Source: Microthyrium microscopicum (Eukaryota). Taken from it: a stretch of DNA of 64,000 nucleotides. This document shows positions 1-64,000 of the stretch, piece after piece (position 1 is the stretch's first letter; every line of letters starts with the position of its first letter). The position numbers and the translations under genes are program-made. The stretch spans positions 248,001 through 312,000 of the forward strand of contig MU004246.1 in assembly GCA_010405405.1 (NCBI GenBank). Reading direction: 5' to 3'. The notes under the pieces were generated by a model. It did no database searches. It saw nothing but the letters and a program-made list of their open reading frames with translations, and was not told the origin of the DNA.

Positions 1-288
1 ATCGGTGGCATAGTTTCCAGGATCAATGTAGGCCACAGCGACCATAAAACCAGGTCCAATAAACTTCCCGAATTTCTTGATTGTTCGGCCGGCATGAGCA
101 AGTTTGAGTAAAGCCACTTCGCGAGGTGGAAGCTTTCCTCGAGTTCCCATCATGACACTATCATCAGTAATGATCCGAGTTATGGTCCGACCATTCTTCT
201 CAGCATCAAAAGAGAGGCGGTTGAGAGAATCATTGTCACTTTCGCGGCGTTCGACTTGTATCCCCGACTTCGCAAAAGATGGATCCAT
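1..288 (-). CDS. Nramp/SMF-family divalent metal (Mn2+/Fe2+) transporter, N-terminal part; runs off the window start
   Basis: Manual minus-strand translation from ATG at 288 gives MDPSFAK...KKFGKFIGPGFMVAVAYIDPGNYATD, containing the Nramp TM1 DPGN signature. Not in the ORF track. Confidence 0.93.
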   Translation of the reverse strand, partial: MDPSFAKSGIQVERRESDNDSLNRLSFDAEKNGRTITRIITDDSVMMGTRGKLPPREVALLKLAHAGRTIKKFGKFIGPGFMVAVAYIDPGNYATD

Positions 289-1832
289 TGTGTGATTGCC
301 GTCTATGTTCTTGTTGGCCGGCCAGGAAGATATATGACGGTACAAAATGCACAATGAGATATCAATGAAAGAATGTGACCAGCACTTGAAGCTGCTGTAG
401 ATTGAATTGAATCTAGTATATACACAACATATCATTTGGCCAAGAGACTGAATCTATAATTATCATATCAGCCAGGCTAGGTTCTCTTCGATCACAAACT
501 GTTTCCATAATGAACACCGCTCAAAGATGCTATTCGTTTCTACAGAAAAGAAACCGACCCACGAGAGCAATGTTTTCTGTACCTATAAGGTAATTGTATA
601 CAGCTTGGCTAGGGTGTGGATATCTAGGAGTAGATCTGGGCGAAGAGATAGCCTGACACTGCTGGTTTCAGATCTTGTGCGTTTAGTGATGGCGAACCAT
701 TCTTTTCTTTGCGAATCAGTGAGCGGTGTAGTTTCAGAACCGCGGCAACCCCGCATATATATCTTCCTCATCAATTACTAGATCTGATAAAGAATTGTTT
801 TGAAGCATTTGTCTGTATTGAGAGTCCTGTGCGAGCTCTTACTTTCCTCTGCGATCGCTTGTTGTACTCTACCAATAGTGCACGAAACCAATTCCAGCCA
901 TTGTGATAGTAAAAGCATAATCATAAAAGATTATTCAATTAGTAAGAATAGTCGTTCAGTACTAATTACACACAATATCATCATAATCTTGCAGTGACAA
1001 CTGTCAAGGATTTGGACGTTTAACACGGTATCATCACAATCCCAAGAAGCCAAGTCGAGGACAAGAGATCAACAGAGCTTATTACCTTTAAATCTCAGAT
1101 CGCGATATCATCCAGTCGCGATTCAAGAGGTATGCCAAGGTCAATGCCTTGGCTGCGTGTCACAGCGTCGAGGTCAGAAACATTGGTGGAAGTCTATCAA
1201 GAACCTGAAACGCGAAGAGAAGAAGACCATTCTACATCACTTGACGATGGAAAAGAAAGTTAAATTCTCAAGAGCCACCACTAGGAAGAGAAGTACAGAA
1301 AAAGAAAATGATAGTGACACATTTCTTTATTGAATATGCACGCCGAATTTCTTTAGTATGATCTACATGTCAACAAGCATATTGCAGTTGAATCGAAGAT
1401 CTATTGGCTGAATATCATGCCTTTACTATTCAATGATGCTCTAGCGTGCTTCTGCTGCACGAAATGGATTGTGTTTTCAATTAGGCCTAAGTGGATTATC
1501 GAGACAAAATCTCCAGATTGTCATGCCAGAAGCGTAGCAAGGAACCATGCAACTACATGACATCGGCATAGTTATGACCAAATACTGGTCCCTGGATTCA
1601 TCCTGTCATACTTTGTATTGTCCTTTCTATATTCAAATTTCCGCATCATGAAGTCAAAGCGACCTTGGCTCTAAACACAATGTTGCAGCCAAGCTACAGT
1701 ATCCTTCCAATTTCAAGGTTTGCTCAAAATGTTATAGGAGACTTGAACCGCATTATGAGCAGTGTTTAACCATTCTTCCAATCGAAACCTTTTGTTTACT
1801 TGTACCTTTGACCTTCATAGCGCCTTTCAAAA

Positions 1833-4242
1833 ATGCATCCTTCTAATGACAGCACAAACGAAAAGCCCTCTCTGGCAACGACAACCTCATCAACAAATCC
1901 GCAACAGTCTAGTGTCACGCCAATTGACGTTGGAACAGAGCCAAGTGGGAACAATGATATCCAACATGATTCAAAGATACCTGCCACCAGGTCTTCAAAT
2001 GATGATAACGACCCAATCTATCAGGACACAGACACCGTGACAGCCAGTAATGGTGGCGAAAATCCAAGCTCAGTGACTCTGGACGATCCTTTGGAACTTG
2101 CTCGCCATAGAAGAGCCAATGTATCTCGAAAGCAAATGGCCATAGACCATCCAAGCGGTAACAAGCGAAAATTAAAAAAGTTCTACTCCCGACAAAATGA
2201 TCTAATCGACCAGTTCCTCAACAGTTCTGATGAAGAGAGACTTGCTGTTCTTGATGCCGAGAAGAATGGACCGAGAGTAAAGATAGCCGTCTACGGATCA
2301 TCAGGAGTCAATCTGTTTTTATTCGTCATCCAGCTGTATGCTGCCATTTCGACTGGATCATTGTCTTTGTTTGCTACTGCCGCAGATGCATTTGTAAGTG
2401 AGACAAGCCTGTCGAAAACCTGTCAAAAATGCCCAAAGTCTAATCAGAAATAGATGGATCTGGTGTCTTCAGCAGTGATGTTGTTTACGTCAAGACTGTC
2501 CAAACGTCCCAGTATTTACAAATATCCAGTGGTATGTTTGATACTCCGTATTCTTGGCTGGAATGCCCTGTTAACTTTTGGAAAAGGGTCGAACACGAAT
2601 TGAAACTATGGGTAATAAGTTATATCTTTTTTTAGTGACATTTCTTGGCTGACTTGGTACTTCTTGCTTCGAAACAGGCATTATTATGTTTTGTGCTCTC
2701 ATGACTACAGTGGCAGTCGAATTGATTGTGAGTGCCGAGTTCTGGGATCCTGACTTGACGATTTAGACTGACATGATGAATTTATGACGGCTCATAACGG
2801 CCACCCTGGCCACTTCACCAAAATCCAAAATCCCAAAATCTATGTATTCACAAATCATTTATTTACACCACAAAGAGCCCAAATTTGAGGATTCTAAAGA
2901 AGCCAAATAGCAAGTTGAATTTTTCTATATTTTTACAATGTCTCAAAATATTATATCTATGTGTTTTAATACGAGTAGTAGGACTTCATAATTGTTAATG
3001 TTTTTTGCTTTTTTGGCAAAAAGTGGAGCTTAACAAGATGCCTCTAAGTTAGTAAGGAGACCCCCCTTAAGTTAGTGAGTAAGCGCCCCTAGATTAGTGA
3101 CTTCTTATGCACTCCCAAAACGTCAAAAAGATGCATATTTCATGGATTGAAAATTCAACATGAACAACCATAATTAGCTAGTTATTTCAAGCTTCAAAAA
3201 ATCAAGCGAAATTCAACTTGCAATTTGGCTTCTTCAGATTGTCTAAATATGTAGTATTTGTGTTGTAAATAATTGATTTGTGAATACATAGATTTTGTAC
3301 TTTTTGGTTTTGCTGAACTGGCCAGGGTGGCCGTTATGAGCCGTCATAGAATTGTAGGTTGAATCTGCTCGAGCTCTGGCTGCCGGAGCTGGAGATGACA
3401 AGCCTCTAAAAATCGTTCCATTGATCTTTGTTGGTGTAGCATGTAAGAGACCTCCCTAAGGATGCCCTCGGCAATCTCCTTTACTGATAGTCTTGCAGTG
3501 TTTTGCAAGTCTTGCATGTTCGTCTATTGTTTCCTCCTACGACGTTATCCCGCCGCAAGAATCTTCATGGTAAGTGTTCAAAGCTATACAACAATAACTG
3601 TGCAACGCTAATCTTCACTAGCTCGATCATCGAAATGACATTATCGTCAACGCGTTTGGTCTGATCATGTCGATAATAGGTGATCGGTTCGTTTGGTGGC
3701 TTGATCCCATGGGCGCCATTCTCATTGGAATGCTGATTCTGCTTTCCTGGGTCTCAACAGCTTTCGAGCATGTGTGGCTTCTGGTGGGCAAAGGGGCTCC
3801 GAAAGAGTTCATTTCCAAGGTTGTATACGTTACAATCACGCATGATAAACGTATACTCAAGGTCGATACATGTCGTGCCTATCATGCAGGTGAAAAGTAC
3901 TATGTTGAAGGTATGTTTATCCAAGGAGTATGGGCATTCCATACTAACTTTCTTAGTCGATGTCATCATGGATGAGAATCTACCCTTGAAGATTACGCAT
4001 GATGTTGGACAGACGCTTCAACGGAAAATAGAAGGTTTGTGGTTGTCAACTTGAGATAGAGACTGACAAGCTGATTTTTTCCAGGATTGGAGGATGTCGA
4101 ACGCGCTTTCGTTCACGTAGATTATGAAGATGAGCATGATGTGACTGAAGAGCATAAGCCTCTATACGAGGCAAACGTAAAGCGTAAATCATTCAGGGAT
4201 ATCTTTTCTGGGAAGAAGAAGACGGAAGAAGCTGCTATATGA
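1833..4242 (+). CDS. Cation diffusion facilitator, Mn-CDF (MTP8-11-like) metal efflux transporter, about 9 exons
   Basis: Spliced exons 1833-2393, 2454-2531, 2587-2611, 2678-2727, 3358-3442 and further exons to TGA at 4240-4242. Motifs include SLSLFATAADAFMD (DxxxD), YPVGRTRIE, DHRND, WWLDPMGAI and VERAFVHVDYE. Confidence 0.93.
2783..3348. mobile_element. 566-bp non-autonomous TIR element (MITE-like) inside CDF intron 4
   Basis: Ends TATGACGGCTCATAACGGCCACCCTGGCCA...TGGCCAGGGTGGCCGTTATGAGCCGTCATA form a perfect 30-bp IR that extends imperfectly to about 140 bp. GAATT is duplicated on both flanks (2778-2782, 3349-3353). Interior is AT-rich and non-coding. Confidence 0.92.
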
Positions 4243-4476
4243 AAGTATAGAGGTTCATCTTAGCTACGAAGCTGCATCATATGCTCAGTCTATTCCCCTC
4301 GTAATGCTGATGGACTTGTTTTGTTTGAGGGACAGGTAGATGCAGGGTCGGATTTGGGCTGGTTATAATGATAATGTTTGAGCTGAAATAAGACGACCAT
4401 GCAGATAAATTACTGCTGCATTTCCAACATTGCAAAACGAAAAACAATACCTGGATCATGAAAGACAGCATGTGTT

Positions 4477-5664
4477 TCATCCTAACATAGGCGACGCCGC
4501 AGCCAATTCGCGCCGTACAAACTCATCCTGTGGCAAATATTCATATGCCACGCGGAAAAGTTTACGAGCCTCATAAATCTTGCCCAGCATCTTGCTCGCT
4601 ATCCCAGCACGATAGTAAATCTTTCCAAGTTGCTCGGCTGCTGGAAAGTTGGGTATCGCTTCGTCATCAACGCCTCCCATAGAGTCACGTATGAGTGTGA
4701 CTGTCCGATTGCCCCAGAATTCTGCTTCATCATACCGACGCATGTCCAGGTAGGCTTTCATAATGTTTGCAACAAGACGTGTGCGTAGAACAAGACGAAC
4801 AACTTGTCCATGTTTGCCATCGTAAATGCCGCCAATGAGGTAACGATTGAAGAACCGCTCGGCAAAGATGCCTCGATAGTGATCGATACAGACAATGTGC
4901 ATTGCTCGATAAGCATCAATGTATTTGACAATTGCTTGATCCGGGAGTTTCTTCTTGAGCAATTCATTTCCTGCGTCTTTGAGTTTGGTAGCCTCCTCGA
5001 GCAAGTTTTCGGCCGGACTGTATGGAACCTTCATTTCATTGAGCATAGCTTCAAGAATCTTGTCATCGCAAGAGCCTTGTACGGTAACTGCTGGAACCCC
5101 TTTGATAAGTCCAAATGGCAGCATGAGTCTTTTCTGTAGCGAGAGAGGCAGTTCCCGATCGGCCTTGTCTTGAAAAGGAACTCGAAGAGTCAAAGTAAGT
5201 TTGAGGTGAGGATTTAGTCCTTCGTTGGCATCAAGATCCGAATAGAACCATCTTTGACAGAACAGATGGAGGTCATCCACCAGAAGAAGCAGTCGTTGAA
5301 TTTCAGTATCCTCATTGTGGTACATGAATATATCCGGAACTGATATCACCGCATTGAGGGTATAACCTTGGAAGGCGCTGGCTTTATCTCCTCGTGCGAT
5401 AATTGGAACGTGTCCTTCTATCTCAACAATCTGGCGCACCTGGTCCTCTTCTCCGGGCGTTTCTAATCGAACAAATGTAAAGTTTTTGTAGAAAATTGCC
5501 TGTGCTTCAGAAGCAACTTGGCGGTTCACGTGGAAGAGGGCCAAGTCGAACTTGTAGCGACTGTAGCCATCTGAGAGATGTTGTCGGAAGCATTCGGGGT
5601 GAAGGATTTCGTCGTATACTGCATCTCGGAGCTCTGCGGGAAGGTCAAGGAATCTAAAAGCCAT
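4477..5664 (-). CDS. Hypothetical protein with N-terminal F-box-like motif and C-terminal TPR-like repeats
   Basis: Intronless ORF, probable start MAFRFLDLPAELRDAVY. C-terminal ATKLKDAGNELLKK and GKIYYRAGIA...A helices resemble TPR motifs. Confidence 0.75.
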   Translation of the reverse strand: MAFRFLDLPAELRDAVYDEILHPECFRQHLSDGYSRYKFDLALFHVNRQVASEAQAIFYKNFTFVRLETPGEEDQVRQIVEIEGHVPIIARGDKASAFQGYTLNAVISVPDIFMYHNEDTEIQRLLLLVDDLHLFCQRWFYSDLDANEGLNPHLKLTLTLRVPFQDKADRELPLSLQKRLMLPFGLIKGVPAVTVQGSCDDKILEAMLNEMKVPYSPAENLLEEATKLKDAGNELLKKKLPDQAIVKYIDAYRAMHIVCIDHYRGIFAERFFNRYLIGGIYDGKHGQVVRLVLRTRLVANIMKAYLDMRRYDEAEFWGNRTVTLIRDSMGGVDDEAIPNFPAAEQLGKIYYRAGIASKMLGKIYEARKLFRVAYEYLPQDEFVRRELAAASPMLG

Positions 5665-5803
5665 GACGACAAGCTGATGAAATGAAATATAGGACAGGGA
5701 GAGGTTGAAGTGAGTAAGCTTCGAGGTCACGATCAACTGTGGGGTATGACATCGTCTACGTGTTGCTTATTTCGGTTAGATCCTGATCTCAAGCGGCTGT
5801 TTC

Positions 5804-5823
5804 AGAAAGTTCTAGATCATTCG
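5804..5823. promoter_or_regulatory. Putative heat-shock element in the divergent promoter of the TPR-like gene and the GNAT
   Basis: aGAAagTTCtaGAtcaTTCg gives four alternating nGAAn units with one mismatch, about 140 bp upstream of the ATG at 5664. Confidence 0.35.
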
Positions 5824-6154
5824 AACTTTCGAAGCGTCTAAATCTAACCGTACAACTACATGATACAATTCCGCCTACTTTTGACCAGCGATATCCCAAT
5901 CCTCATACTCCTATGAAGATTGGTATGTTTGTTGGCTTGAATGGTTAGGTCACAGCTGAGCCGAGGAGTCTAACTTCGCATACGCCCTACAAGCAACATG
6001 CACACAACGACCATCACTGGATTCTGGTCAATATGATATTCCCTTCGATCTGAATTTCGGAATCTTTGCGCAGTCTCATCGGTGAAGTTTACTATATTGA
6101 GCTACACAGCGCAGAGACCTCATTCAGAAGTGATAAAACCGAAGGAGAAGCAAC

Positions 6155-6870
6155 ATGGAATCTGTGCTCTTCACGCCTCGACTGAAATTGACCTTGATCA
6201 CTGAAGCAAAGAGAGGAAGTCCTGAGTTTGAATGGCTCCATGAACTTCGCAGTGACGAAAAGGGTACATGGTGGAGGTACAATGAGGTTCGAATCTCTGC
6301 ACACTGGGCCTTTTACTAATTTCACCAAGCATCTATGGCAAGTCAAATTCCCCAGAAGACACAGAAAAGCTGTTGAAACATCTACTCCCAACCTCCATCG
6401 ACGATGGAACTTACCGAGTCATCTACGCCGTCCATAAACTCATCGAACCTCTCACCGCGACAGAGCCCAACACCACAGAGCTCATCGGCCTTGTCACCCT
6501 GAAGTCTGTAGAGGATGAAAGCCTTGATTTACCAGAAGATCTCACCCTGCCAGCGTCCGCCGCAGCTACGACACTGACCATGGAACTCGGTTACCAATTT
6601 CTACCAGCTGCATGGGGTCAAGGATATGCCACAGAATCCGTCACTACAGTTTTCGAAACCTGCAAGAAGGCAAAGTCATTTTGGCAACCTTTTGAAAAGG
6701 TGTATATCCGCGGTATCATAAATCATGGAAATCCTCTCAGTTGTCGGGTAATGGACAAAACTGGGATGAAGAAAAGGGGTGTTTATCATTGGACTGGTAA
6801 TGTTTTTCTTGCCGGAGAGTGGCGACAGAAGGATGATTTGTTTATTTATGGTATGTATCTATTAGAATGA
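6155..6870 (+). CDS. GNAT acetyltransferase, RimJ/RimL (Acetyltransf_3)-like
   Basis: Exons 6155-6276 and 6330-6870. Begins MESVLFTPRLKL and contains ELGYQFLPAAWGQGYATE (motif A) and NPLSCRVMDKTGM. Confidence 0.88.
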
Positions 6871-7920
6871 GAGATGCAAACTCAAAGGCCAGGATTTTTA
6901 AGACAGAGCATTGATGTCGAAAGGATAGGCTTCATTACCCATTATGCCTTGGTGAAACGCAAGACATCAATTGTTGAATAGAACAGCTGGGCCTGATTTT
7001 TTATGTCGTATCAAAATCGGGTCCTTGTCCGCAAGTATCCCCCCAGGGCGAACGCAATAACAGCTTGGCATGTAGGTTATTCTGTAGAAAGATAAAATCG
7101 GCGTTGACTGCGCCGCAGCATTTGTGTATAGCAACTGCATATCCAATCGGCAATTTTATGCTGTAGGAGTCGAACTGCTCCCCGGATCAATTTTCATGCG
7201 CGTAGGAATGAGGCGCAGGTTGTCCCCCAACGAGTGAATTCATCGTAACCAACACGATATATGTGAATCAGAGTTTCCATTTGTCCTTCTTCACGACTGC
7301 TTCTACCTAACCTGACTTTGTTTATTGTGCTGCCATCGCTTCTGCTCATGAATTAGGATAATTGTTTGAAGATCACAGCCCAATATAAAACTTATGTTAC
7401 TTTGCATATCGAACGCTGATATAATATTGGATAGATACCTCACAGCTTGCAGATGATTCTTTCTCTGTATGACACCTTGATTCAAGCCTGACTAAAGCGA
7501 CTGTGCCGCCTTAACCATCACTCGCGAAGCAGCGAAATATCTCGAAGCAATGCAGCCTGATCCCATATCCATCGCCTGCCGGCTTATACGTTATCTTGGT
7601 ATTGGATAAACATCACCCAGCTTGCAGATATGACGATGAAGAGCATATACAGATGTTACATCGCATACGGTGAGTTGGTGTTGGATATCTATATCAACGG
7701 AATGACTGGTTGAGTACAATTGTTCCATTGGATTCATCACGAACGAGAGAAGAATCAGCCCCTCTTCACAATTGTATATAAGAAGCAAAGTATGAACGGC
7801 TGTATACTGTTCAACTCGAAAACATCATCTTTTCACTTCACTACCCTTACAATCCAAAGCCTCATTCTTACCTCAATCTTATACCTTCACCCAGTCTCCC
7901 AGTGGCCACTTTCCATCAAA

Positions 7921-8301
7921 ATGAAATTCCAAACCACCGCCCTTATGGCCATCGCCTTCGCAATGCTGTCCAAAGCAACGCCAGTAATCGACCGAAGAGA
8001 CCCAACCAGATACGCTCCAGGAGTAAGTTCTCCTCTTCCACAAATTACTGACTGTCAGCAACTTACACAGCTACTTAGTACTGCGATACCAGCAACCCAT
8101 TCCTTCCCAATGGAATCTGTATCGATCTGGCTGAATCAGACAATCAGCAGGCTTGTGATCCGAGCCTGGGAGTGGTAAGTTTATCTGTCCATTAGTGAGG
8201 GCGACGTTTACTAACCGGTTATCCAGTGCATTCAGGAGCCTGCCGGCGATGTCGCATGCTTCGTGGATCCATCGCAGGAATGGGCTGACTGTGCCCATTA
8301 G
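7921..8301 (+). CDS. Small secreted 6-cysteine protein (90 aa), PAF/AFP-like cysteine pattern but acidic
   Basis: Exons 7921-8022, 8079-8174, 8227-8301 give MKFQTTALMAIAFAMLSKATPVIDRRDPTRYAPG/YCDTSNPFLPNGICIDLAESDNQQACDPSLGV/CIQEPAGDVACFVDPSQEWADCAH*. Signal peptide and dibasic RR site; TATA-like sequence near 7776. Confidence 0.8.
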
Positions 8302-8727
8302 AGGAGGAGGTTGATGTGGCGGAGCTTGGTCTTAACTTGCTACTCTTCTATTAAGTTTGTTGCTACGAGATTGAACAAGGACAAAAGAAGATGTGTTTTC
8401 ATCGCTGTTTATTATGGTAGATTACATGATGTTTCCTGTACAAATGCCTGCTTCTCGTCTTTTCAGGCCGTTTGTAATACCTGAATACTGTGGTGTGCTC
8501 CTTCATCTTTTCGACAACGTGCCAGCCCCATGTTTTTTTGCGCCGCCAATGAGATGAAATCCGGTTTATACTTTCTGGTTGACTTTGGGTTGATCGTGAT
8601 TTAGATTGAGAGTCAGACGCCAGAGATAAAACCCGATGAAAGGTAAGCGAACAAGAGTATGATGCAGATCTGATAAGTATGTTGGCATATTCGCAGAATC
8701 TGGTTGCGAGTAAATCTTCTTTCGTGG

Positions 8728-9487
8728 TCAGGTGTTGGTATTTGGTGGGAGCATGAAGTAGCCTTCTTCTGTCCAAAGGTTGGTTGTTCTATACAGATTG
8801 GAAAGTGCCCGAACGAAGTAGCGTCCGCTGGTATTGTCGAAGCAGATACATGGTGAACGTCGTTTGGTGCAAGTTTTGCAAGCAAACCGTTTGGCTGCAT
8901 CGAACCATTGCTCTCCCACCAAGATGACTTCTCCATTCCAGATGAATGTGGCGGCTAAACAGTCGTACGCAAGGTATGGTTTCAAGCCTGTAGATTGTTG
9001 CTTGATAGCCATGGCCGCTTGCGGACTTCCTGCTGATAGATGTCGCTTAGCTCCATGCGGAAAAACTGAGTCTGTCAGCTGGTCGTGCTACAGAGCCAGA
9101 TTAGAAAGGACTCACGCTTGGGTTTGGATATCTACAGTCCAGTGGTACAAGGTTCGGATCAGTGTCCACGTCCGCCAATGATGCAGCGGCAGCAGCTACG
9201 GGTAGTACAGCACCATCAGCGGAGTCCTCACGCTTGACTCGCTTGACCGAGGTCTCGGGCTTGACTGGAGCCTCACGTTTGACTGAGGTGGAGCGTGTGG
9301 TGGGGCCAGCTGTGGTTCGACGAAAACCTTCCGTGGTGAGCGTGTCGAAGGACTGCTCTGTGCAATTGGGGCCTGTCGAAATGGCACAGCTGGATTCTCC
9401 AACAGCAAATCGGATGCCATTACTCATGACTATGTTGACAATTCCATTTTTCACAGTAGTGGATTCAATGAAGGGTACATTAACCAT
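8728..9487 (-). CDS. Hypothetical protein with CxxC...PC motif; splice structure uncertain, may be degenerate
   Basis: ORF MVNVPFIES...YPNPS ends at a GTGAGT donor. A downstream ORF contains ACKTCTKRRSPCIC. An in-frame join needs an unusually short 28-37 nt intron. Confidence 0.4.
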
Positions 9488-11133
9488 TGTTGCGGTTTCT
9501 TGGAAGTGACAAATGCAGCAAGGGGATGAAGCTGTGAAGCAAGGCCTCGTAAGTGGCCAGAGTATGGTCAACGAGAAGACGCTGGTGGGCGACAAGTTGA
9601 CTTACAATGAAGAAGTGCGACTGATTCTTGGTGTGCTGCAACGATGGTGTCGCTTGGCCAAGGATTTTAGGATGAGGTCTTACACACAGACAACCTTGCG
9701 ATTTGTTTGACCAAAGGAAGCTGTCGGGGAAAGGAAGCGAAGTGGAGTTGCAAAGAAAAGTTCATGGGAGGATTGTGCGTATAGTCTAGGCAGCAGCGAA
9801 GTGTGAGTTCGTGAGTTACTCCCAAGATAGCAGTTGCGGCCATCGTGCCTGCCTTTCTCGTATGTTTTGTTCGCTCCTGCCCTCTGGAAATCAGCGAAGA
9901 CTCAAGAGTCGCATGCGAGAGAGAATTAGTGATCAATATCACATTTTACAAGATCAGAAAGTAATCATACCAAGGGTTTTCTCAGTCAGTTACATTCTGA
10001 ATATCAATGATTGAATTACGCGCCATTCCAACTCTGCACCGGCGAACTGCATCGATTGTACTAATCAAGAAGAGCTAATGAGATTGGGTGCATCTCTATC
10101 TCCCCCATCTCCTCTAATGCTGAGGTGTCTAGAACTATTTCAGTCGTTATAATGGTAAAATAAGTCGAATGAGCATCAAGTCGTGGTATGGAAAATGTAG
10201 AGGTCTCCGGAATTTTCTCAGCCTGGTATCTCAGCCTGATAGGGGAAGCGACTTCCCAATTAGGTCTAGACGAGAGATGTATGACGTCAACCATGGAGAA
10301 GTTAAATCAACCACAAGACCTGAACGACACAGCCTTGCCCATACACACCCTCCACCTTCCTCGGTCGCTTCTGATCATCCGGTCGCATGGCTTGGCTTCC
10401 TTCGCGAACCCTCTTCTAACGCTCGTTCGCTCCTTGACCTGCATGTCTTGCCTTTGTCCATAGCCTTTGATTCGACCACTTACGCCGTTTTTCACCACTT
10501 CCCCACAACATTCCAAGCAAGCACTTTTGACCGTTGTGGAGGTAGTTCACCTGCTATTTTCGAAGTATCTGCCTTGCATGGTTCTCGCGCGTTCTCCGAG
10601 CCTATTACCAATTCTTGATCCTGTACCTGGACCGTCCATGCCTGGTGCCGCAATAAGTACCAGTCATACATTTTGAAGGTTTAACGAGTGTATTAGCAGT
10701 ATATGTTGCAGGGAAATAGAACAAGCCTCGGATGTATATATACTTATCTACAAGTCATCTCGATTGTTGTTCCCTGATCTTCACAGTCTGAGGTACAACA
10801 TTGCTGATTCTGCCCATCTCTGCCTCGTCCACCCCGTGTTACGTCACAAGCCTCTATTTTGAGCAATACACCCACTTCCTGTATCTCACAAGGGACTTTA
10901 TCACCAAGGAAATTGGACCAAACCGTATCTATTTGCAGCAAAAATCCTGTTTATCAAGTCTTGGCTTTAAAGCACGTTATTCACAACTTCACAAGCCTCA
11001 CACCGGAGTGTTCCTACTATCACTCCATATCTCTGCCAATCCACCGAAGCTTTCAGTATCCCTCCTTCTCATCTCCGTGAAAATCATAACAACCAAGAGC
11101 TTGGATAATTGACAACCCCTAATATCGCCCACC

Positions 11134-11703
11134 ATGAATGGCTACGCACAGAGCATGCCAGCGCAGCAGTCGCAATATAATCAATACTACTCTACCTCAC
11201 CACAAAACCCCAGCCAATGGCCCCAGCAACAACAGGACCATCAACAACAGGACCATCAACAACAACTTCAACCTCAACTCCAGCCTCAGCCATCTCAGCA
11301 ATTCAATTCATTCCCATACGCTCCCCAGACTCCTCAACCACCAACAGCTCTACAACCGCAGGGCTTCCAACCACAAAACTTTCAACAACCTCCACAACAA
11401 AACATGCCACCAGCATACAACTACCAACCCGATCCATATCGGCCCAATCCCCCAGGCCAACTAGTCAGTTATGCACCATCGCAGAACGATTCTCTCCGCC
11501 CACCAAGAGAACAGCGTCGACGAAGTTCGCAGAGCTCTACCCATTCTGGAAAATCTCACCATTCACACCATTCGCATCATTCGCACCAGTCTGATCATTC
11601 ACATCATTCACATCGTGATGATACCAAGAGGGCTTCCCTGGGAGACACACTATTTCTGATGTGGGATGCTTTCAAGGGTGCTTTTGATCGACGAAGAGTC
11701 TAG
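11134..11703 (+). CDS. Gln/Pro-rich, His/Ser-repeat low-complexity protein
   Basis: 189-aa ORF with good start context (cccaccATG), (HHS)n tract and a short C-terminal helix SLGDTLFLMWDAFKGAF. Confidence 0.7.
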   Translation: MNGYAQSMPAQQSQYNQYYSTSPQNPSQWPQQQQDHQQQDHQQQLQPQLQPQPSQQFNSFPYAPQTPQPPTALQPQGFQPQNFQQPPQQNMPPAYNYQPDPYRPNPPGQLVSYAPSQNDSLRPPREQRRRSSQSSTHSGKSHHSHHSHHSHQSDHSHHSHRDDTKRASLGDTLFLMWDAFKGAFDRRRV

Positions 11704-13331
11704 CTTGTCATGACCGGATGAGGTACAGTGAGCGGGGATATGATAGATATACGATTTTTTTGTCTGCTTTGACGATACCCATGAGAATTTGGTAGGATAG
11801 CGGACGGTTAATGAAGTCACTATACACGTGTGTAACAGTATATATGTACAAGAGTGGGATGCGAGGTGGGATTTATCGTGCAACATACCAGCTGCGGCCT
11901 TGAAGCAACTGGATTTGCCAAGCGCACGTAACTCAGTAACATGTAATGTAGCAGATCGACATTTTTAAACAAACATTTTGAATGTCAGCTTATTTCCAGT
12001 AAACATCAAGGACCGATAGGCTGGGCATTTTATTCTCCACGTGCACTGATTCTTTGACGCTTTTGGGTTTTGGGGTGGACTTTGGCGGTTCGACTCGGGG
12101 CAACACCAAATTTGGGAGAATGATGGAATTGTAATGAATGCGTTCGTCCGTATTTTGAGTTGGAAACTCACTAATTCTTGAAGACCAATTCTCTGGAATA
12201 CTGCTTATGGTGGTGTGGAGCTACAGTGATGATGCGACGCCGGCTAGGAGGATTTACTGAACTTGACCAAGTTATACGCGGATAAGCTCAGGAACGTTGG
12301 GATACCATAGATGCGCGATCAATTCAACCATTGTCGAAATACCTCTGCTGCGCGTTCTGTGCTACCCAGGCTGGAAAATGGCCATCTTTTCAATCGCACC
12401 TACGACGCCGTTAATTGGTTGCACTTCTTAGAATAATCGGTTATTATTGGCTGATAATCTCTTGGCAAAGAACATCAAAATGTCGACCAATCAACTCAGC
12501 CAAATAGTGCCATTGCAACCAATTAGCTTAGTTGAGCGATGCCCTACTTCTGAGAGCAATTTTCCAGCCTGGGTAGCACAGAACGCGCAGCAGAGGTAAG
12601 TAAACTTTTCAACTGAAGGATAAACGGAGAAGAAATGGAGTGATTTAGCTGGTTGGTCACAAAGTAGAACAAAACCCTGAAGTGTTACAACGACAAGAAC
12701 ATTTGCTTCATCTTCGACAATGTTAAAACCCAAGGGCCAATTATTTCCATGTTTCAACAATCTTTGGCTTCCCAATGGACTACTTGCATCGAGATACTTC
12801 AGTAGCCTATTGATTCACTGGCCAGACTCTTCATAACAGTCCCTCTCAAGATTTGGTACAATTTGTACCAAGAGACATGACAAGCTCACGATGATATTGA
12901 GGATAGCCAAGAGAAATGTTCTAGGACAGCAATGTTTCATGATATTTTGCACACTCAAGTCCGAATCGTTTCTCACCAATATTGATTATTGTCATATGTT
13001 CATGTTCAAGCAATGTTTCTCACCAGCATATGCTTCTGGAATAAGCATTCATGACACAGCTAAACCGCTGCAGACTTGTAAACATTTCTCAGACGAAAGC
13101 TGAAATGTACACCCACTCCCAAAGTCTTGGTATCTGAAAGACTTCCACTTTCCAGCCCACTCACTTTCCTGCTTGCTGCTGGCTTTGTAGTGGTCCAAAA
13201 TTGGGACCAAAACACACAATCGAAAGCGCAGCATCACCTGCAGAGATATTGCTTCCATCAATGTAACATTCTTTGGCTTCGACAAATACTCCATCAGCGT
13301 CGAGTTGAAAATAATCTTCTAATCCGTGGCC

Positions 13332-14973
13332 ATGGCCGCTGCCACAGCATCACGGCTTATGCCAGCCATAATATCAACAATCATTCCCGCCATTCCCATG
13401 GGACCACAGCCAACTGCGCCAGTATTACAATCCACGCCCTCTAGTATACCGTTCAACAACCCTCTATCAACTTCAGAAAGTGTCGAAAATGTACGACCAT
13501 CTTGTGGATCTAAAGCAAGGAAAGTTGACTACGACATTACAATTCATGCCGTTGGTTTGCGTACGATTCAGCCCACGTATTCCTAGTAGAGCAGTCACTG
13601 ACCTTGTTCTAGTCCTCGTTCTTCTATTCAGTTGCTTTGGAGCAGGATTTCCGGTTCTAGCGAAAAAGGTAAAATGGCTGCGTATACCGCCTCGAGCTTT
13701 TTTTGCGTGCAAGCATTTTGGAACTGGAGTCTTGATTGCAACGGCATTTGTGCATTTACTTCCTACCGCATTTCGGTCTCTTAACAACCCATGTCTACCG
13801 GAGTTATTTACAGAAAAATATCCAGCTTTGCCAGGAGTTATCGCCATGTTTTCACTATTTTGTCTCTTTACTGTTGAGTTGTGGATGCATACGAAAATGC
13901 CACACTCTCACAATCACGGCAGCGCAACAGGAGAAGAATTCTCAGGCACGCCTTTACCAGCTCGAAATCTTCCACCAGTGCGGAACGAAAAGACCGAGCC
14001 TATACAGCCACCGCAGAGTACCGAAATACCCCATGCTCTAACTCATGATGAGCCAGTGATCAACCGCAGCAGATTCAGCACCTCAAACGCATCAACCCAC
14101 TCCACAACATCCTACGCATCCACCGACATGCTCAACAAAGAAGCCAGAAGCTCAGAAGCACAAAAAGACACAGAAGAACCACGCTGGTTCACTTCCTTCC
14201 GCAAACAATACGAAAAACAACGAGAATCAATGCTCAAGCGCATCTCTCGATCCACGCCCCGCCCAATATCAACAGAAGAAGATTTGGAAAGACAAACCGC
14301 AGTATCCAATCTCGTCGCCGCCGAACAACAAGAATCACACAGTCTTGGCGTAGTGGACTACGATCCAGAGACCGTTGATCCAGCTATCTATAAGAAAATG
14401 TCTATGGAAATCACACTCATCGAGGGAGGTATTCTCTTCCACTCTATCTTCGTGGGTATGACTGTATCGATCACTACGGAAGGCTTCCTGATCCTCCTCA
14501 TCGCCATCCTCTTCCACCAAACGTTCGAAGGTCTTGGTCTGGGATCTAGAATTGCAGCAGTGCCGTATCCAAAAGGGAGTTGGAAGCCGTGGTTATTGGT
14601 GTTTGCGTTTGGGACTACGGCGCCGATTGGACAGGCGATTGGATTGGCGACGCATAATTCTTATGATCCGAATAGTGCGTTTGCGCTCATTTTGGTGGGG
14701 ACGTTCAATGCTATGTAAGTGCTGATCTTGTAGGTAGTGATATGAGTACTAATGGATCTAGTTCCTCCGGTCTTCTTATATACGCTGCTCTTGTTGATCT
14801 TCTGCAGCAGGATTTCTTTTCGGAGGAGGCGGATCGGCTTATGAGTTCGAGAAAGAAGGTTCAGGCTTTCATTTATGTGTTGATCGGTGGTAAGTTAAGC
14901 TCGCCGACGTGATATTTTCCAGAAACTAACATATGCAGCTGCGGCCATGGCGACTGTGGGCGCTTTTGCGTGA
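13332..14973 (+). CDS. ZIP-family zinc/iron permease (Zrt-like)
   Basis: Exons 13332-13560, 13613-14714, 14762-14889, 14939-14973. Motifs KHFGTGVLIATAFVHLLP, HSHNHG loop, EGGILFHSIFVG and FHQTFEGLGLG. Confidence 0.95.
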
Positions 14974-16104
14974 ATGCGTTTGCATACCTAGAATTGGATA
15001 GAGCGCTTTGTATTGTCGCTGACAGGTTCCCGAGCGAAATATAGAAGGGACGACCTGTACATACCCCTGCATTCAATAGCGAGTTTTTTGAATACATATC
15101 AGTTTTGTTGGTCAAATCATATTTCATTGTGCACAACCTGAGGAGTCTCTGAAGCATATATGATTGAACAAGCCAAAAAATATTGACACCGACATCAATT
15201 GATGACTTCATAATAGTCAGCGTGGAGATATCCAAAGTTTTCTCTAAAGATGCATATCAACCCTTGCATTTCGATTTATAAGGTAAACAAGGGGTAGACT
15301 TCTCGAACTGGAACTATCCAGACCGTGGAGGCACTGGATGTATTCTTTGCCACACCGAATATCTGTCTCTCAACAACAAAACTTTTTCATTCTCGGGCTA
15401 TGATACATACATGTTTTTATTTGATAGCAGTATTCAGGTCCAGCGAAAGGTTGACAGCCTACAAATCTTCAGTGACTCTTGAGTCTCTTCCCAGATTTTG
15501 GTTTTCTATGACCTGCCGTTAACGGACTATCAGTCTTCACAATTTGTTGTTCATACTGCAGGCTCTCCATGGTCAATATCTCCATTGTATATGCTAACTA
15601 GCGCCAACTTTGGCATTTATAAGCGGCATTCGCCATATTCTCCATGCGGGGATGCTTGAACTACTGCCGAATACCCGTCGAATAGCAATGCGTATAATGA
15701 CATTAGTGGAGTCCAAAGTAATAGCTAGCAAAAATGTATAAGAATGTCAAAGTCGTGAATTTACCTTATCACAGGTAGTTCATCCAGCGAGTGGGATCGC
15801 AACTTTCGATTCACTCAAACCACTCCTTGTGTGTGCCAGGCCTCGGAATTATTTCTACACTGCTTTGCGATTATTTTCAGAAGACATATTGCCCATGAGA
15901 TACTAGTAATTGTGTTCCAACGCACTAATTCAGCCACTATCACCGGATATAAGAGCATTCGAATTCGAGCTGAGTAAAAGAAGCTTATAAATAAAACACT
16001 TGCCGTGGAAGTCGAACTCGAGTACTTATAGCTGGCTTATCAGAAACAAGTCGCATTGCAACATATTCCCATTGAATACCTTCCGGATTGTGACCTACAT
16101 CATC

Positions 16105-17614
16105 ATGGTCTTGAGCGAAGAAGCCGCATTATCCAAAGAGGAATTCTCTCCAGTGGAAGATGAAAAGACGGATTTTGAAAACTATGGGCGAGATGAGATG
16201 GGGGGAAAGGTTCAGCCAACCCAGTCTACATCTAAAATGTCAGAAATCGATCCGTTTGGAGAGCCACCGGATGGCGGATTAAATGCTTGGCTCAAGGTCT
16301 TTGGGTGTTTTCTTCTTTATTCCAACATATGGTTCGTATTCAGCTAGCTGAGAGCTTGATCCTTACAGATATCATTGCTCACATTTGATAGGGGCTTCAC
16401 ATTGTCGTTTGGAGCGTTCGAGGTGTACTACTCACACAATCTACTGAGCTCTTCATCACCATCTGCAATCTCCTGGATCGGAACCGTTCAATCCTGGTTC
16501 CTCATCATCGTTGGTGTTCTCTCAGGTCCATTGTTTGATCTTGGATACTTTAGACCCATGCTGTTTATTGGAAACTTTGGAGTTGTTTTTGGGATTTTCA
16601 TGCTCAGCATATCGACAACCTATTGGCAAGTCTTCCTTTCACAAGGAGTATGTATGGGACTTGGAGCAGGCCTACTCTATGTTCCTAGTATGGCGTTGAT
16701 TGGACTTTCATTTTCTAAGAAGAGATCACTAGCCCAAGGAATTGTTACCTCTGGTATTGCCGTTGGTATGTTTTTCAGCTGCTCAAATTGAAGTACACTT
16801 CGCTAATGATATCCTGACAGGAGGGATCTCTTACATCGTAGCCTTTGACAAGATGACTGCGACTAAAGGGTTTGGCTGGGCCGTCCGCACTATGGGCTTC
16901 GTTGCATTAGCAATCTGCATTATTGCATTTCCTGCTCTTCTCACTGGAACAAGTGCACTCGCCAAAGCGCGCACAAAACGAAAGCTTTTTGATCCTTCGG
17001 CATTCAAGGACTCGTCATTCAACGTATTCACATTATCATCGTTCTTCACATTTCTTGGCTACATTATACCATATTTCTACATACCATCGTTTGCCGAGGA
17101 CACATTGGGTATTTCCAGGGAATTTTCTTTATACATTCTCGTCTTCAGCGTCGCCGCATCGTTCCTAGGACGTCTCTCCGCCGGCCTTGTGGCTCATTAC
17201 CTTGGCCCTCTTCTCACATGGTTTTGCTGCGCTGCCATTTCCGGTGTTCTCAGTCTCGCCTGGATCGGAGTGAAAAATCAAAGCGGACTCATCACATTTG
17301 CGGTTTTCTGGGGATTTTGTTCAGCTGGTTTAGTGACTCTTCCTGCGGCCGTTTTCCCCTCCCTCTGTCCTGACCAAAGACGTCTGGGTACACGAGTAGG
17401 CATGTCGTGGGGAGTATCATCATTCGCATCACTTATTGGATCACCGATTGCTGGAGCCTTGTTGAAGCACAAAGTCACACATGGTAAGCAGGCCAGATCC
17501 AATTATCTTGGTCCTCAACTTTGGGGAGGATGTTGTTTGCTCGTGGGCGCGGGTATTATTCTGGTTTTGTTGTTGATGACCATGAAGCGTCGACGATCTA
17601 GCATATTCATATAG
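16105..17614 (+). CDS. MFS transporter, monocarboxylate porter (MCT/Mch-like) family
   Basis: Exons 16105-16331, 16392-16765, 16821-17614. Motifs PPDGGLNAW, SAISWIGTVQ, GPLFDLGY, QGVCMGLGAG and LGTRVG...LIGSPIAGAL. Confidence 0.93.
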
Positions 17615-18055
17615 GAAAATGAAAATGGTCCCCAGGTACTTACCGAAAACAAAAGTAAAAGTAAAAGATCACTATCATTGGCTTTTGCTTTGAGGCTGAT
17701 ATGGTTCACCCCTTCAGCTTCTCACGGACCAGCCTCAGCCTCAGCCTGATGATTGTGGATTTCGTTCCAATCAGTGCAAAGCTTGCTCTGCCGTAAAGCA
17801 AACTCACTGTTTTGTGTAAGTTCAAGCCGCCACTGATATGACTACAGCTGCATTGCTGATGTACAACCTGTTGAGTCGCTCCTTCCTCTTAAAGTAGCTC
17901 TTTCTGTGTAACACTTGCTCGTGTCTTACAACCCCACTTCTCCCCGGAAACTCATAACTACGGTATGAGATTCTCCATCTTTGGAACTAAGCAAACAAGT
18001 CTTCGGTTTCCTATGATCTTGTTCATACAACAAGCTGCCTGCCGGAAGAAAAAGA

Positions 18056-19850
18056 ATGACACTCCTAGACGTCATTAAGGCAGACGTTGGCCTATCGCCC
18101 ATCCATTTAGCCACCATCGTAGTTTTTTGTTTGGCAATACTTTACATAGGACTTGTACGACGACCAGCCTTCCCAGCGAGATCTCCAAAGATCATACGTG
18201 GCAATTGGCCTATAGTAGGCTCTCTCGGGTTTTGGCGCAAGCGATACGATTGGTGGATCGAGGCTGGAGAGCAAGCGGAAACGAAGAACTTTAGCTTTCA
18301 TGTTGGCAAGCATAGACTTGTTGGGACATTTAGTGAAGAGGGCCGAAAGACGTTTTTCAATCATAGACAGCTTGGCTTTACAGAAGGGTAAGACATTTCA
18401 TGAGCCCGTTGTGTGAATAGACTTTTAAGCTAACCTCGACTATCTAGATATGCGGTATTGTTTGGACAAAGGTTTCTGCTGAGGACCATCTAGCAGATCA
18501 AGTAATTAACAGGTTTAGTCCTTCATATGACGAGACGGGTAGCGACGAAGAACTACACTTGACGAACGATCATTTTCACCGTCGAATCGCTGCGTTGCTC
18601 AAGACGGAAAAGCTTGTTAAAGGTATGTCCCCCGATGTCCATTTTCATCCAGGTCCTGACCAGTCTCTAGTCCTTCCTACGTTGATTGCCGACGTTTCAT
18701 CTGGCTTGCAAGAACTCGCAGTCACTTCTCCTGACGAAACCGATCCATTCGACAGCATCTACAAATTGGTGTATCGACTCACGCTGAGAATAGTGGGAGC
18801 AACTGAAATTGCAGAGAGTCCACATTTGTCAGACCAGACACTACATCTATTTGGACAGATTGAACAGACTGCCAGGCCATACCAGATAATATGGCCATGG
18901 CTTCCATCGCCAGCATTGTTTACCAGATACTGGGCAGGGGCGAAAATGTACATGATCTTCTCAAAGATTCTGAATGCGAGAAAAAAGACTGAACAGAAGC
19001 TGGACGATCCATTGCAGTTCCTGGTCAACCAAGGTGACGATATCAGGCAAATAATCTCTGTGCGTCTATACAATCATATTTATCAGGGCTCCTCGTCGCC
19101 AAAAACTAACAATCCTAGTTCATCGTTGGAGCTTTGTTCGCAGGACAACTAAACAGCGGTTACAACGCTGCCTGGATTCTCTGTTACCTTGCGACCTATC
19201 CGCGCTGGCTCAACCAAGTTCGCAAAGAAGTCTCCGTCGTGGCTGACAAACATATTCCCGGCAGCGATACGCTTGTGCAGAAGCTCTCGAAACTCCCTCT
19301 GGAGGTCTGGGAACACGGCTTTCCCACCATCGAATTGTGTCTCCGTGAAAGTATAAGACTACAGCTACATGGCTCTGGATTCCGCAAAAATATAAGTGGC
19401 AAGGACGTTATCATTGACGATGAAGTGGTTCCACCAGGTAGTCTCTCCCATTCCAGCAATCTTGGACTATATTAATCACCAAATACTGACAATGGTCCAG
19501 GTGGCTTTCTAGTCTATCACTTTGGCCATCATCTACGAAACCAAGAGATCTACCAAGACCCCGAAAAATGGGAACCAGAGCGCTACCTTCCAGACAGAGC
19601 AGAAGACAAAAAGTCCCCAAACGCCTATGTCGGATGGGGTACGGGGAGACATCCATGCCTAGGCATGCGATTTGCGAAATTGGAGCAGAACATTATTGCG
19701 GCATTTTTCTGCGCAATCTTTGACTTTGAGCTCTTCGATTCTACTGGTGCTAAGATGGTCAACCCGCCAGAGCCTCAGGTGAATGCGTGGTCGGCTTGTG
19801 GGCCAGAAATGTCTGTGAAGTTGCGATATAAACCCAGGAACAAGGAATGA
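18056..19850 (+). CDS. Cytochrome P450 (multi-exon)
   Basis: N-terminal membrane anchor, I-helix FAGQLNSG, ESIR (ExxR), WEPERY and heme motif YVGWGTGRHPCLG at about 19626-19664. Confidence 0.92.
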
Positions 19851-21049
19851 GGTTTGAAAAAGGGAGTTGTGGCATCCTGTGCTGGTCTCTCGATACACTG
19901 TGGGTGGGCTAACAAGAAACTGAAGCAGCACATCATAAGGCAATGAGAAATAACATAAATAGAGAATGTGTAACATCTTTCGAATCCCAATAAACGCTCA
20001 GTAAACCAAAGCAAGATAGAATAAACAGCTCTTTGTATTTCCAGTACCCAAAAAACCACTCAGCTACGACGCCCGCCCAACCCAGGTCATAAGAAAGGAA
20101 CGTTTGAAATGCAGATGAAGAGATATAATCGAGATTTCCAAGTATAGCAAAAAACGAGGGTATTCACCAACTTCTACTATGCTTGTTATGAGTACTCGAA
20201 AGATGACTTGAGCGTTTCCACCATTGATCATGAGACCAACTCTACACAGACAATACTCTCCTGTTCGTTGATATAAATTCCATGCTCTTCCCACTCCTAA
20301 CCCATCAACAAGTCCCATCACGCTCCGATAACGCTAGTAAAAGAGCCGCATAGCATAAACATCAGCAACGACCATCCACTGAATTTTCGCCTTGCTGCAA
20401 GTCCAGCTAATATACAGGAAAACAGCACTTTAGAAGACCTTGCCCACGGGTTGCCCACGGGTGACAGTTTAAGTACACCCCAATCCCCCACCCCCAGGGA
20501 ACCAACAGGGGCCATCTTGCAAAAATGTTTTGCTCTCGTGCCCCACTGCCGAAACTGGGTGAGATGGGAGCAGACTGGGATTATATTGCTGTGGGGTGCA
20601 GAACCAGGGGCGGGACAGAGATGTTTTTGGTCGTGTGGGCACTGTAAAGTAGACGGTAATTGGATGTTGGGTGTTCATGGGTTAGTGAGGGTATTAGTTG
20701 TGAGAATTGGGGGAATATGCAGTGTACGCACGGGTGTTATACGAAATGTATGCGCGGTTGCTAACTCTACTGTTCGTTGTTGTCGTTTTTGTCCTGCATG
20801 TACTGTGTACCCGTACTGGTTGTACACGCATTGGATATGTGGGAGTGCTGTAGACAGACTCACCGTAACTATGTGTTGTTGGTTGTATGCGGTACCGTAC
20901 TTACAGATCGCAGGGACATGAGGAAAAAATCTGCTACATTGTGCTTGACTTGTCCTTGCGTTATTCGTGGAGCAACATAGCGATACTTTAGGCTGTTGAC
21001 AGCAAGCGATATAAGGCTGTTAAGAATGGACACATGCCACCGCTTGATA

Positions 21050-21281
21050 CCGTAGAGACGCGTTGAATCCCCTCGCAACGCTAGTCCCAAACCACGAGTA
21101 GCGTCACCAAGGTCAGTGGGCTCTGCCCCAAATGTACGCCTTACCCGTAAGATATGGATTTCATCTACTAGGCAGTATGTCCCCTTTGCAAATGTTTTTG
21201 CGCCTCCTAAAATCTAAGCAGCCCCATTTGCCCCTTTGCCAAGTCACTAGCGTTGCGAGGGGATTCATTGCGTCTCTACGG
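21050..21281. mobile_element. 232-bp MITE, Tc1/mariner(pogo)-like ends
   Basis: 36-bp TIRs CCGTAGAGACGC(GT/AA)TGAATCCCCTCGCAACGCTAGT with 2 mismatches, flanked by TA on both sides (21048-21049, 21282-21283). Confidence 0.9.
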
Positions 21282-24200
21282 TATTGTACTAAACTTGATA
21301 AGTACTAAACTTTGGCACTTGTTCAAGAGTACATAAGTCAGGAACAGGAAAAGCTTTCTTCAGGGCTTACAACCAGCCGCAAAGCTTCAAGGCAATGTTG
21401 CGTTACCGCGTAATAATCAGCTGCAGCAGTAGCGGGTGCAAACATGTCGTGAGAAATTAGAATATCGCCAAGGCGATCAGTTGCATAACAGTGGAGAGTC
21501 CGTGAAAGCTTCATCGACTTTGTTCATCTTGGCTTCTGATGACATCTGAACGACATGCGGCGAAAATGAGGCATTAAAAATCTGCATCAAGCGGATCCAA
21601 ATTTCCGTATAAAACCTCAGGATCCAGAAGCTGCTGAACGCAAGCTGGAATGATCCATTACCACCGTGAACCATCGTCGGTCAAGACTCAACAGGATGAA
21701 AATATACTTTTCAGCGTGTGCTTTTCGACCTGCAAAAAGTGTCCGCATTGTTGGATTTTCCAACCAATAGCGAATTTCGGTCGGCTGGAGCGCGTGTGCT
21801 CTGTCTCAGTTCCTACATCGATAAACTGCATTGATCATTGGCAGATTTGGCCTGTCTGCATCATTTTTCTGCAAAGCATTCGGTGCGGCTGTCTTTAAAG
21901 GATTTGAACGTGAGTTTGAAAGGATTGGTGGATCGATCACCGAGAATGTCTCCTGCAGAAGGTTCGGCTGTCGTCATATGCAAGTGGCCGAAAACGGAAT
22001 GAACTGATGCCGTTTTGATCGGGGGTTCATGGGTTCATGCCACTCCAACCACCCCACGCGAGCCAGCCAGCCCTGAAAAGAGGTCAAGCGGCTTTTATCG
22101 CTTATTCCTTCTCCATTCTGCTGTTGTACATCTCTACGGATTTACATTCACCGATGAAAAGCTCGTGGAAGCTGAAGTTGTCCCTGTGGATGCCTCAAGA
22201 GCCTTGGAATGTTACCTTGACCCACTTGGCGAAATTGATAACGTCAATAAGGCCAAGAAAGCACGGTGTGAGAATTGTCCAACAAGTGATTGTTAAGGCC
22301 GTCGAATACATTGATAGCCAAGGTCTGCGCAACTGTCCGCAATGTCCAATTTAAGCAGGCCGAGAGGAATATCAAAGTTCTTTTGGAACCACCAAGAGCC
22401 TTGGTTTAGCCAAGATGAAACACATCTCCAGCGCGCTCGGGATCTTGGGGAGTGATACACCGACAAAATGCGACTTAGCCTCGCGATTATCGATCACTCT
22501 CCTCTAAAGCCTTCATCGCCCTTTCGCGCTGTATATCTCAGTCCGATCTATTCGCGTCACGCATCAAGTTCGGGCAAAAGCACATGATGTTCGTACAAAC
22601 AAAAACGTCGGCGAAGAACGGAGAGGCTAGTGTTTGACCAATTCACGATCATTTAAGCGCGCGCAACTACCGGACGAGTTGTAACCTGCCTCTAATTTTT
22701 AGTGAGCCTTTTTAGCAATTGGAATCCGTCATATGCTTGTCCCAATCGGCACCAACCCTCAGCGTAATTTCCATCCAGCGCGCGCTACAGCTTCCAATAT
22801 AAATCTTTCCAATAATAATATGCACATCTTATGATGTAGATCGATCCAACAACTTGTCAGCATACTGCCTCGCATTGGAATTACTGACCTCATGTAGCCC
22901 TCCACTCCATCCACTCCCTGCGCATAGAACCCTGAGAAATATGACCGGGACCAGAGGGGACCTGGATAAGTCGGCATCAAGAAATGACGTCGACTTGTAT
23001 AGCCCCCCTGGCGCATAATGATTGGTATGGTGGTACAGTGGGGTGCATTATTATGCCAGCAACTGTCTGCAACTATATGCATGGAGGTCGGTAAAATGGT
23101 TGGTTGTATTCCAATCGGCTAACAGAGTCAACCTACCTTCTTTAGCTAGGCACGAGGTCATCGCAGATTTCGAATGAATATGGCTTTATGGTTGGAGATC
23201 TTGCAATGCTAGTGCCTCTTAGAATCGTCGTGATAAGCACCTGTTTTGATATCAGATTGCGCCGTGGATAAGAATGATATCCTTGGAGCGACTACAATCC
23301 AATTATGGACAAGTGAATTTTTCTATGTATGCATGGAACATTCGAAAGTGGAATTCTGGCCGCTGCCTTATCTTTTTTGACAGCCCTTGGTGAAAAGCTT
23401 GCTTGCCAGTGGTTGATAGCTTGAGCCAAGAGGGATCAAGATCACGAGGTGCACAAGCTGGCTTAACAAAGATTGTTGCATATACGGGCCACACGCTGTC
23501 TGCCATCTGCCTCAATGGCACATTCACCAAGGTTGGCAAACGGTTTATTTACTGACAATGGATTGAGGGGCATCCATGTTGCGCTTCGATGTAAAGATAG
23601 AGCGGGAATACACCGCTCGAAGGGATATTGATTCCTGCACCCCGCGGACGTCGAGATGATCAGAGTGATGAGACTCTAGGATCAAGAGCTTTGTTGCATT
23701 GCACGCGCGACGAGTGACGATGGTTGGTGGTTGAGATTGATGAAAGACGAAAAGAAATAGGGACGTGTGTGCTCAACATGACCCTGAAGAAACTGCAAGT
23801 GATCGATCAAGGCCAAGTGTCTGGGTGATGCAGTTTTGCTTTTTTCGTTGCCTTTGGAGGCCTTGGTGTTTGAAACAGTTGTGGTTGACTTTGAACAACT
23901 CAATCTGTACTGTGCGGAGCCGTTGTTCAGGTTTCATTGCCCAGATGCTAAGAGAAGTTCAAGACTGCGGTTTCATACCGCCAAGCGGCGGCTATTGACC
24001 GCACTGTGACGCTTCACAACAGTGCCATGGAGTTGAATGTTACTCGGTATCTTGTACAACGGGATATGTTGAAGATCGGCATTCAATTGTATCAGTCTTT
24101 GTCGCTCGTTGCCAAAGGATCGGGTCCACTATATGATTATCGTTTCCTCGAGTGTCTTTGGGCGCAGTTGAGGCAGTGACTTGGAGGCTTGGAGTCTTGG

Positions 24201-25153
24201 GCAATGCAATCGTGGGGAGGACAGAAAGTCTTGGATGTTTTGGAAATATATACAGTGTAATTGGCACTTTTGCAGTGAAGAAAGGCCCTTCGAGGTTAGT
24301 ATGAATTGTACTTCCTTCATCGGAAAATCGGAATACCGTATGCAGCACGTCAACGGTTGACAAGTCTCGAGTATTTCCTCCCTAATAGAGTACATCTCGA
24401 GGCTATCCCCACTCGTGTCACTGTAGTCTTTCCCACTCTCCCGTCATTCGCAGCGTGTCGAAATGGCCGCGTCTATGCTCCACGGACCAGGTCTAATACC
24501 TCGCTGAACTGTGACCCTCACAGGCATTTCTAGTCGTTGTTGGCTTGCCGCTGTTCCTGGCCTTGTGGGTGTATATACACACCGTGCGCCCGCTCTTAAC
24601 GCTGTCTTTGAAATTGGTATCTTGACCTTCTTCCGTTTCTCGGTCTCTCTTCTCCTTACGATATCTGGCTGTTTGGCTATTTCGGTACTATTACTTACTA
24701 GTGTGTTCCAAACCCAACTTGTTTCTATTAATTCTTGAAATCTCCCCTCTCAACTCTTGCCCACTCTAAACTACAGCTTTCAACTCTGCCATTATTACCA
24801 TTGTTCATCGCCATCTGCATTGCCATACCACCTGCAGATTCCGCTCACTTGGCTACCAACCCAGTTGCCCATTCAGGGAGGTATCCGACGACTCATTCCG
24901 ACCTTTCAATCTCAGCTCACCAGGACACGCTTTTAATTCCACAAATTCACTGGCATTGCTGCACAGCATGATAACATCGTGTTGAAACCTGGAAAATTGC
25001 CGGATTATTGCAGCATCAGACCTTGTTCAGTCTTTTGGCTGGCAGACCGGCTCTTGTCTCCCCGATTTCCTTTGTCCGTCTCCCGATCCGATCAAAGGGA
25101 TTCATCCACCAGCACCATCCTTTTTACCTTTTGCCTGTTAGTGTCTGCAAACA

Positions 25154-27808
25154 ATGGCCTCGATCCCAGCACAACGGCCTATGCTCGGCGGGTTAGGCGA
25201 CTCGACACGCCGAATAGCGAGTATGATACCTTCATCGCTGCCAGTATCAAGCACTCCCTCTCCCTCACCACAGCCCCCCTCACAGTCGCCGCCAGCTGCC
25301 CCACTTGCAGCATCGACGCCCACCTCCAATCAACGCAATCATTCCAATCAATCCAATAATTCCTTGGCCTCGCATCAAGAGCCGCCGCCCTCCCCAAGCA
25401 CTACTACTAGTACTGGTGCTGGTACCATTATTACAAAGACAATTAGCACTACCGCTGCCAATTCCTCTCCCTCTCAAGCGGCTTTCGGATCCAATTCGCC
25501 TCAGGCGGCCACTCCCGACACTCCTGCCACCCTCAAACCTGTCTACCGCTCAATGTGTGATATTGGAGATAGCACACCTACCGGTAGAAAACCCAAGTCT
25601 AATTCGCCACCTCAATCTTACCACAAATCTTCTACCTCTTCTGTATCTTCAGCAGCTACTACAGATCTTTCTGACGACGCATCGAATGATATCACGCTAT
25701 CTGCGAACCACAGAATGATGCACGCATCCGCTACGCCAGCCCGGCAACCATCACAGGGTCAAGATCAAGATGAAGACCAAGACCAAAATATCGACACGAG
25801 GGCAGGATCGGAAAAGGGACTGGCTAGAGCAACAACGTCACCAAACTTGATGCGGATTGCTTCCCCTCCCCCTGCTAATGCTAACGCTGGCTCACCTGCC
25901 TCTGCCCCGCAGCGCCCTCCCCCAGCTCCCTTAAATCGCAATACCAGCGGTGCTATACAACGTTCTACCTCCAACATATTCCCATCGACTGGCCCCCCTG
26001 GTGCTACATCCGTCAAGCCGGCTGATAAGACTCCTCAAAAACCTACTATATTTAAACGCGGTCTCTCCTTCCTCGGAAAGAAGAAACCCGTCTCATCACC
26101 TGTCGACACCTCCGCTCAGACACCAATAGCCCCATCCACCACGCAATCCAGTGCCGTCACTGAACACTCGAGAAACACTACCTTCAGCGTACCTTCTGAA
26201 TCCCCAATACATACTCCATCTTCCACTCCACCTAGTGGGATATCTCGAGAAAACACCATCATGGAAGACGAAGAGCTCGCCCCCCATGAACTTCCCTCCA
26301 ATCCCACCGTACAAATCTCCGAAGCCGATTCCCCATTTGGTCATGGACACTCTCAATCAACCCGCAGCATAGCAGCCATGGATATGGCAGAGCCTACCAG
26401 AGGAACCACTCCTAGACAGGCTGTTACCTGGGGCGCTGCATATACCACTGGAGAAAATGCGAATGGAGAGATAGAAATCGTTGCTCGTCCGCGCCGAAGA
26501 TCAATAAGTCAAGGCGATATCCGATTGCCTTCATTACGGAGGAGGCCAGATCCAAACGGGCCGGTCGAACTCATGGCAACATTTTCCTTCCAATCTGGCG
26601 AGGGCGTTGGACTCAAAGCTCGCCGAATGAGCATGAGTCTTCCCGACGAATTCCATGTTGACACTTGCGATTTGAACGAACAATTTACAACAACCACTCA
26701 TATACCTTTTCTCAAGAAAACCGTTGGTAAGGGTGCAACCGCTGTCGTGAAACTCATGCAAAAGAAAAACGACCCCGCGCGCCTGAACTACGCCATAAAG
26801 ACATATCGGGCCAGAGACAGCAAGGAGAAAGAGGTCGACTATGTACAAAAGGTCAAGTCCGAGTACTCCATTGCTCATAGTTTGAGACATCCCAACATTG
26901 TCAACTCTTTCGCCTTGTGTACAAGTGGCAATACATGGAGCAATTGCATGGAGTACTGCCAATATGGCGAGATGTATCATTGGGTCGAAAAGGGTTGTTT
27001 CAAAAATAGTTTCTCTGTTGACGATCGCAATTGCTTCTTCAAACAGCTACTACGCGGAGTTGATTATTTGCACAGCCACGGTATTGCTCATCGAGATATT
27101 AAGCTGGAGAACCTTTTACTTACCGCCGACGGACATCTCAAAATTACCGACTTTGGTGTGTCTGACGTCTTTTCTGGTGAACACCCTGGCATCCGAAAAA
27201 CCGACGGCAAGTGCGGACAAAACATGGGCCCAATTCGATTATGCAATCCTGGTATTTGTGGCAGTCTGCCATATATCTCTCCAGAAGTCCTTAGAGGCCA
27301 TCAACGATATGACCCACGAGCCCTGGATGTTTGGGCTTGTGCCATTGTTTACCTGACCATGACTTTTGGTGGAGGTCCTTGGAACGAGGCAAGCCCAGAT
27401 ACGGATGTAAAATATCGAGCCTACAAGAAAGGTTGGGACGAGTGGCTCGTGAAAAATCCAGACGGAGAAATCACTGACAGCAACTGGCCTAAACTACCCG
27501 GACTGTTCAGCACTCAAGTCCCTGGCAACTTGACATCGCGAAGCTCCCCAGCAATGCGTCGCCTCTTGATCAAGATGCTACATCCCGACCCGGATGCTCG
27601 CTCCACTATCACAGATGTGCTCAGCTCAAATGTCATGAAGCACGTTGAATGCTGCACAGCGGAAAGCTACGAGGAAGACTGCTGTGCGCCTACTTCCAGC
27701 AAGAATCTCAAGAAGCAAATCATTAAAAAACACAACCACGTCCCGCCCAAGGACACGAAAGGAGGATTCCTCAGACATAGATTTGATATGGGTGATGGAT
27801 ATCGCTAA
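25154..27808 (+). CDS. Ser/Thr protein kinase, fungal NPR/HAL family, long disordered N-terminus
   Basis: 884-aa intronless ORF with GKGATAVV, YAIK, KVKSEYSIAHSLRHPNIV, HRDIKLEN, DFG, GICGSLPYISPE and DVWAC. Confidence 0.95.
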   Translation: MASIPAQRPMLGGLGDSTRRIASMIPSSLPVSSTPSPSPQPPSQSPPAAPLAASTPTSNQRNHSNQSNNSLASHQEPPPSPSTTTSTGAGTIITKTISTTAANSSPSQAAFGSNSPQAATPDTPATLKPVYRSMCDIGDSTPTGRKPKSNSPPQSYHKSSTSSVSSAATTDLSDDASNDITLSANHRMMHASATPARQPSQGQDQDEDQDQNIDTRAGSEKGLARATTSPNLMRIASPPPANANAGSPASAPQRPPPAPLNRNTSGAIQRSTSNIFPSTGPPGATSVKPADKTPQKPTIFKRGLSFLGKKKPVSSPVDTSAQTPIAPSTTQSSAVTEHSRNTTFSVPSESPIHTPSSTPPSGISRENTIMEDEELAPHELPSNPTVQISEADSPFGHGHSQSTRSIAAMDMAEPTRGTTPRQAVTWGAAYTTGENANGEIEIVARPRRRSISQGDIRLPSLRRRPDPNGPVELMATFSFQSGEGVGLKARRMSMSLPDEFHVDTCDLNEQFTTTTHIPFLKKTVGKGATAVVKLMQKKNDPARLNYAIKTYRARDSKEKEVDYVQKVKSEYSIAHSLRHPNIVNSFALCTSGNTWSNCMEYCQYGEMYHWVEKGCFKNSFSVDDRNCFFKQLLRGVDYLHSHGIAHRDIKLENLLLTADGHLKITDFGVSDVFSGEHPGIRKTDGKCGQNMGPIRLCNPGICGSLPYISPEVLRGHQRYDPRALDVWACAIVYLTMTFGGGPWNEASPDTDVKYRAYKKGWDEWLVKNPDGEITDSNWPKLPGLFSTQVPGNLTSRSSPAMRRLLIKMLHPDPDARSTITDVLSSNVMKHVECCTAESYEEDCCAPTSSKNLKKQIIKKHNHVPPKDTKGGFLRHRFDMGDGYR

Positions 27809-29270
27809 AAGCCACAACACTTTCACGATTATGGGCGGATATTTGTCTGCTTCTGTGTATCAATGACCTCGGTTCATGTATAGTACAACATGCTGTACTG
27901 ACGGCTCCATGGCGTTTTTTCGAGCCTTGTGCTCCTGGTCGCCCCATCTTCAAGCACCAGAAGGAGTTAAATGGAAGATATGAATTTGGCTAGGACGAAT
28001 AATGGCACAAAGCGAGTCTTTATATTTGCAATCACCGTTCACTTTTCTATTGGTCCTTTTTTTTAGTCATCCCCTTATCGCTGGGACTGAACTGTATAGC
28101 AACTGTTTTTTGAGCGATTGAATGCGTTGAGGAATTACTACTATTAGATTTGGAATGCCTGTTATGGCTCTAGTCTTATAGATACTTGAAGAAGTCTTGA
28201 GGATAGTTATTTGCTGGTTTTACTGAAGCATGGAAATGAAAACACTCTTGACGCTCATCTGTTCATCCAGTCCCTCGACTATGTGCATAATCTATCAATT
28301 GAGGGTCATAACGCTGTCGTTGTTCATCCACCTCGGTTCAAGTTGTACTTTTATGAAGCCGTCGAACCGATAGTGTACGTCATTTTGGGGTAACATTACG
28401 GCTCCTTTCCCCCGCCTGCAAACGGCGAATTGTATCCACAAGCTATTACAAACAGTCAAGACACAGCGACTGCTGAATCGGGGTCACCAGCCCCCAGCGA
28501 GTTACTAACGATTGCTAAAGAGCCCCTCAAAGTAGCAATGGAAGCTGTTCGCCCTGTCTGTCACTACTGTAGCATTACTAACATCTCCATAAAGTCTCGG
28601 CGCCGACGATTCTTACAGCATCCAGTTGACACGGATGACTTGCGCACATGGCAAAACGACCGCGCTAAAGGTTCCCGCCGTCCCGTGATAAAGACAGATA
28701 GTCGCGGCTAAAGCAGAGCAGGCAGAGCGACAACGGACGGCAAAGTTTCAATGGATACTGCTCCTGATAGACACTGATAACTGCCTCTCCGGGGAAGTCT
28801 TGACGAGCGGATATAACTTTGATATACGGAAATGTTTGTGTCAAAACCCCTGATATCCTGGACGCAGTTCCGCTTGGTAAGAACTCTATATTGACGTTTG
28901 ATATTCGAACAACAAAGAGGATATAGTTGTGAATGGCTTCACACCAATATGGCTATGTATTTCCAAGTCGGCTAAACGCATCCCTCCATAAAGGGAACAA
29001 ATATGTCACAGATGGATGTAGTGTGACTTTAGCACGACGACTCCGCAACCTTAAACACATGACCATAATCTCTTTCTGCAAATGTCAACAATAGCAATTG
29101 CATCGCAACCATCAACTTGAAGCTAGCATAACATTCAATATCGCCAACACTACAATATCTCCCGATCCATCCCGGTCTTGCAAGCATTCAGCCAATCACA
29201 GCTCTCAGCCTCGCCACTCACCCACCAATCCCAGCCCACCATTCAACCAATCCCCTCTTCTCCAACCACC

Positions 29271-30005
29271 ATGCCCTCCAGTACAGACGATTCCTCCGCT
29301 GGCATCATCTGGGTAGCCTCACGCACAACCCAGCCATCCCTTAAACCAGAGAAATTCGTAGACTGGTACGAAAACATCCACGTCCAAGAAGTCATCGCCA
29401 CAGGCGGTGTCCCCGGTGCCGTTCGGTACGAACGCGTTGGCTCCGAACCGACAGGCTCCCAATCAGGCGATGAAGAGAAATTGGGAGCGTATGGATGGCT
29501 AACCGTCTACGCATTTCCACAACTAGGCTTCAGACATACGGCGCAATTCAAAGGGTTGGACGGACAGAAATCGCCGAAGGGCGATTTATTGGACACGATC
29601 TTCAAGAAGGCTGAGTTTGCGACGAGGTTTGCTGGCCTCAAGGGTGTGTGGGCGGATGGGAAGTGGAGTGATGGTGGGAAGATTGAGGGTTTTCGGCCGG
29701 CGGAGTGGGTTGTTGTTGCTACGTTGGTCAGTGATGGGGATGGTGGTGGAAAGGCGATAGGGGCGGAGGAGGGGAAGGCGTTGGAGGGATTGAAGGGCTT
29801 TGTGAGAGCGCAGGTGTTTGATATTGCGGAGTCTAGTGTGTTGTGTGAGTTTGAGAGAAGGAAGGGCTTGATGGGGACGATGGTGATGGTTGGATTTGAG
29901 GGTGAGCCTGATGGTGAGGCGGTGGGGAAGGTTGTGGGAAGGATGGGCAAGGTGGTTGAGAGGAGCGTTTTCAAGAAGAGACGGGGCTATGATTGTTGGA
30001 CATAG
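29271..30005 (+). CDS. Hypothetical protein, EthD-like dimeric alpha-beta barrel
   Basis: accaccATG at 29271. FVDWYENIHVQEVIATGGVPGAVRY and WLTVY resemble EthD-like motifs. Confidence 0.65.
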   Translation: MPSSTDDSSAGIIWVASRTTQPSLKPEKFVDWYENIHVQEVIATGGVPGAVRYERVGSEPTGSQSGDEEKLGAYGWLTVYAFPQLGFRHTAQFKGLDGQKSPKGDLLDTIFKKAEFATRFAGLKGVWADGKWSDGGKIEGFRPAEWVVVATLVSDGDGGGKAIGAEEGKALEGLKGFVRAQVFDIAESSVLCEFERRKGLMGTMVMVGFEGEPDGEAVGKVVGRMGKVVERSVFKKRRGYDCWT

Positions 30006-30780
30006 TATAAGATCGTGAGCAGATCGGGTTGAAAGAAGATTGGTTTGTGCTCTAGACGGTCTTATCAAGCAGTGGACGGAGGATTGTGCAGTGCTCTCAA
30101 TTGTGAGGTTGTTTATGACCTCTACAGTGGAATGGAACTTCAACTAATCATACTTTACATATATAATATGCCTTTGTCAAATAGTTCACTTTGAGAATAT
30201 AATAATTTTTCCTTCAAGTCAAGGTTTAGTTTTTATCTATTCGTAAAGATTCGACCACGAACTCAGATTCGACTTCTCTACAGCAGTCAGCATAGGAGAG
30301 CATCATGGCGAAGAGATAGGAGGAGAACAGGTTTCTGGCACTCTCGTGGCTGGACATTCCACGAGCAGGCTCTATCTACAGTACCTCTCGTCTTTACAAG
30401 CAGGTTTGTCTATTGGGATTATCAAAACAAGGCCTGGACCGATATGTGGGTGTGGTGTCCTCTTGATTTGAGACGGAGGACAAACACTGGCACGGTATGC
30501 CTTGCGATGTAATTGCTGTGTCATTAGATACCTTCGATCAGGCTAGTATGCAGGGGAAGCCCGTATTTAAAGAATTTATTGAAAGATATACCAGATCGTC
30601 TGAATTTGGAGGAGAACACTTTCTACAACGTCCTGTGGATCGAGTGGATCAATGGCATAGCATATAGAAAGGGAGTTGGAAGGGGTTGGAAAGGCGCGTG
30701 GGAGCGACAAAGCCTTGAAACGATTCCTCTAATCCTTGGTTAGGCCTGATACTGGATACGTTGTCAATGAAGAGACTCGG

Positions 30781-30910
30781 CAACGGGTCAACAAAATAAG
30801 TGGCGCGCTCCCAGCGAGTGCGATGGGAAATATAACACCTTCTAATTAAAAGCGGTCATGGGAGCCATCGACGTTGATGGGAGAACGCCATTTATTTTGT
30901 CCATCAGTTG
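30781..30910. mobile_element. 130-bp MITE-like element of the palindrome family (also at 41080-41790 and 44302-44515)
   Basis: Imperfect TIR CAAC...ACAAAATAAGTGGCG / CGCCATTTATTTTGT...GTTG with ACTCGG duplicated on both flanks. Internal palindromes CCCAGCGagtgCGATGGG and GCCATCGacgtTGATGGG. Confidence 0.75.
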
Positions 30911-31221
30911 ACTCGGTTCACTCTGTGTCTATCCTCGGAAGATCACTTGCCTTCCCGGAGCATCTTTGAACGCCGCTGAAGACTATTTCAGCCCGTTATA
31001 TTCACGAAGCATGAAAATGATAGGCACAGATAATGAGTAATGTACTAAAAATACTAAACTTATCTTTCCCCTAAGAATTATTACTACAAATTACGATTCC
31101 CATACACATGGACGCTATGATTACAAAACAACATGAACAAGAACATCCATCTTCCTTTGCCTTGGCCTTGGCGATCATTTCTCTAGTGAAGCTCATATAA
31201 AGACATTCAGTCTCCAGTACC

Positions 31222-33125
31222 TCAGCCAGTATGCTGATCAGCCAAAACCTCATGTCTCAGCGTACTCCTTCTCCTCGGCGCACTAGGCGTTCTCAATGGG
31301 CCCGCCGGTTTGACAATCGTCAATGGCGCAGGAGCTGTAGCAATCGACGTCCTCCCACCCGTCACTGAAATGCTAGGTAATGGCTTACTAGACAATGGCA
31401 TCCCGGACGAGGGTATAGATGGGACTGGAGGTGCGGAACTCGATACTTGAGCACCCTGTATCGGCAAGTGCAACGAATGTTGGCTGTGGAATGACTTTCG
31501 TCTCGAACTCGCCGGCTGAGCTGGTCCCTGAGGAGCTTGCTGGATATTTAGGGGCGAGGGTAACATATGTGCTGGTATTGGCGGTACAGGCGGAGGTGGC
31601 GGATGTGTAGATTGTGAGTTGGTGAATTGTTCGTGCAAACTATGCATACTGCTTCTCGCACTACTTGTATGCAAACTATTTGCACTACTGCTATTTGATG
31701 AGGGGCCGCGGTAGAAGGAGTAGCGAGGATGCGGTTGTTGGCTATGATTGTATGTGGTAGAATTGAAGGTCGAGAGATGGGAATCGCGAGAATGGACGGT
31801 TGCGAGAGAGAGGATGGATGTACGTGGTGTGCATGTACATGCGAGTGATTGTCGCCTACTCAAAGCATCGCCTTCACTGGTGGCGCGAGAGGCAAAGGCG
31901 TTGCCGCTGGGGACGTGGTAAGGCGATAGAATTGAGCGGGCGACGCCTGGACCGGAGAGGGTGGGTGAGGGTGCACCGGAGCTTACGTAGGAGTTGGCTA
32001 GTGAGTAGTGCCCGGAGGGGGAGCGGGATGGTGGGTGATTCATGTCGAAGATGGAAAGGGAGAGTGATTCGCGAGACTTTATATCTTGGTTGGGCGTTGT
32101 TGATGGATGGGAAAAGTTACGGGTTTTGCTGGGTGGTGGTTGAGAGCCAAAGGGATCGAAATCTATGGCACTGTGACCCGTTGGTGTTGGTGGTGATATA
32201 TAGGGGCGTCCTCCTAGGTGGGTTTGCTCGGGTTTTGCGGTGAGTGATGTTTGAATTTGACTGAGACGGAGAGTTGGGAATGCAGTTCTAATTAGAGGGT
32301 CGTAGGTATATCGAGCGGCGTGGTGTGGTGAGCTTTCAATGGAGCCGAATTTGTATCGAGATTTTTCTTTTATTCTTTTTCGTTCTGTTCGGCCGCGAAC
32401 CCCAAAGACTGTATCATTGATACACCACATGAAGAAGAGGCAGTGCAGGGCGCTGGTCAAGTTAGCCTGAGCATCACAATTGTCTACGATAGACTTACAA
32501 GATGCAATCAAAGATGACACAGCCAACTACTGAAATGATTGATCTTTTCTCAGCGCCACGAAGCCATTCTTCCTGGACCTTGCAGTTTGGAAAGGCCGGA
32601 CATGAATGAACATTACTAGCACTAACTGTGACAGTTTGACCCATGATGCCAATGATATCGTGCTGACCTAGTGTCTGAAGATCATATATATCTCCAGAGA
32701 GTCCTTTGTGTCCAGTCCATGCAACGATAGTAACATAGATGCCAATTATGGCGAAGCTGATACCAAGAAAGAAGTGGACCAAGACATTAGTGACCCCGAA
32801 TAACATTCTTTCTCGGCTCATAAAGTGAATGATGTTGATTAGATTCCAAACGATGGTGATGGCGTCCTATAAAGAGTCAGTGACGTCCAGTCGCAGTGAT
32901 GGCCAGCCTGTGGTTGTGGGTTCTTACGCATGGTATATAAACCAGGACAGCTTTTGCATCTTCAAAAGCTCGAGGCGTAAAGTTGGATTTGCTATGCGTT
33001 AAAGTAATAACAGCACAGGCTATAGATACGACACAAAGTATGTTCATCAGCATTCGAAAGGCAAACTTGAGATGCCATCTTGAATCGACATCAAAGAGTC
33101 GTTCTCGCTTGATCCTGGAGAACAT
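31222..33125 (-). CDS. Membrane protein with about 4 N-terminal TM helices and a long Ser/Pro-rich tail
   Basis: ORF pieces 32877-33125, 32495-32821 and 31222-32526 can be joined through GT-AG introns with CTGAC/CTAAC branch sites. Hydrophobic segments lie in the first exons. Confidence 0.7.
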
Positions 33126-35485
33126 CTTGAATCGTTCAGTCTACAATAGTATAGCTGGGCCGTAAATAGTAATGAATTAAGGGGGAATGAGCGACATGGA
33201 GAAGATATGATGTATAGTAAACGAGAGAGGAGCGATTAAAACGAGCGTAGGACGTGTAAAGGGAGCGTAAGGTGATAAGTTCTACAGCCTCATCATATTA
33301 TCTATACAGCCGGCTGCATGTAAAAGAACATCAACAGACAAAAGTCAATGTCAGATCAAGGTTGCTGAAGGAGTTTTGTAAACGAAAGAGATGTACACAA
33401 AGAGTCGGGAACACATCCACGAGTCTGGGAATACTCCACAATTTGATGCAAACAGGCCCCGTCGTATGGTGCATCAGAAAGCATCGCTGCATCGTCCAGA
33501 ACCGCCACTAGGTGACATGATGGACTCGGTGGATGACCTTGGACTTGCCTTGCGCTTGTCTTGGGGCAGAAGGCGAGCATATTATCCCGCACTGCCAGGG
33601 CGCCACGGGTTCACAACCGGGTCTGGCGTGCTGGGATCGGGATGTTTCTTCCAAGCTCATGATATCTTGAGATGTTGAGGCTCACGAGGAGTTGAGGAGT
33701 TGGTGGCTGAATTTTAGTCGGAAACAGATCGTTGAACGTTTCATTTTGCGTCCAATGAGAGTGGCCATATGCCGCCCCTTAGTGGACTGAGTGAGGTATC
33801 ACAACTCATAAATAGGCCAACTTTTTCATGTTGACTCGAGCGTGCTGCGTGCTCATGTTTTGCATCGGCCTTGATGGAATTTCTGGACATGGTAATTCGA
33901 GACGAGGTAAGTAACTGCTGCTGTTGATGCTGAAGCAATTTGCTTCGCAAGATTTATGGTTCAACCAATTTATGCCAATTTACATGGATAGCTGTAGTGC
34001 TCCGTTGAATAAATATCCGCGCCGTATTCTTCTTGGGGTTTGTAATGGAAAACATGATTGTCATACTCTAGCATGGCGTGGATTTGTACGATGCGGCCCC
34101 TAGGGAGAAAGGCTCGGACCGGCTTAAGCCATGGGATATAAAGGGAGCCTCGATCTCACTCGCCGTCTAGCTGTCGGGAACTCGTCATGCGCTGGAAATT
34201 AGATGGTGAAATCCATTTAGTGACACGTACCAAGGCATAAGAACTTTGATACCATTGTTACAAGTAGGTCGCTAAATAAGCGTCAATCGTTGAGAGATTC
34301 AGCCTTGTGGAGGCTGCCTTGGCTGCTCCTTCCATGATGTTTCACTGTACAAATAAGAAGCTTATGTTAGTGGTTGCATCGAGAAAATCAAAGTTGTTAC
34401 TGTAGGTCTAAAGCGAACAAGTGGAAGACTGTTAACTGTAATGCCAACTCTGCTTTACTTCAATCAATCATACATTTTAGGTGTTGTCCAATTCAGTGTC
34501 AACTTGAGTGCATGAACACCTTACTTGGTGGAAGCAAAGAAGTAAACTTTCCATTTTCGATACACCAATATCGCAAACGGCTACCAGCCAGTATTTCTTT
34601 GAGAATTGGCATTAGAGTCAGCTTTGAGTGATACTATCATTTAGGTAGAAACTTCAAGTTTGTACGATCCACCTGATCAAACCCGGGACTGCATAAAAGA
34701 TTACCCACGCAGTCGAGCTACTTCTGAAGATAGCTGTGTTACTATCACTCAATAAGCGTTTGCTAGCAATGTAGTAGTACAAAGCGAAGATAACAAGCTC
34801 ATCCTGTGACCTTTTTATGAATACTCTAGAGTACTTTATGTCCCCCAGACTTGCACAGCTTTGGATTCCGGTGAATGGATCTACATGCAAGCATTTTGAA
34901 GGTAGCAATATATAGTATTGTATCGCCTTGCTATTGGTATGTCAGCCTAGACTTTTTCTATAGAATAAAATTGAAAAATGTAGAATAATCGATCTAGGAA
35001 CATAGAATAAATGATGAAAGCCAAGAGGCTCCAAATACTGTTTGTATGTACTGTAGTTGGGCACAACCACCTCCTGACAACAGCAGAACTAGGATTAATC
35101 CGCCAACGTCTTGGAGAAAGATAAAGCAGCGTATCAGAAGTGTTGGTCAAGAGTCTTTGGCGGTGAAATTGATTTGATTGATAGGAGGATCCTGTTCGGG
35201 GTGGCCGAGGCACTTGGTGATTGGCTGGCAATGACATGCACAGCCTTCCGTCATTCCCATGATCCATCGCCATCTTCCATTTGGCATCTGATCTCTTAAA
35301 CCTTTTCATCCCTCTATACTTGTATCCACTTTGCCTTCACTACTTGACTCATCACCAGACCGTCCCTTCTGAGACAGTTACACTACATCATCAACCTTTG
35401 CCTTCGCGATAAAGGCCCAACCATCTACCATCCCGCACTCCCCAACCGCCCCTCAGTCATAAAAACAAGCAAACAAACAACCACC

Positions 35486-36313
35486 ATGGTCCTCCTAGGC
35501 GGCCTCGAGATCCTCGCAGCCGGCTACTTCATCAACGAACATTCCAAGAAGAAAGAACGCCGGCGTCTCCAAGAAGAAGAAGAAGAAGCTGCTCTCCAAC
35601 AATCCCGTCGACGCCGCCACTCTGACCCAGACAACCACCGCCGCCATCACCACAGCCATCGCCATTCTCCTTCCACATCCCCCGCGCCCAAGAAGGAGCG
35701 TCGCGACTCTCGCGACTCACGGCGCAATGACGAAGGAGGTCGGAGATCTTCAAAAACACCAACACCATACACCGGACCCTACAATCAACGGCCAAATATA
35801 GGCGCACCATCACAAAGCAGCAACGGATACCTAGCACCACCATTAAAACCCTCACGTACCAGCAGCGCACCACCACCCGGCTACGATGTCTATCCTCCAC
35901 CCACAACGAACGCGTATGATGCGGGGATGTATGTGCCGCCGCACCACTACCCGCCACCTCCACCACTCAATGTACCCAGCGCAGTGCCAAATGCTCCCAC
36001 ACCACCAGCATACCCTCCATACAACGCGCCAACATATCCCCCGCATCCCATGAGTTCTCCTGCACAACAAATCAGCATGAACGCAAAGCCATATAATCAA
36101 CCTAATAGCCCACCCTATGCAACACCAAGCATAAACTACCCCAACGTCCCTCCTCCACACGCTGGCTACTCAGAACTACCAGCTGGACCCCTCCACCACC
36201 CGAATCCAGCGCGCTTACCGGCACCGCCGAGTCCGCATGTGGTGTTTGCGGATGGGGTTGATACGCATGGACAGCATGTCGTGGAGCCGCCGCCGCCGTA
36301 TCGGGAATACTGA
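35486..36313 (+). CDS. Pro/Tyr-rich hypothetical protein with PPxY-type motifs
   Basis: 275-aa ORF with accaccATG start, MVLLGGLEILAAGYF N-terminus and C-terminal EPPPPY. Confidence 0.75.
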   Translation: MVLLGGLEILAAGYFINEHSKKKERRRLQEEEEEAALQQSRRRRHSDPDNHRRHHHSHRHSPSTSPAPKKERRDSRDSRRNDEGGRRSSKTPTPYTGPYNQRPNIGAPSQSSNGYLAPPLKPSRTSSAPPPGYDVYPPPTTNAYDAGMYVPPHHYPPPPPLNVPSAVPNAPTPPAYPPYNAPTYPPHPMSSPAQQISMNAKPYNQPNSPPYATPSINYPNVPPPHAGYSELPAGPLHHPNPARLPAPPSPHVVFADGVDTHGQHVVEPPPPYREY

Positions 36314-36878
36314 TGGCATGAGTACTAGAGAATGTGGGATGAGTGAACTCGCTGGTCGAGTATGATTGAATGAATCATGGAATAATGAGAAGAAGGATAG
36401 GTTTGGGGAGATGTTTGGAAGTCTGGGATGTAAAGGAGCTAGAGGCAAAGGGGGAGAGAAGGACGAGCAACAGCATGATACCCCGAGATACGACATGGCA
36501 TGAACTGGCCTGGCATAGCATGTTTAGCTGTATTTGAGTAATTTGAGATTATATAGAGCAGTATCTCGTTTTTCTGTGATATGTATACATGATTAGCTAA
36601 AGCTCACCCATCACACATCAATATCACCTTGCGTGTCGTACACAGGTCACAATACCAAGAGAACCAAACACAAATACCACACCAAATCATAGATGATACT
36701 ATTTTCTTCTATTCCTCTCTATCCACAACCGTCCACCATTCCATCTTCCATACCACACCGTCTATCTCCAACAACGTATGTACACAAGAAGCACACGCTC
36801 CCCAACTTCCGTGCTCCCCAACTCATACGCTTGCACGATCACAAGCCTTCTTTTCCAAACGAAAACACCCAGGTCGGC

Positions 36879-36918
36879 CAGTGAACTTTCCAGTGAACCT
36901 TCCAGTGAACTTTCCAGC
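36879..36918. repeat. 12-bp minisatellite (CAGTGAACYTTC) x about 3.3
   Basis: Direct tandem repeat in the convergent intergenic region. Confidence 0.8.
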
Positions 36919-37236
36919 GAGAGATCCACTGACCGTGTAAATGAACAAAAGAAATGAAAAAAGCCAGACGAACATATTGCCTGATCTATGCAAGATGCCC
37001 ATAAACCAAACAACGCAGTTCGCAACGCAAGGCTCGGATCAAGTAGTTCTGAACAACAAACGATCTATGCAAAGGATGAATGCTAACAAGAGGAGAGTGT
37101 GTGAATGCCATAACCCGCAACCCAGAACAAAAACAAAAAGACCAGAGACCCTAAGAGACAACAAGAACAGACGAGGAGTAGAGGATACACCATGACAAGA
37201 GATCAGGCAGGCCTAGGAGCAATTGCACTTTCCTTC

Positions 37237-39498
37237 CTAGAGCGCGTAGTCACCATCAGCATGGCCATGATGTTTCGAGCTACTTGGTGCCCCGCTTGGT
37301 CCCGCCGCCCCAACCTGCTGATGACTGGGCATAGGTGGCGGCGGATCATGATACGGTGGTCCCTCATCAACATCGTCCTCCTCATAATATTCCTGTTCAT
37401 CATCGTCGAGAAAGTCCTGTTCAGAGTCTTGCACATTGTCTTCGTAGCGTTCACCATAGTCGTAGTCGTCATAAGCGCCCTCGTCCTCTGGTCTACCACC
37501 CTGCTGTGCATGCACATTTGGATCCGCCGACGGATGGCCAGGAAGACCACCAGTGTTTCTCAAGAATTCACGCTTTTGAAACTCGGCAGCCTGGTGTGCG
37601 AGGGATTTGTGTGTGGCTTTGTTGGACTTTTTGTTCTTGCGGCCCTTTTGCTTGACCTTTTCCAACATTCTACGTCGTTCGGCTATAGCTTTCTGGGATT
37701 TACGATCTTTGATTTCGTACTGTCGAATCAGGGCGGCAGGAGGGCCGCCGTAAATGGCCTCGTACTCGCAAAACTCGCATATCCAGATATCTTCACGCTT
37801 GGGTGGATGTTGTTGGTTGGCCCAGCTTTGGTTGATGCGTCGTTCACGCGCTGCAATCTCATATACGCGACCTGGCTTGCGGGGACGTGTCTTCTTTGGC
37901 GGCTGTTGATGGCCACCCTGTTGACCCTGGTGTTGTGTTGGAGTGCCATTCGGACCTTGAGTATTTCGTCGAGATCCATCTGGGTTCTGTGAGGGTGGAT
38001 GCGGGTAGTTTGGGTCGGCAGCGGACATGCTTGAGTTGCCCGGCCAGACTTTGTTGGATGGCGAATCGCAAGTAAAGGTAAAGTTGCTCGTCGCCGGTGA
38101 GGATTTATTGGCCTGTTGGAGGAGTGAAACGTGCTCAGAGCCTTTGGTAGGAGTCGAGAGCTCTTGGGATTGTGCGTTGGCGATGGCGGTGGAGATGATT
38201 CCCTTGCCGGTTGGAGAAGAGCTAAGGTTCTGAGAGGACGCTGTGAGGAGGGAGAAGGAACTTGGTCAGCGGAGTCGTTCATGAGAAGATTTGTTGGGAT
38301 AGTGATGTAAAATATCAGTGTTAAAATGGGAAAATCATGAGCAGATGAAGCGTTGAGTTGTTGAATGTTCAAAGGGAGTTTGAATGGAGAGGATGACAGA
38401 GGCTTGAAGATGCAGGAGGTACGACCCAGTGCCAAGCCCGCGCCTAATTCCCAAGTAGCCAAGCGCGGAATCAGCGGAATTCCAACCACGATTTCCAAAT
38501 TTCATGCTGACGGATGGCGACACGAGTTTAAAGAAGCAGATAAACATACCTTGTTTATTAGCAAGTCCACCAGAGGCTCTGCGAGCCGACCCTGCTCCAT
38601 AGTTCACTCCATTCGTGCTTGTACCCAGTGGGCGACGATCCAACGAGCCCCGTCCTGAGCGCGGACTACGAATTCGTGGCACTTGCGAGATAGGGATCGT
38701 AGAGTGTGGCAATAAAGCCGACGCCGAAGCAGAGGTGCCTGAACCATAATAACTTCCTGACCGATCTGCCGGCGCACCTTCGTCAGTAGCTCCTGCGGAT
38801 GCCTCGGATTGCTGCGTGAGAGGAGACAGATGAACATTTGCCATGTCTGTAGAGAGCGACAAGGGAAGGTTAGTTAAACTTCCCATACTGCCGTTGGACT
38901 GTGGAATCTTGCGCTTCTTCTTATTATTCGTGTTTTCAAAGCCCTCATCTCCATCGACTGACGAGTTTGCCGACTCAACCTGTGGCGGCTGCGAATTGCT
39001 TCCCATGCTTCCTTTGCCATGCGAAGCAAGACGACCTTGTGGTCTGGACATGGCCTTCTTTGCCGGCTTTTGATAGCTCTCCGTATAACTACCGGATCCG
39101 CGACCATATTGTGAATCCTCGTGATACTGCTCATCTTCCCACGATCCACGTGGTCCATTCGCGCGCCCGTCTCGATCATAACGATTTGTGGGCTTTCGAC
39201 CGTCTGCTGACTCTCCAGTCTCGGGATTGTACGCTAATCGAAATAGAGGTTGATTTTCTGGGACAGATGGAAAGACCAGCGCGTCGGCTTGTTCTGAGGA
39301 AAGCCGATCACGAAGACGACGTTTAGGAAGAGGTTTTATCGGTCGGTCTTGAGAAGAGTCGGGAGAACCAAAGTCGGGGGATAGGCGAGAGGCGATGGGC
39401 GATCTGGCCATACTTGGCGAGGCGGAGGCATTTGATCTTGAAGCTTGAGGTGAAATGGTATTGCGAGCAGAATTCGAACCGGCTGTACGTCGAGACAT
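37237..39498 (-). CDS. Conserved-looking fungal protein of unknown function (probably nuclear), C-terminal CxxC motif; start could be upstream at 39630
   Basis: Two exons joined by a 309-nt intron (38549-38241). Motifs IKPLPKRRLRDRLS, ENTNNKKKRKIP, GIISTAIANA, FTFTCDS and DIWICEFCEYEAIYG..P.ALIRQYEIKDRK. Confidence 0.8.
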
Positions 39499-41079
39499 GT
39501 TCGGCGAGTGACGCGACGATGGCGAATTTTTAATGCCGTTGCCGCCTGATCGGATCGATGCCCAGTCATAACCTAAGTCAGGCAAAAACCCAGTAAGCAT
39601 GCGATTCCAAATATCCATAAGACGAGCCATTGAGTAAGAGCAGTGGCAGTGGTGATGAAGGAAAAGAAAGTCTAGACGGAAAGGGCAGGATGGTAATATG
39701 AGGGAAAGGTATCGGAAAAAGCCAAACACGCAATTGCTTTGACATGCGGCAACAATTGTAGAAGGTGCTGGAGGTGGAATAGCAATGGCAAGAGCTAGAC
39801 AAGCTGAAGCGGATAAACATAGATGCCGCGCAACCTTCCAGGTGTTGCTGCAAACTACCTCAATCGAATCTTATATCGGGGAGTTTCCTCAAGCGGGAGA
39901 TGGTGCAGGGTATCAAAATCCAAGACAAGACAAGACATACTGGGACCGCTAGCCATGATGGCTTATCCAAACACCCTTCCTTTCCTATGCAATGTTTTCC
40001 TTTCCCAAAGCTAATCCCAAGCTTGATCAATGGTTCTTGTTGATAGGTTCTTCCAATGACAAGGACAGATCAGCACGGCGACGACTTAGAAAATGACCGA
40101 CAGGCAGAAGCCTTGTGTTGGTAGCAATCAATGCTCTTTCTATGACAATCCGACCAATTCCTAGCTCGGCAACACACTTTGCTGCTTCCTGATATCCAAA
40201 TGACAGCGAGATGAGGGATTCGTACTCGGGCAGACAGCCAGCGAAGGACAGGTGGATGAGTAGCCGAGACAGGCGATGGGTTGGTTCGGATAGTTGGAGG
40301 AGTCGGCGGTTTGGGAGAGGTATGAAGGAGGGGAATAAAGCTCCAGGAGCCAGGTTGGAATCGGTGGAGCAGGACAGAGCGGGAGCTTGGTTTTTTGTAT
40401 GTATTGGTGATGGGAGAGGGTGCAGTTGGGACTTGGGGGAGTTGAGGTATCAAGGATCACTAGTGATGAGTGCACTGGCTTAGTCATGCCAGTTCCGTCT
40501 CCCCTTTGCCTCTAGAGTCTGGGAGAATGTCTCTTTTTCTGAACCGTTCCACCCCTTTTTTCCTTGACAGGATGAATTAGCGAAGCACTTTACAGTCATA
40601 TTTTATTTTATTTCCTTGATTGCGCTCAAACCAAACTACCCCTAGCTGCTCGTCTATGCCGTTTGCTTCCAGGGCTACTTGGGACTGTACACTGTACAAT
40701 ATCACGAGCAGCAGTGCAAACGGCCAATATGTTTCTGATACTTGTGCAATTACAGGGGCATATGAGACAGGAGACTCGATCGTTTCTACGCCTCATTTGA
40801 TGCCTGTAATTGCTCCTCATCTTACCGTACTCGTTGATTTGTTCATTTGAATCAACCATTTCTCCCTCCTGACCCAAGTCTCCCATTGCCTGATTGCCTC
40901 AACTTGTGATGGGACTGTGGGACTGTAGTTCCGAATGGCATGCTCCAATCAAGTATGATGTACCCAATCTGCTGCGATACATTACCAGGTGCTTTACTTG
41001 CCATCGCCTGCGTAAAACTCTCCTTGACAACGAATGCGTAAGACTCTCGACTTCACCTCGACTGCATAACACTCTTAAC

Positions 41080-41790
41080 TTCGCATCGCGTGCGTAGGAA
41101 CCTCGAGTCCCTATCGAATACGCTGGGAACCAAAGCATCTTCTCTCTATGAAGCACGGTGGGCGCCATCGCCGTTGCTATTCATACCTACTATCTACTAT
41201 CTACTTGTTACCTCTATCCTAATCCAAATTCCTTCATATGCCATACACAAAACCTCGCATCTCCCATCGAACGCGCTGGGAGCCAAAGCATCCTCTCTCT
41301 ATGAAATGCGATGGGAGCCATCGGGATAGATGGCAGAACGCTAGTTGCATCGTCTATCCGTTGACATACCCGAAATCATCAAATTCACAGTCTGCCAATG
41401 ATCAAACCAAATATAGCATCCTCCCATCGAATGTGCTGGGAGTCAATGCATCTTTTCTTTATAAAGTGCGATGGGCGCCAGCGAAGCTCATGGGAGTACG
41501 GCAGTTTCATTATCCATCCATTGCCATGCCTCAACTCGCGACAATCAGTATAAATATCTCTCAAAACCCATGAAAAAGCAGTTTACCAACAGGCAAGCAA
41601 AATATGCCACTCTCCCATCTAGTACGATGGCTACCACGGCACTTCATGTTAAGAATAGGCGAATCTTCCCATCTTACTCGATAAATTTCCCAACGTTCTA
41701 CGCATACGATGGTAAACAACGCATTCGGTCACTAAGCGTAGCAGATGGGCGCCAGCGACGTTGATGGGAGATTACAATTGATATTCCATT
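41080..41790. repeat. Tandem cluster of four diverged copies of the palindrome MITE-like family
   Basis: Cores CTCCCATCGA... begin at 41108, 41261, 41421 and 41612 (spacings 153, 160, 191). The fourth copy is colinear with 44302-44515. Confidence 0.8.
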
Positions 41791-41845
41791 ACTTCATTGC
41801 TATTCATACAGCACTAACTTCGCAGCCATCATGTCCATGTCTAGC

Positions 41846-43800
41846 TTACGACGTACTCTCTACCTCTGGTGCATATTCTTGCTTCCAATTACTGAGCCTT
41901 GTGGATAGACTGGCCGCCATTGAAGCTGCCGAATTGGATGATTCCGCACTTTCGACAACGGGCAATGCTTGGGCCATCTCTTTCTGCGCGTGGGCTATGA
42001 ATTCCTGCATTTGGGTAGCGCGACGGTTGAGTTCTGCCATAGTAGGCAATCGCGGTTGACCGTCGTTTCTGTCTTTAGGTGGTCGACCCTTTGGGCGTGC
42101 TCCATTACCCAATGTAGTAGGTTGACCTGTTCCACTGCTATCAGCACCACTTCCGGCGCCTTCCTTTGGGGATGGAGAGCCCTTTCCGTTTTTGGCCGGA
42201 GAGCCAATGTCTCCTTCTCTAGGTGTCAATGCGGACCTGCCGCCCCGAACGCCCTTTCTGCGTAGGCCAGGTGGTATGCGTTTGGATGTGGACGCAGATG
42301 CCTGAGTTGGCAAGTTGTTGGTTGGTGCGGAGGCAGGCGCGTCTTCAGCATTGGTAGCTGCATTAGGAGTCGCTTCTTCAGTAGGAAGTGTTTCCTCTTC
42401 GTCGCCGTTTTCATCTGGCAGTTCTGGGTCTAAGATAGTGTTAGCCGAGAGCAAAGAATGATGTTTTTGAAGTTATTACCGTCAGCTCTTCGACGTTCCG
42501 CCCTGTCTCTACGCTTGGAAGCTGCCTCAGCTTTGGCACGCTCCTTGTCCCGCACATCTTTGTCTTTGTGACCTTGACTTTTCGGAGCAGTGCTGCGTGG
42601 ACCTTTTCTCTTTCCATCGTCTCCAACCTCAGACATACCACGGACTGATCCAGCTTTGGATCCTGAGCTAGGTGGTGTGCTAGAATTGGTTCTTTGTCTT
42701 TTCAGGTCTGACCGCATACTAAACAATTTCAGTTAAGCCCCGTTGCGTTCTTTTCGCGGTGTACTTACTCTTCACTATCTTCTCGGTTGCGTTTAACTTT
42801 GCGTGTACTTGTCTCTGAAGGAGCACCATCCTGCTTGCTCTCTTCCAGGACTTTACGTAAAACCTCGTCTTCGTCAAGCGCAGCGCGACTGTTCATTGTA
42901 GATCTTCTTTTCGGGGGCTCGGCTGGTACTTTCAAGGAAGATTCGCGAACTGGTCGAGCTTCAGAAATCGAGAGCTTGCGATGCGACTTGGACGATTTTC
43001 CAACAGTAGGAATGTAACGAGAATATTTTTGACTGCGAGAAGTATTAGCAACTCAGATCAAGCAAGTACAAATGAGCTAGAATCATTGAAGCTCAACGGC
43101 CTGGGTTCTAGCTTGGTTGACAGCAACATCGCAGCTAACGATTTGTGACGACCATAAGGATCTTGACTCTGGAACATGGGGTGACTTACCCAGTATGGTC
43201 TTTGCTTAAGTGATGAAAGTCAGGACGACATTGTTCACAATAGTAGTTGAATGATGGGGGAGGCTCCTCCATAATACCAACGCAGCCGCCATGCTGCCAT
43301 ACAGCACAGGTTTCGCATTGGATGAATAATGAGCCAGGCTCATCCGGCACGTCTGCATCGTCGCCATCTGTAGGAACTGCAACTGCGGGGACTTTGGTGG
43401 GTTTAGGCGTGTTTTCGATCACTGGTAGTCCAGGCCAATCCTGAGAACCACATATACAACGAGTAGTCTCCTCATCCTCAATTATCTCGTCGTCGTTAGG
43501 ATGCGAGTCCTCGGCCTTGGCCATTGCATCTCCTGTTGTAGTTTCTTGTTGTCTACGAGATCGGCGCGTAGTCACGGTGGAGGTGGCATCGTTCTGCTCC
43601 TCGGATGGCGAGAGAGAGTGAGGAGTAGAGGATTTTGGAGGACTGGCAGCCTTCCCACTTCTTGTAGGACGATCGGCGCGACCTGAGGTAGAGGAATTGG
43701 CAGAGCTTCCAGCGTTGGAGACAGCGGCCGAGGGGACGGAGGGAGGTTGGTGGGTGCGAGCGCGCGAGCTTCTTCGCGGGGACGGAAGACCTTTAGCCAT
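41846..43800 (-). CDS. cti6: PHD-finger protein, Cti6-like (Rpd3L histone deacetylase complex subunit)
   Basis: Exons 43800-43190, 43032-42769, 42718-42480, 42429-41846. Motifs EETTRCICG...FIQCETCAVWQHGGCVGI...YYCEQC, RSTMNSR and C-terminal TMAELNRRATQMQEFI...LSNWKQEY. Confidence 0.85.
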
Positions 43801-44301
43801 TGCGAGCAAGGTCTATTTGCGTATAAAAGGATGAATTGGCGTCGGATTGGATGAATGGGAAGTAAGGGGAGCAAGAGCTGGGCTGAGCTTGGAGAGGAAT
43901 TGTCTGGTCGGAATGGTGCGCTGGCTAAGGAGCGTGCTGCGTGGCAGCAGAATATTGTAAGTGAAATGCCTCGTTAGCTTGAGAAGGGAGCCATTGTTGA
44001 GTTCTGGAGGCAGCTGTAGCATAAAAGCTCGAAGACTAACGGAGTGGAAAAGACAATTAGTAGTTGGTGGGAGAAAACGTATAGGCTGGGACCGAAGTCG
44101 AGACTGGAGGGAAGCAATGCAAGCAACTCGGCGGTTGACTTTGCGTGCACTAAATCTGGAAGGAGCGACTTGAGCGCGCGGATGACCCAGCGGGCAGTTC
44201 GTGCCTGCCTGCCTTTTCCCCCTCGCCCTGGATTCGCCCAATCAAATCGCTTGACCAGGAGAAACATATCGCCGCTACTGTCCTGCCAAATTTGAAGCTG
44301 C

Positions 44302-44515
44302 CAGCCGATACAAAATAACTGGCGTTATCCCAACAACGTCGATGGCTCCCATCAACGTTGTTAAATAAAAGGCGTTATATTTCCCATCGCACTCGATAAA
44401 ATATCCAAGTCTAAACGTGCTCGACGGGAAATAAAGCACTCGATAGCAGATCGTCTTGTATGGGAGCCATCGCATTCGCTGGGAGCGCGCCGTGTATTTC
44501 GTCGACCCCCGGCTG
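44302..44515. mobile_element. 214-bp longer copy of the palindrome MITE-like family
   Basis: CAGCCG...CGGCTG ends. Aligns to the reverse complement of 30781-30910 apart from an 83-bp internal segment bounded by CCATCGCAYTCG repeats (44384, 44467). Confidence 0.75.
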
Positions 44516-45471
44516 CTATGCTTGCTGAATCAGCCAAATTGTGAATCACGTGATGAGTATTTCGGCTGACTGATCCAGGCTCCCAGATGACCTCGATGCG
44601 CAGGCGGAAAAGTTGAGGGCATGCATTTTGAAGCTAGAGGATGGAGAAGGCATGGCGCTTTGATGAGAGATTGTGTGTTGTGTAGTTAGTGAAAGGGAGG
44701 TTGAAGATGAAGACAAAGAGCTGGTGCGGGTAGAAGTGCAGTTTCAAGTCGGTCAGGAAGCAAGACTGAGAACAGGACGACAGAAAAAGCACAGGCATAA
44801 GCAGGCCAATCTTCGGCTTGCAGATCAAAGCTTCCCTAGAGCAAATCATGAAAATGCAACGACAAGGCGTTGCAATCTGCCTTTCAATCCTCGTTCTCCG
44901 GCGTATGCGGGGAAGGACGGAAGTTCTCCATCCTGAGACACATCCAAAGCTTCAGTCAAGAGGCTGCAAGCACCGGATCAGGAAGAGTGTGCTGCCTTGT
45001 GCTGCTATATAATTTGTGCCGGAATTCAAAATACATATCCTATAAACTAGACGTCCTGCTCTGAATATAAAAGCATTACATTACTGAAATTCACTCGGAG
45101 GTAGTAGCTTGTGTTTTATGAAGAGCTTCGGCTGAACCTTCCCATTCAGAATCTAGCGCCTTCACAACCATAAGGCTGAGACAAGGCTGAAATTACTCAC
45201 GGAATCCGCAGCAAATTCTTCTGGAACTGAGCTCAGCTTGTTGATGAGAAAAATCAATTCAGATAAGTGAGGAGTTTTGATTAAGTTTAGAACTGATACC
45301 TAGAACTTGGTTAATCATCTATGATATTGCTGTTATGGCCTCTATCGTGGACGCTTATTCAACCGCTGGCCCATTATTTAATACATCATTGAAGAACCAT
45401 AAATCTTTCGTCTTCCTATCTGTCTTCCAAAATAGCGGTTAATGAGGGCCACTCTAAGACAAGAGTGTGTT

Positions 45472-46262
45472 TTACCTGTCTGGCTTCGTCAGGAATATTG
45501 GGTACATGGATGCTTTCACCTGTACAGATGCATCGTTTTCACCAAGTCTGTCAACTAACAGATAGAAGTTAGCTATAGATACCGCAATATGCTGTAATAC
45601 AACGTATCTCTTCAACAGACTTACCTCTTTAATTTGTCGTGCTTGCATAACATTCAGGATAATAAGGAACCCAAATGCAAGAAAGCACAGGGCCAGTGAT
45701 GCCTGGATTCTACGATGTGTGTCGGCAGGCATAAGAGTATTTGTTTGTGATTCAAAGTCGGATGGCGATGAACCACTAGTATTCAAAGATCGTTCCCGAG
45801 TTGCCTTCTCCTCTCTCTTCTTCACATCCTCGGGTTGTTGTTCCCGTATTTGGGACAAATAGATATCCCAGTCATGGGATTGTACTTGTTTGCAGCCCAG
45901 GCGCCATTCTCTCGCTCTTCCCGGGCTTTCAGTTTTTCCCGTGCCTCGTCTATTGCAATCATGATCGCATCGAAAGTGGGGGATCCAGATTTAGAATTAT
46001 TCGGCGGAATATACGGGTTGAATTTTGGCTCGTATTTCCTTCTCTCACCTCCGGCTTTCGTGTCCTGATTTACCGCTTTCTTTGCGTCTTTGGTCGTATC
46101 AAAGGTTGAATACGTAGATTTCGAGGCGGATGATGGCAAATGCGACTTTATGACTCGCTCGCGTTCCTTTCTCTCTTCTCTTTTATCCATGTACGCAAGC
46201 ATCTCATGTACCTGATCCGATATAGCGTCGTAAAAAGCGGGATCGAACTTGAAACCCTCCAT
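45472..46262 (-). CDS. Orphan gene or frameshifted pseudogene (charged N-terminal part, one TM segment)
   Basis: Two overlapping minus-strand ORFs in different frames (46262-45822 and 45858-45472). accATGG start; no obvious intron joins them. Confidence 0.4.
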
Positions 46263-47213
46263 GGTTAAAAACGACTATAGAGTATCGATTAGCTCGTTCT
46301 AGTAGCAGAAGTTATATCCCTGGAAGCATACTTAGCAACCAAGATTCCTACGTGTTTGATTTTTGACAAACATGGGAAATGAGGACAGATTGAAATGCTT
46401 GAAGGCGAAGGAGCGGTAGCCTATGGGAATAATTTTTCCTTTGTTAAAGTGCCTTTAACGTCCATTTCTTGGCTCACTAGAACTTGTTTACCACTTGGCA
46501 ATTGTTGAGCCATCAGGCCAAGAGACTCAAAGACCGGGACTACGCAGTGGCTAATGAGTTTGCTTGGTAGTGTCGGCACTGCTTGCTTACTGGGGCGCCA
46601 TAGAATACGTTCTCAGCGTAGTGTCCCCCATACCAAGGTAGGTAGGTACATATATCGGCTTCGACTGAATGTAGAGTGCTTTCATAAATTAAGTACTTGC
46701 AGAAGATATCCCGACAGTTTGAAGCCACAACGGCTTATATCGGTGCGAGGTTGAATGAGGACATTTGATTGGATTTTGTATTATTCTTGGTATAATTCAA
46801 GGCAGAACGGCCTGAATAAGACGTCTCTTGCATCGACTGAGAGTCTCCAATGTCAGATCGTTGACCACAGACGCTAGCTCGCTCCTTTAGTTCTGGCATG
46901 ATATGCATTGACGAAAACTTGGGAAGCAACCGACTTTAAAGTATCCGATTACTCTCGTACTGTATAAGAGCCCGCGATATTTAGCCAATCCATTTCCCGT
47001 TCTGTCGGATCTCGATTTTCGATGCCCACTACCCGTTTCTCTGCAAAACATTGGAATAAGTCGGCGGCTGACTGCCATTCTCCGACTCCTTTGACTGATC
47101 GCTCGTCTGCAAAACAATGAGTGAAAGCTTTTCGAATACACCAGGGCATCACTACCTACCTTTAAGGATACCTTTGCAAGCTCGTCTGCAAAATTATCTA
47201 TACGACTCTCAAT

Positions 47214-47525
47214 CTATTGGTTCAATATTGTTAGTTGGGGATGCCGATATGGAGTAAGAGTCTTTATATTTACAGAACATAAGCCGCACGCGAGGCCAAG
47301 GATCCATAGAGCTAGATATACGATGCCAGCTATGCCTACGATCGTGAGAACTTTTACGTCATGCAGGCTAGATGCGAGTTTGGTGATATTGGTTGTTAGT
47401 TCGGTGATATCGGATTTTGATATCTCTGCAGGTAGTGGGTGCAGGAGCTTAGAGTAGGTGTTCAGTTTGTTCAAGGCAGCATCGAGAACTTGAAATTCAT
47501 CAACTGAGGTCGGAATAGGCGCCAT
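47214..47525 (-). CDS. Small orphan protein with a C-terminal TM helix
   Basis: aacATGG start at 47525 (MAPIPTS...), TM segment VLTIVGIAGIVYLALWILGLAC. Confidence 0.5.
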   Translation of the reverse strand: MAPIPTSVDEFQVLDAALNKLNTYSKLLHPLPAEISKSDITELTTNITKLASSLHDVKVLTIVGIAGIVYLALWILGLACGLCSVNIKTLTPYRHPQLTILNQ

Positions 47526-48573
47526 GTTGGAAGTTATTGTAGGATCAACTTGGAGGCGATAAAGTGTCACGGGTGATGGTGGAAGACCGGCTTTTTAAAC
47601 AGATGGCCCGTGGAAGACGTCGTCAAGACTGATATGTGGTCCACTTCAGATTCTGTACCAATTGACGATGATTCATGTTCAAGCCAAGAGACTAGAACAC
47701 CGGACACAAATAATAGCCTGATAAGCGTACATGTCGAAGAGTTTAGCCTCAGCTGGGTGCTATGTTTCACCCGACTATTGAGAATCTAGTTTCCAAGTTT
47801 ACGCATTGTCACAGAAAGTCTCCTCGACTTTCTTATCATCGTGCTAAACATGCTATGATCTAGGTAGTTATTACATAACCTCACATTCTATAGATTCCGC
47901 ACAACCATGAAAAGGCCGGGACAAAAATGAGAACATGCCCTTAGCTGATTCTGCTGTGTTTATATAGTTGTGTAGACGCTGGTCGTTGAATCCAGGACGT
48001 CTCACTTCAGAAACTTTTTTACTTTATGTCTACAGAGCAAGTGGCTGTACTGGGAGACTCGGTGTTGATGAGGTAATATTAGCAATGTATTTCCGAGTGG
48101 TGAAGTTCTTGACAGCTTCTTCTAAAGCTTGAAACTCGGCTCCTGTTGCTGGAAGAGGTGACATGGTTCAGTCTGCAGTGCAAATGGCATGGGCTGGCGC
48201 TGTGGTAGTGGTGGAAGATAAGACAGTATGGTGGTCAGTCAGTGTTATATGACATATGGCTGGGCTCCGTAAATAGCCACCAGCTTGCTCGTGGGACCAT
48301 TGCATTTTATATCTTGAAATAAAGAAACACCAAGCGACTTGGAGAGGTCTAGGTTCTTGGTAAAAAGGTTTGGCTAGCTGTTCCTAGGCTTCAGTACCGG
48401 ACATAGTCGAGGATCAGTGGACATGATACGTGTCGTTACCAGAGTTTGGTTTTCGCTAAATATATTATATAACCCACAAGAGCTCAAGCTCGTGGAAAAT
48501 TTCTCCATCGACTTCACTCCCCCTGGTTCATATCTTGAAAGAGCGCATTCCATCCCGCCGAGCTAGTTACATC

Positions 48574-49773
48574 ATGTTTCCAGACTCCTTCTACGAATCA
48601 TTCAACGCTGCCAGCGGGCCTTGGAGCGAGTTGTACGGCCGCCCGCACATGAGATCATTCCCAGAACCATCCAACAACCAAATGTGGGACATTCTCGTCA
48701 AGCGATTCTGGTCCCAATCTCCAGTCACCATAGCAGGAGCAGGAGTCCTCGCTGTGGCTTCGATTCTCTTGTTCCTGTTAGGCTTTACTGTTGTTGCAAT
48801 CTTGATCAAATTCAGATATCATGGACACCCGGCTCTCATGGCCATGGATCGTCAAAAAGCCAAAATCAAGCAACTGTTGAAGAGTGTGAACCAGCGCCAG
48901 AAGACCATTGATGAGCACGAGGAGACTATCAAGAAGCACGACAAGATGATCAAAGAGCACGAAATTATCACCGACAAGCTCCGCGAGGAAAGAAACGCCT
49001 TGAAAAAGCACTACGAGACAGAACTCGATCATTTCAATAAGTTTGCAGATGAGTGGACGAATAAGCACAATGAAAGGGAGGAACACAGACGTCGTGACCA
49101 AAATATGATCGAAGAGCACCGAAAAACAATTGAAGAGCACGAAAACACCATCAACAAGCTCCGCAAAGAACGAGACGCCTTGGAAGAGGACAAAAAGGCA
49201 ATCGAGGAGCGCCAAAACACTATCAACGAACACCGTTCAATCATCGATGAGCTCCGCACAGAAAGAAAGCAACTGGAAGATATCAAAGAAGCGCACTATG
49301 TCAAGGAACTTGGCCTATTCCTCAGCAAAGTTGAGAAAGAGCAAGCCATAGGACGCGAAATCGAAGCCGCGAACTTGGCTGAGAAGGCACATGAGCGAAT
49401 TGCCACTTTCGAGAGGATGTGGACGGACCGACTGAGATATCTTGAGATCAAGTTCGCTCAGAAGATTCAAGATCTTCAGGCACAGGTTGACGAGAACAAG
49501 GCACAAATTGATGAGAAAGAGGCACAGTTTGACGAAGATGAGGCACAGATTGACGAAGATGAGGCACAAATTGATGAGGACGAGGCACAAATTGACGAGG
49601 ATGAGGTAGGTGTTGCGTTTACACAAAAGAAATCTGTGTATTTAAGTAAGTAGCTAACGGCTTTGTAGGCTTCTGTAACCACTTCCTCTTCCGAGACTGA
49701 GTGGGTATTGACTGCGGCAAGCATGGTGGGTGATGCTGTTGAAGGGCGTACTTCTAATGTTGAGGACGAGTAG
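48574..49773 (+). CDS. Orphan single-pass membrane coiled-coil protein (paralogue A)
   Basis: Exons 48574-49605 and 49669-49773 (GTAGGT...GCTAAC...TAG). One TM helix followed by heptad repeats, including EAQIDED 21-bp tandem units. Confidence 0.75.
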
Positions 49774-49937
49774 CTTGAGGAGCAACAGTGTTACCCTTTG
49801 CCTACTCCCGAGGACTCAAAGTAAGCTAAGCTACGGAAAATGCTCGCAGGGACTTAAGCATGATGGATCGATGAATTAGATACTTATCTAGTCATACTTG
49901 AATACATTGTTTTTTGAACTTAAACGTGCATGACTGA

Positions 49938-50122
49938 ATAGAAGATAGAAGATAGAAGATAGAAGATAGAAGATAGAAGATAGAAGATAGAAGATAGAAG
50001 ATAGAAGATAGAAGATAGAAGATAGAAGATAGAAGATAGAAGATAGAAGATAGAAGATAGAAGATAGAAGATAGAAGATAGAAGATAGAAGATAGAAGAT
50101 AGAAGATGGAAGATGGAAGATA
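49938..50122. repeat. (ATAGAAG)n heptanucleotide microsatellite, about 26 units
   Basis: Near-perfect tandem repeat, with two GATGGAA variant units at the right end. Confidence 0.98.
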
Positions 50123-50671
50123 GATATCAATTTCATACTTTTGCATTCCCGTTTTAGCTTTATGTGCTAGTCAAAGGACATAGAGACGTTCTGGAAGATT
50201 TTGTTTGATAGTTTGGCCCCACAAGCACATTATGATTCTGTACTACTTATAACAGGTATCTTTGTCCGCCTGTTCGAACTCGACGAAGTCATTCTTCACG
50301 GTCCACACAGGAAAATTGTCGGATAAAATGAGTAAGAAGATCCGGAAAAACGAAATGAAAACAATGTGGCAGTTTGTAATTTAGGTCTCCAATGCCTACT
50401 TCAATTTCCCAGGACAACCTCAACCTCATTTTCATCAAACCCCGGGCTCCATGCTATTAGCTTCACATACCGGACAATGTGCACTGAAAGACCCATATAC
50501 CTGACCCAAACAGCAAGAAGTACGCCTGTAATCTTAATAAGAATCAATAGCATAACGACATGTAAACATATAAGCCCAATCACCAAGAAAATCCTGAACG
50601 ACACTCCACTCTGCCAATAGTTAACGCTGTTCAGTAGGCATAAGTCAGCGCAGCCTTCAGTATGTCTGATA

Positions 50672-52139
50672 TTATTTAACCCGTTCTGTCGAATCCCTTC
50701 CATTATCAGTGCCTTCCGAACTCGTCGGGGTCAGTATGCCAGCATCATCCGACGATGAAGCAACAGAAGCAGCGACTGTAGCGGGAATAGCAGCCGAAGC
50801 CTAAAGATTTGTTAGAAGTCAGTCAAATCAAGCGCACAGTGGATAACCTTCTGGACTCTAAAGTATAATGAACAAGGGGCTTGACTTCTAATCCCATGAG
50901 CTACGAAGTCCGCCAATCTCCTGAACCAGAAATCTGGTATTGAAATCGGATGGAGTTCGTAGTTCATGGGTCATTGATCAAACCATTCGCTGATTGTTAC
51001 TTCAGTAGCCTCCCTGCCTACATCAACGCAAGAATACATACCTCATTGATCTCTCTTTTAATTCTTTGAAGTCTCTGGCGGTGCTCACGCTGTTCCAAGA
51101 TCCGGTTTGTGATCTCCTCGTCGGTTTGGTTTTTTCTATCCGTGAACTTTCCGGTGCACTGGTGTATTTCCAGCTTGTTCTCTACGGCATGCAGTCTCAG
51201 TTGTAGCTCGTCTATGTTCTTTTGGAGCCGGATATGTTCAAACTCCTGAGGAGACTTGATACTGCTACCTTGGTGTTCAGTGCCGAATATGTCGTTGTAT
51301 GGTACAGAAAGAACTCCCGTGGTCTTCGTACTGCTTTTGTTCCATCCGGACTTGTTTCCTACCGCACGCTGTTGCGCTAGTAGTAGATCTCCAAAATCTC
51401 GTGGTTCCCGAAGTGTGCACTCTGGAACTTTAAAGTCAATCATCTTGAAATCTGCATGACGGGACTCCTTGGCATTTGTACTGGGCTTGTCCACTTCTGG
51501 CTTGTTTTCCGAGGCACGCGGTCTCGATTCTAGCATATCTTTACACTTTTGCAGTATCTGCTGCCATTCATGTGGGTAGTCAAGATGGTCCAAATTGTTC
51601 GTTTGTGCATGATGGGTTTCCGTGGTGTTCGTACTGCGCTCGTCTACTTCAGGCTTGATATCTGCGGCTTGCAGCTTGGCCTGGAGTTCATTGATAGTGT
51701 CTTGCAGTTGCATGATTTCGGAAATATGGAGTTTTTGATCCACTGCCTGCTTATCCCTAGTGGCCTGTAATGTCGCAATCAACGCATCGATGGCGTCTTG
51801 GAGGTTGTGGATTCTTGTTCTTGAGTTTTCGGGGTCGATTCTGCCCGTGCAGGCCAAAACTACGAGTATAATGCCGAATATAAGCAGCACCGTGGCAATA
51901 ACCGCGAGGACGGTATACAAGGTATGCTCAAATCGAGGAAGGGCGTCGTATCTCTGCTCTATAATGTCCCATAGCTTCTCGGTCGGCGGCTCTGGACATT
52001 TTGGCGTTGAAGAGGACGAGGAACGCAAGATCATTTGAGGAAGGTCGTCTGACTCAGCCACTCTGAGCATTTTTTCCATCCTGTCCAGGATTGAACGGAT
52101 GGAGTTGATGTTTTGAGCGATAAACACGGTGGTAAACAT
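50672..52139 (-). CDS. Orphan single-pass membrane coiled-coil protein (paralogue B)
   Basis: Exons 52139-51042 and 50800-50672 (GTATGT...CTAAC...TAG). Shares the PEP....WDI...R...VLAV motif and the last-exon position with paralogue A. Confidence 0.75.
50893..50970. repeat. 78-bp imperfect hairpin (fold-back) within the intron of paralogue B
   Basis: CCCATGAGCTACGAAGTCC / GGAGTTCGTAGTTCATGGG pair at 17 of 19 positions; the centre is ACCAGA-aa-TCTGGT. Confidence 0.75.
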
Positions 52140-53510
52140 CTTTCTGAGGAGGATGCCGTCTATGGCTGTATCGAGGCAAATTCGAAAGAAGAGAATATGA
52201 AAGAAGAAAAGAGCAGGGTAGGAATCTGTCGAATTGATCCGAGAAGTTGCAGTTTTTGAGCCAGACTTTGAGTGCGTTAGACGTACTGCCAGGCACCCAT
52301 ACGTTCTGTACCAAAGTTTTGCGATTTCTCATGAGACACGTCAGTGAATATTATCTCCTGGTACGAACTATCGCATTAGTCCCCAAGAAATGATGCTATC
52401 GAACGCAGTGAAGAGAGGATTGGAATGCCCAGATGGGATTCGATGACTTCCGCCTGTCTAAAGAAATCCTAGTTTATTGTCCTTGCTGTCGAAGACAACG
52501 ATGATGGGGGTAGCGCATTTGTTCTTCCTAATGGATGTTTTCAGATAACGTAGTCGTATGCGAACGAGCTCGCTGTTTGTCTACCCGATATGGACGCAAG
52601 TCTTTTCAATGCTTGTCAACATTCTTCTTCAGCAAGCACGATGGAATCAATACAATGCTCCGGCCCCAATGCACTTATCATGTCGTTCCTACTTGGACTA
52701 AGAAATTGTTTTTTGACAAGACAGGCGCGACCTCATCTGCTCCCATATGAAAACCAACCGCTCTGAACAAGGGCAATCAATCCACCTCAACACCACACTC
52801 AAAGCCATCACAATGGCCGATTCAGACACCGATGTAATTAACAGATCGTATATTCACCAAACTCGTCATCGCTCATAACAACCTCCATGAACCCTCTCCA
52901 TACTACCTCAAAGGCTGCACCCTCTGCACCCTCTGCGACCTCACCCTACCCACACACCCCTACACCACTCGCCCCCAAGACTACGTGGCTGCTCTCCGCA
53001 AGTACCACCAAGCCCTCTGTTTTCGGGTGGTCGTTATGCTTCTCTTGAGCCTGCTACTTTGTCTTTCCTGGCACGTGAGGTCTCATCTCGTTGCATTCGT
53101 TTTTCATGTGATATGTGAGTGTGTAATTAATTGCTTTGATTTTGGCAGATTTGTTTGATGGCTGGTTGGACGAGTCAAGAGGGGTCCAGTTGCCGATGTG
53201 GAGAAGGTTCTGGGGAAGATGGCAGTTTCGGGTTACATCGACGTGGCAATGGTGTGTAGCTTGTGGGGATGCGGAGGTGATGAGTGCTGATGATGGTTGT
53301 AGTGATTTCGAGGATCGATCATCAATGGTACGATGGTATGAGAGCGGTTGAGCTTGATTGGGAGTTTCGGCGGCATGAGACGGCAAGGTGGATGCAATTT
53401 GATGGAGAAGAGCACACTCGATGCGCAGTATCGAGTTTCATGAAGGTCAGGCACTTCTGACAATGAATATCTTCTCATCATGCATGGCATTAAAATTCCC
53501 TCTTCCACAT

Positions 53511-54437
53511 CTACTGCTGCCCACTCTCCCAACCCACCAACTCCATGCCTTTTTCGCCCAACCAATTCAGATCTTTCTTGATATCCCTGCCCTCCGACCC
53601 AGGCTCCCCATCCCCATATGCGTAAAATTGTATACCCAGAAATAAATCACACGCCGCTTGGAAAACACCGCATATCTTGAACGCCCACGGCACATCACCC
53701 GACCCCTTCGCAAAGAAAAACACCATCTTGAAACAATCACCCACCAACCAATTCGCTAGCACGCTTAGCCGGAACCCTTTACACCCCCGTCTTCGATGAT
53801 TGGCGAGGATTTGTGGTATGGGCAGCAGTGCTTCAATTCCGAGCGCTATATAGCCAAGTAGATCTGCGTATCCATCAAAGGAGCCAAAGAGGAGTTGCAT
53901 GGCGATGAGAGTGATGGTGAAGTAGCCCAGAAAGGACCAGTAGGGATGTGCAGTCCGCCAGCGCCAGAAGTTGTAGGGGCGCGGGATGTCGAATTCGGAG
54001 GAGTTTACGGATTGGAAGGGTTGGGAGGATGGGGAGATTGGGCGGTGGGTGAGGGCGACGTGGAGGAGGAGGGATTGCATTATTATCATGACGATTGCTT
54101 GGATTAGGAGGGCGCGGTCGAAGTGGACGCCGAACCAGTAGAAGATTCTAACCAGATGTTAGCGAATCCAGTTCGACGTATTTGTACAGGATGGGGCACT
54201 TCTTGTGTCTTCAAGTGGGCTTACTTTAGTATCGACGCTACGAGCATAATAAGCGGTATGTCTAGAGAGAATCCAGCCGAGGTTCGCGTCCGGTGGATTG
54301 AGTATATTTGGTCAGCATAGGAGGTTATAGGTGATGTAATAAGACTATTGACTATCAGCGTTTGTATCTGCAATTCCATTCTGTTCAACGTACAATATAG
54401 GCGCAATATGGTCAATCAACCAGCCAAAGACCCCCAT
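53511..54437 (-). CDS. PQ-loop protein (PQLC1/SLC66A2/Any1-like)
   Basis: Three exons starting MGVFGWLIDHIAPIFLITSPITSYADQ. Motifs SAGFSLDIPLIMLVASILK, EALLPIPQILAN and GFRLSVLANWLVGD. Confidence 0.9.
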
Positions 54438-54959
54438 TTTGCTAACTGTGAATGACGGCGCGGATAATGTTATATTGAAACGGAAAGTCGCGGTAAAGAA
54501 GGCAGCAGCATTGTCTGCAAGCAAAAGGGAGCGCAGGTGAGCAGAGATATTGGGCGAAAGGTTCTACAACGAAGGGAGGGATCGAAGAGAGGAGCAGCGC
54601 AAATGAAGAGTTGATTACCCAAAGATGAAGTTGAGATGGGAATTCAGGAGTCGTAGAATTTTTGAGATTTCTGGCTTCTCCTGCGCGGTTGCCGCCAACT
54701 TTCCGCGCCGAGCCGGGATGATCCTTGTCTAGCGTTCAGCTAACAATTTAAGCTTATTTTCTCAACTCCCTTTCCTGCATCCTCCAATACCAATTATTGA
54801 CATTCGACGAAACTCATTATTTGTACCACAACAATAAGATGGAAGATGAGAGTCTCATCATCGCCATAGCTCCATATAAATAATAAGCTGTAGTACAGAG
54901 GAAACAGAATTGCATAGCCAAACCATTAATTATATCTAATCATACATTCATTATGCCTA

Positions 54960-57900
54960 CTATTCTGCATCAATTGGTATCACTTCGATCAGTTGCACCG
55001 AAGCATCGGTCTGATCCACATCTGCTTCCTCTAACCCCCTTTGTTCAGCTTCAATATGTATAGTTTCCTGTCGCTCCAATGGAGCTGCGATATGTGCCGC
55101 TTCCTGTTGTTCCATTGAAGCCTCGATATGTGTCGCCTCCTGCTGTTCCGCTGCAGCCTCGATATTTATCGCTTCCTGCGGTAATATGGGAGGTTCTGGT
55201 GGCTCAGCCTCCCGCCGTTCCACTGGAGGTTCACTCTGCTCCGCTTCCTGCGGTTCCATTTGGGGGCCATTTTGTTCCGGTGCTTTGTGCTCCGCTGGAG
55301 GTTCATCCTGCTCCGCTTCCTTTCGCGCTGGAAGCTCAGTCAGCTCAGCTTGTTCCACCAGAATTTCAATCGGCTGTGCCTTCTTTTCTTTTACCACAAC
55401 TACGCTCTCATCCGCTTCCTTGTGGTCCAATGGAACACCAGTTTGCTCGGCTTCCTTTTGCGCTACTGGAGCTTCTTTCTGATCCGCTTCTAACAGTACT
55501 GGAGCATCTTGCCGCTGCGCTTCATTTTGTAGTGGAACGCCATTTTGTTCCACTGTCTTTTGCTCCGCTTCTTTTGCATCTAATTCCTCCTTTTTCTTCT
55601 CCTTCCGCCCAATCTCTTGTTCCTTGTAAAGTTCCTGCAGCTTCTCTCTCATCTTTTTCCGCCGGTCAGCACAATCAACCTCCCAAGGCGTAAAGCTGTT
55701 TGTCATTAACTTCTGGCCAAACTCCGTCGGATTTTCTCGTAGCTTCTTGTAGTAATCGCACACAAAAATTCCACAGTCCCAAAGATTGTCCTGCGTCGGA
55801 ATATTTTTGAGGTTGACACCTTGCAAGATTTTGCGGTCAAGGTCCTTGCCCAGCTTGTCCTTCGCCTCGGCGATGAGGTACTCCTTGAGATTCTTGGTTA
55901 CATCTTGGTGCAGGTGACCAAGCGGATCCAACGTGTAGATAGTTACTTTCGGTGGGGGTTCTTGGCTATCTGGAATTGTGTAGTCGCTGAAGAGATTTGG
56001 TGGAAACTTGGCAATGGCCATGAACCAATGCATATGTTGGCAGACCGGAAAAACCACGAGATCTTGTTCGAAAATGTTGACGTCTTTAGTCCAACGAGCA
56101 ACGGCCTGGTGTTGAATCTTGGTACCGGTGCCGTCGCCAGTCAAAGCAACATAGAAGTGTGAATTGTGGGCAAAGACTTTAGCGCCTGATTCTTCGAGCG
56201 GGTGGATCTCCTCCTGATATCGCATATTAAACTGTATCAAGTTGTCGTTGAGAAATTCGCCATCGTCAAGCCGCTCGAGATCCTCAAAGTTGACATGAGC
56301 TCTCCGCTTGCCCTCCTTTGGGTACGTTAGTCCTCGTTTGTCCCAGGGTTTCCCAAGGCCAGTGACAACGGAAAAGCGATGGATGGGAGGCGCAGGCGGA
56401 GTAGGAGATTTTGGCTTTGCTCGTGTGTTTCTCTTAGGATTCTGGCGAGTGCCAATAAATGTCTCGACTACATTCTGCCCGGACTGCGAACTTAAAGTGT
56501 TTTGGGGCCGTTGTACTCCAGATTTCGGAGCATATCTGCTGGCTCTAGTACTCAGCGTCTTAATGCCGGTATCCAAAGCATTCTGAGAGGCAAGGATTTC
56601 ATTGTTTGCTGCCCGCAAAGCGGCGGTTCGTTTCATTTTAGCACCTGGAGGTGGCAGTACGGATGCACCGGTTTGATCGTTAGAAAGAAGATTAACGGAA
56701 TCTGTATTTGTATTGCTGAGGTCAATTCGCCTCAGCAAATTCGCTGTTTGAGATGGTGGCGATTCTGACGTGGCTTTCTGCGTATCGTCGGTGATAAAGG
56801 CCTGCCATGTCTGATGAGGGAGATCTTTGATCACCTTTCGGTTTTCTTCGATCGTGTTGCGCAAGAGACCATCCATCAAAGGGCATGAGTTCAAGACTCC
56901 GGAAATCCTCGCTAACGCGCCATTTGTGATATCGGAGAGTTGCATTCTCGTTGCTTTGTCTGGGCCTTCGGCAGGTGCGACGCTCGAGATTATCTTTTGA
57001 TGTAGCTGGTAGTAGCTGTCAGTGATATTCTGGGCCCACTTTCGAATGGTGTCATCGTTTGGGGATTGTGGAGAGTGATGATGATATGCGACACCCTCGA
57101 GCATTTTCTGGAGCTGCCCAATGTTGTGTCGTATTGCACCATCCATTGTGGGGTTGTGCTCAAGCAAGGGGCGGAGTTCATCAAGAGCCCCCTTGGCCGC
57201 GTTTTCGAGTTCAGTTTGAGCAACTGGGTCGAGAAACATGTTTGATGGGAGGTTGCCACCCAAAGTATCACGTACGTGAGAGTATTCGTTCCGGATCCCA
57301 TTGACCACAGCCCGTATCCCTGAATCATCCAAACGGGCCACTGGGAGACTGTATAAGTCGCTTGAAGGCTGTTCTGTATTCTTGGCCAGACCGCTGGTTC
57401 CTGGATCTGGAGCAGGGATGGGTTGGCTTTGCCAAAATCGACTAACATCCAATGAATGTTGCCCCGACAAGGTAGATTTAGGGATCGCTCGACTGCTCCC
57501 AGCATGATCATCACTATTGGCGAATATTTGCCGGAGCTTATTGATCTTGTTTTCGAGCCAAATAACGCTCTGCGGGCGCCAATTGAGCGTTCTGAAGTGT
57601 GGCTGAACATATTCGACAAACCGAGAAGCATCCTCAACCGTCTGGAATGTGATCCCGATAGCAGAAATGCGCTGAGTGAGCACATGCATTGGGCCAGAAC
57701 AGTAGATGTATTTCGTTCCTTGGTAATAGTTGACGGTGGATATCAGATGAAATGGGACTTCGTGGTCTATAGTTTCCTCCTTGACAAGTAGGCATTTGTT
57801 GCCTATCGCTGTTTTTCTGACGTGGCAAGTTAGTATCTCATCGGACAAGCGTACTTGACATCCCGGAACATCGAGCATCAGCTCTTCGGCAATGATAGGA

Positions 57901-59144
57901 GCTCCATTGCTCTTCACAGGACGCACGACACTCTGACGCATTTTCGGAGCTGGGCCAGATTTGCCATTCTTTTGCTGTCGTTGTTGCTGTTGTTGTCGGA
58001 CGGGTGTTTGTGCCGAACCCGAAGTGCTGCCAGTCGTATTGCTACCCATTCCATGCATAAGCTTGTGGAGTTTGTCCGCAAGCGGAGGCGAGCTAGCAAG
58101 TTGAGTACGTGGCGGGGCCATCTCGTCAAACCGCTTTGCGCGTTTTTTCTGCGCCGAGTCGATTTTTCCAAGCTCATCCGAAAGGTCGTCTTCAAGATCG
58201 ATGTAGTCGGCTATCTGTCCCATCTTGCGTTTCGAAGATCTAGTAGGGCCGCTGTTTTCGGGAGGATCTGGCGGAAAAGCGCCTGGCATCTCCTTCTTCT
58301 TGGGAATTCGTTTTCCAGCGACAGTGTGTCTAGGATCTCTGGAGGGAGCAGGACTTGAAACAGGTCGTTCCAGCGTGATCTCAAAACCCAGATCGTCGTT
58401 CACTGGAGCTCGTGCTTCTTGAAGAGCGGCACCCTGTTCATTGATCAGCTGTACGCTGGGATCCATACGACGTCTCTTGCTATTTGCCTCGGCCAATTGG
58501 ACGTCCAGTGGCATCTCGGCTTTGCGCTTCGACGGCCCGGGGGATAGTTGAGATGGGTACGAGCCCATATTTCGATGTTTTGGGTTCATAAGAGCCTCCA
58601 GACCAACAGACTCACTGATACCGCTGATATCAATTACAGGTAGGTTGAGGAAACCAGCAAGTGACGGTAGACAATTAGGCTTATGCTGAGGAGAGTTCAG
58701 CGGTTGACCATGCTTCTTTATCACACTAGCCAGAGCAGTCGACTTGTGTGGATCGTGAGTGCTGGATCGAGTGTTTATCTCAGCCTGAAGTGTCTGCACT
58801 GAGCTGGCCTGAGATGCCGACTCTCGTCGCTTTAATGCTCTCTTTTGTTCGTTGTTCACACCTCGCTCACGAGACTGGCGGCTGTTGGATGTTTGGTACT
58901 GTCGGACATGCGTTATTTGCGTATCATCACTTTCCGGGTCATCGAGGAGGCTGACAGTTTTGGTCTTGCGAGGTGGTGGGTCGTAATCGTACTTTTTTCG
59001 TTTCACTGGATCCTGGACCGCGTCTCGGCCACGAAGTTCGCGAGTGAGAAAAGGGCCCAAGGGCTTTTTAGTTGCTGTTAAGTTGCCTAGTCGATTCGTG
59101 GGCTTGAAACCATATCCGCTTCCTGGATTTTTCTTTCCCGGCAT
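54960..59144 (-). CDS. Ulp-family (peptidase C48) SUMO protease, Ulp2-like
   Basis: 1394-aa ORF with DLERLDDGEFLNDNLI, WTKDVNIF, HWF (catalytic His), TLDPL (Asp) and QDNLWDCG (Cys); acidic repetitive tail. Confidence 0.9.
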   Translation of the reverse strand: MPGKKNPGSGYGFKPTNRLGNLTATKKPLGPFLTRELRGRDAVQDPVKRKKYDYDPPPRKTKTVSLLDDPESDDTQITHVRQYQTSNSRQSRERGVNNEQKRALKRRESASQASSVQTLQAEINTRSSTHDPHKSTALASVIKKHGQPLNSPQHKPNCLPSLAGFLNLPVIDISGISESVGLEALMNPKHRNMGSYPSQLSPGPSKRKAEMPLDVQLAEANSKRRRMDPSVQLINEQGAALQEARAPVNDDLGFEITLERPVSSPAPSRDPRHTVAGKRIPKKKEMPGAFPPDPPENSGPTRSSKRKMGQIADYIDLEDDLSDELGKIDSAQKKRAKRFDEMAPPRTQLASSPPLADKLHKLMHGMGSNTTGSTSGSAQTPVRQQQQQRQQKNGKSGPAPKMRQSVVRPVKSNGAPIIAEELMLDVPGCQVRLSDEILTCHVRKTAIGNKCLLVKEETIDHEVPFHLISTVNYYQGTKYIYCSGPMHVLTQRISAIGITFQTVEDASRFVEYVQPHFRTLNWRPQSVIWLENKINKLRQIFANSDDHAGSSRAIPKSTLSGQHSLDVSRFWQSQPIPAPDPGTSGLAKNTEQPSSDLYSLPVARLDDSGIRAVVNGIRNEYSHVRDTLGGNLPSNMFLDPVAQTELENAAKGALDELRPLLEHNPTMDGAIRHNIGQLQKMLEGVAYHHHSPQSPNDDTIRKWAQNITDSYYQLHQKIISSVAPAEGPDKATRMQLSDITNGALARISGVLNSCPLMDGLLRNTIEENRKVIKDLPHQTWQAFITDDTQKATSESPPSQTANLLRRIDLSNTNTDSVNLLSNDQTGASVLPPPGAKMKRTAALRAANNEILASQNALDTGIKTLSTRASRYAPKSGVQRPQNTLSSQSGQNVVETFIGTRQNPKRNTRAKPKSPTPPAPPIHRFSVVTGLGKPWDKRGLTYPKEGKRRAHVNFEDLERLDDGEFLNDNLIQFNMRYQEEIHPLEESGAKVFAHNSHFYVALTGDGTGTKIQHQAVARWTKDVNIFEQDLVVFPVCQHMHWFMAIAKFPPNLFSDYTIPDSQEPPPKVTIYTLDPLGHLHQDVTKNLKEYLIAEAKDKLGKDLDRKILQGVNLKNIPTQDNLWDCGIFVCDYYKKLRENPTEFGQKLMTNSFTPWEVDCADRRKKMREKLQELYKEQEIGRKEKKKEELDAKEAEQKTVEQNGVPLQNEAQRQDAPVLLEADQKEAPVAQKEAEQTGVPLDHKEADESVVVVKEKKAQPIEILVEQAELTELPARKEAEQDEPPAEHKAPEQNGPQMEPQEAEQSEPPVERREAEPPEPPILPQEAINIEAAAEQQEATHIEASMEQQEAAHIAAPLERQETIHIEAEQRGLEEADVDQTDASVQLIEVIPIDAE

Positions 59145-60339
59145 TGTCCTGCTCGAATGCAGCTTGGAAAACGAATATGAAGATGGTGAAGATGTCGCAA
59201 AGTATAAAGTTTCTGTCTGTTGGAATATAAGCTGACCATATCTCCAAGTAGCGCGTCTCGTATAAGCTCACCGTGTCAACAGAATGGCGAATGGCGAGTT
59301 ATCCTGTGAGATTCCGAAGCTTTGACGATGTGAAGTTGTGAGGGATCAATGTGGCAGTCTAGACAGCGTAAAAGATCCTGAGCGATGGCGAAGGTAGAAA
59401 GGATGGTCGGGAGAGGGGCTGTCATTGCGGAGTAGCGATTTTCGGGTTCGAGGGCGTGAGATAGGAGGTGAAATGCAGGCGCGAGTGCCGCGGAGGTAGG
59501 AGCGGGTGGTGAAGTTGTGGATTTGAGGCAAGTGAAGTTGGGTCACAACCCTTTGGGGCGGCAGGTGCAGTGGGTTGGTGCAGGTTGCGCCTTCCAGCAA
59601 CAATTTGTAGGCCACAACTTCAGTTTGTCTCTAAATGTCTCAGATACTACAAGTCTGTTTATTATTTTACTATCTTATATATATATGACTGAAACTGTTA
59701 GTCTACAATTTACGGCGTTTAAAAGTAGCCTACATTTCTACGCGCATGGCAAATTGTAGACGTAGCCATCTTGGGCTCTCCCAGAAATTGTACAGCTTTA
59801 CATCCTGTATACAAGCCATCAAACAATATAGCCATTGCCTAAAGGGCCTCATAGGAACTGCAACCCCGAATTTCCACGCAACTTGATATCTTAGCCAAGC
59901 AAACAAAGTCCTGAAATGCGCTTCACAGCGTATCTTATTTATCAACGCTACAGACCAAAACGCACCGTACCCCATGCAAATCATAGTAGTAATAGTAATA
60001 CAGCAATCATCCTGCCCATCCTATATCAAACAGTTCTTCCAATCCCATCGCTTCATCAAAAGACGAAAACCCTCCAGAAAACACAGCTTCTCATCAGCAA
60101 TGCTGCCAATACTCCAATCCCTCCTCCTCAGACCCTTCCATCTCAGAGCCCACCACCCCAGATCCCGCCATCTCAGATCCGACGGGCTGAAATCTGTCAT
60201 AACGGTCTCCGGTATGTGGGGATGGATTGTAGTTGCGAACCCACGGACGTCCGTACTACAGACCGGTGTTTTGATACGATCCATCATACTGAGTGGATGG
60301 TCCATGGATTGGAGGTGTGGGAGGATACGGGCCATCATA

Positions 60340-61521
60340 CTATGATGCCGGTGGGCCGTTGAGTTTCTCCTTGATGCTGGGGATGTTTGGGTTGTCGTCT
60401 TGCGATAGGGTGGTGCGGCGTTTCTCGTGTTGGCCTTTTTCGTGGCGGGCTTGATCGAGAGCGGATCGTTGGGCGATGCTGTCGTCGTGGGACTTCCATA
60501 CTATGTTGGTGTCGCCAGGCAGGTTTAGCACGCGCTTGACTGTCTCTCTGTGAATTTGGTTAGCAGATGATGGGTATAATCTGAGTGAATGGGTCATACC
60601 TGATCTTGATGTTACGACCGCCGTCATTCTTGGTCCAGATCGAAAAGACATCTTCGCCGCTTCGCACGCTCAAAACCGCACCACTGACTTCATCCGAAGC
60701 CTCGGCGAATTGGTCGCCGACAAGCGCCATGAGAAGATCTTCCCAGTAGCGGTCTGAGACGCCCTTCTTCAAGCGAATAATCCATTTCCCGCCGCGCTTG
60801 TTCTCTTCGTCTTCCCAGACTGGGCGTATTCCGTCTTTGAAGAAGTGGTAGTCGGATACAGTAGGGAGCTCTGATGGGCGCTTGAGATGGCTATACACGC
60901 GCCAGAATTGTTGCGCGGTCGAGAACTTGCACATGGCTTTGGTGGATTTCTCGTAGTCCGAGTTCTTGGATGTTGGTGGTCGGTACCAGATGACCCAGCT
61001 GTACTTTAGTGGCCAGGGTGTTCCACGGTCGGTGGAGTCTCTGGAATCATCGGGTGAGGTTGTTGCAGGAGTTTTGATAGATGTGGAGTGATTTCGTGCG
61101 GGTCCGGTTTTCTCTTTCTTTTCTGCGGATGGAGCTGAAGAGTTGGTCATGCCTACAGCTTTGCTGAAATCAAAGGCTGTTCCGGGAGTCTTTGGAGTTT
61201 TGGTAGCAGAGCCAAAGGAAGAAAAAGCGCCTGATCCAAGACCAAAAGCAGCCGAAGCTCCACCCGTGGGCGAGGATATGGAGTTTGTTGTCAATGGGGA
61301 CATGTTCTTGAAAGGATCGGATCGTCCGCCATGCGAGCTTCCTCCGCCAAAACGCTTGCTTTGAAAGAGACGAGCCGTGGATTCGGTGTCATTATTATCG
61401 TTGTGAGTCGCGAGGGAGAGTTTTGAAGAACTGTTTCAAAGATCTTGCGTTAGTTTGTAAAAGGCTAAAGAGATAATAGATCATACCCAGAGCGACGAGT
61501 CCAGAGGTTGTCGCGATCCAT
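60340..61521 (-). CDS. eIF4E-family cap-binding protein, class II (eIF4E2/4EHP-like)
   Basis: Exons 61521-61487, 61430-60600, 60547-60340. Motifs PLKYSWVIWY, DYEK (Tyr at the Trp56-equivalent position, diagnostic of class II) and FKDGIRPVWEDEENKRGGKW. Confidence 0.9.
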
Positions 61522-62049
61522 AGCGATGGACTAGTCAATAGAATGAGATATCAAGTAATGTACAACAGCTAGCGAAAGGGCTGAAGCTCTGGGCAGAGCT
61601 AGACCCAGGGTGTGAGAAGATTGGAGCGCAGAGATGGGTATAAAATAGCCGATTAGAGTTGAAGCAAGCAGGTGTTCCGAAGGAGTTTTGGGGATGAATT
61701 TTGCGAGGGTGCGGAGATGGCGCAGTGTCAGTTGATGGAGAGGAGAAGAGTCGAATGTTTGAGCAATGAGCAGCGGTATTGAGACGGTTCGGGCCAGTGG
61801 GCGTAATTATGAAGCAGTAGAGAGTATCAATTGTTGAATAGAGACGGGGGCGGGATGGAGATGATTCTGGGGACAATTGGAGAGTTGCAACTTGCAACAG
61901 TAGAGATTCAGAGACAGCAATGATCATGAATTGCCGCTCCACTCTTTCCTTTGGCCAAACTACCAAACTGGACAAGGGTTCCAAGCTAGGCCTGTTTGGG
62001 ATTTCTGCGGCTTGGCGCGAACCACAACTACATCCCAAACTTTTGCTGC

Positions 62050-62490
62050 ACTTCTTTCTCTTTTTCAACCACGGCCGTCACAACTCGTCCTTTGTAGCTT
62101 ATTTGCTTATACAATGCCGGCGATGGTCTCTCGAGACCTCTCATCGGCCCAGAATACGCTCATCCCGCTTTAAAACCGTCAATCCGAGCGCCCCTCGTGC
62201 GGCGTCCATGACACTTTGGCGACCTAAAAGTCTGGGACATTCATCTTCATAAAATCTGCTCTTTTGTAGTAGTAATTCAATTGTAAGTTCTCTCTACTGT
62301 TCAAACCATTCCGCCTTGATGAGTCAACAGAAGCTCTGGTAATCCTACTCAACCTCGTTCTACACGATGCTGCGGCCTCACGACGGTTGAGATTGACGAG
62401 CAAAAGGCAAAGTCTGAGCTTCAAAACTCACATACTTGTTTATCCCCGAAGCATGTCATAATATCTTGCTAACGGATTACAGAATATTCT
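62050..62490 (+). ncRNA. Probable non-coding snoRNA host transcript with a 200-nt intron (62283-62482); transcript ends approximate
   Basis: Strong GTAAGT donor, GCTAAC branch point (62468) and CAG acceptor. Only a 19-codon ATG ORF (62114-62173) lies upstream. Divergent from the eIF4E gene. Confidence 0.6.
62313..62419 (+). ncRNA. Intronic box C/D guide RNA predicted to target U2 and U5 snRNAs
   Basis: Box C TGATGA 62317-62322, D' CCTA 62344-62347, stem CTCAACC/GGTTGAG, C' TGACGA 62394-62399, box D CTGA 62414-62417 and a terminal GC/GC stem. Guides are TCTGGTAA and CAAAAGGCAAAG. Confidence 0.8.
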
Positions 62491-62491
62491 C

Positions 62492-63331
62492 TTATTCCCT
62501 GACTTCTATTTTGGTGTTGAAGCGTACTCTGCTTTCACCCACAACCAAAGCCCAGAAATCGTACCATGCTTCCCATGTCTCTTCATCAGGCGCATTCAGC
62601 AAGCCAGTGTAGCCACCTCCAACCCCATAAACCTCCAGGTACCTTGGAGGAACCATCTCGGTCATATCATGCAGCAAACTCGACGCATCCATGTTGACCT
62701 GTCTCACCGCTCTGGTAATTTCCTTCCACTCCTTTCGTATTTCCTTATCCTCCCTCTTAGGACGTTTCCCTTGTCGTCTCCAGCTTCCCCGCTTGCGTAA
62801 AGTTTCCTGGAGTTTTTCCGACCTTCTTTGCAACTCATCAAAGCGTTCCATCACTCGCTCTACCAGCTCAGGTAATTCGTACGCCGCTTTCGATCCTTGT
62901 GTTTGCAAGCGTTCATTTCTGGCTGTGTCTTTGGTCACTGGGTTGTTTGCTAGGTAATCTAGTAGGTCCAGCATGTCAGCTATATCAATGAATAGATGTT
63001 CTATCTGTCCCCAGGTGAGACGATCGAGCCGACTCCCTATTGTAAAGCCCATCTTCATCCAAGCGTATGCTCGATCGACGCTTTGTTGCGCCATTGGGCA
63101 CCTGTCACTTGGTTCCTCGCCGTTTTCGGAGTCCACTTTGTTGTCATGGCTTTCTGTTGCTTGGCTGTCCAGCTCTTTTATCTCCGGCTTACGAGATTGG
63201 TCTGCTACCCTTGCCTGGCTTTGGGCGTCTTCCTTGGTCTGACTCGAAATCCTGGACTTTTGCTTCGAAATTGGGTTGATAGCACGGTCAGCCTCTACCA
63301 CTGGATTGCAATGTTGTTTGTTGTTGGCCAT
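62492..63331 (-). CDS. Orphan helical protein (tandem paralogue 1)
   Basis: ORF of about 279 aa. C-terminal half is similar to the neighbouring ORF at 63710-64000. Confidence 0.7.
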   Translation of the reverse strand: MANNKQHCNPVVEADRAINPISKQKSRISSQTKEDAQSQARVADQSRKPEIKELDSQATESHDNKVDSENGEEPSDRCPMAQQSVDRAYAWMKMGFTIGSRLDRLTWGQIEHLFIDIADMLDLLDYLANNPVTKDTARNERLQTQGSKAAYELPELVERVMERFDELQRRSEKLQETLRKRGSWRRQGKRPKREDKEIRKEWKEITRAVRQVNMDASSLLHDMTEMVPPRYLEVYGVGGGYTGLLNAPDEETWEAWYDFWALVVGESRVRFNTKIEVRE

Positions 63332-63709
63332 ATCCAATTGAGTGTTTCTGGATGATGCATTACTCTGGAACTCACAATTTATATAGAGTGGCTAATTGTG
63401 TTAGCTAAACAGCCAGTAACTGCCAGCTGGAACAATGACAACTTCCCAGTCATCATTCACGAACACTTCAGCATCAGGACGGTCAGATCACCGACTTGTC
63501 TGGTGAAGCTACAAGGGCAGTGGACTGCTCAGCTGCTCCGAACAGCTCGCTACTGACCAAACTGTAATGGTGACTTTTAGTACGCAGTTTCCTTGGGCCT
63601 CTTGTATTCACTGTTGACGTATCGCTTCATTCCGAAGTTCCCTTTCATGCCAAGCGAGTCTCGATACCATGATTCTCCAATTTACTATATGCTAGCTACC
63701 CTCCAGCAG

Positions 63710-64000
63710 CTATGCCATGCCCAGAAAGCGTTTAATGCTCTCTTTACCTTCCACAATCCCTTGTAAGATTGGATCTAGGAACCCAGCCAAACCACCATCG
63801 TTCTCAGCACTCTCCACAAACTCCGTAGGAAGCAAATCCACGACATTCCGCAACAATCTCGAAGCATCCACATTAACACTCCTCACCGCCTTCGTCAACA
63901 ACACCTGCTCGTCACGAGTAAGCTCCTCCCCAGCGCTCTTTCGCAAATCGTCCTCGGTTGTTCGAGACAGGCTCAGCAACCTATCAAAGCTCCTATTCAC
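63710..64000 (-). CDS. Orphan helical protein (tandem paralogue 2), 3' part only
   Basis: LTKAVRSVNVDASRLL aligns with ITRAVRQVNMDASSLL of the adjacent gene. Runs off the window end. Confidence 0.7.
   Translation of the reverse strand: MNRSFDRLLSLSRTTEDDLRKSAGEELTRDEQVLLTKAVRSVNVDASRLLRNVVDLLPTEFVESAENDGGLAGFLDPILQGIVEGKESIKRFLGMA

Follow-up and report, generated by a model that had tools for sequence, protein, structure and literature searches.

Can a single small RNA, carried in one intron of a filamentous fungus, guide the 2′-O-methylation of two different spliceosomal snRNAs? The question is raised by a stretch of 64,000 nucleotides of Microthyrium microscopicum DNA (contig MU004246.1, positions 248,001 to 312,000 of the forward strand), which is referred to here as the window. 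An earlier note, made from the letters of this stretch, had described, near the end of the stretch, a box C/D RNA that is encoded in an intron and bears two guides, and had assigned these guides to U2 and U5. The first part of that description agrees with the anatomy of the RNA, with the splicing of its host and with an orthologous locus, and the candidate is very probably a real, selected box C/D snoRNA. As for the whole, a spliced-intron box C/D snoRNA whose guides would be aimed at U2 and at U5 loop 1 is a reading for and against which the sequence evidence weighs about equally.

Anatomy of the Intronic RNA

A complete C–D′–stem–C′–D architecture had been claimed for the RNA, and all of its elements can be read directly on the forward strand (Table 1). 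Both antisense elements lie where they had first been placed: the coordinates of the D guide were exact, and the D′ guide, then written as (GC)TCTGGTAA at 62333–62342, was correctly located. The boxes that define the class are present, with TGATGA near the 5′ end and CTGA near the 3′ end, and the R position that precedes box C is occupied by U. The D guide occurs a single time within the window. Terminal pairing amounts to 2 bp only, between GC at 62313–14 and GC at 62418–19, and in the ortholog described below it amounts to ~3 bp and is offset. Short terminal stems are frequent among intronic snoRNAs.

Taken alone, these motifs are weak evidence, since a crude motif scan of both strands of the window yields 30 box C...box D pairs, two of which also possess a short terminal stem and a C′-like box. 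The fold energy of the candidate is likewise unremarkable (z = −0.72), as is usual for box C/D RNAs.

Table 1. Coordinates of the candidate RNA, its host intron and the neighboring exonic element in the window.
Feature	Position	Strand	Remarks
Box C/D snoRNA candidate	62313..62419	+	107 nt; ends inferred
Box C TGATGA	62317-62322	+	Sequence reading; base just before is T, not a purine
D′ guide block AGCTCTGGTAA	62332-62342	+	Complement UUACCAGAGCU; fifth base upstream of D′ is G62339
Degenerate D′ box CCTA	62344-62347	+	2/4 match to CTGA
Internal stem, 5′ arm between D′ and C′	62348-62357	+	Minimum-energy fold
Internal stem, 3′ arm	62381-62391	+	Minimum-energy fold; GGTTGAG invariant in the L019 ortholog
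C′ box TGACGA	62394-62399	+	5/6 match
D guide CAAAAGGCAAAG	62401-62412	+	Complement CUUUGCCUUUUG; fifth base upstream of box D is A62409
Box D CTGA	62414-62417	+	
Host spliceosomal intron, 200 nt	62283..62482	+	GT..AG; transcript-contig joint 62282 to 62483
5′ splice site GTAAGT	62283-62288	+	Sequence reading
Branch-site consensus CTAAC	62468-62472	+	Branch A is 62471
3′ splice site AG	62481-62482	+	Sequence reading
Host transcript exon 1 (minimum extent)	62088..62282	+	Contig record 6 of run X1, joined to 62483
snR42-like H/ACA element, overlapping exon 1	62033..62243	+	RF01265 weak: 9.4 bits, E = 4.3

The Host Intron and Its Gene

Splicing of the host was examined in the contigs of one public run, X1, the kind of which is not on record. 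A 2592-nt contig of this run, starting at 62088, skips exactly the 200 nt from GT to AG, and thereby confirms an intron that had been proposed from the sequence. Contigs of the same run also skip two canonical introns of the neighboring minus-strand gene, joining 60547 to 60600 and 61430 to 61487 (with CT..AC ends), and since these neighboring introns are skipped, the run contains cDNA. The simplest reading is that X1 is cDNA and that the 200-nt intron is removed from a plus-strand transcript. The interior of the intron (bin 62326–62432) is left uncovered by the X1 contigs, which in a set of contigs says nothing on the snoRNA.

Box D, which had been put at about 50 nt before the branch point, ends 54 nt upstream of the branch A, and the corresponding distance in the ortholog is 53 nt. 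The RNA therefore has the placement of an intronic box C/D snoRNA, in that its intron is spliced and the spacing between box D and the branch is conserved. A rule on the distance between box C/D RNAs and the branch point is cited in the text of Liu et al. (PMC2780460, refs 41 and 42).

The host is probably a non-coding snoRNA host gene, because no long ORF spans the junction. The only plus-strand ORF in the exon 1 region (61920..62252) ends before the junction, and none crosses it. Sequence after the junction is antisense to a minus-strand ORF of 279 aa (62492..63331), a paralog of which is found at 63710..64000. As the X1 contig is unstranded, its extension over both exons and over this minus-strand ORF does not prove a single transcript. 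On the other side, and divergent from the host gene, lies a minus-strand eIF4E gene (60560..61303) of the IF4E family, Ascomycota.

An snR42-like Element in the Exon

The box C/D RNA is not the only snoRNA-like feature of this locus. An exonic element situated 70 nt upstream of it resembles snR42, which is taken here to be an rRNA guide in yeast. Its 3′ hairpin contains the pocket words UUAAAACC and GACCUAA, an ACA box is found at 62238–62240, and a candidate H box, AGAATA, is located near 62142–62147. The orthologous element (L019:1218–1329) scores considerably higher against RF01265 than that of the window (34.3 bits, E = 2e-7); the family's gathering score, 61 bits, is reached by neither. 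The alignment to RF01265 is confined to the 3′ hairpin and the pocket, and minimum-energy folds give no clean H/ACA shape. Accordingly, the element is best designated “snR42-like” on the basis of its sequence, rather than a demonstrated member of the snR42 family.

An Orthologous Locus and the Conservation of the Guides

Two scans of metagenomes were made for relatives of the RNA. The first required TGATGA together with both guides and gave 0 matches; the box C of the ortholog reads TGAGGA. The second employed the pattern GANCAAAAGGCAAAGNCTGA, in which the D guide is required and the D′ block plays no part, and gave 99 loci, 87 of them with the match inside an open frame of at least 80 codons. 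In two of the 99 (L019 and L033), the D′ guide is found as well, within a corresponding arrangement of snoRNA elements. These two are identical over all 3020 nt and so represent one independent ortholog. The full D′ guide block is absent from the other 97 loci, which are not orthologs. One of them, L003, was considered as a third ortholog and rejected, as it possesses only a chance CTGGTAA word, with no box C seen.

The L019 locus is regarded as orthologous on account of eIF4E synteny, a conserved block before the intron, and the same placement of the intron itself. For instance, an eIF4E gene lies upstream on the opposite strand and is 53% identical to that of the window over 187 aa, a divergence that argues against L019 being the same species or a contaminant of the same assembly. 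The conserved block, with its snR42-like element, is found just before the intron in both loci, and the L019 intron, as predicted from sequence, is ~207 nt long and reads GTGAGT...CTGAC...AG.

Conservation within the RNA is markedly uneven. Between the window and L019, the D′ guide is identical at 11/11 positions and the D guide at 12/12, although identity of the latter was required by the search pattern. Box D is identical at 4/4 positions, the C′ box at 5/6, the D′ box at 3/4 (CCGA in L019, itself a 3/4 match to CTGA), and box C at 4/6. The L019 box C becomes AUGAGGA with its preceding base, and the change would swap the U-U pair of the kink-turn for G-U. The internal stem is kept in L019, where TTCAGCCA and TGGTTGAG form the two arms and two base pairs have become G-U through a change on one side.

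Altogether, the guides are identical at 23/23 positions versus 35/70 for all other positions of the snoRNA, and in this one independent ortholog the RNA thus displays the excess of guide conservation over the rest that is characteristic of box C/D snoRNAs. The unbiased part of this evidence is the D′ guide, the D guide having been in the search pattern; at a fixed place and with a 50% background, the chance of an 11/11 match to the D′ guide is ~5e-4. It is the preservation of the D′ guide, of the synteny and of the spacing between box D and the branch in the ortholog that lifts the candidate above chance, and it is the conservation of both guides at an orthologous locus that marks it as an authentic box C/D snoRNA, both antisense elements of which are under selection. 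Conservation of the guides in relatives, which the earlier note had named as a check on its proposal, was accordingly found in one ortholog.

The D Guide and U2

The nucleotide selected by a guide is given by the D/D′+5 rule, as stated in the Background of PMC2780460. For the D guide, the 12-nt complement CUUUGCCUUUUG is present without mismatch in U2 stem-loop I of S. cerevisiae, the sequence of which is given in PMC10630445; the text there notes that this stem-loop includes parts that pair with U6, and the claim that the complement is the 5′ region of yeast U2 is borne out in that source. The chance of such a 12-mer match in a 28-nt RNA is ~1e-6, and ~4e-4 perfect matches are expected anywhere in ~7 kb of rRNA plus snRNA. 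In the predicted duplex, A62409 pairs with the third U of CUUUG in CUUUGCCUUUUG, and the target U lies just 5′ of G. If U2 starts one nucleotide before the printed stem-loop I sequence, as is presumed here, the D+5 target is U12. Yeast U2 numbering equals vertebrate numbering plus one, as seen in the pseudouridines at 35/42/44 versus 34/41/43 (PMC7960923), and because yeast numbering runs one ahead, the D+5 nucleotide corresponds to vertebrate U2 position 11, the site of human Gm11, in accordance with the alignment first proposed.

U5 was considered as an alternative partner of the D guide and judged less likely than U2, since the final C of the block would pair with G in the printed U2 versus A in the U5 loop motif. 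Computed energies for perfect duplexes of the two guides are −15.5 and −16.9 kcal/mol, and both fall inside the range of mean energies of accepted fungal targets reported in section 27 of PMC5824354 (−11.5 to −23). In all, U2 is probably the target of the D guide, to judge from complementarity. According to PMC7960923, U5 of S. cerevisiae itself lacks 2′-O-methyl groups, and no such group is listed for U2.

The D′ Guide and U5

UUAC, with which the conserved U5 loop-1 motif GCCUUUUAC ends, also opens the complement of the D′ guide. By the same rule, G62339 pairs with the first C after UUA in UUACCAGAGCU, which is the last C of GCCUUUUAC and corresponds to human Cm45 (PMC4824092), and the equivalence with Cm45 asserted at the outset agrees with this motif. 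The register depends on the placement of D′ at 62344, and this placement is supported by CCGA in the ortholog.

The further statement that the whole D′ complement matches the 3′ side of U5 loop 1 stands in part. Of the 11-nt complement, the U5 motif in PMC4824092 backs UUAC and the following C only, and a match of the CAGAGCU portion to U5 is presumed. Neither the yeast U5 string GCCUUUUACCAGA quoted in the earlier note nor the D′ complement was found in any paper text searched. Yeast U5, in the form assumed here, fits the complement as far as UUACCAGA and covers part of CAGAGCU. The pairing as a whole calls for UUACCAGAGC(U) in U5 directly after the loop, where the D′ guide beyond UCUGGUAA would face the U5 stem adjacent to the loop; CAGAGCU in the complement would need a match in that stem of this fungus's own U5. 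For U5 loop 1 as the predicted target of the D′ guide, the chances are about equal either way, and for U2 and U5 both being targets, they may be set at even or slightly below.

Alternative Readings of the Locus

Among the alternatives, the one that survives best accepts a genuine, conserved box C/D snoRNA and disputes its targets: one or both guides would act on rRNA, U1, tRNA, mRNA or nothing, and the complementarity to snRNAs would be partly fortuitous. Predictions from single sequences often mislead (Canzler et al., section 26 of PMC5824354), the sourced support from U5 for the D′ complement is limited to UUAC(C), and the U2 match is to S. cerevisiae U2 rather than to the cognate U2, U5 and rRNA. 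In addition, the published parts of fungal surveys considered here name no such snRNA targets. Weighing against these points are the low chance expectation of an exact 12-nt match to yeast U2, whether in the printed RNA or across rRNA and snRNA, the fact that both predicted nucleotides are positions methylated in vertebrates, and the selection that acts on both guides. Targets other than these snRNAs are, on this balance, a serious possibility, though not one to be called probable.

A second alternative denies that the RNA is a methylation guide at all. In that case the conserved blocks would be intronic cis-elements, for instance a 5′ splice site of cryptic type or segments to which U2 and U5 bind by pairing when the host is spliced, and the boxes would be incidental. 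The D′ guide does resemble a 5′ splice-site word (G/GTAAT), and one-mismatch copies of it recur downstream at 62708 and 62865; the lack of significance of the fold and the short terminal stem could be read in the same way. On the other hand, in both species the spacing of box C, box D and C′ relative to the conserved blocks is canonical, and box D is conserved along with its distance to the branch. The conservation also continues for 7 nt on the upstream side of the GT, more than a splice site requires, and among the X1 contigs there is no alternative joint at 62338. Moreover, the presence of an H/ACA snoRNA-like element at the locus suggests that it behaves like a snoRNA host gene. Cis-elements of this kind are thus an improbable explanation.

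Finally, that short motifs came together by chance in an ordinary intron, a reading with which the 30 C...D pairs, the two that pass extra criteria and the fold energy would be compatible, is highly improbable in light of the guide conservation in the ortholog (23/23 versus 35/70 elsewhere) and its conserved synteny and intron placement. A box C/D snoRNA with guides directed at U2 and U5 is the reading that is followed below.

Family Status, Naming and Published Catalogs

A comparison with Rfam had been among the checks proposed, and no existing family reaches its gathering threshold here: a scan of the whole window at gathering scores matched 0 families. When the region 62200–62520 was scanned with E up to 10, snR40 was the only family to appear (12.1 bits, E = 6.5), and this misaligned hit is a chance match. 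The Rfam C/D families found no match in L019 and L033 with E up to 1, and a 23-nt piece containing the D guide gave a chance riboswitch match only, with no U2. Patterns containing both guides had 0 matches in genomic and viral contig collections, as did a designed U5-hairpin probe, and these results carry little meaning, the collections being prokaryotic and viral.

The RNA had also been called “scaRNA-like”, a term that implies localization to the Cajal body. Elements that localize scaRNAs are the CAB box in the H/ACA type and long GU/UG repeats in the C/D type. No run of GU/UG repeats is visible in 62313–62419, nor is any localization element visible there, and “snoRNA with snRNA targets” is a safer name than “scaRNA”. 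Similarly, nothing was found in support of a functional “coupling” of U2 and U5 modification, as had been suggested.

It had further been supposed that a homolog might already be cataloged among Neurospora or Aspergillus snoRNAs. The published lists considered here show no such target. Of the 55 Neurospora box C/D snoRNAs in Table 1 of PMC2780460, none is given for U2 position 12, the U2 5′ end or U5 loop 1, and the Aspergillus screen, as described in the text of PMC2377427, has no U5 guide among its 27 candidates. N. crassa CD10, which was entertained as a homolog, belongs to the snR87 family and has an 18S D′ target according to section 27 of PMC5824354. Coverage of modification in the Bmc1 paper is limited to U6. 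More generally, a printed description of such a guide was not found in the paper texts searched. It is tentatively proposed, then, as a view still somewhat doubtful, that the RNA is an uncataloged box C/D snoRNA of Pezizomycotina and the first fungal guide for ribose methylation of U5 loop 1 in the catalytic center (the counterpart of human Cm45), with a guide for the U2 5′ end (the counterpart of Gm11) on the same molecule.

Proposed Production and Function

The gene whose first intron contains the RNA appears to be a dedicated and non-coding snoRNA host, divergent from the eIF4E gene. After splicing, the RNA would presumably be released by trimming of the debranched intron and assembled with the fibrillarin (Nop1) methyltransferase complex, as established knowledge of intronic box C/D snoRNAs would suggest. 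Within the mature particle, the D element would most likely form 12 bp with nucleotides ~9–20 of U2, in stem-loop I, and direct 2′-O-methylation of the U equivalent to vertebrate U2 position 11. The most likely partner of the D′ element would be U5, from the 3′ side of loop 1 into the stem beside it, and the nucleotide marked for 2′-O-methylation would be the final C of the invariant loop, which corresponds to human Cm45.

Implications

If both assignments are true, both snRNA methylations are older than the divergence of fungi and animals and were lost in budding yeast, and the predicted marks are features common to filamentous fungi and animals. It would also follow that neither a composite Cajal-body scaRNA nor an independent gene is needed for both marks. 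Efficient splicing requires the ribose methyls carried by the first 24 nt of human U2, four of the five being individually essential, with Gm11 as the exception; the role of the U5 loop-1 methyls is still unclear (PMC7960923). As the marks are absent from budding yeast, they cannot be studied there. A filamentous fungus with a single small intronic guide would, if the reading holds, permit a clean deletion test of the U5 and U2 marks, with one tractable locus serving as a genetic handle on both.

Apart from its targets, the finding adds a family that was missed by both ORF-based annotation and Rfam. It also brings to light a snoRNA host locus that is compact, with an H/ACA-like element in the exon and a C/D RNA in the intron, and that is conserved beside eIF4E.

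Comparison with Known Systems

Two human RNAs act at the positions predicted here, and each differs from the fungal RNA in structure. U85 is a composite box C/D–H/ACA RNA of the Cajal body that also makes psi46, whereas the present RNA is a plain box C/D RNA without an H/ACA domain of its own. The second, scaRNA2 (HBII-382 / mgU2-25/61), is independently transcribed and much longer; the nucleotide that it targets is G versus U in the fungus, and there is no sequence relation between the two RNAs, the Rfam scans being empty. In terms of position the likeness is close: U85, or scaRNA10, guides methylation of human U5 C45, the equivalent of the D′+5 nucleotide here (PMC7960923 Table 1, PMC4824092), and scaRNA2 is the guide listed for human U2 Gm11, which is equivalent to the D+5 nucleotide (PMC7960923 Table 1).

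Methylation of snRNAs guided by snoRNAs is documented in filamentous fungi, where N. crassa CD29 is assigned to U2-Am31, a site mapped by primer extension, as described in the text of PMC2780460. CD29 and its A. fumigatus counterpart Afu-191, which are related to human SCARNA9 (mgU2-19/30), are likewise box C/D RNAs of filamentous ascomycetes with a guide to the 5′ part of U2, going by the text of PMC2780460 and PMC2377427, and CD29 is intron-encoded like the RNA of the window (PMC2780460). Their U2 target is A31/A32, as described there, versus position ~12 here, and their second guide is for 5.8S rRNA versus U5. The present RNA is set apart from CD29 and Afu-191 by these described targets, and no Rfam family matches it.

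Other fungal box C/D RNAs with predicted snRNA targets, mostly intron-encoded, include Neurospora CD24 (U5-Am62), CD26 (U2-Gm183), and CD11 and CD54 (both U6), as given in the text of PMC2780460 and PMC5824354. All four select other nucleotides, and in the descriptions given there none is directed at U5 loop 1 or the U2 5′ end. The targets of CD24 and CD26 are predictions, and the D′ target of CD26 was revised by Canzler et al. in the section concerned of PMC5824354.

With respect to the host gene, the closest parallel is to the UHG-like hosts of Neurospora, which are described in the text of PMC2780460 as non-coding and spliced, with box C/D RNAs in an intron, as is the case here. The present host, in the part that lies in the window, differs in combining one intronic C/D RNA with an exonic H/ACA-like element, and in having a second exon that overlaps a convergent protein-coding gene.

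Transcripts flanking the snoRNA locus

The eIF4E-like gene contains a 56-nt intron within its 5′ leader and a 52-nt one close to where the listed ORF ends. Both are skipped in the contigs of run X1, indicating that the listed ORF is an incomplete coding sequence. Coverage by the eIF4E transcript contig and coverage by the snoRNA host contig are separated by a short gap of ~220 bp (61864-62088), which looks like a bidirectional promoter shared by the two genes. The same arrangement is kept in L019, a metagenome contig that carries the orthologous snoRNA locus. On the other side of the snoRNA, a pair of paralogous ORFs occupies the minus strand opposite the sequence 3′ of the snoRNA intron, and therefore the host transcript and the mRNA of the first ORF seem to overlap convergently.

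Features of the snoRNA locus and of the surrounding window
Feature	Position	Strand	Remarks
Short box C to box D arrangement	45242-45296	+	55 nt; C′-like TGAGGA; crude motif scan
D′ guide word copy	48436-48446	-	one mismatch
eIF4E-like gene intron	60547-60600	-	skipped in contigs
eIF4E-like gene intron	61430-61487	-	skipped in contigs
snR42-like H/ACA element	62033-62243	+	host exon 1, ~40 nt upstream of 5′ splice site
Paralogous ORF, first	62492..63331	-	common motifs, e.g. VN.DAS.LL
Paralogous ORF, second	63710..64000	-	common motifs, as first
D′ guide word copy	62708-62718	+	one mismatch
D′ guide word copy	62865-62875	+	one mismatch
Ortholog of snR42-like element	L019:1218-1329		RF01265 score under gathering score

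Guide-like and box C/D-like sequences elsewhere

When one mismatch is allowed, the D′ guide word has 4 matches in the window versus 1.0 expected, and at least 4 were seen in none of 100 shuffles. Since both plus-strand copies resemble 5′ splice sites (G/GTAATT), the excess may reflect merely the splice-site consensus. The second, short box C to box D arrangement (45242-45296) is probably a chance occurrence. In L008, another metagenome locus from the D-guide pattern scan, the match at 1501-1520 (minus strand) is in non-coding, AT-rich DNA with TGATGA ~100 nt upstream of GCAAAAGGCAAAGACTGA; the D′ guide is absent from the stretch around this match, and the combination was taken for coincidence.

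An H/ACA-like element in host exon 1

The snR42-like element has a 3′ hairpin whose pocket words are kept in the ortholog; its ACA box lies at 62238-62240, and AGAATA is a candidate H box. Minimum-energy folds of the element did not yield a clean H/ACA shape. Against RF01265, the Rfam snR42 family, it scores 9.4 bits (E = 4.3) and its L019 ortholog 34.3 bits (E = 2e-7), both under the gathering score of 61 bits. If the element is real, the host locus would give rise to an exonic H/ACA snoRNA together with the intronic C/D snoRNA.
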